Below are positions 1 through 44,734 of a DNA stretch of 44,734 bases, one piece after another. The stretch lies in the IMG/VR virus record IMGVR_UViG_3300048636_000162; one strand, given 5' to 3'. The stretch comes from a virus. Within the stretch, counting starts at the first letter, position 1. Every line of letters starts with the position of its first letter. The notes under the pieces were generated by a model. The model was not told the DNA's origin. It saw only the letters and a list, made by a program, of their open reading frames with translations, and searched no databases. The position numbers and the translations under genes are program-made.

Positions 1-127
1 CCATCCGAGACGAGAGCGATCGGAAGGCAGAGCAAAACGGATTCCGTCGGATAGCCGCCCTCGTCTACATCAATGACGACGGGCAGTTGCGGGTCTTAGA
101 TGAAGACACAGGCAAGCCCATCGGGGA
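1..127. repeat. Terminal overlap copy 1: identical to 44608-44734 (circular closure of an assembly, or a short terminal redundancy)
   Basis: Both ends read ccatccgagacgagagcgatcgg...ggcaagcccatcgggga. The match is exact over 127 nt, so the unique length is 44607 bp. Confidence 0.95.
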
Positions 128-359
128 AGTTGTGGAGACCGAGCCACAGACGCCAGATGAAGCACTGCCCTTCAATCCCAACCTGGCGGCGTTCATAGAA
201 GAAAAGTTCCCCGGCTGGCAGATCACGTCTGACGTGGCGTGCATCATTGCCAAGATGAACGGCAAGTCGGGGAAGGTACGTGCCTTCGACGTGAAGGGAG
301 AGAGTATCGCCCCGTTCGGGTACGTATCGTGGGAGCTGCCATACTCCCCACACAACTGA
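1..359 (+). CDS. 3' part of the same wrap-around gene; hypothetical protein
   Basis: The frame of ORF 87-359 is continuous with ATG 44568 across the overlap. Stop TGA is at 357-359 and a hairpin follows. Confidence 0.6.
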   Translation, partial: IRDESDRKAEQNGFRRIAALVYINDDGQLRVLDEDTGKPIGEVVETEPQTPDEALPFNPNLAAFIEEKFPGWQITSDVACIIAKMNGKSGKVRAFDVKGESIAPFGYVSWELPYSPHN

Positions 360-375
360 CCCTCGACAGTGAGAG

Positions 376-406
376 GCCCCGGTGTCGAATGAGATGCCGG
401 GGCTTT
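376..406 (+). terminator. Hairpin plus T-run after the wrap-around gene
   Basis: gccccgg (376-382) pairs with ccggggc (397-403), followed by ttt. Confidence 0.45.
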
Positions 407-454
407 GTCGTGCGTGAAGGTGCAGTTCCATTTGACTTACATCCATGCGGCAGA

Positions 455-472
455 CCTCCCCCGAAGGGGAGG
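455..472 (-). terminator. GC hairpin with a 4-nt loop between convergent genes
   Basis: cctcccc (455-461) / cgaa loop / ggggagg (466-472). It lies just downstream of the minus-strand stop at 485. Confidence 0.5.
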
Positions 473-484
473 GCCACCGAAGGG

Positions 485-775
485 TCAGACCGGCCGGTTT
501 AACTCATCGATGATTGGATCGAAGACGTGACCCTCTGCGGTCAGGGCATCGAGTGCTTTTGTCTGCCAACGAAGTCGCGTTGAGGCACGCGCTGTGCGGA
601 ACTCCGTACGAGTAAATCCGGCCTGGATAGCCAGTCGCTCGGCCCTGGCGGTAATCATGTCCTGCTGACGATTCTGTTCAGACCTACGGGCCTGAAACGA
701 TGCGAGGTCAAATGTCTCAGAACGTGCCTCTGTCACGCGCCCGGTCATCATGTCTTTGGTGTAATGCTTTGCCAT
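485..775 (-). CDS. Hypothetical protein (96 aa), second gene of an isolated leftward cassette
   Basis: Internal ATG at 775 (MAKHYTKDMMTG...) is preceded by ggaaag. It lies within track ORF 485-874. Confidence 0.6.
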   Translation of the reverse strand: MAKHYTKDMMTGRVTEARSETFDLASFQARRSEQNRQQDMITARAERLAIQAGFTRTEFRTARASTRLRWQTKALDALTAEGHVFDPIIDELNRPV

Positions 776-801
776 AATCTTTCCTGTCTCTAGTTGTCGG
801 G

Positions 802-1269
802 TTAGTTGCAGATGAATTCTTCCAGAATCTTCCCGTTGCGGCTGATGTGATACGTGCCGCTCTTTCGCTCCCATACGAGATTCAGGGCCATGCTGTACGG
901 CACGTCGGACGCAATGACGTGCCCGTCCTCATCCGTGAGCGTGTAACCCAGCCCCCGGATGCTCACGCCGTCCTGGGCGAGGATTGCGTCAGCGCGCTCC
1001 ACCGCGCGCTCGATGGGCGTAGGCGCGGCGCTCGCGTAGTGGAGGATCGTCACCTCAGTGTTCACGGCCTGCTCGCCCCACGACGTGTTGTAGGTGCCTG
1101 TCATGCCTGCGATCTCAGCGGCGAACCTCTGTGCCTCAGCTTCGGTGGCGAACTGCCGCCGAAGGGATTCACCGTAGGGCGAGCAGATCACCGCGTAGGG
1201 GAGGGCGGGGCGTTCGTAGTCTTCCCACTCAGTGGTGTCGACGGTGGTGACGGGGCGGGTGGTGTTCAT
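802..1269 (-). CDS. Hypothetical protein (155 aa), first gene of the leftward cassette
   Basis: ATG 1269 (MNTTRPVTTVD...) is preceded by gaaagga. It lies within track ORF 802-1299. Confidence 0.65.
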   Translation of the reverse strand: MNTTRPVTTVDTTEWEDYERPALPYAVICSPYGESLRRQFATEAEAQRFAAEIAGMTGTYNTSWGEQAVNTEVTILHYASAAPTPIERAVERADAILAQDGVSIRGLGYTLTDEDGHVIASDVPYSMALNLVWERKSGTYHISRNGKILEEFICN

Positions 1270-1300
1270 GATCTGTCCTTTCGGGCTGTGGTGTGCCACC

Positions 1301-1329
1301 AGTCTAGCACATGTCAGAGAAAAGTTGAA
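1301..1329 (-). promoter_or_regulatory. Candidate sigma70-type promoter for the 1269-485 cassette
   Basis: Read on the minus strand: TTCAAC (1329-1324), 17-nt spacer, TAGACT (1306-1301). It overlaps a 15/16 copy of the AACTTTTCTCTTGACA box (1312-1326). Confidence 0.4.
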
Positions 1330-1424
1330 ATGCGGACGATCCCATCTTGTACGGGGATCAATTGTCCATTCGATACCAATGCTCTTGTAGACACTTCCTC
1401 ACTTACCGTGATACCGTTACAGCC

Positions 1425-1628
1425 ATGGACAAGTACGCCAGCAAGGCACCCACCCGAGTCCCCGTACGGGGAACCTGTTGCTACAGCCGACTCGGCAAGG
1501 CGAAGAGCCGCTTCGCATCCCAGACCAAGGCTCGACAGGCGATTCGGCCCGGAGGGGATGCAGACGTGCTTGAGCCGTACGAATGCGAAGTGCACGCGGG
1601 GACGTACCACCTTCGGCGGCGCAGGTGA
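1425..1628 (+). CDS. Small Cys-containing hypothetical protein (67 aa)
   Basis: ATG 1425 lies within track ORF 1347-1628. Third-codon-position GC is high by hand count (about 78 percent). The C-terminus reads YECEVHAGTYHL. GATACCGTTAC sits 4 nt upstream of the ATG. Confidence 0.5.
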   Translation: MDKYASKAPTRVPVRGTCCYSRLGKAKSRFASQTKARQAIRPGGDADVLEPYECEVHAGTYHLRRRR

Positions 1629-1729
1629 GGTACGCACTTGGCGCAGTTGCAGGGGCCTTCCTGTGGGAGATCGCACGTCGACTTCGGGACCCGCTACTCA
1701 GGTGGGCACTCAGCCGGGGAGATTCCTTC

Positions 1730-1758
1730 TTGACGGCGTTGCCTACATCAGATACCGT
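1730..1758 (+). promoter_or_regulatory. Candidate promoter of the rightward arm
   Basis: TTGACG (1730-1735), 17-nt spacer, TACCGT (1753-1758). It is followed by the leader acacccacaacgacaaggagagagc and ATG 1788. Confidence 0.55.
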
Positions 1759-1787
1759 TGACACACCCACAACGACAAGGAGAGAGC

Positions 1788-2123
1788 ATGGTTGAGCCGA
1801 AGATGGGCTACGACGAAGGTAGCTTCCCGGAGCATCCCGTGATGAGTGGAAGCCTCAAACAGAGCTACGTCACGACGCAGGACTTCAAGGAGCGACAGGA
1901 CAAAGCTATGGAGGAGTTTCACGAGCACCTTCAACGAGCCAGGGCACGTCTGGAGGAGAGCGACGACCGTGGCATCAGTCTGACCCTGAGCGTCGAGCAA
2001 CATCTTCGCGCAACGGTGAGCGACCTTCGACGGAGGCTCCGCGTGGCTGTCATCGGCGGGATCGTCGTCAGCGTCTCGCTGAGCACCGGCATCCTGGCAA
2101 TCTACGACTTGATAGGAAACTGA
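1788..2123 (+). CDS. Hypothetical protein with a C-terminal transmembrane helix (111 aa)
   Basis: aaggagag SD precedes ATG 1788. The C-terminus VAVIGGIVVSVSLSTGILAIYDLI is hydrophobic. Confidence 0.65.
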   Translation: MVEPKMGYDEGSFPEHPVMSGSLKQSYVTTQDFKERQDKAMEEFHEHLQRARARLEESDDRGISLTLSVEQHLRATVSDLRRRLRVAVIGGIVVSVSLSTGILAIYDLIGN

Positions 2124-2124
2124 C

Positions 2125-2442
2125 ATGGCAGATGAGTTCGAGACCTCTGATGAAGCGACGGCTTACGCCGACTCCTACGTCAAGTGGCAGTCCGATGCCC
2201 CTGAGATGCCTGACTACGAGCAGGGCGAGGAGCAGGCGTTCATCGGAGGCTGGTTCGCGGCACGGAGCTACTTCTCTGAGGACAGTGAAGGCAGTAAGGA
2301 GCAGCCTCCCGCTGACCTCGACAACCGCCGCATCGCCCTCCAGCACGCGATGAACGAAGCGGCACGACCCTCGACAGATCCGAAGAAGGTCGTCGAGCGG
2401 GCCAACGAATTCCTGACCTTCCTGAACGGAGAAGACAAGTGA
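2125..2442 (+). CDS. Hypothetical acidic protein (105 aa)
   Basis: ATG is 2 nt after the preceding stop. The ORF matches the track and shows codon bias. Confidence 0.65.
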   Translation: MADEFETSDEATAYADSYVKWQSDAPEMPDYEQGEEQAFIGGWFAARSYFSEDSEGSKEQPPADLDNRRIALQHAMNEAARPSTDPKKVVERANEFLTFLNGEDK

Positions 2443-2663
2443 ACGTCGAAGCAGGGGACCGCTTCATCACTCGCGACAAGCGGGACGAGGGCCGGGTCAT
2501 CGAGATCAAGGAAGTGCTTCCCGTCAACAGCGAGGCGGAGAAGTGGAATCCGCTGTATCGGGCGGAGGTCGAGGTGCACCCCAACAACCCGAGTGCGGTG
2601 GGCCGCAAGACGACAGTCTCGCTCGCACACCTGGTCGACAAGTTCCGGAAGATCAGCCGATGA
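2439..2663 (+). CDS. Hypothetical protein (74 aa)
   Basis: The GTG start overlaps the upstream TGA (GTGA). Confidence 0.6.
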   Translation: MNVEAGDRFITRDKRDEGRVIEIKEVLPVNSEAEKWNPLYRAEVEVHPNNPSAVGRKTTVSLAHLVDKFRKISR

Positions 2664-2773
2664 CCGAGATGGTGGCGGGCATCGTCCTGACAAGTCTGTT
2701 TGCAACCCCCGTCGTCGGGCTTGTTGGGCTGGCTATCGTAGGAGTGATCGTGCTCGCACTCCGTGAGCACTGA
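2660..2773 (+). CDS. Small membrane peptide (37 aa)
   Basis: ATGA overlap with the upstream stop. MTEMVAGIVLTSLFATPVVGLVGLAIVGVIVLAL is almost entirely hydrophobic. Confidence 0.5.
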   Translation: MTEMVAGIVLTSLFATPVVGLVGLAIVGVIVLALREH

Positions 2774-2786
2774 ACAGGAGGCCGAC

Positions 2787-3008
2787 ATGGCTAAGAAGGA
2801 TAAGATCGACGTTGCGCTGAATCCGACCCCGGAGGGCGCGACCTACCGAGAGACCAAGAAGGGCGGACGTATCTTCACGGTCACGAAGGACTGGGGCGAG
2901 GGTGTCGTTACGGTCCGGGACGCTCAGGACGATGAAGAGGGCCGCCCGGTGGAGTGGACGACCACTTCCCTAAAGATCGTCAAGACCGCAGAGCGGGTGC
3001 GTCCGTAA
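2787..3008 (+). CDS. Hypothetical protein (73 aa)
   Basis: caggagg SD precedes ATG 2787 (MAKKDKIDVAL...). Confidence 0.65.
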   Translation: MAKKDKIDVALNPTPEGATYRETKKGGRIFTVTKDWGEGVVTVRDAQDDEEGRPVEWTTTSLKIVKTAERVRP

Positions 3009-3009
3009 C

Positions 3010-3552
3010 ATGGCCGCACGTACCGACGAGCACAAGGACGAACCAGTCAACTTTCTGCTGGGGCGTGCTGGCATGACTCGCCGGGGGTTCGTGGAGTGGG
3101 CACGTCGGCACAGCGTCGGCGTGCTCCTCCACCAATCCCAGGCCCGCAACGTGCGGGTGACAGACAAGCTTCAGCAAGACCTTCAGAACCTCTACGCCGA
3201 GAAAGGCATCGACATGCAGGCAGTTCTTGCCGAGAAGTACGGCACGAGCGATCTGGAGACGGCGTACGACGGCTACCGCGAAGGTCGTCAGGAGGCGGCA
3301 GAGCTTCCCCTGAAGTTCAGCGTGGAGAGCCGAGGGCAAGCCCCCATCGTGCGGCTCGCGCACACGGTCGGCAGCGTTTCGGCGCTCAGCCGCGTGTTGT
3401 GCGTCCCCGAGTCGACGGTGCGGTTCTTCACGCAAGGCAAGACCAAGAGCGTGCCGGACGAGATCGTGGATGCGATGCGGCGGAGCCGGTGGCCCATGAC
3501 GGATGCTTTCATCGCAGAAACGGAGAAGTGGAATGCCTCAGCCGGATCTTGA
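3010..3552 (+). CDS. Hypothetical protein with a possible C-terminal helix-turn-helix (180 aa)
   Basis: ATG is 2 nt after the upstream stop. The segment VGSVSALSRVLCVPESTVRFFTQGK looks HTH-like. Confidence 0.55.
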   Translation: MAARTDEHKDEPVNFLLGRAGMTRRGFVEWARRHSVGVLLHQSQARNVRVTDKLQQDLQNLYAEKGIDMQAVLAEKYGTSDLETAYDGYREGRQEAAELPLKFSVESRGQAPIVRLAHTVGSVSALSRVLCVPESTVRFFTQGKTKSVPDEIVDAMRRSRWPMTDAFIAETEKWNASAGS

Positions 3553-3611
3553 GTGGGCGGGTATCCTCGTCTACGTCATAGGAGCACTGATCGTGATGGG
3601 AGCGGGGACAC

Positions 3612-4340
3612 TTGTCAACCGAGTTGGTCGAAACAAGCGCGGCGCTGACCGTCACTGACGGAGAGGTGTACTACCGAACCCCGGAGGGCCAGGTAACGCC
3701 GCTCCGCACGCCTACGGGCATGGACCCGAAGGTGTTCCGACGTGTGCTTGCCACCGTCGACATTCTGTATCGACGCACGGGGAAGCTTCCCACCGTCCAC
3801 GAGGCGTACGTCGAGTGGCCGCGTATCCCGAAGAAGACCTACGGGGCCGTGTTCGCAACCGACGAGTTTCGAGACGCGCTGACGCTTCGAGGCATCACGT
3901 ACGACGACAGCCTGGGCCTGACCGAAGAGCAGATGATTGCGATCATGGCTCTGACGGACCCGACCGAGCAGAGGTCGACGAAGACTGTGTTGGCGGGCAT
4001 GGGCATCCCGATGCCGAAGTATCAGGCGTGGATGCGGAACGCGCAGTTCTCCAGGGAGTACGAGCGCCGGTCGGAAGAGAACACGCGACTCCTCAAGAAT
4101 GCGGCGCTCCAGCGCCTCAATGCCAACGTCGACAAGGGCGACCAGCGGGCCGTGGAGTTCGCTCTGGCCCTCACGGGACGCTACTCGCCGAACCAGGCCG
4201 CAGTGCAGGATGCTATGGCGGTCGTCAACGCGCTTCTGGAAGCCGTGCAGAAACACGTCAATCCTGAGACCATGAGTGCTATTCTCAAGGAGATCAAGAC
4301 CAAGGCCACCAGCTACGATCTCACGCATGGAGATGTCTAA
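3612..4340 (+). CDS. Putative DNA-binding protein, possibly small-terminase-like (242 aa); start uncertain
   Basis: The track start is TTG 3612. The segment LTEEQMIAIMALTDPTEQRSTKTVLAGMGIPMPKYQAWMRN resembles the HTH region of small terminases (from memory). It is not adjacent to TerL. Confidence 0.4.
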   Translation: MSTELVETSAALTVTDGEVYYRTPEGQVTPLRTPTGMDPKVFRRVLATVDILYRRTGKLPTVHEAYVEWPRIPKKTYGAVFATDEFRDALTLRGITYDDSLGLTEEQMIAIMALTDPTEQRSTKTVLAGMGIPMPKYQAWMRNAQFSREYERRSEENTRLLKNAALQRLNANVDKGDQRAVEFALALTGRYSPNQAAVQDAMAVVNALLEAVQKHVNPETMSAILKEIKTKATSYDLTHGDV

Positions 4341-4879
4341 TGGGTCAGTTCACGCCGAACCTCAACCTCTACAAGGCTGGTGGAGGCTCCACGGGCATCA
4401 TCACGCCTGATGAGGTGGCGGATATCGACAAGGCTGTCAACGCGAACCTCGACAAGATCGATACCTGGTCGGTAACTGTGGACGAGGGCATCGAAAAGTT
4501 CGGTGCTCCTGTAACGACAGGCATTGTCTCGGGAACCAGCACTTCATGGGAGGTCGAGTCTCAATGGGGTAAGAAGACAGATGGCATAGCAACAATCGTC
4601 ATCGTCTTTGAGCGAACTGGGGCAGACCTCGATCTATCTACGGGAGCCAACTTCTCTCTTGCAAGCATCGTCCTTGCGGAGAGCTGGAGGCCGATGAACT
4701 CGGCACCTTGCGTTGTCAACGTCGGTACAAACCTGGCAAGCATCTTCGGTGAAGCCGCCGCGAACGGAACCATTCTCTCGGACGGAAACTTCTTTATGCG
4801 CCGAGGGAGCACTGCTTTCGGCACGGTTCAGACGGGTGACTATGCCGTCTACCACATCACGTACGCATTGGCTGAGTGA
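4340..4879 (+). CDS. Fibre-like or minor-tail-like small protein (179 aa)
   Basis: TAATG junction. The N-terminus NLNLYKAGGGSTG...DEVADIDKAVNANLDKID resembles N-termini of actinophage minor tail/fibre proteins (from memory). Confidence 0.4.
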   Translation: MGQFTPNLNLYKAGGGSTGIITPDEVADIDKAVNANLDKIDTWSVTVDEGIEKFGAPVTTGIVSGTSTSWEVESQWGKKTDGIATIVIVFERTGADLDLSTGANFSLASIVLAESWRPMNSAPCVVNVGTNLASIFGEAAANGTILSDGNFFMRRGSTAFGTVQTGDYAVYHITYALAE

Positions 4880-5784
4880 TGGCTTACACGTACACCCGGA
4901 TCGACGGCCAACGAGTAGAGGCCGCAGTCTCTCGCGCTTATGTGCGCCTGGAGCAGGCATTCCGGCAACGATTCGGTCTCGACCTCAAGATCAGCTCTGG
5001 TACCCGAACCCGCCAAGAGCAGATCAACATCTTCACGGACCGATACCGTGTGCAGGCGTCGGGAAATGGGCCGTTCGGCGATGTGCGATGGTGGAACGGT
5101 CAGCGGTGGGTCCGTCACTCAGGTATTGGCACAGTAGCTCAGCCTGGAACCTCGAACCATGAAGAGTACGGGCCTCGCGGTCCACGAGCACTAGACATCT
5201 ACGACAGTGGGCGGGATGCTGGAGTAACGCGGTACAACAACGAGCGTTCTCGTTGGATCAAGGACAACGCACATCGGTTCGGCTTCGACCCTGCCGGGTA
5301 CGATCACTTCAACGAGCCGTGGCACATCGAGTACACCGGAGGTCTTGGCGGAAGTCCCGCCTCGACAGGAACCCCTACGGAGGTAGACGTGGTTACGTCA
5401 AGTGAGATGGATCAGATCGCTGATCGTACAGCGAAGCGCATCCTCACGTACAAGATGGATGGCGGTGCAGGCCTCTCGACAGGGGGAAGCGTGGGCACGC
5501 AGACAACTGCTGAGCGCCTTCGCCAGATCATGCGTCGGACGCAGGTCACGAACATAATCGTCAAGCAGATCGCAGAGAAGCAGGGAATCATCGCGGAGGG
5601 TCTCGATGACATCCGTGATGCGCTTGGCGACGGTCTCACGGAGCAGGACGTTGCTGACATCGTTCAGGACATCATTCTCCAGGGAGGCACGTCTGGCCTG
5701 ACGCAGGATCAGATTACCTCAGCTGTCGATGAGGGCTTCAAGCGTGGCATGGACGGCCTGAGCTTCACATCGAATGCCGACTGA
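4879..5784 (+). CDS. Endolysin, peptidase M15 (VanY / LAS metallopeptidase) domain plus a C-terminal domain of unknown function
   Basis: Motifs SGTRTRQEQ, GTSNHEE...ALDI and EPWHIEY are present. ATG 4879 overlaps the upstream TGA (track start is GTG 4876). Membrane-protein genes follow. Confidence 0.75.
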   Translation: MAYTYTRIDGQRVEAAVSRAYVRLEQAFRQRFGLDLKISSGTRTRQEQINIFTDRYRVQASGNGPFGDVRWWNGQRWVRHSGIGTVAQPGTSNHEEYGPRGPRALDIYDSGRDAGVTRYNNERSRWIKDNAHRFGFDPAGYDHFNEPWHIEYTGGLGGSPASTGTPTEVDVVTSSEMDQIADRTAKRILTYKMDGGAGLSTGGSVGTQTTAERLRQIMRRTQVTNIIVKQIAEKQGIIAEGLDDIRDALGDGLTEQDVADIVQDIILQGGTSGLTQDQITSAVDEGFKRGMDGLSFTSNAD

Positions 5785-5852
5785 GGTAAGGGTTATCCGC
5801 TATTCTCTGAGGTGTGAAGTGGCTTAGCGTACCCTCGGTAGGAGGTTCATCA

Positions 5853-6179
5853 ATGGACGTTCTGCCGGGAGTGTGGTCACTGTCCCCTCTTGCCGCCTTG
5901 ACGGGCATCATCGTGCTCGTCGGCTGGCTCATCTACACGGGCCGTCTCATTCCGAAAGCGTCACATGAGCGCGAACTCACTCAGCAGAAGGAGTTCACAG
6001 TTCGCGAGCAGGTGCGAGGAGACGAGTGGAAGGCCACTGCCCTCGCTCAAGAAGAGGTGAACAAGGAGATTCGGTCCCAGAACTCCCAGCTTGTCCAGTC
6101 GAATGAGATCACCGCGTACTTCTTCCGATCCATCGCTCCTTCTCTCGGGGATACACTGGACCCGAAGGGGAGGTCTTGA
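5853..6179 (+). CDS. Lysis-cassette membrane protein with one N-terminal TM helix (108 aa); holin or spanin-like candidate
   Basis: taggagg SD precedes ATG 5853. LSPLAALTGIIVLVGWLIYTG forms a TM segment, followed by a charged, coiled-coil-like tail. Confidence 0.5.
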   Translation: MDVLPGVWSLSPLAALTGIIVLVGWLIYTGRLIPKASHERELTQQKEFTVREQVRGDEWKATALAQEEVNKEIRSQNSQLVQSNEITAYFFRSIAPSLGDTLDPKGRS

Positions 6180-6180
6180 T

Positions 6181-6402
6181 ATGGCCTTCTGGAAGCGGCC
6201 CACGGGGGCTAGTGTGTCCCCATCAGACGACGTGGAAGAGGCTCGCCGTCTCCGCGCTGACGCCGAAGAGCAGTATGGTGAGCTTCTAGAGCAGCGCCCC
6301 CGCGTTGCCCGGCTCACTAGCTACCTCGTCGAGCGTAAGGAACTCAACGGGTTCGGTGAGGAAGTCCACATCAGCTTCACCCCGAAGGAGCGACATGCGT
6401 AG
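6181..6402 (+). CDS. Small hypothetical protein in the lysis cassette (73 aa)
   Basis: ggagg SD precedes ATG 6181 (MAFWKRPTGASV...). Confidence 0.5.
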   Translation: MAFWKRPTGASVSPSDDVEEARRLRADAEEQYGELLEQRPRVARLTSYLVERKELNGFGEEVHISFTPKERHA

Positions 6403-6970
6403 GATCTCTACGTCTGAGCAGATTATCTACACGTTTGCGGACGTGGGAATCCTGGTAGGCATTCTCCTTACCCTCGTCTTCATCTTCTCGTATGGCACTT
6501 TCTTCAACTGGGTCAAGTACCCCGCTGGCCGCGCCGTCATGGTTCTGTCGTGCTCCTATCTTGGCGTGGCGATCATTGCGGCCCTGGCTCGGTGGATCAG
6601 TACGGACTACTTCGGTCGCGCTCCTCTCCGTGCCGTCGTCTGGTGGGGCATACCTGTAGCCTTTGCGTGGCTGCTGCGGGTACTCTGGTCTAAGTACCGG
6701 CAAGGAGAGCGCTCCAGCAGTGACCTCTTGCCTGACCGAAAGGACTCTCTCATGAGCGTTGAAGGACCCAACCAGAAGTATTCCGCAGCCAAGGCGTACG
6801 TCGGTGCGGCGGCAGCAGGTATCGTCGCAGCACTCGGCTCCTTCGTGACCGCTGTGGACGACAACGTGGTGACGGCAGGTGAGTGGGCGACCATCGCCAT
6901 CGCACTCATCGTCGGCGCTGGCCTCACGGGCGGTGGCGTCTGGGCCACGGCCAACAAGCCTAAGAGCTGA
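6395..6970 (+). CDS. Multi-pass membrane protein (191 aa), holin-like candidate
   Basis: aaggag SD precedes ATG 6395. About 5 hydrophobic segments are present (ILVGILLTLVFIF, VMVLSCSYLGVAIIAAL, VVWWGIPVAFAWLL, GAAAAGIVAALGSFV, IAIALIVGAGLTGGG). Confidence 0.55.
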   Translation: MRRISTSEQIIYTFADVGILVGILLTLVFIFSYGTFFNWVKYPAGRAVMVLSCSYLGVAIIAALARWISTDYFGRAPLRAVVWWGIPVAFAWLLRVLWSKYRQGERSSSDLLPDRKDSLMSVEGPNQKYSAAKAYVGAAAAGIVAALGSFVTAVDDNVVTAGEWATIAIALIVGAGLTGGGVWATANKPKS

Positions 6971-7266
6971 TGGCGGGCGGCAGGGACGAGGGCAATACCT
7001 CGGGCTTCGGGCAAACACCGAGCGCCGAGATCGTCGACTCGTTCCATACGAACGCGGACACCGACGTGCGTCGGGAGAGCATCCACCACACCCTCGGGCC
7101 TCTTCCGACGCAGGCCGCTCCCGGCAACCACAGCCACAAGGGCGGCGACAGCGAGCTTCTATTCACCGGAGAGACGGTGAGCGGGTCGCGCACGGACGGA
7201 ACAGCCGTGCAGTCCATCATCCAGATCCTCGTCGCGTTTGGGGCAACGGACTCCTCGACCGCGTAA
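6970..7266 (+). CDS. Hypothetical protein (98 aa) with an HHTLG...PGNHSH motif
   Basis: TGATG junction. From memory, the motif is seen in some actinophage minor tail proteins. Confidence 0.5.
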   Translation: MAGGRDEGNTSGFGQTPSAEIVDSFHTNADTDVRRESIHHTLGPLPTQAAPGNHSHKGGDSELLFTGETVSGSRTDGTAVQSIIQILVAFGATDSSTA

Positions 7267-7275
7267 GATACCGTC

Positions 7276-8877
7276 ATGGCTCAGAAGAAGGACAAGACGC
7301 TCTCCATCGGGGAACTCTACGACTTCGCCGTCGATGAGCTTGAAGCGTTCATCCACAAGCCGAACATCCTGGCCTACAAGCCGTATTCGGATCAAGAAGG
7401 CTTCCACCGCTCCCCGAAGCCTGGGCGATACGTGGCAGGCGGGAACCGAGCAGGAAAGACTGCTGCCGAAGTCATCGAGGCGATCTGGATCGCGAATGAC
7501 ACGCACCCTTACCGGGAGCGTCCGGCCCACTGGGGGCACGGGCCTGTCCAGTTGCGCTTCGTCGTCGTCGACATCGCTAAGGGCGTTGAGCAGATCATCC
7601 TGCCTAACTTGAAGCGCTGGGTCCCTCGTTCGATGCTGGTCGACGGAGACTGGTTCAAGTCCTGGGACTCGAAGAACATGATCTTCACGTTCGAGAACGG
7701 CTCGACCATCGATTTCTTGACGCACGGCATGACGCTCGACAAGCATGGTGGTGTTCCCCGTCATGCGATCTTCTTCGACGAGGAACCGCCGCAGGACATC
7801 TTCAACGAGAATCTGATGCGCCTCGTCGACTACGACGGCTGGTGGGTCATCGCGGCAACGCCCGTGCAGGGTATGGGATGGACGTACGACCTCCTGTGGG
7901 AGCCTGCCCTCGACGGCACGGACCCACACGTCTCCTGCCACCACCTCGACCCCCGCAACAACCCCTACCTGAAGGCGGACAAGGAGCAGCGAGGCCGGTT
8001 CTTCGTCGGCATGTCGAAGGAAGAGCGGGAGATCCGCGAAGAGGGTAAGTTCGTCGCGAAGTCAGGTCTCGTGTTCAACACGTTCTCGAAGGTCACGCAC
8101 GTCCTTCCCGAGCCGGTCGACATGAACCTCATCCGTAACTGGACGTGGTACACCTCGACGGACTTCGGCTACAACAACCCGACTGCATGGCTGTGGACGG
8201 CTGTCGGCCCGCAGGGGCAGATGGTGACGTTCTCGGAGCACTACCAGCGTGAGATGACCATTCCCGAGCACGCGGCCATCGTGAACGCCCGAGAGCAGGC
8301 GTGGGGCCGCAGACCGGAGATCCGTACAGGTGACCCGGCAGGCAATCAGCGGATGCAGAACACCGGCATGTCGGCGATTCAGGAGTATGCCCGCCACGGT
8401 TTGTTCATCGGCACCGACTCGATCCCCCGTGACGAGATGATCGGCATCGAGAAGATGCAGCAGTATTTCAAGGTCTACGCCGCCGAGTCACCGTGGGGAA
8501 TCAACCGGCCCTTCTGGGTCATCTCCCCGAACTGCCCGAACTTCATCTCCGAACTCGGCAAGCTCCGCTGGAAGACGTACGAGTCCTCCAAGATGGCGTA
8601 CAACCAGAACAAGAAGGAGGAGGTCCACGACAAGGACAACCACTCCTTCGACGCTGCGAAGTACCTGGCGACAATGATGCCGGACCTCAAGCCGGTTCGA
8701 GACCTCTCGATGCCGCCGAAGAACCTCAGCGACAACGTGGTGTCTATGACGGACATCATCATGGAACAGCGGAGACAGGCTGAAGAGGCTGACCTTGTGC
8801 GCGCTCGTAACGGTGTCGTAAGGTGGGACACGGAAGACCTCGAAGACCTCGAAGACTACGAAAGGCATCTTGCATGA
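7276..8877 (+). CDS. Terminase large subunit
   Basis: Walker A GGNRAGKT and Walker B AIFFDEEP are present. Nuclease-type acidic motifs are STDFGYNNP and HDKDNHSFDAAKY. Size is 533 aa and the gene sits upstream of portal. Confidence 0.9.
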   Translation: MAQKKDKTLSIGELYDFAVDELEAFIHKPNILAYKPYSDQEGFHRSPKPGRYVAGGNRAGKTAAEVIEAIWIANDTHPYRERPAHWGHGPVQLRFVVVDIAKGVEQIILPNLKRWVPRSMLVDGDWFKSWDSKNMIFTFENGSTIDFLTHGMTLDKHGGVPRHAIFFDEEPPQDIFNENLMRLVDYDGWWVIAATPVQGMGWTYDLLWEPALDGTDPHVSCHHLDPRNNPYLKADKEQRGRFFVGMSKEEREIREEGKFVAKSGLVFNTFSKVTHVLPEPVDMNLIRNWTWYTSTDFGYNNPTAWLWTAVGPQGQMVTFSEHYQREMTIPEHAAIVNAREQAWGRRPEIRTGDPAGNQRMQNTGMSAIQEYARHGLFIGTDSIPRDEMIGIEKMQQYFKVYAAESPWGINRPFWVISPNCPNFISELGKLRWKTYESSKMAYNQNKKEEVHDKDNHSFDAAKYLATMMPDLKPVRDLSMPPKNLSDNVVSMTDIIMEQRRQAEEADLVRARNGVVRWDTEDLEDLEDYERHLA

Positions 8878-9320
8878 GCGACAGCAGATTCACCCTCCTC
8901 CCCAGTCCGCCCCTGCCCCCGGCACGAGACTTCGTGACCTGGAGTTCGGAGGACAAGAACGGCTTCATCGACACGGGCTTCACCGTCAAGCCGCATGAGG
9001 CGCAGCACACGGGTAGGGTGTACCTCTCCGTCGCCACGGTAAAGGAGATGGCGAAGATCGCTGGTCTCTTCGAGAAGCCGAGCGAGGCCAAGGAAGCCGC
9101 ATATCAGCAGGGATACGACGAAGGATACGCAGATGGACTCATTGACAACCTGGGCCTTGCTGAGCTTCGCGGGATTGTTGACCGTCTCAGTCATCTTGTC
9201 GAGCGCCTTCCTGATCCGGTGGTTCCTGAAGAGGGACCTGGAGCTGAGGGAGCAGTTGACGGGGACGATTCAGGGGCAACTGAGGCTCCTCGACAAGCAG
9301 ACGACTCTCCTTTCGACTAA
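8874..9320 (+). CDS. Hypothetical protein (148 aa); the 3' 188 nt overlap the next gene out of frame
   Basis: ATGA coupling to TerL. Codon bias is good up to about 9130 and poor thereafter. Confidence 0.5.
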   Translation: MSDSRFTLLPSPPLPPARDFVTWSSEDKNGFIDTGFTVKPHEAQHTGRVYLSVATVKEMAKIAGLFEKPSEAKEAAYQQGYDEGYADGLIDNLGLAELRGIVDRLSHLVERLPDPVVPEEGPGAEGAVDGDDSGATEAPRQADDSPFD

Positions 9321-9516
9321 GGACCCGCTGGCGTACCAGGCGGTACAGGCTATGGGAGTAGCTGGCGTGTATCCTGATGACGAGCCGTACGACCCTTCGG
9401 ATGAGGGGGAAATCCAGCGCACCAGCCGGGAGCCGGATGACTATGAAAGGGACGTGCTGAATGGAGACGAACAAGCAGCACTCGCCGACGCCCTCGGCGG
9501 CTACGGAATCCGCTGA
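9133..9516 (+). CDS. Membrane-anchored hypothetical protein (127 aa)
   Basis: gaagga SD precedes ATG 9133. The N-terminal TM is WALLSFAGLLTVSVILSSAFLI. Third-position GC is very high in this frame. Confidence 0.65.
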   Translation: MDSLTTWALLSFAGLLTVSVILSSAFLIRWFLKRDLELREQLTGTIQGQLRLLDKQTTLLSTKDPLAYQAVQAMGVAGVYPDDEPYDPSDEGEIQRTSREPDDYERDVLNGDEQAALADALGGYGIR

Positions 9517-11608
9517 TCTCCTGGCGCTCCCTGAGCAGACTGTCGACCTCATCAAGTTCCGCGCCTCTAAGCAGGGGCGAGACCTCGCGGCGTGGGTTCG
9601 GACCAACCTCACGAAGTCGCGGACGGAGCGGTCCCGCAAGGAGACGCAGTGGCGTCTGAACCTCGCATTCATCTTCGGTCAGCAGTACGCCGAGGTGTCG
9701 AAGATGCTCGGAGACAAGTACGACATCCGAGTGCCTGACGCTCCGAAGTACAAGAACCGCAAGACGATCAACCGCATCCGGTCCTTCACGCGGACAGAGC
9801 ACTCGAAGTTCCTCAGCCAGATCCCGAGCATCGTGGCCGTCCCGGCAACGGGCGAGATCGAAGACACGAACGCCGCTCAGGCCGCAGAACAGGTACTCCA
9901 GTCCTACACGTCGGGCCGGATGCTCCGTCGCCAGTACGGACGTGCGATGTGGTGGAAGGTCGCCACCGGCAACGGCTTCCTGAAGACGTGGTGGGACCCG
10001 AAGACCTTCGACCGCTTCAGCGGTCAGATGGGCGATATCGAGTACAACCCGATCTCCCCGTTTCATCTCTTCGTGCCGGATCTTCGTGAGCGAGAGATCG
10101 AAGATCAGCCCTTCGTCATCGAGGCCAAGACCCGAAGCTACGAGTGGGTCAAGCGCTTCTACGAAGAGGAGCTGAAGGGTGAGAAGCTGGCCCCCAGCAG
10201 TGAGTCCGTCTCAGCGACTCTCGACGACGTGCAAAGCAACCTGGCTCAGGCGTCGAAGTCGCACCTCGATAGCGTCATCATCTACGAGGCATGGATCAAG
10301 CCGGGAGCGACGAACCTCATGCCGCAGGGCGGTCTGGTCATCATGGTGGAGGACATCATCGTCGGCGTCTGGGACGCAGGACTCCCCTATCAGCACGGCA
10401 TGTTCCCGTACACGAAGTTCGAGCACATGTCGAACGAGACGTTCTACGCCGACAGCCCCATCGTCGACCTCATCCCCATCCAGCGGGAGATGAACGAGTA
10501 CCGTACTGAGTTCGCTGTGGCCGCTCGCCGGATGGCCCGCCCTCAGCTTCTCGTGCAGCGTGGCTCGCTGGCGGTATCCAAGCTCACGAACGAGCCGGGA
10601 TCGATCATCCAGTACAACCCCGGATTCGAGAAGCCTCAGCCGCTTCCGATGACCGACATTCCCTCGTACGCTACGAACAATCTGGAGCAGGCGCTTCGGG
10701 ACTTCGAGGATCTGTCGGGCCAGCACGAAATCTCTCGCGGCCAGGCACCGTCTGGCATCGAGTCCGGTACGGCGCTGTCCTTCCTCAAGGAGGCGGACGA
10801 CTCGTACCTGACGCCGCAGTACTACAACGTCGAAGAGGGCTTCGAGAACGTGTCGCGGCAGACCATCGAACTCTTCAACCAGTACGTCGACATGCCTCGC
10901 AAGATCAAGGTCGTCGGCCTGGATGGCTCGATGGACACCCGGCTTCTCCAGGGGTCGGATGTCGCAAAGGGCCTCGACGTTCGAGTGGAGCAGGGGTCCA
11001 GCGTCGGGCAGTCCCAGGCGGCGAAGCAGGCCAAGATCATCGAGCTGTGGAACGCGGGCATTCTCACCGACCAGAACCAGGCCCTCCGCTTGCTGGAGAT
11101 GGGCGGTGCTCAGAAGGTGCTTGACGTAGTGAACGCAGCGGAGCGTAAGGCTCAGCGAGAGAACCTGAAGATCAAGACCCTGCGTGAGCAAGAGATCGCT
11201 CAGCACGGTCAACAGATGGCGATGAACCTCATTGCGGGGATTTCGCGCGATCTCGGGATGCCCCCCGAAATGGCGATGAATGACCCGGAGATTCAGGCGC
11301 AGCTCCAGAACATGCCTCCCATGGTGCGAGCGGACGACTTCGATCTGCACGCCGTTCACATTGAGACGCACGACCGGTTCCGCATGTCTCAGGAGTACGA
11401 GGCTTTGCCGGATGCGGTCAAGGAGCAGTTCGACAAGCATGTCGAGCACCACAAGATGCTCCTCAGCGAGCAGATGATGCAACAGGCCCAGCAGGCGCAG
11501 TTGACGGCTATGTCCGGTGCTCCTGAGGACCCCGGTGCTAGCATGGGCGACAACGAGGTGGCGGCAAACGGAGTCGTCCCCGCACCTGACTCTCAAGGAG
11601 GGCAGTAG
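9461..11608 (+). CDS. Portal protein
   Basis: 715 aa, located between TerL and scaffold/capsid. The call rests on size and synteny, with no motif-level proof. Confidence 0.75.
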   Translation: METNKQHSPTPSAATESADLLALPEQTVDLIKFRASKQGRDLAAWVRTNLTKSRTERSRKETQWRLNLAFIFGQQYAEVSKMLGDKYDIRVPDAPKYKNRKTINRIRSFTRTEHSKFLSQIPSIVAVPATGEIEDTNAAQAAEQVLQSYTSGRMLRRQYGRAMWWKVATGNGFLKTWWDPKTFDRFSGQMGDIEYNPISPFHLFVPDLREREIEDQPFVIEAKTRSYEWVKRFYEEELKGEKLAPSSESVSATLDDVQSNLAQASKSHLDSVIIYEAWIKPGATNLMPQGGLVIMVEDIIVGVWDAGLPYQHGMFPYTKFEHMSNETFYADSPIVDLIPIQREMNEYRTEFAVAARRMARPQLLVQRGSLAVSKLTNEPGSIIQYNPGFEKPQPLPMTDIPSYATNNLEQALRDFEDLSGQHEISRGQAPSGIESGTALSFLKEADDSYLTPQYYNVEEGFENVSRQTIELFNQYVDMPRKIKVVGLDGSMDTRLLQGSDVAKGLDVRVEQGSSVGQSQAAKQAKIIELWNAGILTDQNQALRLLEMGGAQKVLDVVNAAERKAQRENLKIKTLREQEIAQHGQQMAMNLIAGISRDLGMPPEMAMNDPEIQAQLQNMPPMVRADDFDLHAVHIETHDRFRMSQEYEALPDAVKEQFDKHVEHHKMLLSEQMMQQAQQAQLTAMSGAPEDPGASMGDNEVAANGVVPAPDSQGGQ

Positions 11609-11609
11609 C

Positions 11610-11837
11610 ATGGCCGACAGGGACATCTACTCCTACACGCCGAAGCGTGAGAACAACCGCATCACCGGACCTACCGTAACGGAGCTTCGTGCCGCCCTCT
11701 CAGCGGCCAACGTCGAGGAAAGTGGGCCGAACGAGGACCGCTTCCCGGACAGCAAGCTCCAGACGATGACGAAGAACGACATGCTGAACGCCGTGCGTGT
11801 GCACGACGTTGCGGTGTCGCACGTCGTCGTTTCTTGA
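11610..11837 (+). CDS. Hypothetical protein (75 aa)
   Basis: aaggaggg SD precedes ATG 11610. Confidence 0.6.
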   Translation: MADRDIYSYTPKRENNRITGPTVTELRAALSAANVEESGPNEDRFPDSKLQTMTKNDMLNAVRVHDVAVSHVVVS

Positions 11838-11909
11838 TCTGTGCTACCGTGACCTACAACTGAACACAATTTCGAGCCAGGGCCTCCCGAGTAGGGGAGG
11901 TACAGCAGA

Positions 11910-12797
11910 ATGGAAGATCGAATGGACATCGAGGAAAACGGCCAGGCCGAAGCTCAGGCGGAAGAGACCGCCCAGGTAGAGGACAGCCAGCAGACCTCAG
12001 CCGAAACCGCACCGCAGGAGACCACCGGGGGAGATAACCCGGCATGGAACCCGATCCGAGAAGCCCTCGGCGATGTCGGCTACCACGCGATCAAGCCCCA
12101 CCTTCACGAGTGGGACAAGAGTGCCAACAAGCGCATCTCTGAAGTCAACGCGAAGTACGAGCCGTGGAAGGCGTTCGAGTCCGAAGGACTCTCGCCGGAC
12201 AAGCTGAGGGCCGCGTTCTCTCTTCAGCAGCAGATGGAGCAGATTGGCGCTGAGGGGCTTTATGCCCAGCTCCGAGAGGCACTGAAGCAGCAGGGACGAC
12301 TCCCCGCTGAGGAAGCCGCCGCTCAGCAGGAGCAGTCGGGAGAGGAAGACGGCGAGGATCTGGACCCGATGGCCCAGGAACTCTCCACTCTTCGAGAGCA
12401 GCAGGCTCAGTTCCAGCAGTACCTTCAGGAACAGGCCGCTCAGAAGGAGTACGAGACTCACCGACAGCAGTTCGAGTCGAAGATCGACCAGTCCATCAAG
12501 CAGATCCAATCGGATCACCCGGAGTTCTCCAAGCGAGACCTTCAGATGATCCTCTCCAACGCGGCGGCTGAGCATGGCCGTACCGGGCAGGAGCCGGACC
12601 TGATGAAGCTGGCTAGCGATCTTGCCGACTACCGCTCATCCATTCTGAACACACCCCGTCCGAACGATTCTGCTCCCCGCCTTCCGGGTGCTGGTGGGGG
12701 AAACCTCGCCGGACAGCAGGTTGACCCGAGCAAGCTGGATACCAACGGTTCCGTCGAACTCTTCGCCAACCTCCTGAAGGCACAGCAGAGCGGGTAG
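11910..12797 (+). CDS. Scaffolding protein candidate
   Basis: The sequence is acidic and Gln/Glu/Ala-rich with a coiled-coil character (295 aa). It lies immediately upstream of the capsid gene and has a ggggagg SD. Confidence 0.6.
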   Translation: MEDRMDIEENGQAEAQAEETAQVEDSQQTSAETAPQETTGGDNPAWNPIREALGDVGYHAIKPHLHEWDKSANKRISEVNAKYEPWKAFESEGLSPDKLRAAFSLQQQMEQIGAEGLYAQLREALKQQGRLPAEEAAAQQEQSGEEDGEDLDPMAQELSTLREQQAQFQQYLQEQAAQKEYETHRQQFESKIDQSIKQIQSDHPEFSKRDLQMILSNAAAEHGRTGQEPDLMKLASDLADYRSSILNTPRPNDSAPRLPGAGGGNLAGQQVDPSKLDTNGSVELFANLLKAQQSG

Positions 12798-12828
12798 GAC
12801 GAACCCCTACTCCTAGAAAGGAACTCCC

Positions 12829-14028
12829 GTGGTCGCCAACATCAACTCGATCACGCCCATCCTCAAAGAGGTCTACACGGGCAAGATTCGTGACCAGCTC
12901 AACAACGATGTCAAGACGCTGAAGCGCATCACGCGCTCGTCGGACGGCATCACCGAGACCATTGAAGGTAAGTACGTCACCTTCCCGATTCACGTCGAGC
13001 GCACCGCTGGTATCGGTTCGCGCGCTGAGTACGACTACCTCCCCGAGCCTGACCGTCAGGGCTACAAGGCGGCTCAGATCAACCTCACCTCGGCCTACGG
13101 GGCGATTGAGGTCACTGGTCAGGCCATCGACTTCTCCGAGTCGGACCCGCAGGCGTTTGCCCGCGTGATCGACCAGGAGACCTCGGGCATGAAGAACGAC
13201 CTCGCCAAGGATCTGAACCGTCAGATCTACGGCACCAGCGTCGGTACGCTGTCGACCCTCACCGGGGCCGTCGCGAACAACGCCACGTCGTTCGTTGTCG
13301 CGGACGCTCGCAAGTTCCGCCGCAACCTTCTCGTGGACATCGTGGATGTGTCGGCCTCGAACGCGATCATCCGCACCGTGAAGGTCACCGCCGTCAACAA
13401 GTCGACCAACACCCTTACGGTGTCGGGTGCAGATGGTTCGGCAGCGGGCGCCTCGGGCGACCTCGTGGTGGTCAGCGGCTCGCTGAACAACGAGATCTAC
13501 GGCCTCGACGACATCATCCAGGCTTCGGGTGCGCTGTACGGCGTCACCGATGAGGTCTGGCAGTCGACGGTAACCAACCTCGGCGGCGCTCTCTCCGAGG
13601 GCGCGATGATCAAGCTCGTGCAGGACATCGAGGACAATGGTGGCGGACAGCCGACTGTTGGCTTCACGACCTCTGGTGTCTACCGCTCGTACTTCAACCT
13701 CCTGTCGCAGATGCGTAGCATCGTCAACACGCAGGAGTTCTCGGGCGGTTTCAAGGGCCTGTCGTTCATCGCGGGCGGTGCGGAGATCCCGATCATTCAG
13801 GACACCGACGCCACTCCCGGCACGATCTACTTCGTGAACGAGAACAACCTTACCTTCTACCGCAAGAAGGAGTGGGACTGGCTCGATCGGGACGGCTCGA
13901 TGTGGAAGCAGGTTTCGACCAGCGGTGGTACCCGTGACGCCTGGAAGGCGTACATGGTTCAGCGCCACCAGCTCGGCACTGACCGCCGCAACACGCATGG
14001 CAAGCTGACGGGCGTAACTGAATCGTAG
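12829..14028 (+). CDS. Major capsid protein (HK97-fold type expected)
   Basis: 399 aa, with GTG start after aaagga. Codon bias is the strongest in the window. A strong hairpin follows. The call rests on position after the scaffold gene. Confidence 0.75.
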   Translation: MVANINSITPILKEVYTGKIRDQLNNDVKTLKRITRSSDGITETIEGKYVTFPIHVERTAGIGSRAEYDYLPEPDRQGYKAAQINLTSAYGAIEVTGQAIDFSESDPQAFARVIDQETSGMKNDLAKDLNRQIYGTSVGTLSTLTGAVANNATSFVVADARKFRRNLLVDIVDVSASNAIIRTVKVTAVNKSTNTLTVSGADGSAAGASGDLVVVSGSLNNEIYGLDDIIQASGALYGVTDEVWQSTVTNLGGALSEGAMIKLVQDIEDNGGGQPTVGFTTSGVYRSYFNLLSQMRSIVNTQEFSGGFKGLSFIAGGAEIPIIQDTDATPGTIYFVNENNLTFYRKKEWDWLDRDGSMWKQVSTSGGTRDAWKAYMVQRHQLGTDRRNTHGKLTGVTES

Positions 14029-14043
14029 AGCCTGATTTTCTTA

Positions 14044-14081
14044 GGGGGTGTGATATCTTTAGGTATGGATATCACACCCCC
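14044..14081 (+). terminator. Perfect 14-bp-stem hairpin immediately after the capsid gene
   Basis: gggggtgtgatatc (14044-14057) pairs with gatatcacaccccc (14068-14081). The loop contains ATG 14065 of the HNH ORF. Confidence 0.5.
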
Positions 14082-14682
14082 TCTCCGTGCGTCCGAGAGA
14101 CAGAAGAGAACGTTTGAAACCTACGTCAAGAGGGTAGGGGACTGCTTAGTGTGGGTAGGCGCAAAGACTAAGCCAGACTGGCGCGGCTACGCCATCTATG
14201 GCCTTGAAGGTAAGACGACTCTGTTACACAGAGAGCTGTGGAAAAACTATCGAGGACCCCTGCGTGACGATCAGCAGTTAGACCACCTCTGCCGCAATCG
14301 GGCGTGCATCAATCTCGACCACTTAGAGCCTGTTTCCTGCCAGGAAAACCATCTTCGGGGCTACGGCCTGTCGTCTGAGAACGCGGGCAAGACCCATTGC
14401 CCTAAGGGACACGAGTATTCGGACGAGAACACGTACCTCTCAGATGGCCGTAGGCACTGCCGAGCGTGTCGGGCTGAAACTGGGTTTGCTTGGAAGCGGG
14501 CAAACACATGGCAGGGAGGCGTGCACGGAAGAGACAAGACTCACTGTAAGCACGGACACCCTTTCAATGAAGAAAATACGTATTACAGGAAGTTGCCTAA
14601 CGGTCAAACACGTCGTACCTGCCGTGCATGTGTGAGAAGCTCAAAGGAGCGTTACTTGGAGAGACTTCGCTCTGAGAGTTGA
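14050..14682 (+). CDS. HNH endonuclease with two Cys/His-rich THCxxGH...CRAC modules (possible homing endonuclease)
   Basis: DHLCRNRACINLDHLEPVSCQEN is an HNH core. The repeats are THCPKGHEY...RRHCRACR and THCKHGHPF...RRTCRACV. The alternative start is ATG 14065. GC3 is visibly lower than in flanking genes. Confidence 0.8.
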   Translation: MISLGMDITPPLRASERQKRTFETYVKRVGDCLVWVGAKTKPDWRGYAIYGLEGKTTLLHRELWKNYRGPLRDDQQLDHLCRNRACINLDHLEPVSCQENHLRGYGLSSENAGKTHCPKGHEYSDENTYLSDGRRHCRACRAETGFAWKRANTWQGGVHGRDKTHCKHGHPFNEENTYYRKLPNGQTRRTCRACVRSSKERYLERLRSES

Positions 14683-14703
14683 GTCGGTATCGTCCTCCCT
14701 CAA

Positions 14704-14743
14704 GAGGTCCCTGACTGGTGGTATGATCCCAGTCAGGGACCTC
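14704..14743 (+). terminator. Perfect 15-bp-stem hairpin after the HNH gene
   Basis: gaggtccctgactgg (14704-14718) pairs with ccagtcagggacctc (14729-14743), with a 10-nt loop. Confidence 0.6.
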
Positions 14744-14762
14744 TCACTTGTAAGGAGCCAAG

Positions 14763-14951
14763 ATGACTATCACTGATTCGGAACTCGCGTTCTATCAGTC
14801 GGTCGTCGCTGACTCCGATGGGAAGACCGTCTCCGACCTCCGGTACGCCTACTATCTCGGCGTGCTGAGCGGGGAGATCGCTGTCGTTCCTGCTCTTGTG
14901 GAAGACCCCTCGGATGAGGGTACGTACGTCGTTGTAGGAACGGGGTCCTGA
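14763..14951 (+). CDS. Small hypothetical protein (62 aa), paralog of the next gene
   Basis: taaggag SD. It shares A.Y..VVA....DLR.AYY.GVLSG and LVEDP.DEGTY..V with the 14953-15240 product. Confidence 0.65.
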   Translation: MTITDSELAFYQSVVADSDGKTVSDLRYAYYLGVLSGEIAVVPALVEDPSDEGTYVVVGTGS

Positions 14952-14952
14952 G

Positions 14953-15240
14953 ATGTCGCTCTCGTCAGCCGATCAGGCATACTACGACCGCGTTGTCGCG
15001 GCCCCTGCCGACTACAACATCAACGACCTCCGTCGTGCATACTACGTTGGCGTCCTGAGCGGCGACGTGACTCCTGGTGGCCCCCTCTCGACGTTCGAGC
15101 AGTACCTCATCGCTGAGGCCGGTACAGATGGCACAGAGCTGAACACGGCTCTCGTGGAGGCCGTATCTGTTCCCTTGACCGACACGACCCTCGTCGAAGA
15201 CCCGGACGATGAGGGTACATACATCATCGTCCCGAGCTAG
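14953..15240 (+). CDS. Small hypothetical protein (95 aa), paralog of the previous gene
   Basis: Same shared motifs, with a roughly 30-aa insertion. Confidence 0.65.
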   Translation: MSLSSADQAYYDRVVAAPADYNINDLRRAYYVGVLSGDVTPGGPLSTFEQYLIAEAGTDGTELNTALVEAVSVPLTDTTLVEDPDDEGTYIIVPS

Positions 15241-15249
15241 GAGACCTCG

Positions 15250-17262
15250 ATGCCCACGTACAAGCCGGTCGGCGTTGACGAGAACAGCCTCTTTCCTCCG
15301 CGCGTACAGAGTCAACTAAGCGCCACGTTTGTGGCTTCTGACTCCGTCTATCTGAGTCGGTACGTGTCCGCGGACAACACCAATGCAGAGAACCGGGTCG
15401 GCTACCTTGCCGCAATCGCCGACGCCGAGGCGGGCGGCAAGCGCCTCTGCTACGACGGGGCGTTCTTCACCTTCGAGGGCGAGGAGGTGTCGTCTACCGC
15501 AACGGACATGGTGCATTGGGCGAGCGGTTGGGATACGCACCTCGTCACGAACGTCACCCGCGGGCGCGGCGTGCTCGTGCTCGCGGGTGCCCGGTCTGTG
15601 GCATCGGGCCTGCATGTGGACGGGGCGAACCCTGACCTCAGCCTTTCGGGCGTGACGGTCGGCGGGGCAGGACAGTTCCGCTACAGCGTCGGCGTCCGCG
15701 TCGCCCCCACGGCTCACGAGAGCACCCTCCGCAACATCCGGGCGGGTGGTTTCATGTGCGCGACGGTCATCTCGTCCGCCACGCCCGAGATTCTTGTCGG
15801 TGGCGGCGCGATTACCGAGCAGATTCGAGACTGCAAGGTCGAGGGCGTCTACAGCGATGGGTGCTGGTCCGCGCTGCAATACTTCGCCCCGGATGGTCTC
15901 ACGGTCACCGGCCTTCAAGGGTGGTATCAGGACACGGACGGGAGCGGCGGCGAGGGGCATATCGTCTACGGCAGTGGCTACACGTCCGGGGGGACGACGT
16001 GGTACGCCGAGCGCGTGTCCATCGACAACTGCGACACGGACGGCGGCGTGGCCCGCGGCGCGACCGATTTCGCTGGACCCTACAAGATCAGCAGGCACCG
16101 CAACCTCTCGATGTCGAACCTCCGCGCCCGTAATTGTCCCGGCCTGATCAGCGTCGAGTACACCTCCGATTTCACCATCGGATATGGCGTCGAGGGCTGG
16201 GCGGACATCGGCGTCGGGACCGCCCCTCTGATCCAGTTCTTCGAATGCTCCAACGGCAGGGTCGCACCGATTCGCGTGGAAAGCTCCGCGCAACTTGGTG
16301 CAGGCCAGACGATCATGGTGATCGCGAGATGCACGAACGTGGACTTCGACCGCCCGATCATTGGTGTCAACCCCGCCGCAACAGCAACGGCCACAGGTAT
16401 CTCCGTGAGCGGGTCGTGTGCTGGTACGCGGCTGATCAGGCCGCGCATCGTCAATAGCGGGGCGGGCATATCCACTGGAGTTCTGGTCCTGAATTTCAGT
16501 GGCGATGTTGGCGTGTCGTCCGACATTGTGATCGAAGAGCCCCAGATCGAGGGCGCGGTCACGGTGGGGGTGAGGTTCGCGCTGAAGGGCGTTCGTCTGA
16601 TCTTCGATGCCGCCAAGGTCGGAGCAACGACCAAGTTGACGATCGACAGCGGGGTGACTCCCTTCACGGTAGAGAACACGCGAGCGCCCGGGACTCCCTA
16701 CCGTCAGCCTCGTGTGGTCGGCTGGCACAACGGGGAGATGGCGGCACCGAGCGCTCCCCGCGTGCGAACGTGGCCCTCCGGTCAGCAAAACGCCTACATC
16801 TTCGGGAACCAGTGGACGGGTGATCAGAACGGGCGCATCACCGAGCCGGAGAGCGGCGGCCGGCGCATGTTCGCCTCGGCGTTCACCGCCGACATCGACA
16901 TCTCCGTTGACGTGCGCCTGTCTACCGCCACGCGTGCGGGCATCTGCCTGCGAGCGTCGGGCGACTCCACCTACCTGGCAGTGTCGCGAGCGAATGGCGC
17001 CGTAAAGATCCACAAGCTCGCTGCGGGAACGCTCACCGAGCTGGCGACGGCGGCGACTTCGGTCCCCAATGGTGCTTTCGCGAACCTCCGGGCGATCGTT
17101 GTCGGTAGCGTCATCACGGTCATACTCAATGGCGTGGTTGTTCTGTCCCACACGCTCACAGGGGGCGATGAGACAGCGTACGTCGCCGTAAACCATGGGC
17201 TCTATGGTGACACGGCCGCTGCCGCTGCATGGGAGAACGTCATCGTGCGCACGGTAAGCTAG
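15250..17262 (+). CDS. Tailspike/tail fibre: right-handed beta-helix (pectate-lyase-like) region plus a C-terminal lectin/LamG-like domain
   Basis: 670 aa. The middle is repetitive and Gly/Val/Ser-rich, typical of beta-helix spikes. The C-terminus ...ICLRASGDSTYLAVSRANGAVKIHKL...VILNGVVVLSHTL... looks like a concanavalin-type jelly roll (from memory). Confidence 0.6.
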   Translation: MPTYKPVGVDENSLFPPRVQSQLSATFVASDSVYLSRYVSADNTNAENRVGYLAAIADAEAGGKRLCYDGAFFTFEGEEVSSTATDMVHWASGWDTHLVTNVTRGRGVLVLAGARSVASGLHVDGANPDLSLSGVTVGGAGQFRYSVGVRVAPTAHESTLRNIRAGGFMCATVISSATPEILVGGGAITEQIRDCKVEGVYSDGCWSALQYFAPDGLTVTGLQGWYQDTDGSGGEGHIVYGSGYTSGGTTWYAERVSIDNCDTDGGVARGATDFAGPYKISRHRNLSMSNLRARNCPGLISVEYTSDFTIGYGVEGWADIGVGTAPLIQFFECSNGRVAPIRVESSAQLGAGQTIMVIARCTNVDFDRPIIGVNPAATATATGISVSGSCAGTRLIRPRIVNSGAGISTGVLVLNFSGDVGVSSDIVIEEPQIEGAVTVGVRFALKGVRLIFDAAKVGATTKLTIDSGVTPFTVENTRAPGTPYRQPRVVGWHNGEMAAPSAPRVRTWPSGQQNAYIFGNQWTGDQNGRITEPESGGRRMFASAFTADIDISVDVRLSTATRAGICLRASGDSTYLAVSRANGAVKIHKLAAGTLTELATAATSVPNGAFANLRAIVVGSVITVILNGVVVLSHTLTGGDETAYVAVNHGLYGDTAAAAAWENVIVRTVS

Positions 17263-17338
17263 CCCAACCCCTAAGACCCCGTAAGCAACTCCGAGTGTTC
17301 GCAGCAACGATTTAGCCCTGGGGAGAAAGGTGCTCAGC

Positions 17339-17488
17339 ATGAGAGTCTTCATCGCTTTACACGAGGAGCGGTACCCGCTTGCAGTCTTCTCGACCAGAGA
17401 GGCAGCCGAGCGCTGGGTTACACGGCGGGAGCAAGGCGCATACATGTTCTCGATTGAGGAAGAAGTTCTAGACCAGCCTCGCGCTTAG
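17339..17488 (+). CDS. Small hypothetical ORF (49 aa), below the ORF-track cutoff
   Basis: ggggagaaagg SD precedes ATG 17339 (MRVFIALHEERYPLAVFSTREAAERWV...). It is flanked by two TAAGCAACTCC copies. Confidence 0.35.
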   Translation: MRVFIALHEERYPLAVFSTREAAERWVTRREQGAYMFSIEEEVLDQPRA

Positions 17489-17551
17489 TTCGCCTAAGCA
17501 ACTCCTATAGTTGAACTCGATTCGGGCTTCACGTAACGGTAGGATGCCGGT

Positions 17552-18016
17552 ATGGAAGCCTTCGGACTCACCTCACCTCAGACCTACTCTTCAGCGCTCG
17601 GCGAGTTCGTCTCTCAAGACCACGTACACATCGCTCGTGTGCTTCACGACTACAACCGGTTCCTCGAACTCGTCTACATCCCTAAGGAGAAACGGGACGC
17701 GACAGATGTGAAGCCCTTCGCCATTCGAGATACCTCGCCAGGCAAGCCGCCGCATATTGTGCGGTTCCTGTCCGAGCAGGAGATGAAGAACCCGCAGGAT
17801 ATCCTTCAGTGGGTCTTCGAGGGGGATCTCAACAAGCACCGTCCTGGTGACGTGATGAACCGCATCATGGCTGAAGAAGCCGCACGCAATACCATCGAAG
17901 AGCTTCGCAAGGCGGAGGAAGCGATGGATCGGCAGGATAAGCTGGCCTTCCTCGTGAGTGGCGGACGTGATCGCAAGAGCTATGTGCGGCACAATGGGAA
18001 GACGTTCAGCCGCTAA
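17552..18016 (+). CDS. Hypothetical virion-module protein (154 aa)
   Basis: Track ORF. The call rests on position in the structural arm. Confidence 0.6.
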   Translation: MEAFGLTSPQTYSSALGEFVSQDHVHIARVLHDYNRFLELVYIPKEKRDATDVKPFAIRDTSPGKPPHIVRFLSEQEMKNPQDILQWVFEGDLNKHRPGDVMNRIMAEEAARNTIEELRKAEEAMDRQDKLAFLVSGGRDRKSYVRHNGKTFSR

Positions 18017-18025
18017 GGGGTCAGC

Positions 18026-18673
18026 ATGGTCTACAACGCCCGCACACGCACGCTCAACGACGTGTACCGCGCCGTCAAGCGCGTCTTCGGCGACGAGTCG
18101 GCTGTCGTCCTGGAGGACGAGGATCTTCGTACCTGGACCAACCAGGGCCAGCAGTACATCTCCAGCGAGATCAAGAGCCTGAAGGCCCGGTCGACGGCCA
18201 TCACCCAGGCGGACGTAGAGGTCTACAGCTTCCCGGACATGCAGATCCGGCAGATTGAGGCCGTGCACCTAGACGGACGGCTGATCCGCAACCTCCCCTT
18301 CCAGGAGGCAGAGCGCACCATTCTCGCCACGGACCCTCGACGCGAAGACAAGGGCGAGCCTGAGTTCTGGTACATGTGGGACGACGAACTCTTCTTCTAC
18401 CCGGTCCCTGAAGAAGGCCACGTCCTCGAACTCTTCTACACCCGCTACCCTCGTGAACTCACCTCGGCGGACGAAACGCTCGACGTGCCGGACAAGCAGT
18501 TCGACACCCTCGTCAACTACGTCCTGAAGAAGGCGTACGAGATGAGCGAGGACATGCCCGCTGCACAGTACAAGCAGGGGGAGATCCAGGACGCACTCAT
18601 GAAGCAGTCTGAAGAGGAGTATCAGGCTCAACACATGAGCTTCCCCACGATTCGGGAAGTGCCCCTTGGCTAA
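18026..18673 (+). CDS. Putative head-tail adaptor / tail tubular A-like protein (215 aa)
   Basis: The call rests on size and position upstream of a roughly 500-aa tail protein, with synteny to T7-like gp11/gp12. Functional confidence is low. Confidence 0.4.
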   Translation: MVYNARTRTLNDVYRAVKRVFGDESAVVLEDEDLRTWTNQGQQYISSEIKSLKARSTAITQADVEVYSFPDMQIRQIEAVHLDGRLIRNLPFQEAERTILATDPRREDKGEPEFWYMWDDELFFYPVPEEGHVLELFYTRYPRELTSADETLDVPDKQFDTLVNYVLKKAYEMSEDMPAAQYKQGEIQDALMKQSEEEYQAQHMSFPTIREVPLG

Positions 18674-20213
18674 GGAGACCAAGCCCCTCGTCATCGGACC
18701 CTTTAGTGGGGGGCTGAACACCCGGTCGGACATCAGCGCCGTCAAGGACGATGAGTGCGTAGAGGCCCTGAACTTCGATGTCGATCTCGACGGCTCGCTG
18801 AAGTCCCGTCCGCCGTTCCAAGACCTTGAGACCCCGCTCTCCCTGGGGACCACAGGGCATCCGAAGCTCCTCGGTTACTACTACGACACGTCGGGCTGGT
18901 ATCTCCTCGCCAGTGATGGCCTCTCCAGCACGTATTCCTACACGTCGGGCGGCGGCTGGTCGCTCATCACGGACACGTTCGCTGCGACAGCCATGGTGCA
19001 GTTCGACGACAAGGCATGGCTCCTCGCTGATCCCTCAGAAACGGACCCTGGCGGGAACTGGACGCCCGGAGGTGGCTTTACAGCGGACAGCGACATGCCG
19101 AAGGGCACGACGATCACCGCGCACAAGTACCGCCTGTGGGTCAGCCCCGGTAAGGGCAATACGGACGGCGGTCGCGTCTACTACTCCAAAGTGCTTGGGC
19201 AGGCCGACTTCTGGGACAGCCCCGGCTTCCAGGAGATCGGAACTGGGGACGGGCAGGATGTCGTCTACCTCACGACGTACTACAACAACCTCCTGATCTT
19301 TCGCACCATGTCGATCTACGGCTGGCAGTTCACGAACGACCCTGGGGCCGGTGAGATCGGTGTTGTCGTTCCCGGCGTCGGCATGGCGAATTCGGATTGC
19401 GCTGTGGCGTTCGAGAACACCATCTACTTCATGTACGACGACCGGGCGTACGGATTCATCAACAACCGTGCGTACCAGATCAATGAGCAGGTGCCTTTCA
19501 CCTTCACTTCGCCGCTGACTTCTCAGGAGTTCTCGGTGGGGCAGTTCAACAAGCGCATCTTGTTCACGTACTACGACACCACGTACGTCTACAGCCTCTA
19601 CACAAAGACGTGGACCCGCTGGCGTTCCCAGACGCACGGGGCCGTCGCTCAGTTCATGTCCCCCTCGGCAGGGGATACCGACGACATCGCCTACGCCATT
19701 TCGGCAGAGATTGTCGCGGATGGTGCAGACCGTGAGGTGGGTCTGTTCCGCATCGAGGATCGTGTGACGAATGCCGCTGAGAACTTCCAGTGCGTCCTCC
19801 AGACCAAGAACTTCAACTACCAGTTGGCGTCCAACTACAAGCGCCTGTTCTGGTGGGGCATCGACGCGATTTTCAACGACGCCATCGTGGGACAGGCAAT
19901 CCCAGTGGCAACGGCGCGAGGCATCACCTGGGGCCAGATCCTCAGCAATGGCATCACCTGGGCGGCCCTTCGGCAGGGGACGTGGGGATCACCGTACGTC
20001 AGCGACACATTGGTACAGACGACGAACTACGACGCCTCGGGCCTCAGCAACAGCCGGAAGTTCGCCAAGTTCAAGAAGTCGCTGTGGTTCCGGCAGATAT
20101 ACTTCCGCGTCACCTTCGACACGACAGGTGCCATCGGTTCCGCTCCCGTGCAACTGTTCTCGATCTCGGCATACGTCACGGCAAAGCAGACGCTATCCAA
20201 GGCGATCAACTGA
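18666..20213 (+). CDS. Putative tail (nozzle / tubular B-like) protein (515 aa)
   Basis: The TTG start overlaps the upstream stop. The sequence is Trp/Tyr/Gly-rich and beta-rich. The call rests on synteny only. Confidence 0.4.
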   Translation: MAKETKPLVIGPFSGGLNTRSDISAVKDDECVEALNFDVDLDGSLKSRPPFQDLETPLSLGTTGHPKLLGYYYDTSGWYLLASDGLSSTYSYTSGGGWSLITDTFAATAMVQFDDKAWLLADPSETDPGGNWTPGGGFTADSDMPKGTTITAHKYRLWVSPGKGNTDGGRVYYSKVLGQADFWDSPGFQEIGTGDGQDVVYLTTYYNNLLIFRTMSIYGWQFTNDPGAGEIGVVVPGVGMANSDCAVAFENTIYFMYDDRAYGFINNRAYQINEQVPFTFTSPLTSQEFSVGQFNKRILFTYYDTTYVYSLYTKTWTRWRSQTHGAVAQFMSPSAGDTDDIAYAISAEIVADGADREVGLFRIEDRVTNAAENFQCVLQTKNFNYQLASNYKRLFWWGIDAIFNDAIVGQAIPVATARGITWGQILSNGITWAALRQGTWGSPYVSDTLVQTTNYDASGLSNSRKFAKFKKSLWFRQIYFRVTFDTTGAIGSAPVQLFSISAYVTAKQTLSKAIN

Positions 20214-20226
20214 TAGAATCCGGGCC

Positions 20227-20523
20227 ATGGCTAACCTTCAACCGCGCGTGAACATCCCGCCCAACCCGGTGACGGGCGGTCTTCGCGCACCTGGAGGCCC
20301 TTCAGCCCCCCGTCAGTTCAACCCCGTGCAGGGCCTCTTCGGCTCGCTTCAGGGCGGTGGAGGCTTCAACAACCTGGCAGCGGGGAACAAGACGTACGGG
20401 ATGGGCCGCTCGGCCCCGAACGTAGGCCGGACGCAGGACAAGACCGGCTACAACCAGCGTGAGGTTCGGAACGCCGCACGCCGGGACGCACTTCTCTCAC
20501 GAGCACAGCAGTACGGAGGCTGA
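20227..20523 (+). CDS. Small Gly-rich virion-module protein (98 aa)
   Basis: ATG 20227 lies within the long track ORF 19771-20523. The upstream part of that ORF overlaps the tail gene and is discounted. Confidence 0.5.
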   Translation: MANLQPRVNIPPNPVTGGLRAPGGPSAPRQFNPVQGLFGSLQGGGGFNNLAAGNKTYGMGRSAPNVGRTQDKTGYNQREVRNAARRDALLSRAQQYGG

Positions 20524-20524
20524 G

Positions 20525-21304
20525 ATGGCTACGGGAGCAATGTCTTTTGACGGCGGCAGGAGTGGCAGCTCTTCTCGCCGCAAGAACAAAGGTGTCATCA
20601 AGTCGACCGTTCGCGGCGCAGGCGTGAAGGCACCGCAGCGCACCTCGACGCCCGTGTCAGGCGGGCCTCGCGGGCTTCGACCGACCTTCTCGTCCACCTC
20701 CTCGCCGACGCCCGTTCGACAGGCTTCCTCGAACACAGGTGGCGGCAGTTACAGCGGCGGAGGGTCGTACAGCGGAGGTGGAGGTGGCGGCTCCTACGGC
20801 GGAGGCAGTGTCGCTCCGATGATGGCCGCTCCTGAGCCAGTGATGAGCGAGACCGACTGGCTCGGGCAGGACTCGGTGTTCCAGGCGGCTCAGGCGGCTT
20901 ACAAGAACGCCTTCGACCTCCTCGCGTCGGACATCACTTCCCGTCGTGACACCTACAACGTCGACTACGACAACTCGCTCCGTGACCTCGGCTGGAACAC
21001 TCAGGCGTCGCCGAACGACTGGAACTGGGAAGACACGCTCACTGCGTCGGGACGTGCTCATAACAACCAACTCAACGACTTCGCCAGCCGAGGGATGCTC
21101 CAGGGGTCGGCGTACGCTGACGCCCTGGAGAACCTGATTCGGTCGCTCAACCAGCAGCGTGACACGATGGGTACAGCCCGCGACACTTTCCTCGGCGGGC
21201 TGGAGCGAGAGCGGGCCGCAGGTCAGAAGACTCGGGACGACAACATTCGTCAGGCTGAGGTAGCCGCTCTGGAGCGCTACCGCAACCAGTACACCGCGAT
21301 CTAG
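20525..21304 (+). CDS. Putative internal virion protein with a GGGSYSGGGSYSGGGGGGSYGGGS low-complexity tract (259 aa)
   Basis: acggagg SD precedes ATG 20525. The call rests on position. Confidence 0.5.
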   Translation: MATGAMSFDGGRSGSSSRRKNKGVIKSTVRGAGVKAPQRTSTPVSGGPRGLRPTFSSTSSPTPVRQASSNTGGGSYSGGGSYSGGGGGGSYGGGSVAPMMAAPEPVMSETDWLGQDSVFQAAQAAYKNAFDLLASDITSRRDTYNVDYDNSLRDLGWNTQASPNDWNWEDTLTASGRAHNNQLNDFASRGMLQGSAYADALENLIRSLNQQRDTMGTARDTFLGGLERERAAGQKTRDDNIRQAEVAALERYRNQYTAI

Positions 21305-21312
21305 GAGCAGAC

Positions 21313-22518
21313 ATGGCATCGGACAACCGCCTCGTCCCCCGCATCGTCAAGACAGGTCGCGGCAATGACGACTTGGAGCAGAACCCTATCGAGTCATTCC
21401 TTCAGGGCGTAAGCAAGTCGTCTTTCGCGTCCCCGTTTGCTCTTGCCGGTGCGGGAGCCAACTCGATTGGCCGCGCGGTCGGGGGCCTTTTCAACAGGGG
21501 TCTCGATACCTCAGGTGCTAGAGAGCGTTCTCAGCCTGCTAGTAACCCCAACGCCATTCGTGGTCGGGGGATGAAGGCGACTCCGTTCACCGCTTCGCAG
21601 GCTCCGCAGCAGGAGCAGCCCTCCATCGCGGACATCCTCGGCAACTACCTCTCGCAGGCGCAGGGCCTTACCCCTGGTGCCGCTGGAGGCGGCGTTCCGT
21701 ATCAGGACTTCAGCCCCGTGCGCGACGACGTGAACCGTACAGCGACGCAGAACAGGGCTTACCTGGAGTCGATCTACGACCAGCTTGGCCGATCCATCGA
21801 TGCGTCGAACCAGACCATCGAAGATCGCTACAGCCAGACCGGCGAGAACCTTCAGCAGATCACCGACACGGCAGCGGACGAGACGCAGGCCGCATATCAG
21901 GCCGCTCAAGATGAGCGAAACCGCCAGCTTGCCGCCCTCGGCATCGAGGACGCCCAGGCGCGCACAATTGCTCAGGGCCGCGACGCCGAAGGGCAGGGCG
22001 CTCAGTCCCAGGCAGATATTCAGAGCCGGGGCCAGATCGCTCAGACGGCCAACACGCAGAACCAGCAGGCCGACCAGACGTACAACCAGCGCATCGGGCA
22101 GGCGGCACGGTTCGCGGGCGGTGAGGCACAGCAGGCGCTCAGCGACAGTCTGGCCTCTCGGATGGCTGAGATTGCGATGGCAGAGTCGGAGAACCGAGCC
22201 TCGGTTGACGCCCAGAACGCCGCCCTTGCTCAGCAGTCGGCGGGAACGCAGTGGGGCCAGCAGATGAACATCCTGGACCTCCTCATGGGTCTGGAGCAGC
22301 AGGAGTACGACCGCTCCCGTGAGGCGGCAGAGTTCGCCGCGCAGAATAGCCCGCAGGCTACGCCGAACTTCGCTCAGGAGTACCTGAACGATCTGACCGG
22401 CTACGGCGGTCTTCTGACCGGACTCCAGCAGAACAACCCGGAGCTGGCCCAGATCCTCCAGGACCAGGGCGTAGACCCGTATTTCTCATACCTGAACCAG
22501 CGGCGTCGCTTCGGCTAA
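21313..22518 (+). CDS. Putative internal virion protein, Gln/Ala-rich (401 aa)
   Basis: aggagc SD precedes ATG 21313. The call rests on composition and position. Confidence 0.5.
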   Translation: MASDNRLVPRIVKTGRGNDDLEQNPIESFLQGVSKSSFASPFALAGAGANSIGRAVGGLFNRGLDTSGARERSQPASNPNAIRGRGMKATPFTASQAPQQEQPSIADILGNYLSQAQGLTPGAAGGGVPYQDFSPVRDDVNRTATQNRAYLESIYDQLGRSIDASNQTIEDRYSQTGENLQQITDTAADETQAAYQAAQDERNRQLAALGIEDAQARTIAQGRDAEGQGAQSQADIQSRGQIAQTANTQNQQADQTYNQRIGQAARFAGGEAQQALSDSLASRMAEIAMAESENRASVDAQNAALAQQSAGTQWGQQMNILDLLMGLEQQEYDRSREAAEFAAQNSPQATPNFAQEYLNDLTGYGGLLTGLQQNNPELAQILQDQGVDPYFSYLNQRRRFG

Positions 22519-22527
22519 ACTCTCGGT

Positions 22528-25500
22528 ATGGCGACATTCGAGGACTACCTGAACCGGCTTCCCAGCGGGCCTCAGGCTACCCCGTCGTCTTCGCGAGGGC
22601 TTGATTTCTCGGGAGCCGCCAACCTGCCCACAGGGACACCCCTTCTCGGCAAGAACGAGATGACGGGCGAGCAGTCGCCCCTGAACTGGTTCATCGACAT
22701 CCTCTCACGGCCCCTCTACGGCACGACGAACTACGCCAAGGGAGTCATTGACGACACGACTCGGGCGGTACAGCGCGCATCGGGCGGGGACTACCTGGGC
22801 GCACTCGGCGAGGTCATCAAGCCGATCAACACACGGTTCATCGAGGGCGTCTTCTCCAACGACCCCGAGGCGAAGAACACGACCAGCGACCTCATCGAGT
22901 ACGGAACCGACGAAGTTGGTCGCCTCCGGGACAACAACTATGTCGACCGGGAGAACAACGTCAACCCCGTCCTGAAGGGCGTGGCCGGGTTTGCAGGAGA
23001 CGTGGCCCTGGACCCCCTGACGTGGATTCCGGGCGGCATCATCGCCAAGGGCGTGAAGGGCGCGGTCAAGGGCGGCGCAGAGGTCGCTCAGAAGGCAGCG
23101 GAAGCGGCAGGAAAGGTCCGCACCGGGACGAAGGCGGCTGAAGCCGCTGACGACGTTGTGCGGACGACGGATAGCGCCATTGATGCCACCGCCAAGACTC
23201 CCGAGCAGGCTGTCGCACACGCCCGAGTCAACCGGAACATGGACGTGCCGAACACGACGGGCCAGACGGCGAAAGCGGGCACTCTCGTCGACACGCTGGA
23301 CGAAGGAGTTCCTGCCCCGGCGCAGGTGTCCATTGTGGATGCGCTTCAGCGCGCAGAGGGCGTAAATGAAGCCCCTGCCGTACAGGGCGCTGATCTTCCG
23401 GCAGGGGCTGTGCCCGAGACTCGTGCTCAGACGGTGCCAGCCCGTGAGGATTTGACTGGCTCAGCCAAAGTAGCAGAGTCCGCAGACGAGATTGCCGAGA
23501 AGCGTCCTGAGACTGTCATTGATCTCGTCAAGGAGATCAGCAAGAAAGCCCCAACTCTCGGACCCAAGAGCACTTTCCAGACGGTCGAAGAGGCCATTGT
23601 CGCCGCCCCGGAGTCGTCCCGCCTCTCGACGTTCCTGGACCAGCTTGCTGTAGACGCCAAGACGAAGCAGGTACGTGTCGACGGCATGGGCCGAGGTGAG
23701 GCCCTTCCGGTCGCCGACATCCTCACTGCGTTCCAGGCCCGGAAGGCGGCAGATCGGGAGTTCACGGACTTCGCCCTCGGCAAGCCCCTCGTCGACTACC
23801 TCTCCCGCGTCACGACCCCGAAGCAGTTTGAGAAAGTCGTGGACGACCTGAAGCGTGCCCTTCGAGCAGATGAGGCGTCGTTTGCGGGCACCTACAATGC
23901 GGCCTCCGATCCGTCCGTCCTGGACGCCATGCTGGAGTCTCTGAAGATCCCTGTCCGCTCGGCAGATGCAGGCACACCTCAAAAGGTCGAAGAGGTGCTT
24001 GCAGCAGGAGAGAGCACCCTCTCGTCCGAAAAGAAGATCCTCCAAGAGTGGGCGCGCGCCGAACTGGTCGACATGGCCGAGAACGCTCCTTACCGCACGG
24101 CGACGGGAGTGGCCCGAACCGCCCAGGAGATCGGCGTCGGCACCGGAAAGCGGCTTCGGGAACTGAACACCTTCTCGAACTTCGGCCTCTTCAAGACGAT
24201 CTGGAACGGCTACATCAAGAAGGGCGGTCGTCACTACGACGAGTACGCCGCCTGGGTCCGGGAGCGCGGTCTGGACCCGAAGAAGCTCTACGGCAAGCGT
24301 CGGTCGGAGACCGTTCGCGACTTTGTGCTGGAGCGCTACCAGAACATCGACTCGATGATGGACGATCTCGGCATTCGCGTCACCCTGAATCTCGGTTCGG
24401 ACGCCGCGACAGCGATGGGCATTCGACAGGAGCCGATCTACCTCTCCTACGGAGACGTGCTGTCGATCCTCCAGAAGCACGACAATGGCTCTCTCCAGTA
24501 CGCACTGTGGAACGCAGGGAGCGCGGCGGCTCCGACGAACGTCATGTTGGCCGTTTCGCAGCGTATCAGCGGAGCGGAGCGTGAAGCCCTGTTGGAGACC
24601 CTGGGAACGGACAAGAAGTTCGGCACGAAGGGCTGGCTGGAGACCGAGGACGCCACACTCCCGAACAACCTCGGCAAGAAGACGGTTCGCGGCTATCACC
24701 ACCCGAAGACGGGCTGGCAGGAAATGGACGGTGCGAAGCTTCGAGGCCAGTTCGCCGATGTGATCGAGGCCGCTTCGGATGACCTCGTTCGGGCCAGCAA
24801 CTACAACGCCGCCGCCTACCGTGCTCGCGTCGGCAAGGAGACCTACGAACTCTCGACCGAACAGCTTCAGAAGATCGAGGAGTTCATCGCCAACCCGGCC
24901 ACTCTCGATGACGGGCTTCGTGCCGTTGCCAAGACGCCCGAGCAGATCGCAGACGTGGCGGACGGCAAGCTCCAGGACTCGGTGAACGCGGCAACTATCG
25001 TGACGGAGGCTTCGGTCGGCAAGCCGGTTTCCCAGACGGCCAAGCGCATCGTCAAGCAGGACGGATCAGTCCAGAATGCGGCCACTGCCACGAAGGCGCA
25101 GAAGGCCGTGGATGACGCGACGGACGGTGTGGCGAAGGACATCGACGACGAGCTCGAAGACCTCCTGAGCAACGCCCCGCACGAGGCCCGGATGGGGGGC
25201 ATCGAGGCGAGCTGGCAGGCGCAGCGGCTCGACCTCTCCAGCACCTACACCTTCCCGACAATGCAAGAGGGCGTTCTGCGCTTCCTGGACCCGGCAGGCA
25301 AGTTCCGGCAGACCTTCGTGCAGGGTCACGGAATGGAGCGCCTGAACGGTCTTCGACAAGCGACTCAGAACATCGGTGGTCGTTTCGTCCAGGAACAGCA
25401 GCGGGATCTCAACAAGATCGCCCGCCAGTTCGGTGCGCGTACCTCGGACCAGATCGTTGAGAGCCCGATTCCCCAGGCATTCCGGGACCTCCAGCGCGGC

Positions 25501-27318
25501 ATCGTGAACGCTGATCCGCGCGTTGCTGGAGCGTCTCGTGAATTGGGACGCGTGCTGGACCGCATCTTCTCGACGCAGCGTCCCTCGCTCCTGAACAACT
25601 CGTTCTTCCGCAACGCCTCGGATGCCGAGTACCTGAACACGATGTTCCGGGCCAGCGGTCTCGGGGACCTCTTCGACATTCCCGCAGCAGTCAACGCGAC
25701 TCGTGGGCAGAAGCAGGGTGCGCTCCAGAACGCCCTTGCCGAGCAGTGGCGCACCTGGGACGTGAAGGACCCGGTGGATTTCCTCTCCCGGCTCAGCAAT
25801 GCCGCCGCACAGGTCGCCGAGCACCGCGCTATCGTCGGGTCCTTCCACCGCATGGCGGTCAAGAACGGACTGGCTTCCCAGACACCCAAGCCGGGCTATG
25901 TCAAGATCACGTCGGGTGGGGACACGAAGTTCGGTCAGTTCCTTCGTCCCGACTGGTACTACGAGAAGTCGGTGGCTAGCGAGCTTCACCGTGCCGAGAA
26001 GTCCATGTCCGAGTCGCGGCGCGTGCAGAACGATCTGGTTAAGAAGTATTACGTGCCCACGCTGGACGCCTGGAAGTTTGCGATCACGCTCCCCCGTCCG
26101 GGACACCACATCCGCAACTTCATCGGCGATTCGTCGATCACCTTCGTCGCTCGCGGCGTTCGGGACTACACCCGCTCGACGAAGGACGCCTGGCGGGTAC
26201 TGGCAACGCGGAACAGCTACGACGGTGTGGACGTGGCCCGTGCGCTGGAGCGGATCGGAGACACGGAGCTTCCCACGGGCGGCACCGTCATCTCCAGCGG
26301 TAACTACGGTGACCTTACAACAGAGGGAATCTGGCAGGCCGCTCTTGAGCGGGGCCTCTTCCCCTCCTTCCGACAGGGTGAAGGCCTGTTCGACGACGCG
26401 CTCCAGGAGACGGGCTACAGCCGTGCTCTCGACAAGCTCACCCTGCGGGAGACCGTCGTCGGTCGGACAGCAGGAGATTTCTCCGAGTTCCGAGACCACT
26501 ACAGCCGTCTCCAGCACTTCATCCAGGTCATTCACCAGGAGCAGCGCAAGCGAGGCTTCAAGTCGCTGGATGAGATGCTGGACGCCGCTGGCAGCGAGGT
26601 CCGCAAGTACCACCCGGATGCCTCGATGCTGTCGACCTTCGAGTCCCGCTACATGCGCCTCATCATCCCGTTCTACTCGTGGTTCCGTGGCATCCTGCCC
26701 GCGATCTTCGAGTCGACGATGCGGAACCCTGGCCGTGTGTCCGTGTTCCCGAAGGCGTCGTACAACCTCGCGGTGTCGATGGGCATCAACCCTGAATCTC
26801 TATCTGACCCCTTCCCGGAGGACCAGATCTTCCCGTCCTTTCTGACGGAGCAGGCCACCGGACCTCAGTTCCAGGTCGACGGCAACTACCTCGGTCTCAA
26901 CCCCGGCATCGCGCACCTCGACGTGTTCAACGAGTTGGGAACCGACCCCATCCGCAACATCGCTGGGATGACGACACCGCTGGTCCGCGTCCCCCTTGAA
27001 CTGCTCAGCGGCGGGTCGTGGTCGACGGGCTCGCCGATCCGGGACAACAGCGAGTACATCGACTCGTCGATCCCCGGCGTGAACTACCTGTCGAACCTGC
27101 TAGGCATCTCCACCACCGGCACGGTCGGCAACGTCCTGAGCGGAGATGTATCGGTAGACCCTCAGCGACAGGTAGAGTCGGGCAACAAGACGGACTTCGA
27201 CAAGGGCCTTACGGCGCTGAACTGGCTGACCGGCCTCGGACTGTCTAACATGTCTCGTCCCAGCTTCATCAACTACGCTGAGATCGAGAACCGCAATAGG
27301 GCAGCGGAGGAAAGATGA
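22528..27318 (+). CDS. Very large virion protein (1596 aa), candidate ejection / internal core protein
   Basis: This is the longest ORF. It is followed by a coupled peptidoglycan peptidase at the end of the structural arm, and no Dit/Tal-type genes lie downstream. I recognised no catalytic motif. Confidence 0.45.
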   Translation: MATFEDYLNRLPSGPQATPSSSRGLDFSGAANLPTGTPLLGKNEMTGEQSPLNWFIDILSRPLYGTTNYAKGVIDDTTRAVQRASGGDYLGALGEVIKPINTRFIEGVFSNDPEAKNTTSDLIEYGTDEVGRLRDNNYVDRENNVNPVLKGVAGFAGDVALDPLTWIPGGIIAKGVKGAVKGGAEVAQKAAEAAGKVRTGTKAAEAADDVVRTTDSAIDATAKTPEQAVAHARVNRNMDVPNTTGQTAKAGTLVDTLDEGVPAPAQVSIVDALQRAEGVNEAPAVQGADLPAGAVPETRAQTVPAREDLTGSAKVAESADEIAEKRPETVIDLVKEISKKAPTLGPKSTFQTVEEAIVAAPESSRLSTFLDQLAVDAKTKQVRVDGMGRGEALPVADILTAFQARKAADREFTDFALGKPLVDYLSRVTTPKQFEKVVDDLKRALRADEASFAGTYNAASDPSVLDAMLESLKIPVRSADAGTPQKVEEVLAAGESTLSSEKKILQEWARAELVDMAENAPYRTATGVARTAQEIGVGTGKRLRELNTFSNFGLFKTIWNGYIKKGGRHYDEYAAWVRERGLDPKKLYGKRRSETVRDFVLERYQNIDSMMDDLGIRVTLNLGSDAATAMGIRQEPIYLSYGDVLSILQKHDNGSLQYALWNAGSAAAPTNVMLAVSQRISGAEREALLETLGTDKKFGTKGWLETEDATLPNNLGKKTVRGYHHPKTGWQEMDGAKLRGQFADVIEAASDDLVRASNYNAAAYRARVGKETYELSTEQLQKIEEFIANPATLDDGLRAVAKTPEQIADVADGKLQDSVNAATIVTEASVGKPVSQTAKRIVKQDGSVQNAATATKAQKAVDDATDGVAKDIDDELEDLLSNAPHEARMGGIEASWQAQRLDLSSTYTFPTMQEGVLRFLDPAGKFRQTFVQGHGMERLNGLRQATQNIGGRFVQEQQRDLNKIARQFGARTSDQIVESPIPQAFRDLQRGIVNADPRVAGASRELGRVLDRIFSTQRPSLLNNSFFRNASDAEYLNTMFRASGLGDLFDIPAAVNATRGQKQGALQNALAEQWRTWDVKDPVDFLSRLSNAAAQVAEHRAIVGSFHRMAVKNGLASQTPKPGYVKITSGGDTKFGQFLRPDWYYEKSVASELHRAEKSMSESRRVQNDLVKKYYVPTLDAWKFAITLPRPGHHIRNFIGDSSITFVARGVRDYTRSTKDAWRVLATRNSYDGVDVARALERIGDTELPTGGTVISSGNYGDLTTEGIWQAALERGLFPSFRQGEGLFDDALQETGYSRALDKLTLRETVVGRTAGDFSEFRDHYSRLQHFIQVIHQEQRKRGFKSLDEMLDAAGSEVRKYHPDASMLSTFESRYMRLIIPFYSWFRGILPAIFESTMRNPGRVSVFPKASYNLAVSMGINPESLSDPFPEDQIFPSFLTEQATGPQFQVDGNYLGLNPGIAHLDVFNELGTDPIRNIAGMTTPLVRVPLELLSGGSWSTGSPIRDNSEYIDSSIPGVNYLSNLLGISTTGTVGNVLSGDVSVDPQRQVESGNKTDFDKGLTALNWLTGLGLSNMSRPSFINYAEIENRNRAAEER

Positions 27319-27995
27319 GCAACTTCGAGACACCGGCACAGGCGCTTGGTTCGTTTCGCGCTACTCGACTCGGTGGTCTGCTCTCTGGTCGGCGAGGGGC
27401 GAAGGTCGGAGCACAGGGCAACGTCGTAGCCGCTCCAGAGTCCTTCCTTCCTGACCAGGCCCGTAACGACGAGATCCGCCTCAACACGCAGCGGGGCGAG
27501 CTAGAGGCTCAACGGGCGCAGGCAGAGCGTGAAGCCGCCCGCCGCCAGGAGGCTCAGAACAACGTTGCCGTGCAGGTCCCTGGAGGCGGGGGCGGCGTAG
27601 GCGCTGAGGGGCGAAGCCAGTTCTCGGGGATGAGCAACAGCGGCCATGGCGGGGCGTTCGGTCTGACGCCGAAGGCAGGGGCCTACCTGGAAGCCCTTCG
27701 TGGGGCGTATCAGCGCAACTTCGGTGAAGCACTTCCGATCAACTCGGGTGGGCGCACCTATGCCGAGCAGGCCCGTCTCTATGCTCTCTACAAACAGGGG
27801 CGCGGCAACCTTGCCGCCCCTCCCGGAACCTCGACGCATGAGTCTGGTCGGGCCGTCGACTTCGGTGGTCGAGCGCACTACGAAGGGACGCCCCAGCAAA
27901 GCTGGCTTGTGGCGAACTCGGGCAAGTACGGCTTCTCTTGGACGGGCAAGTCGTTCTCGCAGCGCGAGGCGTGGCATTTTGATTTTGTTTGGTAA
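27315..27995 (+). CDS. Second peptidase M15 (VanY-like) protein, candidate virion-associated cell-wall hydrolase
   Basis: Motifs SGGRTYAEQARLY, PGTSTHESGRAVDF and EAWHFDF are present. There is ATGA coupling to the 1596-aa gene. The N-terminal roughly 110 aa are non-enzymatic. Confidence 0.7.
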   Translation: MSNFETPAQALGSFRATRLGGLLSGRRGAKVGAQGNVVAAPESFLPDQARNDEIRLNTQRGELEAQRAQAEREAARRQEAQNNVAVQVPGGGGGVGAEGRSQFSGMSNSGHGGAFGLTPKAGAYLEALRGAYQRNFGEALPINSGGRTYAEQARLYALYKQGRGNLAAPPGTSTHESGRAVDFGGRAHYEGTPQQSWLVANSGKYGFSWTGKSFSQREAWHFDFVW

Positions 27996-27997
27996 GC

Positions 27998-28039
27998 AGA
28001 AGGCCCGCTCAGCCAGATGGGGCTGGGAGCGGGCCTTCT
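27998..28039. terminator. Bidirectional terminator between the convergent arms
   Basis: agaaggcccgctc (27998-28010) pairs with gagcgggccttct (28027-28039), then ttcgtc. Confidence 0.7.
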
Positions 28040-28082
28040 TTCGTCACCACAACGAAAGGCGTCTCTCGACATATTCAGGGTA

Positions 28083-28508
28083 TCAGCGGAAGTCCTTCGG
28101 AGTCAAGAATCCCTGCCCGACGTGGTAGTAGACGCCGTGACAGTAGGCCGAAACGTCGTCCTTGACATGCCCCTTCGGGAGCTTGATGTTCGCGTGTCGT
28201 GCGCCGATGTACAGCCCGTCGACAGACTGCTCGACCAGCTTGGCCCCTGTGATCTTGCCATAGAGCTTGATCGCCCCGATGACCTGGGAGGCAGGCATCT
28301 TGGAGCCAGACTGCTGAAGTGCACGCATTGACCGGAGACGGAAGTCCTCGTAGACGACGGTCCTAACAGGGGCAAAGTCATCGCTGACTTCTTCCTCCAG
28401 AATGCCTAAGAAAGTATCCAGGTCGACGATTTCTTTCTTGATGTGCCTGTGGTCCTCTGCCCACCAGGACAATCCGATGCGTTCACCGGGATCAACTGCG
28501 AGAATCAT
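28083..28508 (-). CDS. RuvC-like Holliday junction resolvase
   Basis: N-terminal ILAVDPGERIG supplies a catalytic Asp, and C-terminal HVKDDVSAYCHG is present. Size is 141 aa. Confidence 0.7.
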   Translation of the reverse strand: MILAVDPGERIGLSWWAEDHRHIKKEIVDLDTFLGILEEEVSDDFAPVRTVVYEDFRLRSMRALQQSGSKMPASQVIGAIKLYGKITGAKLVEQSVDGLYIGARHANIKLPKGHVKDDVSAYCHGVYYHVGQGFLTPKDFR

Positions 28509-28597
28509 TGTTGCCGCTCCGGAACACCTTCCGGGCCGAACGGTACATGTGGGCGCGGGATCGTCACGAAATTCTTGCGCTCATTCCATGTGGTCAT
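28505..28597 (-). CDS. Tiny coupled ORF (30 aa)
   Basis: ATG 28597 lies in a TGATGA junction with the upstream stop. Its own TGA overlaps the RuvC ATG (ATGA). It exactly fills the gap. Confidence 0.35.
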   Translation of the reverse strand: MTTWNERKNFVTIPRPHVPFGPEGVPERQQ

Positions 28598-28899
28598 CAC
28601 TCATCTCCCCCGTTCGTGTGATCAGTCATCACGGCCCGCACGGTTGCTGTCAGCTTCGGGATGACATCGTTCGACGAGAACGACACCCCCGCGTCGTACA
28701 GGGTGCGGTAGAGGGCCTGTGCGAGGGCTTCCTCGTCGTAGGTGCGTACGCGGGCACGCTCCCCCTCCAACCACGACGACGCGAGTATTGCGTCGGCAAT
28801 CGCCATATCCTCGTCGTCCCAGCCGCCATCGGAAAGTCCGAAGAAGCCACTGTGGATCGTCCTCGCCAGTTCCTCACGGCTCTCGTCTGCAGTGCTCAT
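28597..28899 (-). CDS. Hypothetical acidic protein (100 aa)
   Basis: gggagggg SD precedes ATG 28899. Confidence 0.65.
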   Translation of the reverse strand: MSTADESREELARTIHSGFFGLSDGGWDDEDMAIADAILASSWLEGERARVRTYDEEALAQALYRTLYDAGVSFSSNDVIPKLTATVRAVMTDHTNGGDE

Positions 28900-29027
28900 G
28901 AACCAGACCCCTCCCGCTCGTAGACGTGCAGCACCAGCGGCGGCGACCGCTTTCCTTCATGAAGCGGCCACAGACGGGGCACCTCATGTCGTGCCCCGGT
29001 CCTCTTGTTCTGTACTTTCCATGTTTA

Positions 29028-29056
29028 ACGGTATCATCCCATCTCCTCTAGTTCAA
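29028..29056 (-). promoter_or_regulatory. Promoter-like element overlapping the polymerase stop codon
   Basis: Read on the minus strand: TTGAAC (29056-29051), 17-nt spacer, TACCGT (29033-29028). It is part of a GATACCGT motif copy. Confidence 0.3.
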
Positions 29057-30821
29057 CGGCGAATCGTACGTTGATGTCGGTTCCCATGACGTACCCAACG
29101 TCCGTCATGATCCGCTCAATCTCCGTCGAGTAGTGCTCGACGCGATCATCCCTGATCTCGAACACCACAGAGTCATGCACGGTCAGGAGGATCTGACACT
29201 CATCGTTGTCGATCTCCTGCCAGAGCCGCACCATGATACGCTCCACGATGTCGGCAGCACCGCCCTGGATGAGGCTGTTCATGGCCTTGTAGCCCTCGCT
29301 CGGGTACTGGAAGTGGCGGTAGCGGCCAGACCAGAGCTTGATCTTCTTACCGCGCTCTGCCTGCTGCTGGCACTTCAGGTTGAACGCTGTGAATCGTCGA
29401 TACGTCTTCGCGTAGTTCGTCCGCATCTCCGATGCCTTGCCACGGTTGACGTTGAAGGCACCCATGAGCCGATTGACACCCGCACCATACTGCATGGAGT
29501 ACACCAGCGTCTTCGTGTCTTGCCTCGTCATATCGAGTTCCTGGCTCATCTCCGTGAAGATGTCCCGGCCTTCCTCGAACACTCGAATCAGCGTCGGCTC
29601 CTGGGCGTAGACTGTCGCCAGTCGAAGCTCAAGCTGGCTGAAGTCGGCAGAGATGAGCGTGTGCCCTGGCTTCGCGATGAACGCCTTCTTCACGTTGTCG
29701 GACCACGGCTTCTTCCCATCCGACCCCTTGCTGATTTGCTGAAGGTTTGGGTTCTTACTCGACAACCGGCCCGTGCTGGTGACGTGAGTCGTGTACTCGG
29801 TCCTGAGTCTTCCATCCGGCGACAGCCGAGCCAGATACGGGCGATACGAGGCGCTGACGGCCTTCTGCCAGCCTGTGTACGTCTTGACGAGAGTCGCCTC
29901 TGGACGCTTGGACTGCTCCAGCAGGCGCTCGTACTTCTCCATGACGGACTTGTCGAAGCTCGGCTTGTCGGTCTTCGCACTCCGCTTCAGGACGGGCATC
30001 CCCAGCTTCTTGAGGAACAGGGTCTCTCGATCCTTGATGCTTCCGGGATTGAGGCCGAGGTCACGCTTCGTCTGATCCATGATGGCCTCACCGCGTGCGA
30101 TCTGCTCGGCGCATAGGTCTTGATCGATGCGGACACCGCGACGACGCATAAGAGTGAGGAGCCGAATGAACTCCTGCTTGTGCTCCCAGAAGTCGGGGTC
30201 GATCTCCTCCCACTCGGGCTGCTTCATAAGTACTTCCCAGACGAGGAGGTGGAGCACGGCATCCTGCTCGGCGTACCCGCTCATCATGTCCGGTGTGGTG
30301 TTAGGCCAACCGGTCACCTTCTCGGTCTTGAGTGGGAACTGGGCCTCCCAGGGCCACTCGCTCATCTTGGACTGCTCAGGTCCGAGGTAGTGCGCTGCAA
30401 GCTGGTCGAGCGACTTCTGGTAGGGACGATTCTCGTTGACAAGGTTCGACACGGTAGCGATGTCGTAGAACGGCTGGTGCCCGCACTCGATGCCGACGGT
30501 CTCCAGGCTGAGCACGTCGAACTGCACGTTCATCCAAATGAGGGTACGTGTCTGCGTCGACAGGACGTATCGGATCTTCTTGACCGTCTCGGTGTCTACG
30601 TTCTCGCCTACCCAGTGGTCGATGCCCCAGTAGTGACTGACTACCTCGTCCTCGGAGACGCGGAAGGCGATGGAGATGCCGATGCACTTGGCACGACCAT
30701 CGTCGACGCGGAGGCCCATGTCGCCGCCCTTGCTACGGTCGGAGGTCTCCGTGTCGATAGCGACCGGCGTCTCGGGGTGGTCGTAGAGATAGCGCAGAAT
30801 GCGCTCAGAGTCCCAGGTCAA
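29034..30821 (-). CDS. Family A DNA polymerase with an N-terminal 3'-5' exonuclease domain
   Basis: Exo I is AIDTET. Motif A is LISADFSQLELRL, motif B is RQDTKTLVYSMQYGAG and motif C is LLTVHDSVVFE. The TTG start overlaps the upstream TGA (TTGA). Confidence 0.93.
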   Translation of the reverse strand: MTWDSERILRYLYDHPETPVAIDTETSDRSKGGDMGLRVDDGRAKCIGISIAFRVSEDEVVSHYWGIDHWVGENVDTETVKKIRYVLSTQTRTLIWMNVQFDVLSLETVGIECGHQPFYDIATVSNLVNENRPYQKSLDQLAAHYLGPEQSKMSEWPWEAQFPLKTEKVTGWPNTTPDMMSGYAEQDAVLHLLVWEVLMKQPEWEEIDPDFWEHKQEFIRLLTLMRRRGVRIDQDLCAEQIARGEAIMDQTKRDLGLNPGSIKDRETLFLKKLGMPVLKRSAKTDKPSFDKSVMEKYERLLEQSKRPEATLVKTYTGWQKAVSASYRPYLARLSPDGRLRTEYTTHVTSTGRLSSKNPNLQQISKGSDGKKPWSDNVKKAFIAKPGHTLISADFSQLELRLATVYAQEPTLIRVFEEGRDIFTEMSQELDMTRQDTKTLVYSMQYGAGVNRLMGAFNVNRGKASEMRTNYAKTYRRFTAFNLKCQQQAERGKKIKLWSGRYRHFQYPSEGYKAMNSLIQGGAADIVERIMVRLWQEIDNDECQILLTVHDSVVFEIRDDRVEHYSTEIERIMTDVGYVMGTDINVRFAVELEEMG

Positions 30822-31159
30822 GGAATGCTCCGGCGAACGAAAGGAACCAACTCATCTTGACGAGGGTGTCGCCAATACGCTGTCTGGCGGAAAAAGTCTT
30901 CAGGGAGAATTTCCGGATCAGTAGTGCCTGTCATCTCATCTAGAGCAAATGACTCTTCGCTTCGATCAATCTGTTTTTTGTTCAGCCAGGTAACATTGGG
31001 TGAGCCTGGGCACATGAGACCGTAGATAGGCTCCCCTTCTACCCAATCGCCAGATGACGGCCCTTCATGGGCATCGATATAGATGACGTAGTGCGTCAAG
31101 TATCCATAGCCCTTTACGTTGCGGATAACTTTGTCTCCAAAGTTGAGTTCAGTAGCCAT
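30818..31159 (-). CDS. Hypothetical protein (113 aa), locally lower GC
   Basis: Track ORF. ATG 31159 follows the leader caccacaacggaaaggatcgacac. Confidence 0.6.
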   Translation of the reverse strand: MATELNFGDKVIRNVKGYGYLTHYVIYIDAHEGPSSGDWVEGEPIYGLMCPGSPNVTWLNKKQIDRSEESFALDEMTGTTDPEILPEDFFRQTAYWRHPRQDELVPFVRRSIP

Positions 31160-31193
31160 GTGTCGATCCTTTCCGTTGTGGTGTAACGGTATC

Positions 31194-32894
31194 TTACTCG
31201 ATGGACAGCCCGTTGGCTATCCCGTTCCCGAAATCCTCTGCGGCGGCGTCGATGTCGCCTTCCAGAGTGATGTGCTTGTTGATGTCCCGCTCCAGGTTGA
31301 CCGGCTTGCTGAGCTTCTGGGCGTACCGAATCTTCAACGTATCGATGGCGAGGGTGCCCTTCTCGACAGCGGTTCCCTTGCCGTCTGAGGGGTCCCTCCG
31401 TTCGTCGACATCGAGGATGAGGTCCGGTTGCTTCGTGACGTTGTAGGAGCCGTACACGTCGCTCATGTCATTCAGTCGGCGGTTCTTCCCGGCGTTCTCT
31501 GCCGTGACCTTCCGGTGGTGATGGATGATGAAGATCGCGATGTTCTCGTTCTTGACCCTCTTGAAGAAGTCGAACAGTTGGGCGGACTGCTCCTCGTCCT
31601 GAAGGTTGCGCGTCGTCTCACCGAGGGAGTCGATGAACAGGATGTCCGGCTCCCACTCGGAGATGAGGTCCATGAGCGCCTTCTGTCCCGGCTCATCTGT
31701 CAAGATCATCGGCGCACCGAGGGGGTAGGCCAGCAGGTTCTCGTTCAAGTCCTTCACGGGGAAGCTCTTGCTGAGCGGGGACATGAACTGCTGAAGGCCC
31801 CAGCCCTCAAGCTCCAGGCTGAGGAACAGCACCTTGCGTTTGCGTACATCAGCCACTTTCCACAACAGGAACTGGTCGCCTCCTGCCGCGAACGTCGCAG
31901 CCATCTGCAAGGCCAGAGTCGACTTTCCGATGCCTGCATGGCCGGTGATGAGGGCCAAGCCGTTGCTCGGCATGAGGTCTTGCATGAGCCACTTCGGCGC
32001 GTACTCCGTCTCCATGAGTTCGCCGTAGCTGAGCACCCGCGTCTCAGTGGTGACCTCACGGGCGGGCTTCATCAGTTCTGTAGGGGCCTGGTACTTGGCA
32101 TAGGCGAAGGCGTTGCCGAGGGTATTCAGCATGTCCTCTTGGTACTCGGGCGTGTTGTACTCGCCGCGAAGCCACTCATGCATGAGGTGCTTCAGGGCCT
32201 TCTTGGCCCCGGTGCCTCCCTCGTAGTGGCGTGCGCCGATCTCGACACCGCGCCGGTACAGGTCGTTGCGCCCGAACTCCCCAGTAGGCACGCGGTCGTA
32301 CGCGGCCTTCATGCCCGCCGACATCGGCTCGTCGTCGTCAAGCTCGTCGAACAGCTCCTTGATGTCAACCGATTCGAGCTTCTGCTTCGAGGTGGCGTTC
32401 TCCAGAAGCCATCCGGGGACGCGCTGGAACTCGTCGCGGCTGGACGGCACGGGACCGTACCAGATCACGTAGGAGTCGCCACTCTGCCGGTCCACTCCCT
32501 GCCCTGAGCCGAAGGGATGGCCGTTGGGGATCTCGCCCGCGCCCTCGTAGATGTAGTGGCGTCCGTGTCCCGACCTTGTGCCGTAATTGTACGTGGTCAG
32601 CTCGTCGATGTTGTTCTCGACGAGGGTGACTCTGCCATCCTTCGAGCCGTCGTGCTCGTCGATGTCGGCCACGATAATCCCGGAAGGCCCGCACCAGACA
32701 CCGACCCATGCATCGGGAACGGCCTGCCACATGCGCTCGATCTTGCGGGGATCGGTGGTGCCTGACTGGAAGCCGTCTCTCGTGTACGGGGACTTGATCT
32801 TCTTGGCGACGCCGTTGACTACGCTGTCCTTCTCCCGCACCGGAAAGACGTGCAACCCGAGTCGTGCAAGGGCCTGCGCCTTAGCTTCCGTCAT
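31194..32894 (-). CDS. Bifunctional primase-polymerase (Prim-Pol) N-terminal domain fused to a RepA/DnaB-like (AAA_25-type) helicase
   Basis: N-terminal motifs are GLHVFPV...KSPYT..GFQSGTTD...WVGVWCGPSGIIVADIDEH...GHGRHYIY. Walker A is GHAGIGKSTLALQ and Walker B is ILFIDSL. Confidence 0.85.
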   Translation of the reverse strand: MTEAKAQALARLGLHVFPVREKDSVVNGVAKKIKSPYTRDGFQSGTTDPRKIERMWQAVPDAWVGVWCGPSGIIVADIDEHDGSKDGRVTLVENNIDELTTYNYGTRSGHGRHYIYEGAGEIPNGHPFGSGQGVDRQSGDSYVIWYGPVPSSRDEFQRVPGWLLENATSKQKLESVDIKELFDELDDDEPMSAGMKAAYDRVPTGEFGRNDLYRRGVEIGARHYEGGTGAKKALKHLMHEWLRGEYNTPEYQEDMLNTLGNAFAYAKYQAPTELMKPAREVTTETRVLSYGELMETEYAPKWLMQDLMPSNGLALITGHAGIGKSTLALQMAATFAAGGDQFLLWKVADVRKRKVLFLSLELEGWGLQQFMSPLSKSFPVKDLNENLLAYPLGAPMILTDEPGQKALMDLISEWEPDILFIDSLGETTRNLQDEEQSAQLFDFFKRVKNENIAIFIIHHHRKVTAENAGKNRRLNDMSDVYGSYNVTKQPDLILDVDERRDPSDGKGTAVEKGTLAIDTLKIRYAQKLSKPVNLERDINKHITLEGDIDAAAEDFGNGIANGLSIE

Positions 32895-33198
32895 CGAGCA
32901 GCCCTTCTACGCCTTCGAGAAGTTCGGCCACACCCTTCTCGTACTGATTCTTGGAAGCTTCGACAGCCGCGAACAGCTTGTCCCAGTGGCTCTCTTCGTA
33001 GGCAACCCATCCTGCCATCCATTGATCGTCTTCCTCATCGAAGTAGCACACGAAAACGTGCAGCTTGATCGGAAGCGAGTACAGGTTAGCAAGGGTGTTC
33101 TCGACGACCTCCTGGATGCTGTCGCCCCTCTCCCAGAACCGACGCTTGACGTACTCCGTGAGGGTGATCTTGTCGCCCAGTCCGCTCTCATCGCTCAT
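32881..33198 (-). CDS. Hypothetical protein (105 aa)
   Basis: Track ORF. gaaagg SD precedes ATG 33198. It overlaps the primase start by 14 nt. Confidence 0.6.
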   Translation of the reverse strand: MSDESGLGDKITLTEYVKRRFWERGDSIQEVVENTLANLYSLPIKLHVFVCYFDEEDDQWMAGWVAYEESHWDKLFAAVEASKNQYEKGVAELLEGVEGLLDDGS

Positions 33199-33316
33199 CT
33201 AGTGCCTTTCATGTGGTGAGGGGAGGCGATGAGAGCAACCGAAAAAGACAACGCCCAACCATCCAGCGTCCTCGCTCTCATTCTTACGTCGATGTCTACG
33301 CCTCCCCAGGAGTGTG

Positions 33317-33838
33317 TCAGCCGAAGGGGTTCTCGGATGCCTCAGGTGCGGCGGGCTTGGCGCTCGCCTTTCGAGGCTTGGCCTCTTCCTCCTTGGACCA
33401 ACCGCCGCTGCCGTCGTCCGGCTCCGCGACGACCTTGCTGACGTTCTGGTAGTTGTTCTTGGTCTTGAGCGTTACAGCGCCCGTGCGGCCCACCAGGGCC
33501 TCAGGGTCGAAGCTCGCCAGTTCGAGGCCGAAGTCCGACAGGCGACGCTTGAGCCAGCCCATCTTCTCCAGAACCTTCTCCGTGACCTGACCGTTCTCTT
33601 TGACGAGGAAGTATTCCATCGCCTCGTAGTGGCCGACCTTGCCGTTGCTGTACTCGACCTCGCCGAGGTCGTAGTAGATGCGGACGGCCTTGTTGCCGGG
33701 GTTGGCCTTCGAGCCGTCGTCCACGTACGCCTTCGAGATCGTGAACTCGTAGGTGTCGTCCTTCGGCTTCACGTCGAAGCCCGTAGGCTCCACAACGTCC
33801 GACTCGTCGATTCCGAACTCTTCCAGGAAGCTAACCAT
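33317..33838 (-). CDS. Single-stranded DNA-binding protein candidate (gp2.5-like) with a flexible C-terminal tail ending ENPFG
   Basis: The 173-aa beta-rich core is followed by a Pro/Ala/Glu/Lys tail ending in an aromatic tip. It lies in the replication module. Confidence 0.45.
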   Translation of the reverse strand: MVSFLEEFGIDESDVVEPTGFDVKPKDDTYEFTISKAYVDDGSKANPGNKAVRIYYDLGEVEYSNGKVGHYEAMEYFLVKENGQVTEKVLEKMGWLKRRLSDFGLELASFDPEALVGRTGAVTLKTKNNYQNVSKVVAEPDDGSGGWSKEEEAKPRKASAKPAAPEASENPFG

Positions 33839-33862
33839 CTTGTGCTCTCTTTCTTGTGTGTA

Positions 33863-34762
33863 CTAGACCTCGATGCCGAGGTCTTCCTCTTCCGTCTCTT
33901 CGACGGAACTCTCTTCTTCTGCCGCTGACTGCTCGGTCTGCGTGTCGTCCTCAGGAGCGACCTGAGGCTCATCATCCGTGACATCCGTCGCGAACTCGTC
34001 CGAGTGGACCCACTCTACAACGGTATCTACGAATGCGGGAAGGGCCATCTTCGTCGGCATCCCCGAGATGCGGCTCTTGGCGACGACGAGTGCGCTCGGC
34101 TGGCACTGAATCTCTCGGATGTGCTCACCGGAGCCGCTGAACCGGGCATTGACGAACCCGCACAGGTGCATCTTGCCGAGTACCTTCGACTGGATCTTCG
34201 GCGTCAGGTTCGGCTCCCAGTACTCGACCTCCTTCTTGACCTGCTTCTTGCCGTGGCCGACGAGAATGATATGCAGGTTCGGGATCTTGTGGAACTGGTT
34301 GATGATGGCCGTCGTCAGGAGGTCGATGGCCGACCAGTCCTTGCCAACCAGTTCGGGGAGTGGCTGGTCGGGAGCCACGTTGTGCTCCTCGCGCAGGTAG
34401 CGCTCCATCGCGTCCTCCACCATCGACGTGTACTCATCGAGGATGACGACGCGCACGTTCTTGAAGGCGGGGTGCCGGTTGGCTACGGCGTTGGCGATAG
34501 GCGGAAGCTCTCGGGTGTCCGTGACGCTGAGGTACTTGACGTTCCGCGTCGCCCAGTCCTTGCCCTTGAGCGTAATCCATCCATCTGACGAGTCCAGGTA
34601 CAGGATGTCTCCGTCGCCCCGAAGCTTCTGCGCGAGGCCCATAGCAACAGACGTTTTTCCAACACCTGGCTTTCCGAAAATCATTCCGATAAAGTCGCTG
34701 GGCGGAGTGGCGTGTTCCAAGTCAGTCATGCGACTCAGAATCGTGTCGAGCTTGGTAGGCAT
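33863..34762 (-). CDS. AAA_24 / Sak4-like RecA-fold ATPase (299 aa)
   Basis: Walker A is IFGKPGVGKTS, then ILYLDSSDG. The C-terminal tail is acidic. The start was re-picked at ATG 34762 (TGATG junction). Confidence 0.65.
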   Translation of the reverse strand: MPTKLDTILSRMTDLEHATPPSDFIGMIFGKPGVGKTSVAMGLAQKLRGDGDILYLDSSDGWITLKGKDWATRNVKYLSVTDTRELPPIANAVANRHPAFKNVRVVILDEYTSMVEDAMERYLREEHNVAPDQPLPELVGKDWSAIDLLTTAIINQFHKIPNLHIILVGHGKKQVKKEVEYWEPNLTPKIQSKVLGKMHLCGFVNARFSGSGEHIREIQCQPSALVVAKSRISGMPTKMALPAFVDTVVEWVHSDEFATDVTDDEPQVAPEDDTQTEQSAAEEESSVEETEEEDLGIEV

Positions 34763-35010
34763 CACAGCACCTCGCTGTTCGCAGGAAACATCACGGGATA
34801 CGCGCTCTTGTGGTAAGGCTCCAGCACCACAATGTTGAAGTGGGGGAGCCACCGGCCTGCCTTCTTCAAGGCTGCTTGAACGGCGTCAGAGGGAGTAATC
34901 GCGTAGTCCCAGAACTCGCTCATATCTACCGCTTCTGTCATGTACCACTTTCCTGACTCCTTGAAGTAGTCGACCCGAACCATTCCGGGATTTTCACTGT
35001 AGTTCGTCAT
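34762..35010 (-). CDS. Hypothetical protein (82 aa)
   Basis: ATG 35010 lies 2 nt after the upstream TGA (MTNYSENPGMVRVDYFKESGKWY...). Confidence 0.55.
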   Translation of the reverse strand: MTNYSENPGMVRVDYFKESGKWYMTEAVDMSEFWDYAITPSDAVQAALKKAGRWLPHFNIVVLEPYHKSAYPVMFPANSEVL

Positions 35011-35011
35011 C

Positions 35012-35914
35012 TCACTCGTTCTCCTCACTGATGGGGATTGTTCCCCGCTGTTCCTTTTGTTTGAACTCTGTCGCTTCAATCAGACGTGAATTTTTACCGT
35101 TCAGCTCTGCGGCACAGAGACTCTTGAAGCTACACCGCGAGCACGTCAGGCCGCTAGCTGTGCGATAGGCCAACACGTCCTGCTGCTCGACGGGAAGCTG
35201 GGTCAGGGCGTCAATCTCTCGTGCGACGTGGATCTGCTCGATGAAGGTGCGCTTGACCCGTCCTGCGGGGATGTCGAGGGGGCCGGTGAACTGGAGCATG
35301 TCGCCCAGTTGTGGGTCCTTCTTCTTGCGGGTGCGGATCATGTTGTACGCCCCGCCCTCGATCCTGTGGTTCAGCCCCCGAAGCGCGCCGATGTACTTGG
35401 GCAACTGCGGCAGAAGCTCCATTTCGGCGGGAGTGTAGTAGTCCCACACGAACTTGTTGTCGACGACGTAGGTGCGCCCAGCCGCGTCCTGCACGATGAG
35501 GTCGACCACGAACGGGTAGGACTTCCCCTCGTCGTACTCGATGTTGAACTCCTTCTCGACGGCCAGGACGCGGTACCCGTCGCCGAGGATCGGCTCGTTC
35601 TTGAAGTAGGTGTCGAACAGAAGTTCGCCCAGGTCGTACCGATTGCTCGGCACTTCGAGGTCCGGCAGAAGCTCGTCGGCCACCTTGCGCGCAGCAGTGA
35701 TGCCCTCAGGGATCGCCGCCTTCTGCTCGCTGTAGGTCTTACCTGCGGCCAGGAGCGTACTGTAGAACGCCTCCAGGATCTTGTGGCCCACGGACCCGAT
35801 AGCGAGACCCGATGAACTGTCGATGCGCTGGAGGTTGCGCGTGTAGCCGTAATAAACCTTCCTGCGGCAGGAGAGGTACGCATCTACCTTCGAGTGGCTT
35901 ACTGCTCCGCTCAT
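35012..35914 (-). CDS. PD-(D/E)XK nuclease of the Cas4/RecB-exonuclease type with four Cys for an Fe-S cluster
   Basis: An N-terminal Cys (YLSCRRK) plus C-terminal CSRCSFKSLC are present. The core is VVDLIVQD...YVVDNKF. Confidence 0.75.
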   Translation of the reverse strand: MSGAVSHSKVDAYLSCRRKVYYGYTRNLQRIDSSSGLAIGSVGHKILEAFYSTLLAAGKTYSEQKAAIPEGITAARKVADELLPDLEVPSNRYDLGELLFDTYFKNEPILGDGYRVLAVEKEFNIEYDEGKSYPFVVDLIVQDAAGRTYVVDNKFVWDYYTPAEMELLPQLPKYIGALRGLNHRIEGGAYNMIRTRKKKDPQLGDMLQFTGPLDIPAGRVKRTFIEQIHVAREIDALTQLPVEQQDVLAYRTASGLTCSRCSFKSLCAAELNGKNSRLIEATEFKQKEQRGTIPISEENE

Positions 35915-36447
35915 GGCTCAAGTCCGTGCCCGAGAATCGAACGTACCTGATGCACATACCAGATGCTTGCCTCGATGTCGTCCTTGGCTCGGTGTTTGTT
36001 GAGGGGCGGCAGTTCAAGCTCGGCACCCACTGAGGCCAGCACGAGTCGAAGAGTCGTGGCGTCGATGATCCGGTGGCTGAGCTTCTTCGACAGTCGAGGC
36101 ATCCATGAGTCGATGAAGGAGCGGTCGAAGTGAACGCTGTTCCCGAGCAGGTACACCGGCCCATCGGCCTCATCGAGTTCTCGGAGAAGCATGTCCTCTA
36201 CGTCATCGACGTGAAGCACGGCGCTGTTCAGGAGGTCGTCCCACAGGCCCGACTCGCGGTGCATGTTGAGCACGTACTCGTTGGTCTGCACCTTGAGCGC
36301 GGCGTCGGAGTTCATCTCGACCAGGAAACTGTTCGTCTCGGTCTGCTGCACCATGTGGTCGTCGAGTACCTGCCACGCGACTTCGAGGATGTAGTCCTCT
36401 TTGGCGTTGAGACCTGTCGTCTCCAGGTCGATTGCAAGGATGGTCAT
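35911..36447 (-). CDS. DnaQ-like DEDDh 3'-5' exonuclease
   Basis: Motifs ILAIDLETTGL, GNSVHFDRSFI and HRAKDDIEAS are present. Confidence 0.85.
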   Translation of the reverse strand: MTILAIDLETTGLNAKEDYILEVAWQVLDDHMVQQTETNSFLVEMNSDAALKVQTNEYVLNMHRESGLWDDLLNSAVLHVDDVEDMLLRELDEADGPVYLLGNSVHFDRSFIDSWMPRLSKKLSHRIIDATTLRLVLASVGAELELPPLNKHRAKDDIEASIWYVHQVRSILGHGLEP

Positions 36448-36476
36448 CTGTACTGCCTTTCTGTGGTGTACGTCTA

Positions 36477-36505
36477 ACGGTATCAGTCAAAGGGATTCTC
36501 GTCAA
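36477..36505 (-). promoter_or_regulatory. Candidate internal promoter upstream of the exonuclease genes
   Basis: Read on the minus strand: TTGACG (36505-36500), 17-nt spacer, TACCGT (36482-36477). The leader tagacgtacaccacagaaaggcagtacag and ATG 36447 follow. Confidence 0.5.
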
Positions 36506-37178
36506 GCACCGGGATGAACCCCAGCGGCTCGATGAGAAGAGCCTGATCCGGCTTATCGATGGGGTAGGGGCCTCGCTGAGCCTTCGGCGTGGCCCACCAC
36601 TCTTCGGATGCGGTCAACTCCTCTTCCGTAGCCTTGGTCAGCCCGTCATGGGCGTAGTAAGGCACCAGCGGCTCGTACTTCTCGTCAGCACTCGTTGGTC
36701 GCTTACCGTACTCCGGGTTGTTCAGCACATGCCACCTTTCGTGATCGATGGCGCAGATCATGTGAAGGTTGACCTTGATCGAGTTGTTGAGCGTGTTCTT
36801 GTCTGGCCCATGGTGAAGCTCACCGCGACTCGTCGTTCCCTCGGGAAGGTTCTCGTGCTTCTTGACCGCAGCGACCTTATTGCCCCGGCATCCGACGATG
36901 GGGTGAACTCCTCCACCTGACCACTTCAGGCCCGCCCACTCGCAGACCTCACCGTTGTAGATGGGTCGGAGCATGGCCGCACGCTTACGCCCCGTCGACA
37001 GGAAGTCCTTGACCTCGGAGGGATCGGAAACGGGACGCCCAACCGACCGCTTCTCGCTCTCCTCGACTGCTGTAGAGACAGCACCGCATGGCGTGATGAG
37101 GCCGGTCTCCTCGTCCAGGGTGGGGTTGACGCACTCCTCCCAGAATCCGACAGCGCAGTATCGGCACAAGGAAGTCAT
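36483..37178 (-). CDS. HNH-like nuclease with an N-terminal Cys cluster; C-terminus ends DENPFD (231 aa)
   Basis: ELHHGPDKNTLNNS...NLHMICAIDHERWH and CRYCAVGFWEEC are present. The start was re-picked at ATG 37178 (ATGA junction); the track ORF extends to 37451. Confidence 0.5.
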   Translation of the reverse strand: MTSLCRYCAVGFWEECVNPTLDEETGLITPCGAVSTAVEESEKRSVGRPVSDPSEVKDFLSTGRKRAAMLRPIYNGEVCEWAGLKWSGGGVHPIVGCRGNKVAAVKKHENLPEGTTSRGELHHGPDKNTLNNSIKVNLHMICAIDHERWHVLNNPEYGKRPTSADEKYEPLVPYYAHDGLTKATEEELTASEEWWATPKAQRGPYPIDKPDQALLIEPLGFIPVLDENPFD

Positions 37179-37564
37179 AGAGAAGTCCCCGGATCGGTCG
37201 GTTGGGAGCCTTGGAACCGCCCCATCACGGCCATGCAGTCGCCGATGAAGTCGCCCGCCTGCCGCAGGAACTGCCCTTCCTGCCAGCGAGGCATGTTGCC
37301 GGTTACGGGCACGTCGTACTTCTCCGCGATTTCCCAGAATGCCTCCTGCACTGTCGGGGCTTCGGCAATAGCCTCGTTGCAGTCGGTGTCGTCCGGCCAG
37401 GTCTCCCGAGGGCTGACGTAGCCCGTCGAACCGGTGTGCTTCTCGACCCACAGGATGCGTGGGCCATCGCCCTGCATCGAGTGGAACCCGCGATGGCCGA
37501 CCTCTAGGTCGCAGGTGACCGAATCAAAGTCGATCCCCGCACTAGCGCTACAGCGAACAGTCAT
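37175..37564 (-). CDS. Hypothetical protein (129 aa)
   Basis: Track ORF with ATGA junctions at both ends. Confidence 0.6.
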   Translation of the reverse strand: MTVRCSASAGIDFDSVTCDLEVGHRGFHSMQGDGPRILWVEKHTGSTGYVSPRETWPDDTDCNEAIAEAPTVQEAFWEIAEKYDVPVTGNMPRWQEGQFLRQAGDFIGDCMAVMGRFQGSQPTDPGTSL

Positions 37565-37773
37565 GGTCGGATCACCATCGGAAGCACCTCGTTGCCGTTC
37601 CAGTCAATGGATGAGTCGCATACCCAGCAGTCCGTGAAGCCTTCCCATTCGTTTGGCCCCTCTGCGATTCGCTCAGCGGCTTCATCAGGAGACTCGGGGT
37701 GCGGAGCCACGACGAACACCGCTGAGCATTCGGGGTTGGTGCAATTGCCCGCGTAGGCCATGCGTTCGTTCAC
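37561..37773 (-). CDS. Small zinc-ribbon-like protein (about 70 aa)
   Basis: gaaggagag SD precedes GTG 37773 (alternative ATG 37761). CTNPEC...CWVC is present. Confidence 0.5.
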   Translation of the reverse strand: MNERMAYAGNCTNPECSAVFVVAPHPESPDEAAERIAEGPNEWEGFTDCWVCDSSIDWNGNEVLPMVIRP

Positions 37774-37816
37774 TGGTTCTCTCCTTCGGTTGTGGCACCA
37801 TCCGTGTGTTCTGTAC

Positions 37817-39760
37817 TCATAGGATCTCTCCGTTCTTGATTGCCTCGACAAGGCTCATTGCCTCTGCCTGGCCTACCGTAGCGTCATAGCCCGCCTTGAA
37901 CTGATCCAGTGTGTCCTGCTTCTGGTCGTTCAACTGCCGAAGCCACGTATCGATGGACCCCTTGAGGTAGTAGCGATACACCGTCGACTCGTGAATGCTG
38001 TTCAGGCGGTGAACTCGACCACGACTCTGCGCCTGCTTCCCAGGGGACCACTCCTGATCAAGCTCATGCACAACGGTTGCGCCGTTCAGGTTGAGTCCGG
38101 TCCCACCGCTGCGGTACTGCGCCAACAGAACGTGCCACTTGTGCAGGGTTCGCTCCTGGCTATCGGGTCCGAAGTCTTCCTGAATCGCGCGCCGCTGGGC
38201 CTTGGACGTGTCTCCGTCGAGTCGTGCCGTCGAAATGCCCAGTTCGTCGAGTCGGCGGGCAAGCTCCTTCAGCGCCGTCTTGAACTGGCTGAAGACGATC
38301 TGTCGTCGTCCCTCTTCGTGGTTGCGGACGATGCTCTCGACAACGCGGTCCAGCTTGATCGACTCCACAACCTCGTCGCCGAGGTCGATGAGCACCTTTT
38401 CGGTGCCATCGTCCAGCTTCTCGACCACACGGATTCCGCCTGGATAAACCGCTGCTTGCCTTTTTCGTGTTATAAGCGCAATCAGCGCCATGATCGGCAC
38501 GACCTCACCTTCTCCACTTGGCAGGGACAGCATGGCCGCCTCGTTGATGTCGTGCATGACCTTGGCCTGAAGCGGGTACGCCTTCGGGTCGAAGTCGATC
38601 ATCACGTCTTCGCGGTGCTGCTCGGGAAGCTTGAGGCCGACCTCGACCTTCGTCCGGGCCAGGAAGCGGCCCTTCAGGTAGGGCTGGAGTCGGTCGATGG
38701 AGCCGTCTCGGAGGACCCACCGGCCCGTGAAGTAGGACTTCATGAGGAAGGTGTCGGAGTACCAACGGAACGTCGGCACAGCCACAGGGTCGATGAGGTG
38801 CAGCAAGGCGAAGAGGTCGCCGGGGTGGTTGAGGATCGGCGTGCCGGTCATGAGCAGAAGATTCTTGACGCTCTTGGTCGCCAGGAACTCGTCGAGAGAG
38901 TTGGCGTAGGTCTTGCCGGTGGCTTCCCCGGTCTTCCAGCCACAGTAACGGCAGGACTTGGCCGTCTTGTGCTTCGGGTTGTCGGGGTCGACGTGGTACA
39001 GCCCCATGATGAGGTGTCCGCACTTGGCACACACGTTGTCACTGAGCGTGAGGGACTGGATGTTCTTGAAGTTGCCGGTCTTGGTCGCCTTGAGCGCGTG
39101 AGCCTCATCGACGACCACGGTGTCAGCCTGCCACTGGATAAGCTTGCCGAGTACCTTGCGGTCGGAACGCCATGCCTCGTAGTTGACGACGGCCACAGCG
39201 TTGTCGTGACGGAGAAGGCGGGACAGCTCCTTGGATCGCGTCTCAGGGGAGAGTCCGCCGAGCACGATGACCGGGCGGTGGGGAGCAAGCTCTCGCACCT
39301 CCTGGGCGAACTGGGGGACGATGTTGTTCTCGGTGACGATAATGACCTTGTTGGCGCGCACGAGGTCCAGGTAGCCGATGGCCTGGCCGGACTTGCCCAT
39401 GCCGACCTCATCGCCCAAGATCCATCTGCGGGCCACTGCGCCGAAGCACACGCCCTGCCACTGGAAGGTGTAGTCACCCTGCATCCGGGCGTACCAGGGC
39501 TTGTCGTGGGCGATGCGGAGGAAGGCGGCTTCGAGTCGGGCACGCTGATCTGCCTGCGTCTTGGCACGCTCGTCAGCCTCAGCGAGTGCGGCCTCTCGGT
39601 TGGCACGGGTCCGCTGCTCCTGCTCATGTCGCTTAGCGGCCTCTGCGGCGGCGTGTGCGGCATGAGCATCGGCCATTGCCTCGACGGCCTCGATCTGAGC
39701 GGCACGGGCCTTCACAGCCTCCTGTGCCGCCTGCCGAGAGGCTTCCAGCGTGTCAGTCAT
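37817..39760 (-). CDS. SNF2-family helicase/translocase with an inserted Cys4 finger
   Basis: Motif I is GDEVGMGKSGQ and motif II is VVVDEAHALK. TGTPILN, GGTGLNL and QAQSRGRVHR are present. The insert is CAKCGH...CRYCGW. Confidence 0.9.
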   Translation of the reverse strand: MTDTLEASRQAAQEAVKARAAQIEAVEAMADAHAAHAAAEAAKRHEQEQRTRANREAALAEADERAKTQADQRARLEAAFLRIAHDKPWYARMQGDYTFQWQGVCFGAVARRWILGDEVGMGKSGQAIGYLDLVRANKVIIVTENNIVPQFAQEVRELAPHRPVIVLGGLSPETRSKELSRLLRHDNAVAVVNYEAWRSDRKVLGKLIQWQADTVVVDEAHALKATKTGNFKNIQSLTLSDNVCAKCGHLIMGLYHVDPDNPKHKTAKSCRYCGWKTGEATGKTYANSLDEFLATKSVKNLLLMTGTPILNHPGDLFALLHLIDPVAVPTFRWYSDTFLMKSYFTGRWVLRDGSIDRLQPYLKGRFLARTKVEVGLKLPEQHREDVMIDFDPKAYPLQAKVMHDINEAAMLSLPSGEGEVVPIMALIALITRKRQAAVYPGGIRVVEKLDDGTEKVLIDLGDEVVESIKLDRVVESIVRNHEEGRRQIVFSQFKTALKELARRLDELGISTARLDGDTSKAQRRAIQEDFGPDSQERTLHKWHVLLAQYRSGGTGLNLNGATVVHELDQEWSPGKQAQSRGRVHRLNSIHESTVYRYYLKGSIDTWLRQLNDQKQDTLDQFKAGYDATVGQAEAMSLVEAIKNGEIL

Positions 39761-40115
39761 TGCGGCTCACTACAGGAAAAGTGACATGACTGTCTCCGTT
39801 GGGGTTGATTCGTGCCCAGTACTCATCCTCGGACTCGTCCCAAACCCACGTTCCAAGGGGCGGAAAGAAAGCGAGTTCATCGAGTTCGATTTGCTCGACC
39901 CACCCCTCGGCAGCACCCTTTGATGCGAAGTGCTCGAACGTTTCTTTCCAGTGATGGAACCGCGCTACCTCGACAGGATCAGGCTCCTCACGGTGCCCCT
40001 TGCGCTGGTTTCGAGCAATGAGCTGAATGAGGGCTTCCTGCTTAGTAAGCTCTCGCTGAATCGCCTCATTGAAGTTCGCCACGATAGGGTGGGGAATGAA
40101 GGGCTTCTCACTCAT
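39753..40115 (-). CDS. Hypothetical protein (120 aa)
   Basis: Track ORF. It overlaps the SNF2 start by 8 nt. Confidence 0.6.
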   Translation of the reverse strand: MSEKPFIPHPIVANFNEAIQRELTKQEALIQLIARNQRKGHREEPDPVEVARFHHWKETFEHFASKGAAEGWVEQIELDELAFFPPLGTWVWDESEDEYWARINPNGDSHVTFPVVSRND

Positions 40116-40566
40116 CTGTCTCTCCTAGCTGCTCTTTCCAGTCTGGTTCGTTTCTCACTGCGTACACGTTGCGGTACATCTCACTGAACACTGTTGCCAG
40201 TGTACGGAAGTTTGTCAAGAAAGTTTCGATGTCTGTATCCTGACCCATGCTGTCGATCACATCGACCAGCTCGTCACGCTGAGAGTTCCAGACGTTGAGG
40301 GTCTGGTGCAGCGGAAGCATCGGCTTGGAGGGCATCTTCATGTCGACACGGGCGGACCACGGAAGGGTGTCGTGCGTCGGCTCTTCCCAGTCGCTCGGGA
40401 AACTCCATCTGCGAGGCCAGGACGTGTCCTCCACAGCGCCGAGTTCGGTCAGCGCTTGCCGAATCGTGTTACGGCTGTAGGGAAGCGCCTGGAGCATGTC
40501 TTTGAGGGACGCACTGCCTACCCGCTTGAGGTAGTCACGCACCTCACTGCGTCGCTCTGCTTTCAT
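40108..40566 (-). CDS. Putative winged-helix DNA-binding protein (152 aa)
   Basis: gaaggag SD precedes ATG 40566. The N-terminus VRDYLKRVGSASLKDMLQALPYSRNTIRQALTELGAV looks wHTH-like. Confidence 0.5.
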   Translation of the reverse strand: MKAERRSEVRDYLKRVGSASLKDMLQALPYSRNTIRQALTELGAVEDTSWPRRWSFPSDWEEPTHDTLPWSARVDMKMPSKPMLPLHQTLNVWNSQRDELVDVIDSMGQDTDIETFLTNFRTLATVFSEMYRNVYAVRNEPDWKEQLGETDE

Positions 40567-40706
40567 GATGCAAGCTCCTTCAGAATGTCCTGGCACTCGT
40601 GCCAGGCGTCATGCGACGCACGGTCAATGACAGGAATGTCGCACTCACCGCAATAGCGACGTTGCCCGGACCTGTCGAGGGGGAGAGGACGATATCTGTG
40701 TCTCAC
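40563..40706 (-). CDS. Tiny Cys/His protein (47 aa), below the track cutoff
   Basis: GTGA junction upstream and ATGA junction downstream. The sequence is RRYCGECDIPVIDRASHDAWHEC. Confidence 0.45.
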   Translation of the reverse strand: MRHRYRPLPLDRSGQRRYCGECDIPVIDRASHDAWHECQDILKELAS

Positions 40707-40954
40707 GTTGTCACCCGACTCTCAGCGTTATGCCACCCGTTACGCTCCCCGTAGAGGAAGGACTTCAGGGGCGTGTCGTCAGGGCCGGTCTTGCCTCGGT
40801 GATGCGAGTGGACTTCGCCTCGCTCTACCGCCTTGCGGATCGACTCCACGTTACGGAATCTGTATCCGTTGCAGTACCCGCACCCTCCCTCAAGGCAAGT
40901 GAGGTCAGGATAGGGCCAACAGATTCGTCTTTGAATGGTGCCTGGCTTGATCAT
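40703..40954 (-). CDS. Small Cys-rich protein (83 aa)
   Basis: ATG 40954 (MIKPGTIQRRICWPYPDLTCLEGGCGYCNGY...). The upstream part of track ORF 40703-41143 is discounted. Confidence 0.5.
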   Translation of the reverse strand: MIKPGTIQRRICWPYPDLTCLEGGCGYCNGYRFRNVESIRKAVERGEVHSHHRGKTGPDDTPLKSFLYGERNGWHNAESRVTT

Positions 40955-41061
40955 TTCTTGTCGTCCCTCTCCTTGAGTGCGTTGTGGTAACCGATTCCTG
41001 ACCCGATGAACATGCCGATGCAGAGCCAGAAGACCGCAATGGCGATAGCTACTGTGTCCAC
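40951..41061 (-). CDS. Tiny membrane peptide (36 aa)
   Basis: GTG 41061. VDTVAIAIAVFWLCIGMFIGSGIGY is hydrophobic. Its TGA overlaps the next ATG. Confidence 0.4.
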   Translation of the reverse strand: MDTVAIAIAVFWLCIGMFIGSGIGYHNALKERDDKK

Positions 41062-41174
41062 GGAATGTCCTCGATCTCGTCGTAGTAGATGGACTCCTCA
41101 CCCAGAAGTACCTCTTTGGCCTGCTGCCAGGGAGTGAGGTCATCCCACTCCGGAGCGGTGTCCTTGCGCGTCAC
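41049..41174 (-). CDS. Tiny acidic protein (41 aa)
   Basis: atggagga SD lies 6 nt before GTG 41174 (VTRKDTAPEWDDLTPWQQAKEVLLGEESIYYDEIEDIPWTQ). Confidence 0.45.
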   Translation of the reverse strand: MTRKDTAPEWDDLTPWQQAKEVLLGEESIYYDEIEDIPWTQ

Positions 41175-41254
41175 AGCCGATCCTCCATTTGATCTGCCAA
41201 CAGGGTTGCGGTGAAGAGGAGAACGCCGAAGGCCACGATGCCGAGGTAGATCAC
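41171..41254 (-). CDS. Tiny membrane peptide (27 aa)
   Basis: GTGA junctions at both ends. VIYLGIVAFGVLLFTATLLA is hydrophobic. Confidence 0.35.
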   Translation of the reverse strand: MIYLGIVAFGVLLFTATLLADQMEDRL

Positions 41255-41397
41255 TTGGCACCGTCCGATGCATCCAGAGCGGCGTTGTAGCCCGCGATGT
41301 AGGCGTCCCGCTCGGCTTCCCGCGTCGCCAGATCATCCAGGCCCCAGTTGACGTGCTGATTCAGGTAACGCTCGGCGGCGGTCTCTGCTGCGCTCAT
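41251..41397 (-). CDS. Small hypothetical protein (48 aa)
   Basis: ATG 41397 lies in an ATGA junction with the pentapeptide gene stop (MSAAETAAERYLNQHVNWGLDDL...). The rest of track ORF 41251-41625 is a repeat-frame artefact. Confidence 0.5.
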   Translation of the reverse strand: MSAAETAAERYLNQHVNWGLDDLATREAERDAYIAGYNAALDASDGAK

Positions 41398-42152
41398 CGC
41401 AGCCCCCCAAGACGGCGGATCTCTTCGTCTGACCAGCCGGGAGGCAGGTCGGCTCCGCGCAGGTTGGCTCCGTGCAGGTCGGCTCCGTGCAGGTCGGCTC
41501 CGTGCAGGTTGGCTCCGTGCAGGTCGGCTCCGCGCAGGTCGGCTCCGTACAGGTCGGCTCCGTGCAGGTCGGCTCCGTGCAGGTCGGCTCCGTGCAGGTC
41601 GGCTCCGCGCAGGTCGGCTCTGCACAGGTCGGCTCCGCGCAGGTCGGCTCCGTACAGGTCGGCTCCGCGCAGGTTGGCTCCGCGCAGGTTGGCTCCGCGC
41701 AGGTCGGCTCCGTACAGGTTGGCTCCGCGCAGGTTGGCTCCGCGCAGGTCGGCTCCGTACAGGTCGGCTCCGTACAGGTGCTGTCGGGCAAGGGCTTCCC
41801 CATCAATGCGCTCGACGACACGAACCTGTGGGACGCGCAGCTTGCCCCCTTCATCTCCTCGTGCCTCTTCGAATCGGTAAGCGACGAGAAGCAGACAGAG
41901 CGCCCGGAAACCTCCACTTGCCATTCCGGCCCACGTTGTTGCTACACACAGTCCGTCACCTTCTCGGCGGGGGCATGACGAGTCGTGGCTGTCAAGCTCG
42001 TAGCGAGAGGTCTCCTGCCCCGGCTCCGGCCACACAAACCCGTTTCGGGTCTTGCCGTCGAACCCAATGGATTTGATTCCCCAGGAGTCATAGCCCTCAG
42101 GGAGTTCCCGACCCTCTGTGATGATGTCGAGGGGGTTACGGTACTCAGCCAT
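41394..42152 (-). CDS. Pentapeptide-repeat protein: roughly 125-aa N-terminal domain plus 22 consecutive A(D/N)LxG repeats
   Basis: The C-terminal half reads LYGADLYGADLRGANLRGANLYGADL...HGANLRGADL. ATG 42152 follows the leader caccacgacgaaaggcaagatca. Confidence 0.85.
   Translation of the reverse strand: MAEYRNPLDIITEGRELPEGYDSWGIKSIGFDGKTRNGFVWPEPGQETSRYELDSHDSSCPRREGDGLCVATTWAGMASGGFRALCLLLVAYRFEEARGDEGGKLRVPQVRVVERIDGEALARQHLYGADLYGADLRGANLRGANLYGADLRGANLRGANLRGADLYGADLRGADLCRADLRGADLHGADLHGADLHGADLYGADLRGADLHGANLHGADLHGADLHGANLRGADLPPGWSDEEIRRLGGLR
41446..41775. repeat. 22 head-to-tail 15-bp units (aggtYggctccgYRc on the + strand) encoding the pentapeptide repeats
   Basis: Units were counted by hand. 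Variation is confined to unit positions 5, 11, 13 and 14. Confidence 0.9.
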
Positions 42153-42186
42153 TGATCTTGCCTTTCGTCGTGGTGTGAACAGTTTA

Positions 42187-42315
42187 TCAGAAAAAAGTGA
42201 TGATGGAAGCGCCGATTGCCAGCCCTGCCAGGACGGCGACAGTATTGATCAGAATCAGCCACAGGTAGGGCAGGATGCCGTCTGCTCGCCGCTGCATGTC
42301 ATGCTCGCCGGTCAT
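42187..42315 (-). CDS. Tiny membrane peptide (42 aa; alternative ATG 42297 gives 36 aa)
   Basis: ILPYLWLILINTVAVLAGLAIGASIITFF is hydrophobic. agagga SD lies before ATG 42315. Confidence 0.45.
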   Translation of the reverse strand: MTGEHDMQRRADGILPYLWLILINTVAVLAGLAIGASIITFF

Positions 42316-42571
42316 ACAGCCCGTCCTCTGAGTCGATGTCAAGCAGGTCGAGGATACCGCCCGCCGAGTTGAGGATGAAGTCCCAGGACAGGCCGTCCTC
42401 GCGGAACATCGTTTCCGGATCGCAGGTGTGGCCTTCCTCTGCCCAGTGTGCCTCAAAAGCCCCTTGCACCGCTTGATCTATCTCGCGGTCGGTGCGGTCG
42501 ATCTTGGCGTCGAACAGACGCATCCAGAGTGCGTCCGTGATGTACGGGTGCATCAGTATGTCGGTGCTCAT
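42299..42571 (-). CDS. Hypothetical acidic protein (90 aa)
   Basis: gaaagga SD precedes ATG 42571 (MSTDILMHPYITDALW...). Confidence 0.6.
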   Translation of the reverse strand: MSTDILMHPYITDALWMRLFDAKIDRTDREIDQAVQGAFEAHWAEEGHTCDPETMFREDGLSWDFILNSAGGILDLLDIDSEDGLYDRRA

Positions 42572-42735
42572 CGTGCGATCCTTTCGTTGTGCTGCCGCAT
42601 GAAGCGGTCGAAGCTCTCTTGTGAGGCGGCGCGAAGGTGCTCTTTGGCTGCACGGTCGCTCTTGATCCATTTGGCAAACTCGCGGCTAGGTGCCTGTCGA
42701 GTGCTGTCCTGTCGAGTGCTGTCCTGTCGAGTCAC
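42568..42735 (-). CDS. Small protein (55 aa) starting with a (TRQDS)x2 repeat; below the track cutoff
   Basis: GTGA junction upstream and ATGA junction downstream. By hand count this frame has about 24/33 GC3 over its 3' half, versus about 15/33 for the alternative extension of the 42299 ORF. Confidence 0.45.
   Translation of the reverse strand: MTRQDSTRQDSTRQAPSREFAKWIKSDRAAKEHLRAASQESFDRFMRQHNERIAR
42693..42735. repeat. 2.9 copies of a 15-bp tandem repeat (cctgtcgagtgctgt)
   Basis: Direct reading: 42693-42707, 42708-42722, and a partial copy at 42723-42735. Confidence 0.85.
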
Positions 42736-43220
42736 GACAGGTGTCCCCGCGTAAGGGCGTAGCCGCCGTCTGAGTGCATCTTCCCCCGCCGGTACTCACG
42801 ATCCCCGTTGGCGTGGTCGTTCGATGGGCAACGCTTCACCAACCGATTGTTACGGGCTTTCTCAGTGTGCGGGTGCCCTGTGCATGGTGCGCCGTCATTG
42901 AAGATCATGCTGCTCACGCTGTAGACGAGGTGAAAGGTCATGTCCATTCCGCACCCGTTGACCTTGAGTCCCCCGCTCGGGTGTTCACGAAACAGGCCCG
43001 TTCGGGCGATGAGGCGGTCAAGGGAGCGGGGAAACACCTGGCCGAGCGAGTCTTTCGCCATGACGTAGGCGGAAATACGTCGCTGCATTCCGCTGCGGCT
43101 GACGTGACGAACTGTCGTGTATACCGTGTCCCCAGCGCTCAAGAGCTGCCGAAGAGTGTCAACGGCGTCGCGCTGATCTGCCGTTTTGATGTAGCTCGGG
43201 TAGGTAACCTTGCGTCCCAT
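42732..43220 (-). CDS. Hypothetical protein (162 aa)
   Basis: Track ORF. ATG 43220 follows the leader caccacgaaaggcaagatc. Confidence 0.65.
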   Translation of the reverse strand: MGRKVTYPSYIKTADQRDAVDTLRQLLSAGDTVYTTVRHVSRSGMQRRISAYVMAKDSLGQVFPRSLDRLIARTGLFREHPSGGLKVNGCGMDMTFHLVYSVSSMIFNDGAPCTGHPHTEKARNNRLVKRCPSNDHANGDREYRRGKMHSDGGYALTRGHLS

Positions 43221-43304
43221 GATCTTGCCTTTCGTGGTGTCCGCTTAGTCTCATCAGGACCCGTTAGCGGTGTACGGATCGACGCCTCTCGGCGTTTCGA
43301 CAGT

Positions 43305-43574
43305 TCAGGTGTGACGGTAGTAGTTGCGAATCTCGGCCCGCCCTGTGTCCTTGATCCATTCGGACAGCTTCGCCGAGAGGTTGAAACGCTCCCGCTCGCC
43401 CTTGCGGTAGTCCCAGACGTTGATGACCTCAAAGACCGGTCCGTCTACGGTGTCCCAGTGAAGGTCGATGTACGGCCCGCCGTTGTATGTGGCGACGATC
43501 CGCAGACCGTCGACGGTGCGAAACGCGGTGCGCTGTGCAACGACCTTCTGGTCCGGCTCGATGTAGGTGTTCAT
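43305..43574 (-). CDS. Early hypothetical protein (89 aa)
   Basis: gaaaggcagacca precedes ATG 43574. A canonical promoter lies upstream. Confidence 0.65.
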   Translation of the reverse strand: MNTYIEPDQKVVAQRTAFRTVDGLRIVATYNGGPYIDLHWDTVDGPVFEVINVWDYRKGERERFNLSAKLSEWIKDTGRAEIRNYYRHT

Positions 43575-43602
43575 TGGTCTGCCTTTCGTTGTGGTGTATC
43601 TA

Positions 43603-43641
43603 ACGGTATCGGATGTGTGCGGGAATGTCAAGAGAAAAGTT
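43603..43641 (-). promoter_or_regulatory. Early promoter with a conserved 16-nt box
   Basis: Read on the minus strand: AACTTTTCTCTTGACA (43641-43626), 17-nt spacer, TACCGT (43608-43603). Confidence 0.6.
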
Positions 43642-43873
43642 AGTCAAGCATCCCGCACACCGTGGCGACAATATCCATTTCGATGTTCTCTCGCGGGTCA
43701 TTGCCGTCTGCGCTGCCGAAGAGGTTGGCGATCAGCTCGACCTGTCCGCGCAGGTACTCACTGCCGAGCATGTCAGCAACGTCCGCGCCCGTCCAAAGGT
43801 CATCCACGGCCCGAAGTGCTTGGACGTACAGTATGTCGAGCGTCGGGTGTGATGTGTGGTGCTTGAGGTCCAT
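43640..43873 (-). CDS. Early acidic hypothetical protein (77 aa)
   Basis: gaaaggcgagatc precedes ATG 43873. Confidence 0.65.
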   Translation of the reverse strand: MDLKHHTSHPTLDILYVQALRAVDDLWTGADVADMLGSEYLRGQVELIANLFGSADGNDPRENIEMDIVATVCGMLD

Positions 43874-43910
43874 GATCTCGCCTTTCTAGCGGTATGTGGT
43901 GATGGGTACT

Positions 43911-43949
43911 ACTCTGCCGAGGTTCGGGAAGAATGTCAAGAGAAAAGTT
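43911..43949 (-). promoter_or_regulatory. Early promoter with a conserved 16-nt box
   Basis: Read on the minus strand: AACTTTTCTCTTGACA (43949-43934), 17-nt spacer, CAGAGT (43916-43911). Confidence 0.45.
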
Positions 43950-44169
43950 AGTGTTTCGCAGGGAACAGTACGTCCTTAAGGGTTTGCCGGGTGAGCTTCC
44001 GGTTCTGAAACCGGGACAGGTTATAACGGCCCAGTGCGCGGTCCTTCGTCCACACGTAGACGCATTCCCCCACTTGACCTTCGTGGTACAGCTCTCCGTA
44101 AAAGATGTGTTCGCGGGAGTTGCCGTAAGCGTCGGTCACTGTCCGGGTGATGCGAACCTTCTTTGCCAT
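43948..44169 (-). CDS. First early hypothetical protein (73 aa)
   Basis: gaaaggcgagatc precedes ATG 44169 (MAKKVRITRTVTDAYGNSREHIFYGELYHEG...). Confidence 0.65.
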   Translation of the reverse strand: MAKKVRITRTVTDAYGNSREHIFYGELYHEGQVGECVYVWTKDRALGRYNLSRFQNRKLTRQTLKDVLFPAKH

Positions 44170-44204
44170 GATCTCGCCTTTCAACGGTATGTGGTGATGT
44201 ACCC

Positions 44205-44243
44205 ATCATGTCGAGGGTTGTGGGTTTTGTCAAGAGAAAAGTT
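44205..44243 (-). promoter_or_regulatory. Leftmost-arm early promoter with a conserved 16-nt box
   Basis: Read on the minus strand: AACTTTTCTCTTGACA (44243-44228), 17-nt spacer, CATGAT (44210-44205). Confidence 0.45.
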
Positions 44244-44287
44244 TCTCATAAGTTATGTTCCGAACGAACTGTAATCGACATTCGAAC

Positions 44288-44303
44288 ATCCTTTCTCTTG
44301 ACA
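44288..44303 (+). promoter_or_regulatory. Inverted (rightward-facing) 14/16 copy of the conserved box ending in TTGACA
   Basis: atcctttctcTTGACA. No convincing -10 lies at 16-18 nt (TAGGAT is only 7 nt away). Confidence 0.35.
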
Positions 44304-44362
44304 TAGGTGATAGGATCATCTCAGTCCCCGAGAGGGATGAGACAGAGATGACCGGCTGAACG

Positions 44363-44564
44363 GTAACGGTTACTGTAACGCTGGAGATGCGAACAGACAC
44401 AAGCGCCAAGCCCCTTCGGGGCAGGCGCTATTTGTTTGAAAGCGGGATGGTCGAATTCTTCCGTTACTGCAACATGTTACGGTAACAAATTTAGTGTTAC
44501 TGAAACACAGTGTTACTGAAACATGTTACCGATTGTGGGCGTTACTGAAATCTGTTACGGTAAC
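44363..44564. repeat. Cluster of 12 GTTAC/GTAAC pentamers (candidate operators or origin iterons)
   Basis: Three copies lie in 44363-44379 and nine in 44463-44564. They include TGTTACTGAAAC x2, CGTTACTGAAAT, and the inverted pair GTTACGGTAAC x2. Confidence 0.7.
44402..44437 (+). terminator. Intrinsic-terminator-like hairpin with a T-run in the control region
   Basis: agcgccaagcccc / ttcg / ggggcaggcgct, followed by atttgttt. Confidence 0.6.
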
Positions 44565-44567
44565 ACT

Positions 44568-44734
44568 ATGAGTGACAGAATTGCGAAGCTGCGAGAGCGG
44601 CGTAAGTCCATCCGAGACGAGAGCGATCGGAAGGCAGAGCAAAACGGATTCCGTCGGATAGCCGCCCTCGTCTACATCAATGACGACGGGCAGTTGCGGG
44701 TCTTAGATGAAGACACAGGCAAGCCCATCGGGGA
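44568..44734 (+). CDS. 5' part of a gene that wraps the window junction; hypothetical protein (132 aa when joined to 128-359)
   Basis: ATG 44568 (MSDRIAKLRERRKSIRDESDRK...) runs in frame through the 127-bp overlap into ORF 87-359. An alternative in-frame ATG lies at 44523. There is no clear SD. Confidence 0.6.
   Translation, partial: MSDRIAKLRERRKSIRDESDRKAEQNGFRRIAALVYINDDGQLRVLDEDTGKPIG
44608..44734. repeat. Terminal overlap copy 2 (identical to 1-127)
   Basis: Same comparison as for copy 1. Confidence 0.95.

What the first reader, a model, noticed from the sequence alone, without database searches (positions are those of the whole stretch)
41394..42152. Early-arm pentapeptide-repeat protein built from 22 near-identical 15-bp units
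Seen:
- The ORF is 252 aa. Its C-terminal half is 22 uninterrupted A(D/N)LxG pentapeptides.
- The DNA is 22 head-to-tail 15-mers (41446-41775). They differ only at the D/N codon and at the x codon (CGC/CAC/TAC/TGC, giving R/H/Y/C, all single-nucleotide steps).
- The roughly 125-aa N-terminal domain (WGIKSIGFDGKTRNGFVWPEPG...CPRREGDGLCVATTWAG) is non-repetitive.
- The gene lies among short early genes, upstream of the replication genes.

Established: pentapeptide-repeat proteins form right-handed quadrilateral beta-helices. Members such as MfpA, Qnr and AlbG mimic B-form DNA and bind DNA gyrase.

Inference:
- A phage-encoded DNA mimic could retune host gyrase/topoisomerase.
- Alternatively it could act as a decoy for DNA-targeting defences (restriction or similar).
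- The DNA-level perfection of the repeats is unusual for this family. It suggests recent expansion and possible copy-number variation.

Caveat: the array (330 bp) is longer than the 127-bp end overlap. If that overlap reflects an assembly k-mer, the unit count may be mis-assembled.
Basis: partly seen in the sequence, partly recalled or inferred. Interest (0 to 1): 0.8.

Follow-up and report, generated by a model that had tools for sequence, protein, structure and literature searches.

The report
Phage rIIB-like domain fused to pentapeptide rod
This is a real phage gene whose protein joins a domain related to the tail end of the classic T4 rIIB protein to a stiff beta-helix rod; the rod is encoded by a 15-bp minisatellite that gains and loses units between near-identical phages, which fits a fast-evolving host-interaction protein better than a gyrase-binding DNA mimic.

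Summary
- ORF 41394-42152 (-) encodes 252 aa. Residues 129-238 form 21 full A(D/N)LxG units plus a terminal ADLPP, coded by near-identical 15-mers. One unit is ADLCR.
- Both domains are predicted with high confidence (AF2 pLDDT 93.7). Residues 126-238 form a pentapeptide-repeat beta-helix.

New findings:
- The N-terminal 125 aa define a family of at least 274 clusters with no Pfam model. It is almost always followed by pentapeptide repeats, in phages and prophages that are probably actinobacterial.
- This domain matches the C-terminal domain of T4 rIIB. Support comes from Foldseek (TM 0.55-0.62) and hhalign (P=0.002; 0 of 200 shuffles reach the score).
- DNA-level uniformity of the units is a family trait. 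Each lineage has its own homogenised codon set. Near-identical prophages differ only by indels of 2, 3 or 5 units.
- No k-mer of 51 bases or more repeats inside the array, so a k=127 assembly is unambiguous.

The DNA-mimic/gyrase idea is not supported. The protein scores far below the curated MfpA and Qnr cut-offs, the rod is short, and acidity is not conserved in the family.

My best reading is an early host-interaction or counter-defence binding protein. Its function is untested.

The parts
41394..42152 (-). Complete coding sequence, 252 aa: N-terminal rIIB-C-like domain, pentapeptide-repeat beta-helix, and a short C-terminal cap
   Evidence: ORF list. Pfam PF00805, E=6e-46. 54 close homologues with the same architecture. 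AF2 pLDDT 93.7, pTM 0.85.
41778..42152 (-). N-terminal domain, residues 1-125. It has a mixed alpha/beta fold, no Pfam, PHROG or PDB sequence match, and is related to the C-terminal domain of T4 rIIB.
   Evidence: AF2 of the domain alone gives pLDDT 91.7. Foldseek against BFVD returns many RIIB and DUF7666 proteins at TM 0.55-0.62. hhalign against an rIIB C-terminal profile gives P=0.0019, and 0 of 200 shuffles reach that score. There is no Pfam hit and no PDB sequence hit. phmmer finds 274 clusters at 50% identity.
41439..41768 (-). Array of 22 fifteen-base units coding residues 129-238: 21 full units A(D/N)L(R/H/Y/C)(G/R) plus a terminal ADLPP. This makes 5.5 coils of beta-helix.
   Evidence: TRF reports period 15, 22.4 copies, 91% matches. 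Units were listed in codon register. Variation is confined to unit positions 4, 10, 11 and 13, and no k-mer of 51 bases or more is repeated. DSSP shows one short strand per unit.
41394..41438 (-). C-terminal tail GWSDEEIRRLGGLR plus the stop codon. It includes a short helix (residues 242-247), conserved in the closest clade, that probably caps the beta-helix.
   Evidence: Alignment of homologues shows P-x-G-W-(S/T)-D-E-E-x-x-x-x-G-G. DSSP places a helix at 242-247.
42161..42166 (-). Ribosome-binding site GAAAGG, 8 nt upstream of the ATG
   Evidence: Read directly from the sequence.
41251..41397 (-). Downstream 48-aa ORF. Its ATG overlaps the stop codon of the repeat gene (ATGA), so the two lie in one operon and are probably translationally coupled.
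   Evidence: Sequence and ORF list. No family match.

Best explanation
Shown:
- The gene encodes a soluble two-domain protein in the replication-gene arm of a circularly assembled 44.6-kb tailed phage.
- Residues 1-125 form a conserved alpha/beta domain related to the C-terminal domain of T4 rIIB. It is predicted to sit at the N-terminal end of the beta-helix.
- Residues 126-238 form a right-handed quadrilateral beta-helix of 5.5 coils. A and L point inward. D/N, R/H/Y and G lie on the surface. A short helix closes the C-terminal end.
- The helix is encoded by a 15-bp minisatellite. Within each phage lineage the units are kept alike at the DNA level, and whole units are gained and lost. This changes the length of the rod by a quarter turn per unit. 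The only residues that vary between units are surface residues.

Inferred:
- The protein acts by stoichiometric binding, not catalysis. No polar residue of the N-domain is invariant across the wider family.
- It acts early in infection as a host-takeover or counter-defence factor.
- The rIIB-like domain carries the conserved activity. The repeat rod is a fast-evolving binding surface or spacer under arms-race pressure.
- The host target is unknown.
For: Fold and architecture:
- Pfam PF00805.
- AF2 pLDDT 93.7 and pTM 0.85 for the whole protein and 91.7 for the N-domain alone.
- Foldseek matches to solved pentapeptide-repeat structures.

A real, large family:
- 54 close homologues.
- 274 clusters at 50% identity with E of 0.001 or better.
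- 120 of 148 listed members carry at least 4 repeat units directly after the domain.
- A profile search finds 318 proteins with the same architecture among the top hits.

rIIB link:
- Foldseek against BFVD lists about 15 RIIB proteins, 3 DUF7666 proteins and several giant-virus ankyrin-repeat proteins. TM is 0.55-0.62, rmsd about 3 A over about 110 columns, probability 1.00.
- hhalign of the domain profile against a diverse rIIB C-terminal profile scores 24.05 with P=0.0019. It aligns residues 7-117 with T4 rIIB 194-308. The column-shuffle null is 11.9 +/- 2.2 with a maximum of 19.4.

Minisatellite behaviour:
- Each lineage has its own codon set: GCC GAC CTG xxx GGA here, GCG GAC CTS xxx GGG in L001, and GCG GAC CTG TCC GGC in L003.
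- Mean unit identity is 0.74-0.94 in 35 loci.
- L016 and L017 are 100% identical across the gene and 1 kb of flank, except for a 30-bp indel. L036 and L038 differ by a 75-bp indel. L020 and L021 differ by a 45-bp indel.

Early-region context in relatives:
- The gene follows integrase and an HTH gene in L003, and sits near SNF2, WhiB, primase-polymerase or ERF genes in L001 and L002.

Literature:
- RIIB is an anti-RexAB factor and is sensed by gasdermin/CARD and Tmn defence systems (PMC10312443; PMC13001434).
- RIIB residue 219, which decides Tmn activation, lies inside the domain that aligns here.
Against: - No experiment exists for any member of the family.
- The rIIB link is remote, at 17% identity. 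Two earlier hhalign runs with a less diverse, full-length rIIB alignment were only marginal (P about 0.04-0.07). Plain HMM searches find nothing. Pfam's rIIB family PF26926 is not among the precomputed domains of any family member.
- The biochemical role of the rIIB C-terminal domain is itself unknown, so the homology transfers little mechanism.
- No partner gene is conserved across the family, and the window has no rIIA.
- 'Early' is inferred from gene order, not from expression.
- Unit-number differences come from short-read assemblies, and some could be collapse artefacts.
- Length variation could be neutral.
Confidence: 0.5

Rival explanations
1. DNA mimic. The beta-helix imitates B-form DNA and binds host gyrase or topoisomerase, or it acts as a decoy for DNA-targeting defences such as restriction enzymes.
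For: - The fold class is the same as MfpA, Qnr and AlbG, which appear among the Foldseek and PDB sequence hits.
- The repeat region is mildly acidic, with 16 D, 10 R and a net charge of -6.
- Some relatives, such as ADLSG x11 in L003, are strongly acidic.
- DNA mimics are a recurrent anti-defence strategy in phages (bioRxiv 10.1101/2025.06.06.658234).
Against: - It falls far below the curated cut-offs: MfpA 52 of 360 bits, Qnr 49 of 240 bits.
- Its identity to Qnr and MfpA structures is about 20-30%. Identity to consensus-type repeats (synthetic Beta1, Np275/276, HetL) is 39-51%.
- It has 5.5 coils. From memory, MfpA has about 8 coils per monomer in a 100-A dimer. Family members with 2-7 units are common.
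- Charge is not conserved in the family, and 20% of members are net positive.
- The conserved part of the family is the N-domain, not the rod.
- A catalogue of 268 anti-defence proteins never uses 'repeat', 'solenoid' or 'beta-helix', so it lists no protein of this kind.
Confidence: 0.15
2. Neutral minisatellite. The protein works through its N-terminal domain. The repeat rod is only a tolerant spacer or solubility tag, and its length and surface drift by replication slippage with no adaptive meaning.
For: - Unit number ranges from 1 to 35 with no preferred value.
- Only four nucleotide positions vary here, so a handful of mutations spread by duplication explains everything.
- All four variable positions lie in CpG dinucleotides and all changes are transitions. 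This could be mutational bias rather than selection.
Against: - The N-domain plus repeat architecture is kept in nearly all of the 274 or more clusters. These include members with old, divergent, non-homogenised repeats such as P0057, P0090 and P0126. The rod itself is therefore under selection.
- No synonymous change is seen among the 21 units, while 23 unit-position differences are all non-synonymous and on the surface.
Confidence: 0.2
3. The unit count, or the array itself, is an assembly artefact.
For: - The array (330 bp) is longer than the 127-bp overlap that hints at the assembler's k.
- Many homologues sit on contigs of about 1 kb that may end at such arrays.
- Frameshifted translations of such arrays exist in public protein sets: P0074, P0088 and P0176.
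Against: - The longest exact internal repeat is 50 bp. No k-mer of 51 bases or more, including k=127, occurs twice in 41380-41820, so the graph path is unique.
- The reading frame stays open and homologous on both sides.
- Arrays of 20-35 units occur in 30-80-kb contigs, and several of those contig ids carry what look (from memory of IMG numbering) like isolate-genome numbers.
Confidence: 0.07
4. The 15-bp repeats work as DNA, for example as iterons of a replication origin or as protein-binding sites, and the open reading frame is incidental.
For: - There are 22 direct repeats close to the replication genes.
- All six frames are open across the array.
Against: - The protein-level pattern A(D/N)LxG is conserved across lineages that use different codons.
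- The array is always in frame with a conserved N-domain.
- There is no GC-skew feature at the array.
- The 15-bp period is not a multiple of the helical repeat.
Confidence: 0.03

Closest known systems
T4 rIIB (protector from prophage-induced early lysis; precomputed Pfam PF26926), C-terminal domain, residues about 194-308
   Same: - The predicted fold is the same (Foldseek TM 0.55-0.62).
- The profile-profile alignment is co-linear and spans the whole domain. Motifs match: K-x-V ... PG ... C-x(2-4)-G-L-(C/H)-V ... a hydrophobic strand ... DV ... K-(L/M)-R.
- Both are phage proteins outside the structural genes.
   Different: - The domain is N-terminal here and C-terminal in rIIB.
- There is no HTH domain.
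- There is no rIIA partner.
- There is no direct HMM or Pfam match.
- The hosts are probably Actinobacteria rather than Proteobacteria.
- The domain is fused to pentapeptide repeats, which rIIB lacks.
DUF7666 proteins and giant-virus 'ankyrin repeat proteins' that carry the same fold
   Same: They share the fold of the N-domain. In the giant-virus proteins the fold is also joined to a repeat scaffold.
   Different: - The repeat type differs (ankyrin versus pentapeptide).
- There is no sequence-level match to DUF7666 in Pfam.
- These relationships rest on Foldseek alone.
Consensus-type pentapeptide-repeat proteins: Np275/Np276, HetL, Alr5209 and the synthetic Beta1 solenoids (PDB 2j8k, 3du1, 6omx, 4yfo)
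   Same: - These are the best sequence and structure matches to residues 126-238. Identity is 39-51% and the PDB profile E-value is as low as 1e-32.
- The A(D/N)LxG consensus is regular and has no loops.
   Different: - Those proteins have no rIIB-like domain and are not encoded by DNA-identical units.
- The score against NCBIfam Alr5209 is 106 bits against a cut-off of 125.
MfpA / Qnr / AlbG / McbG, the topoisomerase-protecting DNA mimics
   Same: Same fold class. Weak sequence matches, with E-values of 1e-5 to 1e-9.
   Different: - The protein is far below the family cut-offs.
- The helix is shorter and lacks the Qnr loops.
- Acidity is not conserved in the family.
- An extra N-terminal domain is present.
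- Dimerisation was not tested.

Membership tests
Pentapeptide repeat family (Pfam PF00805) | Tandem A(D/N)LXX pentapeptides above Pfam's gathering score | tested here: met
   153.9 bits against a cut-off of 20.2, E=6.3e-46. 22 units are in register.
Pentapeptide repeat family (Pfam PF00805) | Right-handed quadrilateral beta-helix fold | tested here: met
   In the AF2 model, pLDDT is 93-97 over residues 121-230 and falls to 88 for 231-240. There is one strand per unit. Foldseek matches solved pentapeptide-repeat structures at E as low as 6e-11. This is a prediction, not an experimental structure.
MfpA/Qnr-type DNA-mimic pentapeptide proteins | Score above the curated family cut-offs (NCBIfam MfpA and Qnr models) | tested here: not met
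   MfpA 52 bits against 360. Qnr 49.2 bits against 240. QnrA, B, C, D, E, S and VC all fall far below their cut-offs.
MfpA/Qnr-type DNA-mimic pentapeptide proteins | Strongly and continuously electronegative surface, conserved among relatives | tested here: inconclusive
   Net charge of the repeat region is -6 (16 D, 10 R, 7 H). The family mean is -0.16 per unit and 20% of members are net positive. No electrostatic surface was computed.
MfpA/Qnr-type DNA-mimic pentapeptide proteins | C-terminal dimerisation giving a rod about 100 A long, the size of a gyrase-bound DNA segment | not testable with these tools
   No multimer prediction was available. The monomer has 5.5 coils, roughly 26 A by the usual 4.8 A rise per coil (the geometry is from established knowledge).
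MfpA/Qnr-type DNA-mimic pentapeptide proteins | Binds or protects DNA gyrase | not testable with these tools
   This needs biochemistry.
rIIB (T4-type) | C-terminal domain (T4 residues about 194-308) | tested here: met
   Foldseek TM is 0.55-0.62 to many RIIB models. hhalign gives P=0.0019, and 0 of 200 shuffles reach that score. This is a remote relationship. Earlier, cruder runs were marginal.
rIIB (T4-type) | N-terminal helix-turn-helix domain | tested here: not met
   T4 rIIB residues 7-50 hit HTH families. The window protein has no HTH hit.
rIIB (T4-type) | Direct match to the family model (PF26926) or to rIIB by HMM or BLAST | tested here: not met
   PF26926 is on all listed rIIB proteins but on none of the family members. 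An HMM of the rIIB C-terminal domain finds nothing in the window, and tblastn gives E above 0.1.
rIIB (T4-type) | Partner gene rIIA in the same genome | tested here: not met
   tblastn of T4 rIIA against the window gives a best E-value of 1.1.
rIIB (T4-type) | Needed for growth on RexAB-carrying lysogens | not testable with these tools
   This needs genetics.

The most novel reading that the evidence does not exclude
The C-terminal domain of rIIB is an autonomous viral module. It is shared by T4-like phages, phages that probably infect actinobacteria, and giant viruses, and it is coupled to interchangeable scaffolds (HTH, pentapeptide repeats, ankyrin repeats). In the phage family described here, the pentapeptide rod is a minisatellite-encoded contingency locus. 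Changes in its unit number and surface residues retune recognition of, or escape from, host defence sensors.
Probability: 0.3. Interest if true: 0.78.

Novelty: new variant of a known kind. Interest (0 to 1): 0.6.

Why it matters
- rIIB is one of the most famous genes in genetics, yet its biochemical action is still unknown. Recent work shows that several defence systems sense it (PMC10312443, PMC13001434).
- If its C-terminal domain is a portable module that also occurs in a large family of probably actinobacterial phages, welded to a rigid repeat rod, the domain can be studied apart from T4.
- The finding also gives a second, independent architecture in which to ask what the domain binds.
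- Separately, a beta-helix whose length is set by an unstable 15-bp minisatellite is a clean natural example of tandem-repeat-driven protein variation in phages. It would matter for host-range and defence-evasion evolution if the variation proves adaptive.
- It is also a practical warning. Such arrays are open in all six frames and produce frameshifted or truncated entries in protein databases.

Tried and rejected
- Nucleotide megablast of 40000-44000 and tblastn of the N-domain against 50,697 GenBank phage records: no match.
- Pfam, PHROGs, NCBIfam and PADLOC on the N-domain: nothing.
- PDB by sequence profile: only repeat hits, or noise for the N-domain.
- Foldseek of the N-domain against PDB: nothing, best E=0.28.
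- Foldseek of the full model: dominated by the beta-helix, so it says nothing about the N-domain.
- hhalign against a full-length, low-diversity rIIB alignment: marginal, with P=0.066 and 0.035, and 9 of 150 shuffles as good. It became convincing only after I cut the alignment to the C-terminal domain and added IMG/VR relatives.
- Third large protein search with a diverse N-domain profile, hoping for bridging hits that carry DUF7666 or PF26926: only the top 120 were listed, and all were ordinary family members.
- Exact-match searches for this phage's own gene in metagenome and viral collections, and exact-protein look-ups: nothing. Unit number could therefore not be compared within the same phage species.
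- Conserved-neighbour analysis: noisy in high-GC DNA, and no partner is shared across the family.
- Literature search for DUF7666: no paper. Searches for phage pentapeptide-repeat anti-defence proteins: nothing specific.
- Iteron or origin idea: no skew signal. Rejected on codon evidence.
- A diversity-generating retroelement as the source of variation: considered and set aside without a dedicated search. The variation consists of transitions at G/C sites. No reverse-transcriptase family turned up among the 25 window ORFs scanned, but most plus-strand ORFs were not scanned.
Full report
**1. The observation**

The window is 44,734 bases at 60.6% GC, and its two ends share an exact 127-bp overlap, so it is a circular assembly of about 44.6 kb. 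ORF 41394-42152 on the minus strand is 252 aa. Tandem Repeats Finder reports one array at 41444-41779 with period 15, 22.4 copies, 91% matches and no indels.

In codon register, residues 129-233 are 21 full pentapeptides and residues 234-238 are a terminal ADLPP.
- Unit 10 is ADLCR, because GGA has become AGA.
- The units therefore vary at four nucleotide positions of the 15-mer (4, 10, 11 and 13). The other 11 positions are invariant in all 21 units.

There are seven distinct 15-mers, and mean pairwise identity is 90.5%. The ATG is supported by a GAAAGG site 8 nt upstream and by alignment of the N-terminus with homologues. The stop codon overlaps the ATG of a 48-aa downstream ORF (ATGA), so the gene sits in an operon.

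**2. Is the unit count an assembly artefact?**

The longest exact repeat inside 41380-41820 is 50 bp. No k-mer of 51 bases or more, including k=127, occurs twice. Population heterogeneity cannot be excluded. I could not find this phage's own sequence elsewhere to compare.

**3. Genome context**

The plus strand from about 3 to 29 kb carries the large terminase, portal, major head protein and a 1,596-aa protein.

The minus strand from about 44 to 29 kb carries short ORFs, then an HTH protein, then the replication and recombination genes:
- an SNF2 helicase;
- an RNase_T-family exonuclease;
- a PD-(D/E)XK nuclease;
- an AAA_24 ATPase;
- a primase-polymerase with an AAA_25 ATPase domain (no helicase family matched);
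- a family A DNA polymerase.

AT skew changes sign at the arm boundaries. The gene is thus promoter-proximal to the replication genes. 'Early' is inferred from this order, not from expression. There are no tRNAs. No sequenced phage in the GenBank collection resembles the region.

**4. The repeat domain**

Pfam PF00805 matches at E=6e-46. AlphaFold2 with a 55-sequence alignment gives pLDDT 93.7 and pTM 0.85, with one short strand per pentapeptide through residues 129-236. Foldseek against the PDB returns only pentapeptide-repeat structures. The best are consensus-type proteins: the synthetic Beta1 solenoids, Np275/276, HetL and Alr5209, at 39-51% identity. Qnr, MfpA and AlbG come lower, mostly at about 20-30% identity. 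The PDB profile search gives the same order.

NCBIfam provides a direct membership test. The protein is below every curated cut-off: Alr5209 106 of 125 bits, MfpA 52 of 360, Qnr 49 of 240. It is a generic, near-consensus pentapeptide-repeat helix of 5.5 coils, not a member of the MfpA/Qnr group.

**5. The N-terminal domain is the conserved core of a large family**

Searching residues 1-128 alone found 54 proteins at 43-79% identity. Nearly all consist of this domain followed by pentapeptide repeats; the few without repeats are fragments. An exhaustive phmmer search over 1.84 billion cluster representatives found 274 clusters at E of 0.001 or better. Of the 148 listed beyond the first set, 120 have at least 4 repeat units directly after the domain. 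Most of the rest are fragments. A profile search found 318 proteins with the same picture.

The domain has no Pfam, PHROG, NCBIfam, PADLOC or PDB sequence match. Across the wider family only P61 and G67 are invariant. The two cysteines (C60, C69) and D66 are replaced in some members. This argues for a binding domain rather than an enzyme.

**6. Where the family lives**

- Relatives sit in phage or prophage early regions. L003 has integrase, HTH_17, this gene and then a YqaJ exonuclease. L001 and L002 have WhiB, SNF2, ERF, RNA ligase and primase-polymerase.
- 35 IMG/VR viral contigs carry the domain. Several have ids that look (from memory of IMG numbering) like isolate-genome numbers.
- In the species-representative genome set, the only hits are an Actinomycetes MAG and a Bifidobacteriaceae MAG.
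- The host range is therefore probably Actinomycetota. For this window that is an inference.

**7. Relationship to rIIB**

The N-domain alone folds confidently (pLDDT 91.7). It has no counterpart in the PDB (best E=0.28). In the viral predicted-structure library, after one family member, the hits fall into three groups:
- DUF7666 proteins;
- about 15 RIIB proteins from T4-like and other large phages;
- several giant-virus 'ankyrin repeat proteins'.

These hits have TM 0.55-0.62, rmsd about 3 A over about 110 columns, and probability 1.00.

T4 rIIB itself has an N-terminal HTH (residues 7-50), and the rest is not covered by the Pfam copy at hand. I tested the link by sequence in three steps.
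- With a full-length, low-diversity rIIB alignment, hhalign was only marginal. P was 0.066 and 0.035, and 9 of 150 column shuffles did as well.
- I then cut the rIIB alignment to T4 residues 185-312 and added 80 IMG/VR relatives.
- With that alignment the score rose to 24.05 (P=0.0019). It aligned residues 7-117 here with T4 194-308 from end to end. None of 200 column-shuffled controls reached it (null 11.9 +/- 2.2, maximum 19.4).

Structure and profile agree, so I take the domain to be a remote homologue of the rIIB C-terminal domain, with a probability of about 0.8. It is not an rIIB orthologue, for four reasons:
- it has no HTH;
- the window has no rIIA;
- family members carry no PF26926;
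- the domain order is reversed.

**8. What is known about RIIB**

RIIA and RIIB let T-even phages overcome RexAB, by an unknown mechanism. RIIB expression alone activates a gasdermin/CARD system (PMC10312443). RIIB also directly activates Tmn. There, residue 219 (D in T2, S in T4) decides activation (PMC13001434). That residue lies inside the domain that aligns to the N-domain here. The domain is therefore one that host defences 'see'.

**9. The array behaves as a minisatellite across the family**

- Each lineage has its own homogenised codon set. It is GCC GAC CTG xxx GGA here and in L002, GCG GAC CTS xxx GGG in L001, and GCG GAC CTG TCC GGC in L003.
- In 35 further loci, mean unit identity is 0.74-0.94 and unit numbers run from 4 to 35. 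Over 294 family proteins the count runs from 1 to 26 with no preferred value.
- Near-identical loci differ by whole units. L016 and L017 are 100% identical over the gene and 1 kb upstream, except for a 30-bp indel. L036 and L038 (96.9% identical) differ by 75 bp. L020 and L021 differ by 45 bp.
- Four clusters with almost the same N-domain (P0005, P0007, P0008, P0009) have 7, 10, 5 and 11 units.
- L005 contains a duplicated block of 7 units.
- Other members (P0057, P0058, P0062, P0090, P0126) have old, divergent repeats. The architecture is therefore ancient, and homogenisation is a lineage property.

The DNA-level 'perfection' is thus typical of this family. Copy-number variation is shown, with the caveat that these are mostly short-read assemblies.

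**10. The DNA-mimic idea**

For:
- the fold class is the same;
- the repeat region is mildly acidic (16 D, 10 R, 7 H; net -6);
- some relatives are strongly acidic.

Against:
- it fails the curated MfpA and Qnr cut-offs;
- it has 5.5 coils, and many relatives have fewer than 2 coils;
- charge is not conserved (mean -0.16 per unit, 20% of members net positive);
- the conserved element of the family is the N-domain.

Dimerisation and electrostatics could not be computed here. I put this reading at 0.15.

**11. Best explanation**

The protein is a soluble two-domain factor made from the replication-arm operon. It acts by binding. The rIIB-like head carries the conserved function. The pentapeptide rod is a rigid surface or spacer whose length and exposed residues change quickly. 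Each unit adds a quarter turn. Only positions i-1, i+1 and, in one unit, i+2 vary.

The combination of three features fits a host-interaction or counter-defence role:
- the likely early position of the gene;
- homology to a domain that defence systems are known to sense;
- hypervariability confined to surface residues.

The steps from 'binding protein' to 'counter-defence' are inference. The target is unknown. Overall confidence is 0.5.

**12. Verdict**

The feature is real and correctly described. The fold assignment is right and the specific DNA-mimic/gyrase reading is not supported. I rate it a new variant of known kinds, with interest 0.6.

Noticed in passing
window 41454-41768 (the 21 full units): All four variable nucleotide positions of the 15-mer (4, 10, 11, 13) lie in CpG dinucleotides. 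Every change is a CpG to TpG or CpA transition, and every one is non-synonymous. The two CpG cytosines at third codon positions (3 and 12) never change. The cause, whether a mutational hotspot, methyl-cytosine deamination or selection on surface residues, is undecided.
   Followed up: partly
window 42693-42732: A perfect 15-bp tandem repeat of 2.7 copies (CTCGACAGGACAGCA on the minus strand). It lies in the 61-bp gap between the genes at 42732-43220 and 42299-42670. An inverted repeat, CCTGTCG-TGA-CTCGACAGG, spans the stop codon of the upstream gene. It may be a regulatory site.
   Followed up: partly
window 44493-44523 and 44205-44233: A 16-bp unit repeated 1.9 times (AGTGTTACTGAAACAC, internally palindromic) lies in the region between the two transcription arms. 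The only sigma-70-like promoter match of the region (TTGACA-17-CATGAT, minus strand) lies at the head of the minus-strand arm.
   Followed up: no
proteins P0074, P0088, P0176 (public protein sets): These entries begin as normal family members and then continue in a shifted frame of the repeat array (for example ...GPTCAAPIWRG......EPLRRVPLRR...). The arrays are open in all six frames, as in the window. Sequencing errors or real frameshifts therefore yield long spurious tails and spurious overlapping ORFs.
   Followed up: partly
L005 3001-3717; L030 2803-4185: L005, the closest viral contig at 77% identity in the N-domain, has a duplicated block of 7 units. L030 has the longest array seen, with 35 units in a 460-aa protein.
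   Followed up: partly
protein P0161 (411 aa): This is a family member whose N-domain carries an insertion. It is followed by a helical, non-pentapeptide C-terminal region with repeated 'A-x-x-A-G' motifs. It is the only clear exception to the domain-plus-pentapeptide architecture among the listed hits.
   Followed up: no
window 40703-41143 (-) and 42732-43220 (-): Two neighbouring ORFs match PHROG families of unknown function: phrog_10140 (C-terminal 75 aa only, so the true start is probably later) and phrog_12365. Both contain several Cys/His clusters.
   Followed up: no
window 1-127 and 44608-44734: There is an exact 127-bp terminal overlap, so the contig is a circular assembly of about 44,607 bp. 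No integrase turned up among the 25 ORFs scanned against Pfam or PHROGs. Most plus-strand ORFs were not scanned, so this is not a whole-window statement.
   Followed up: partly
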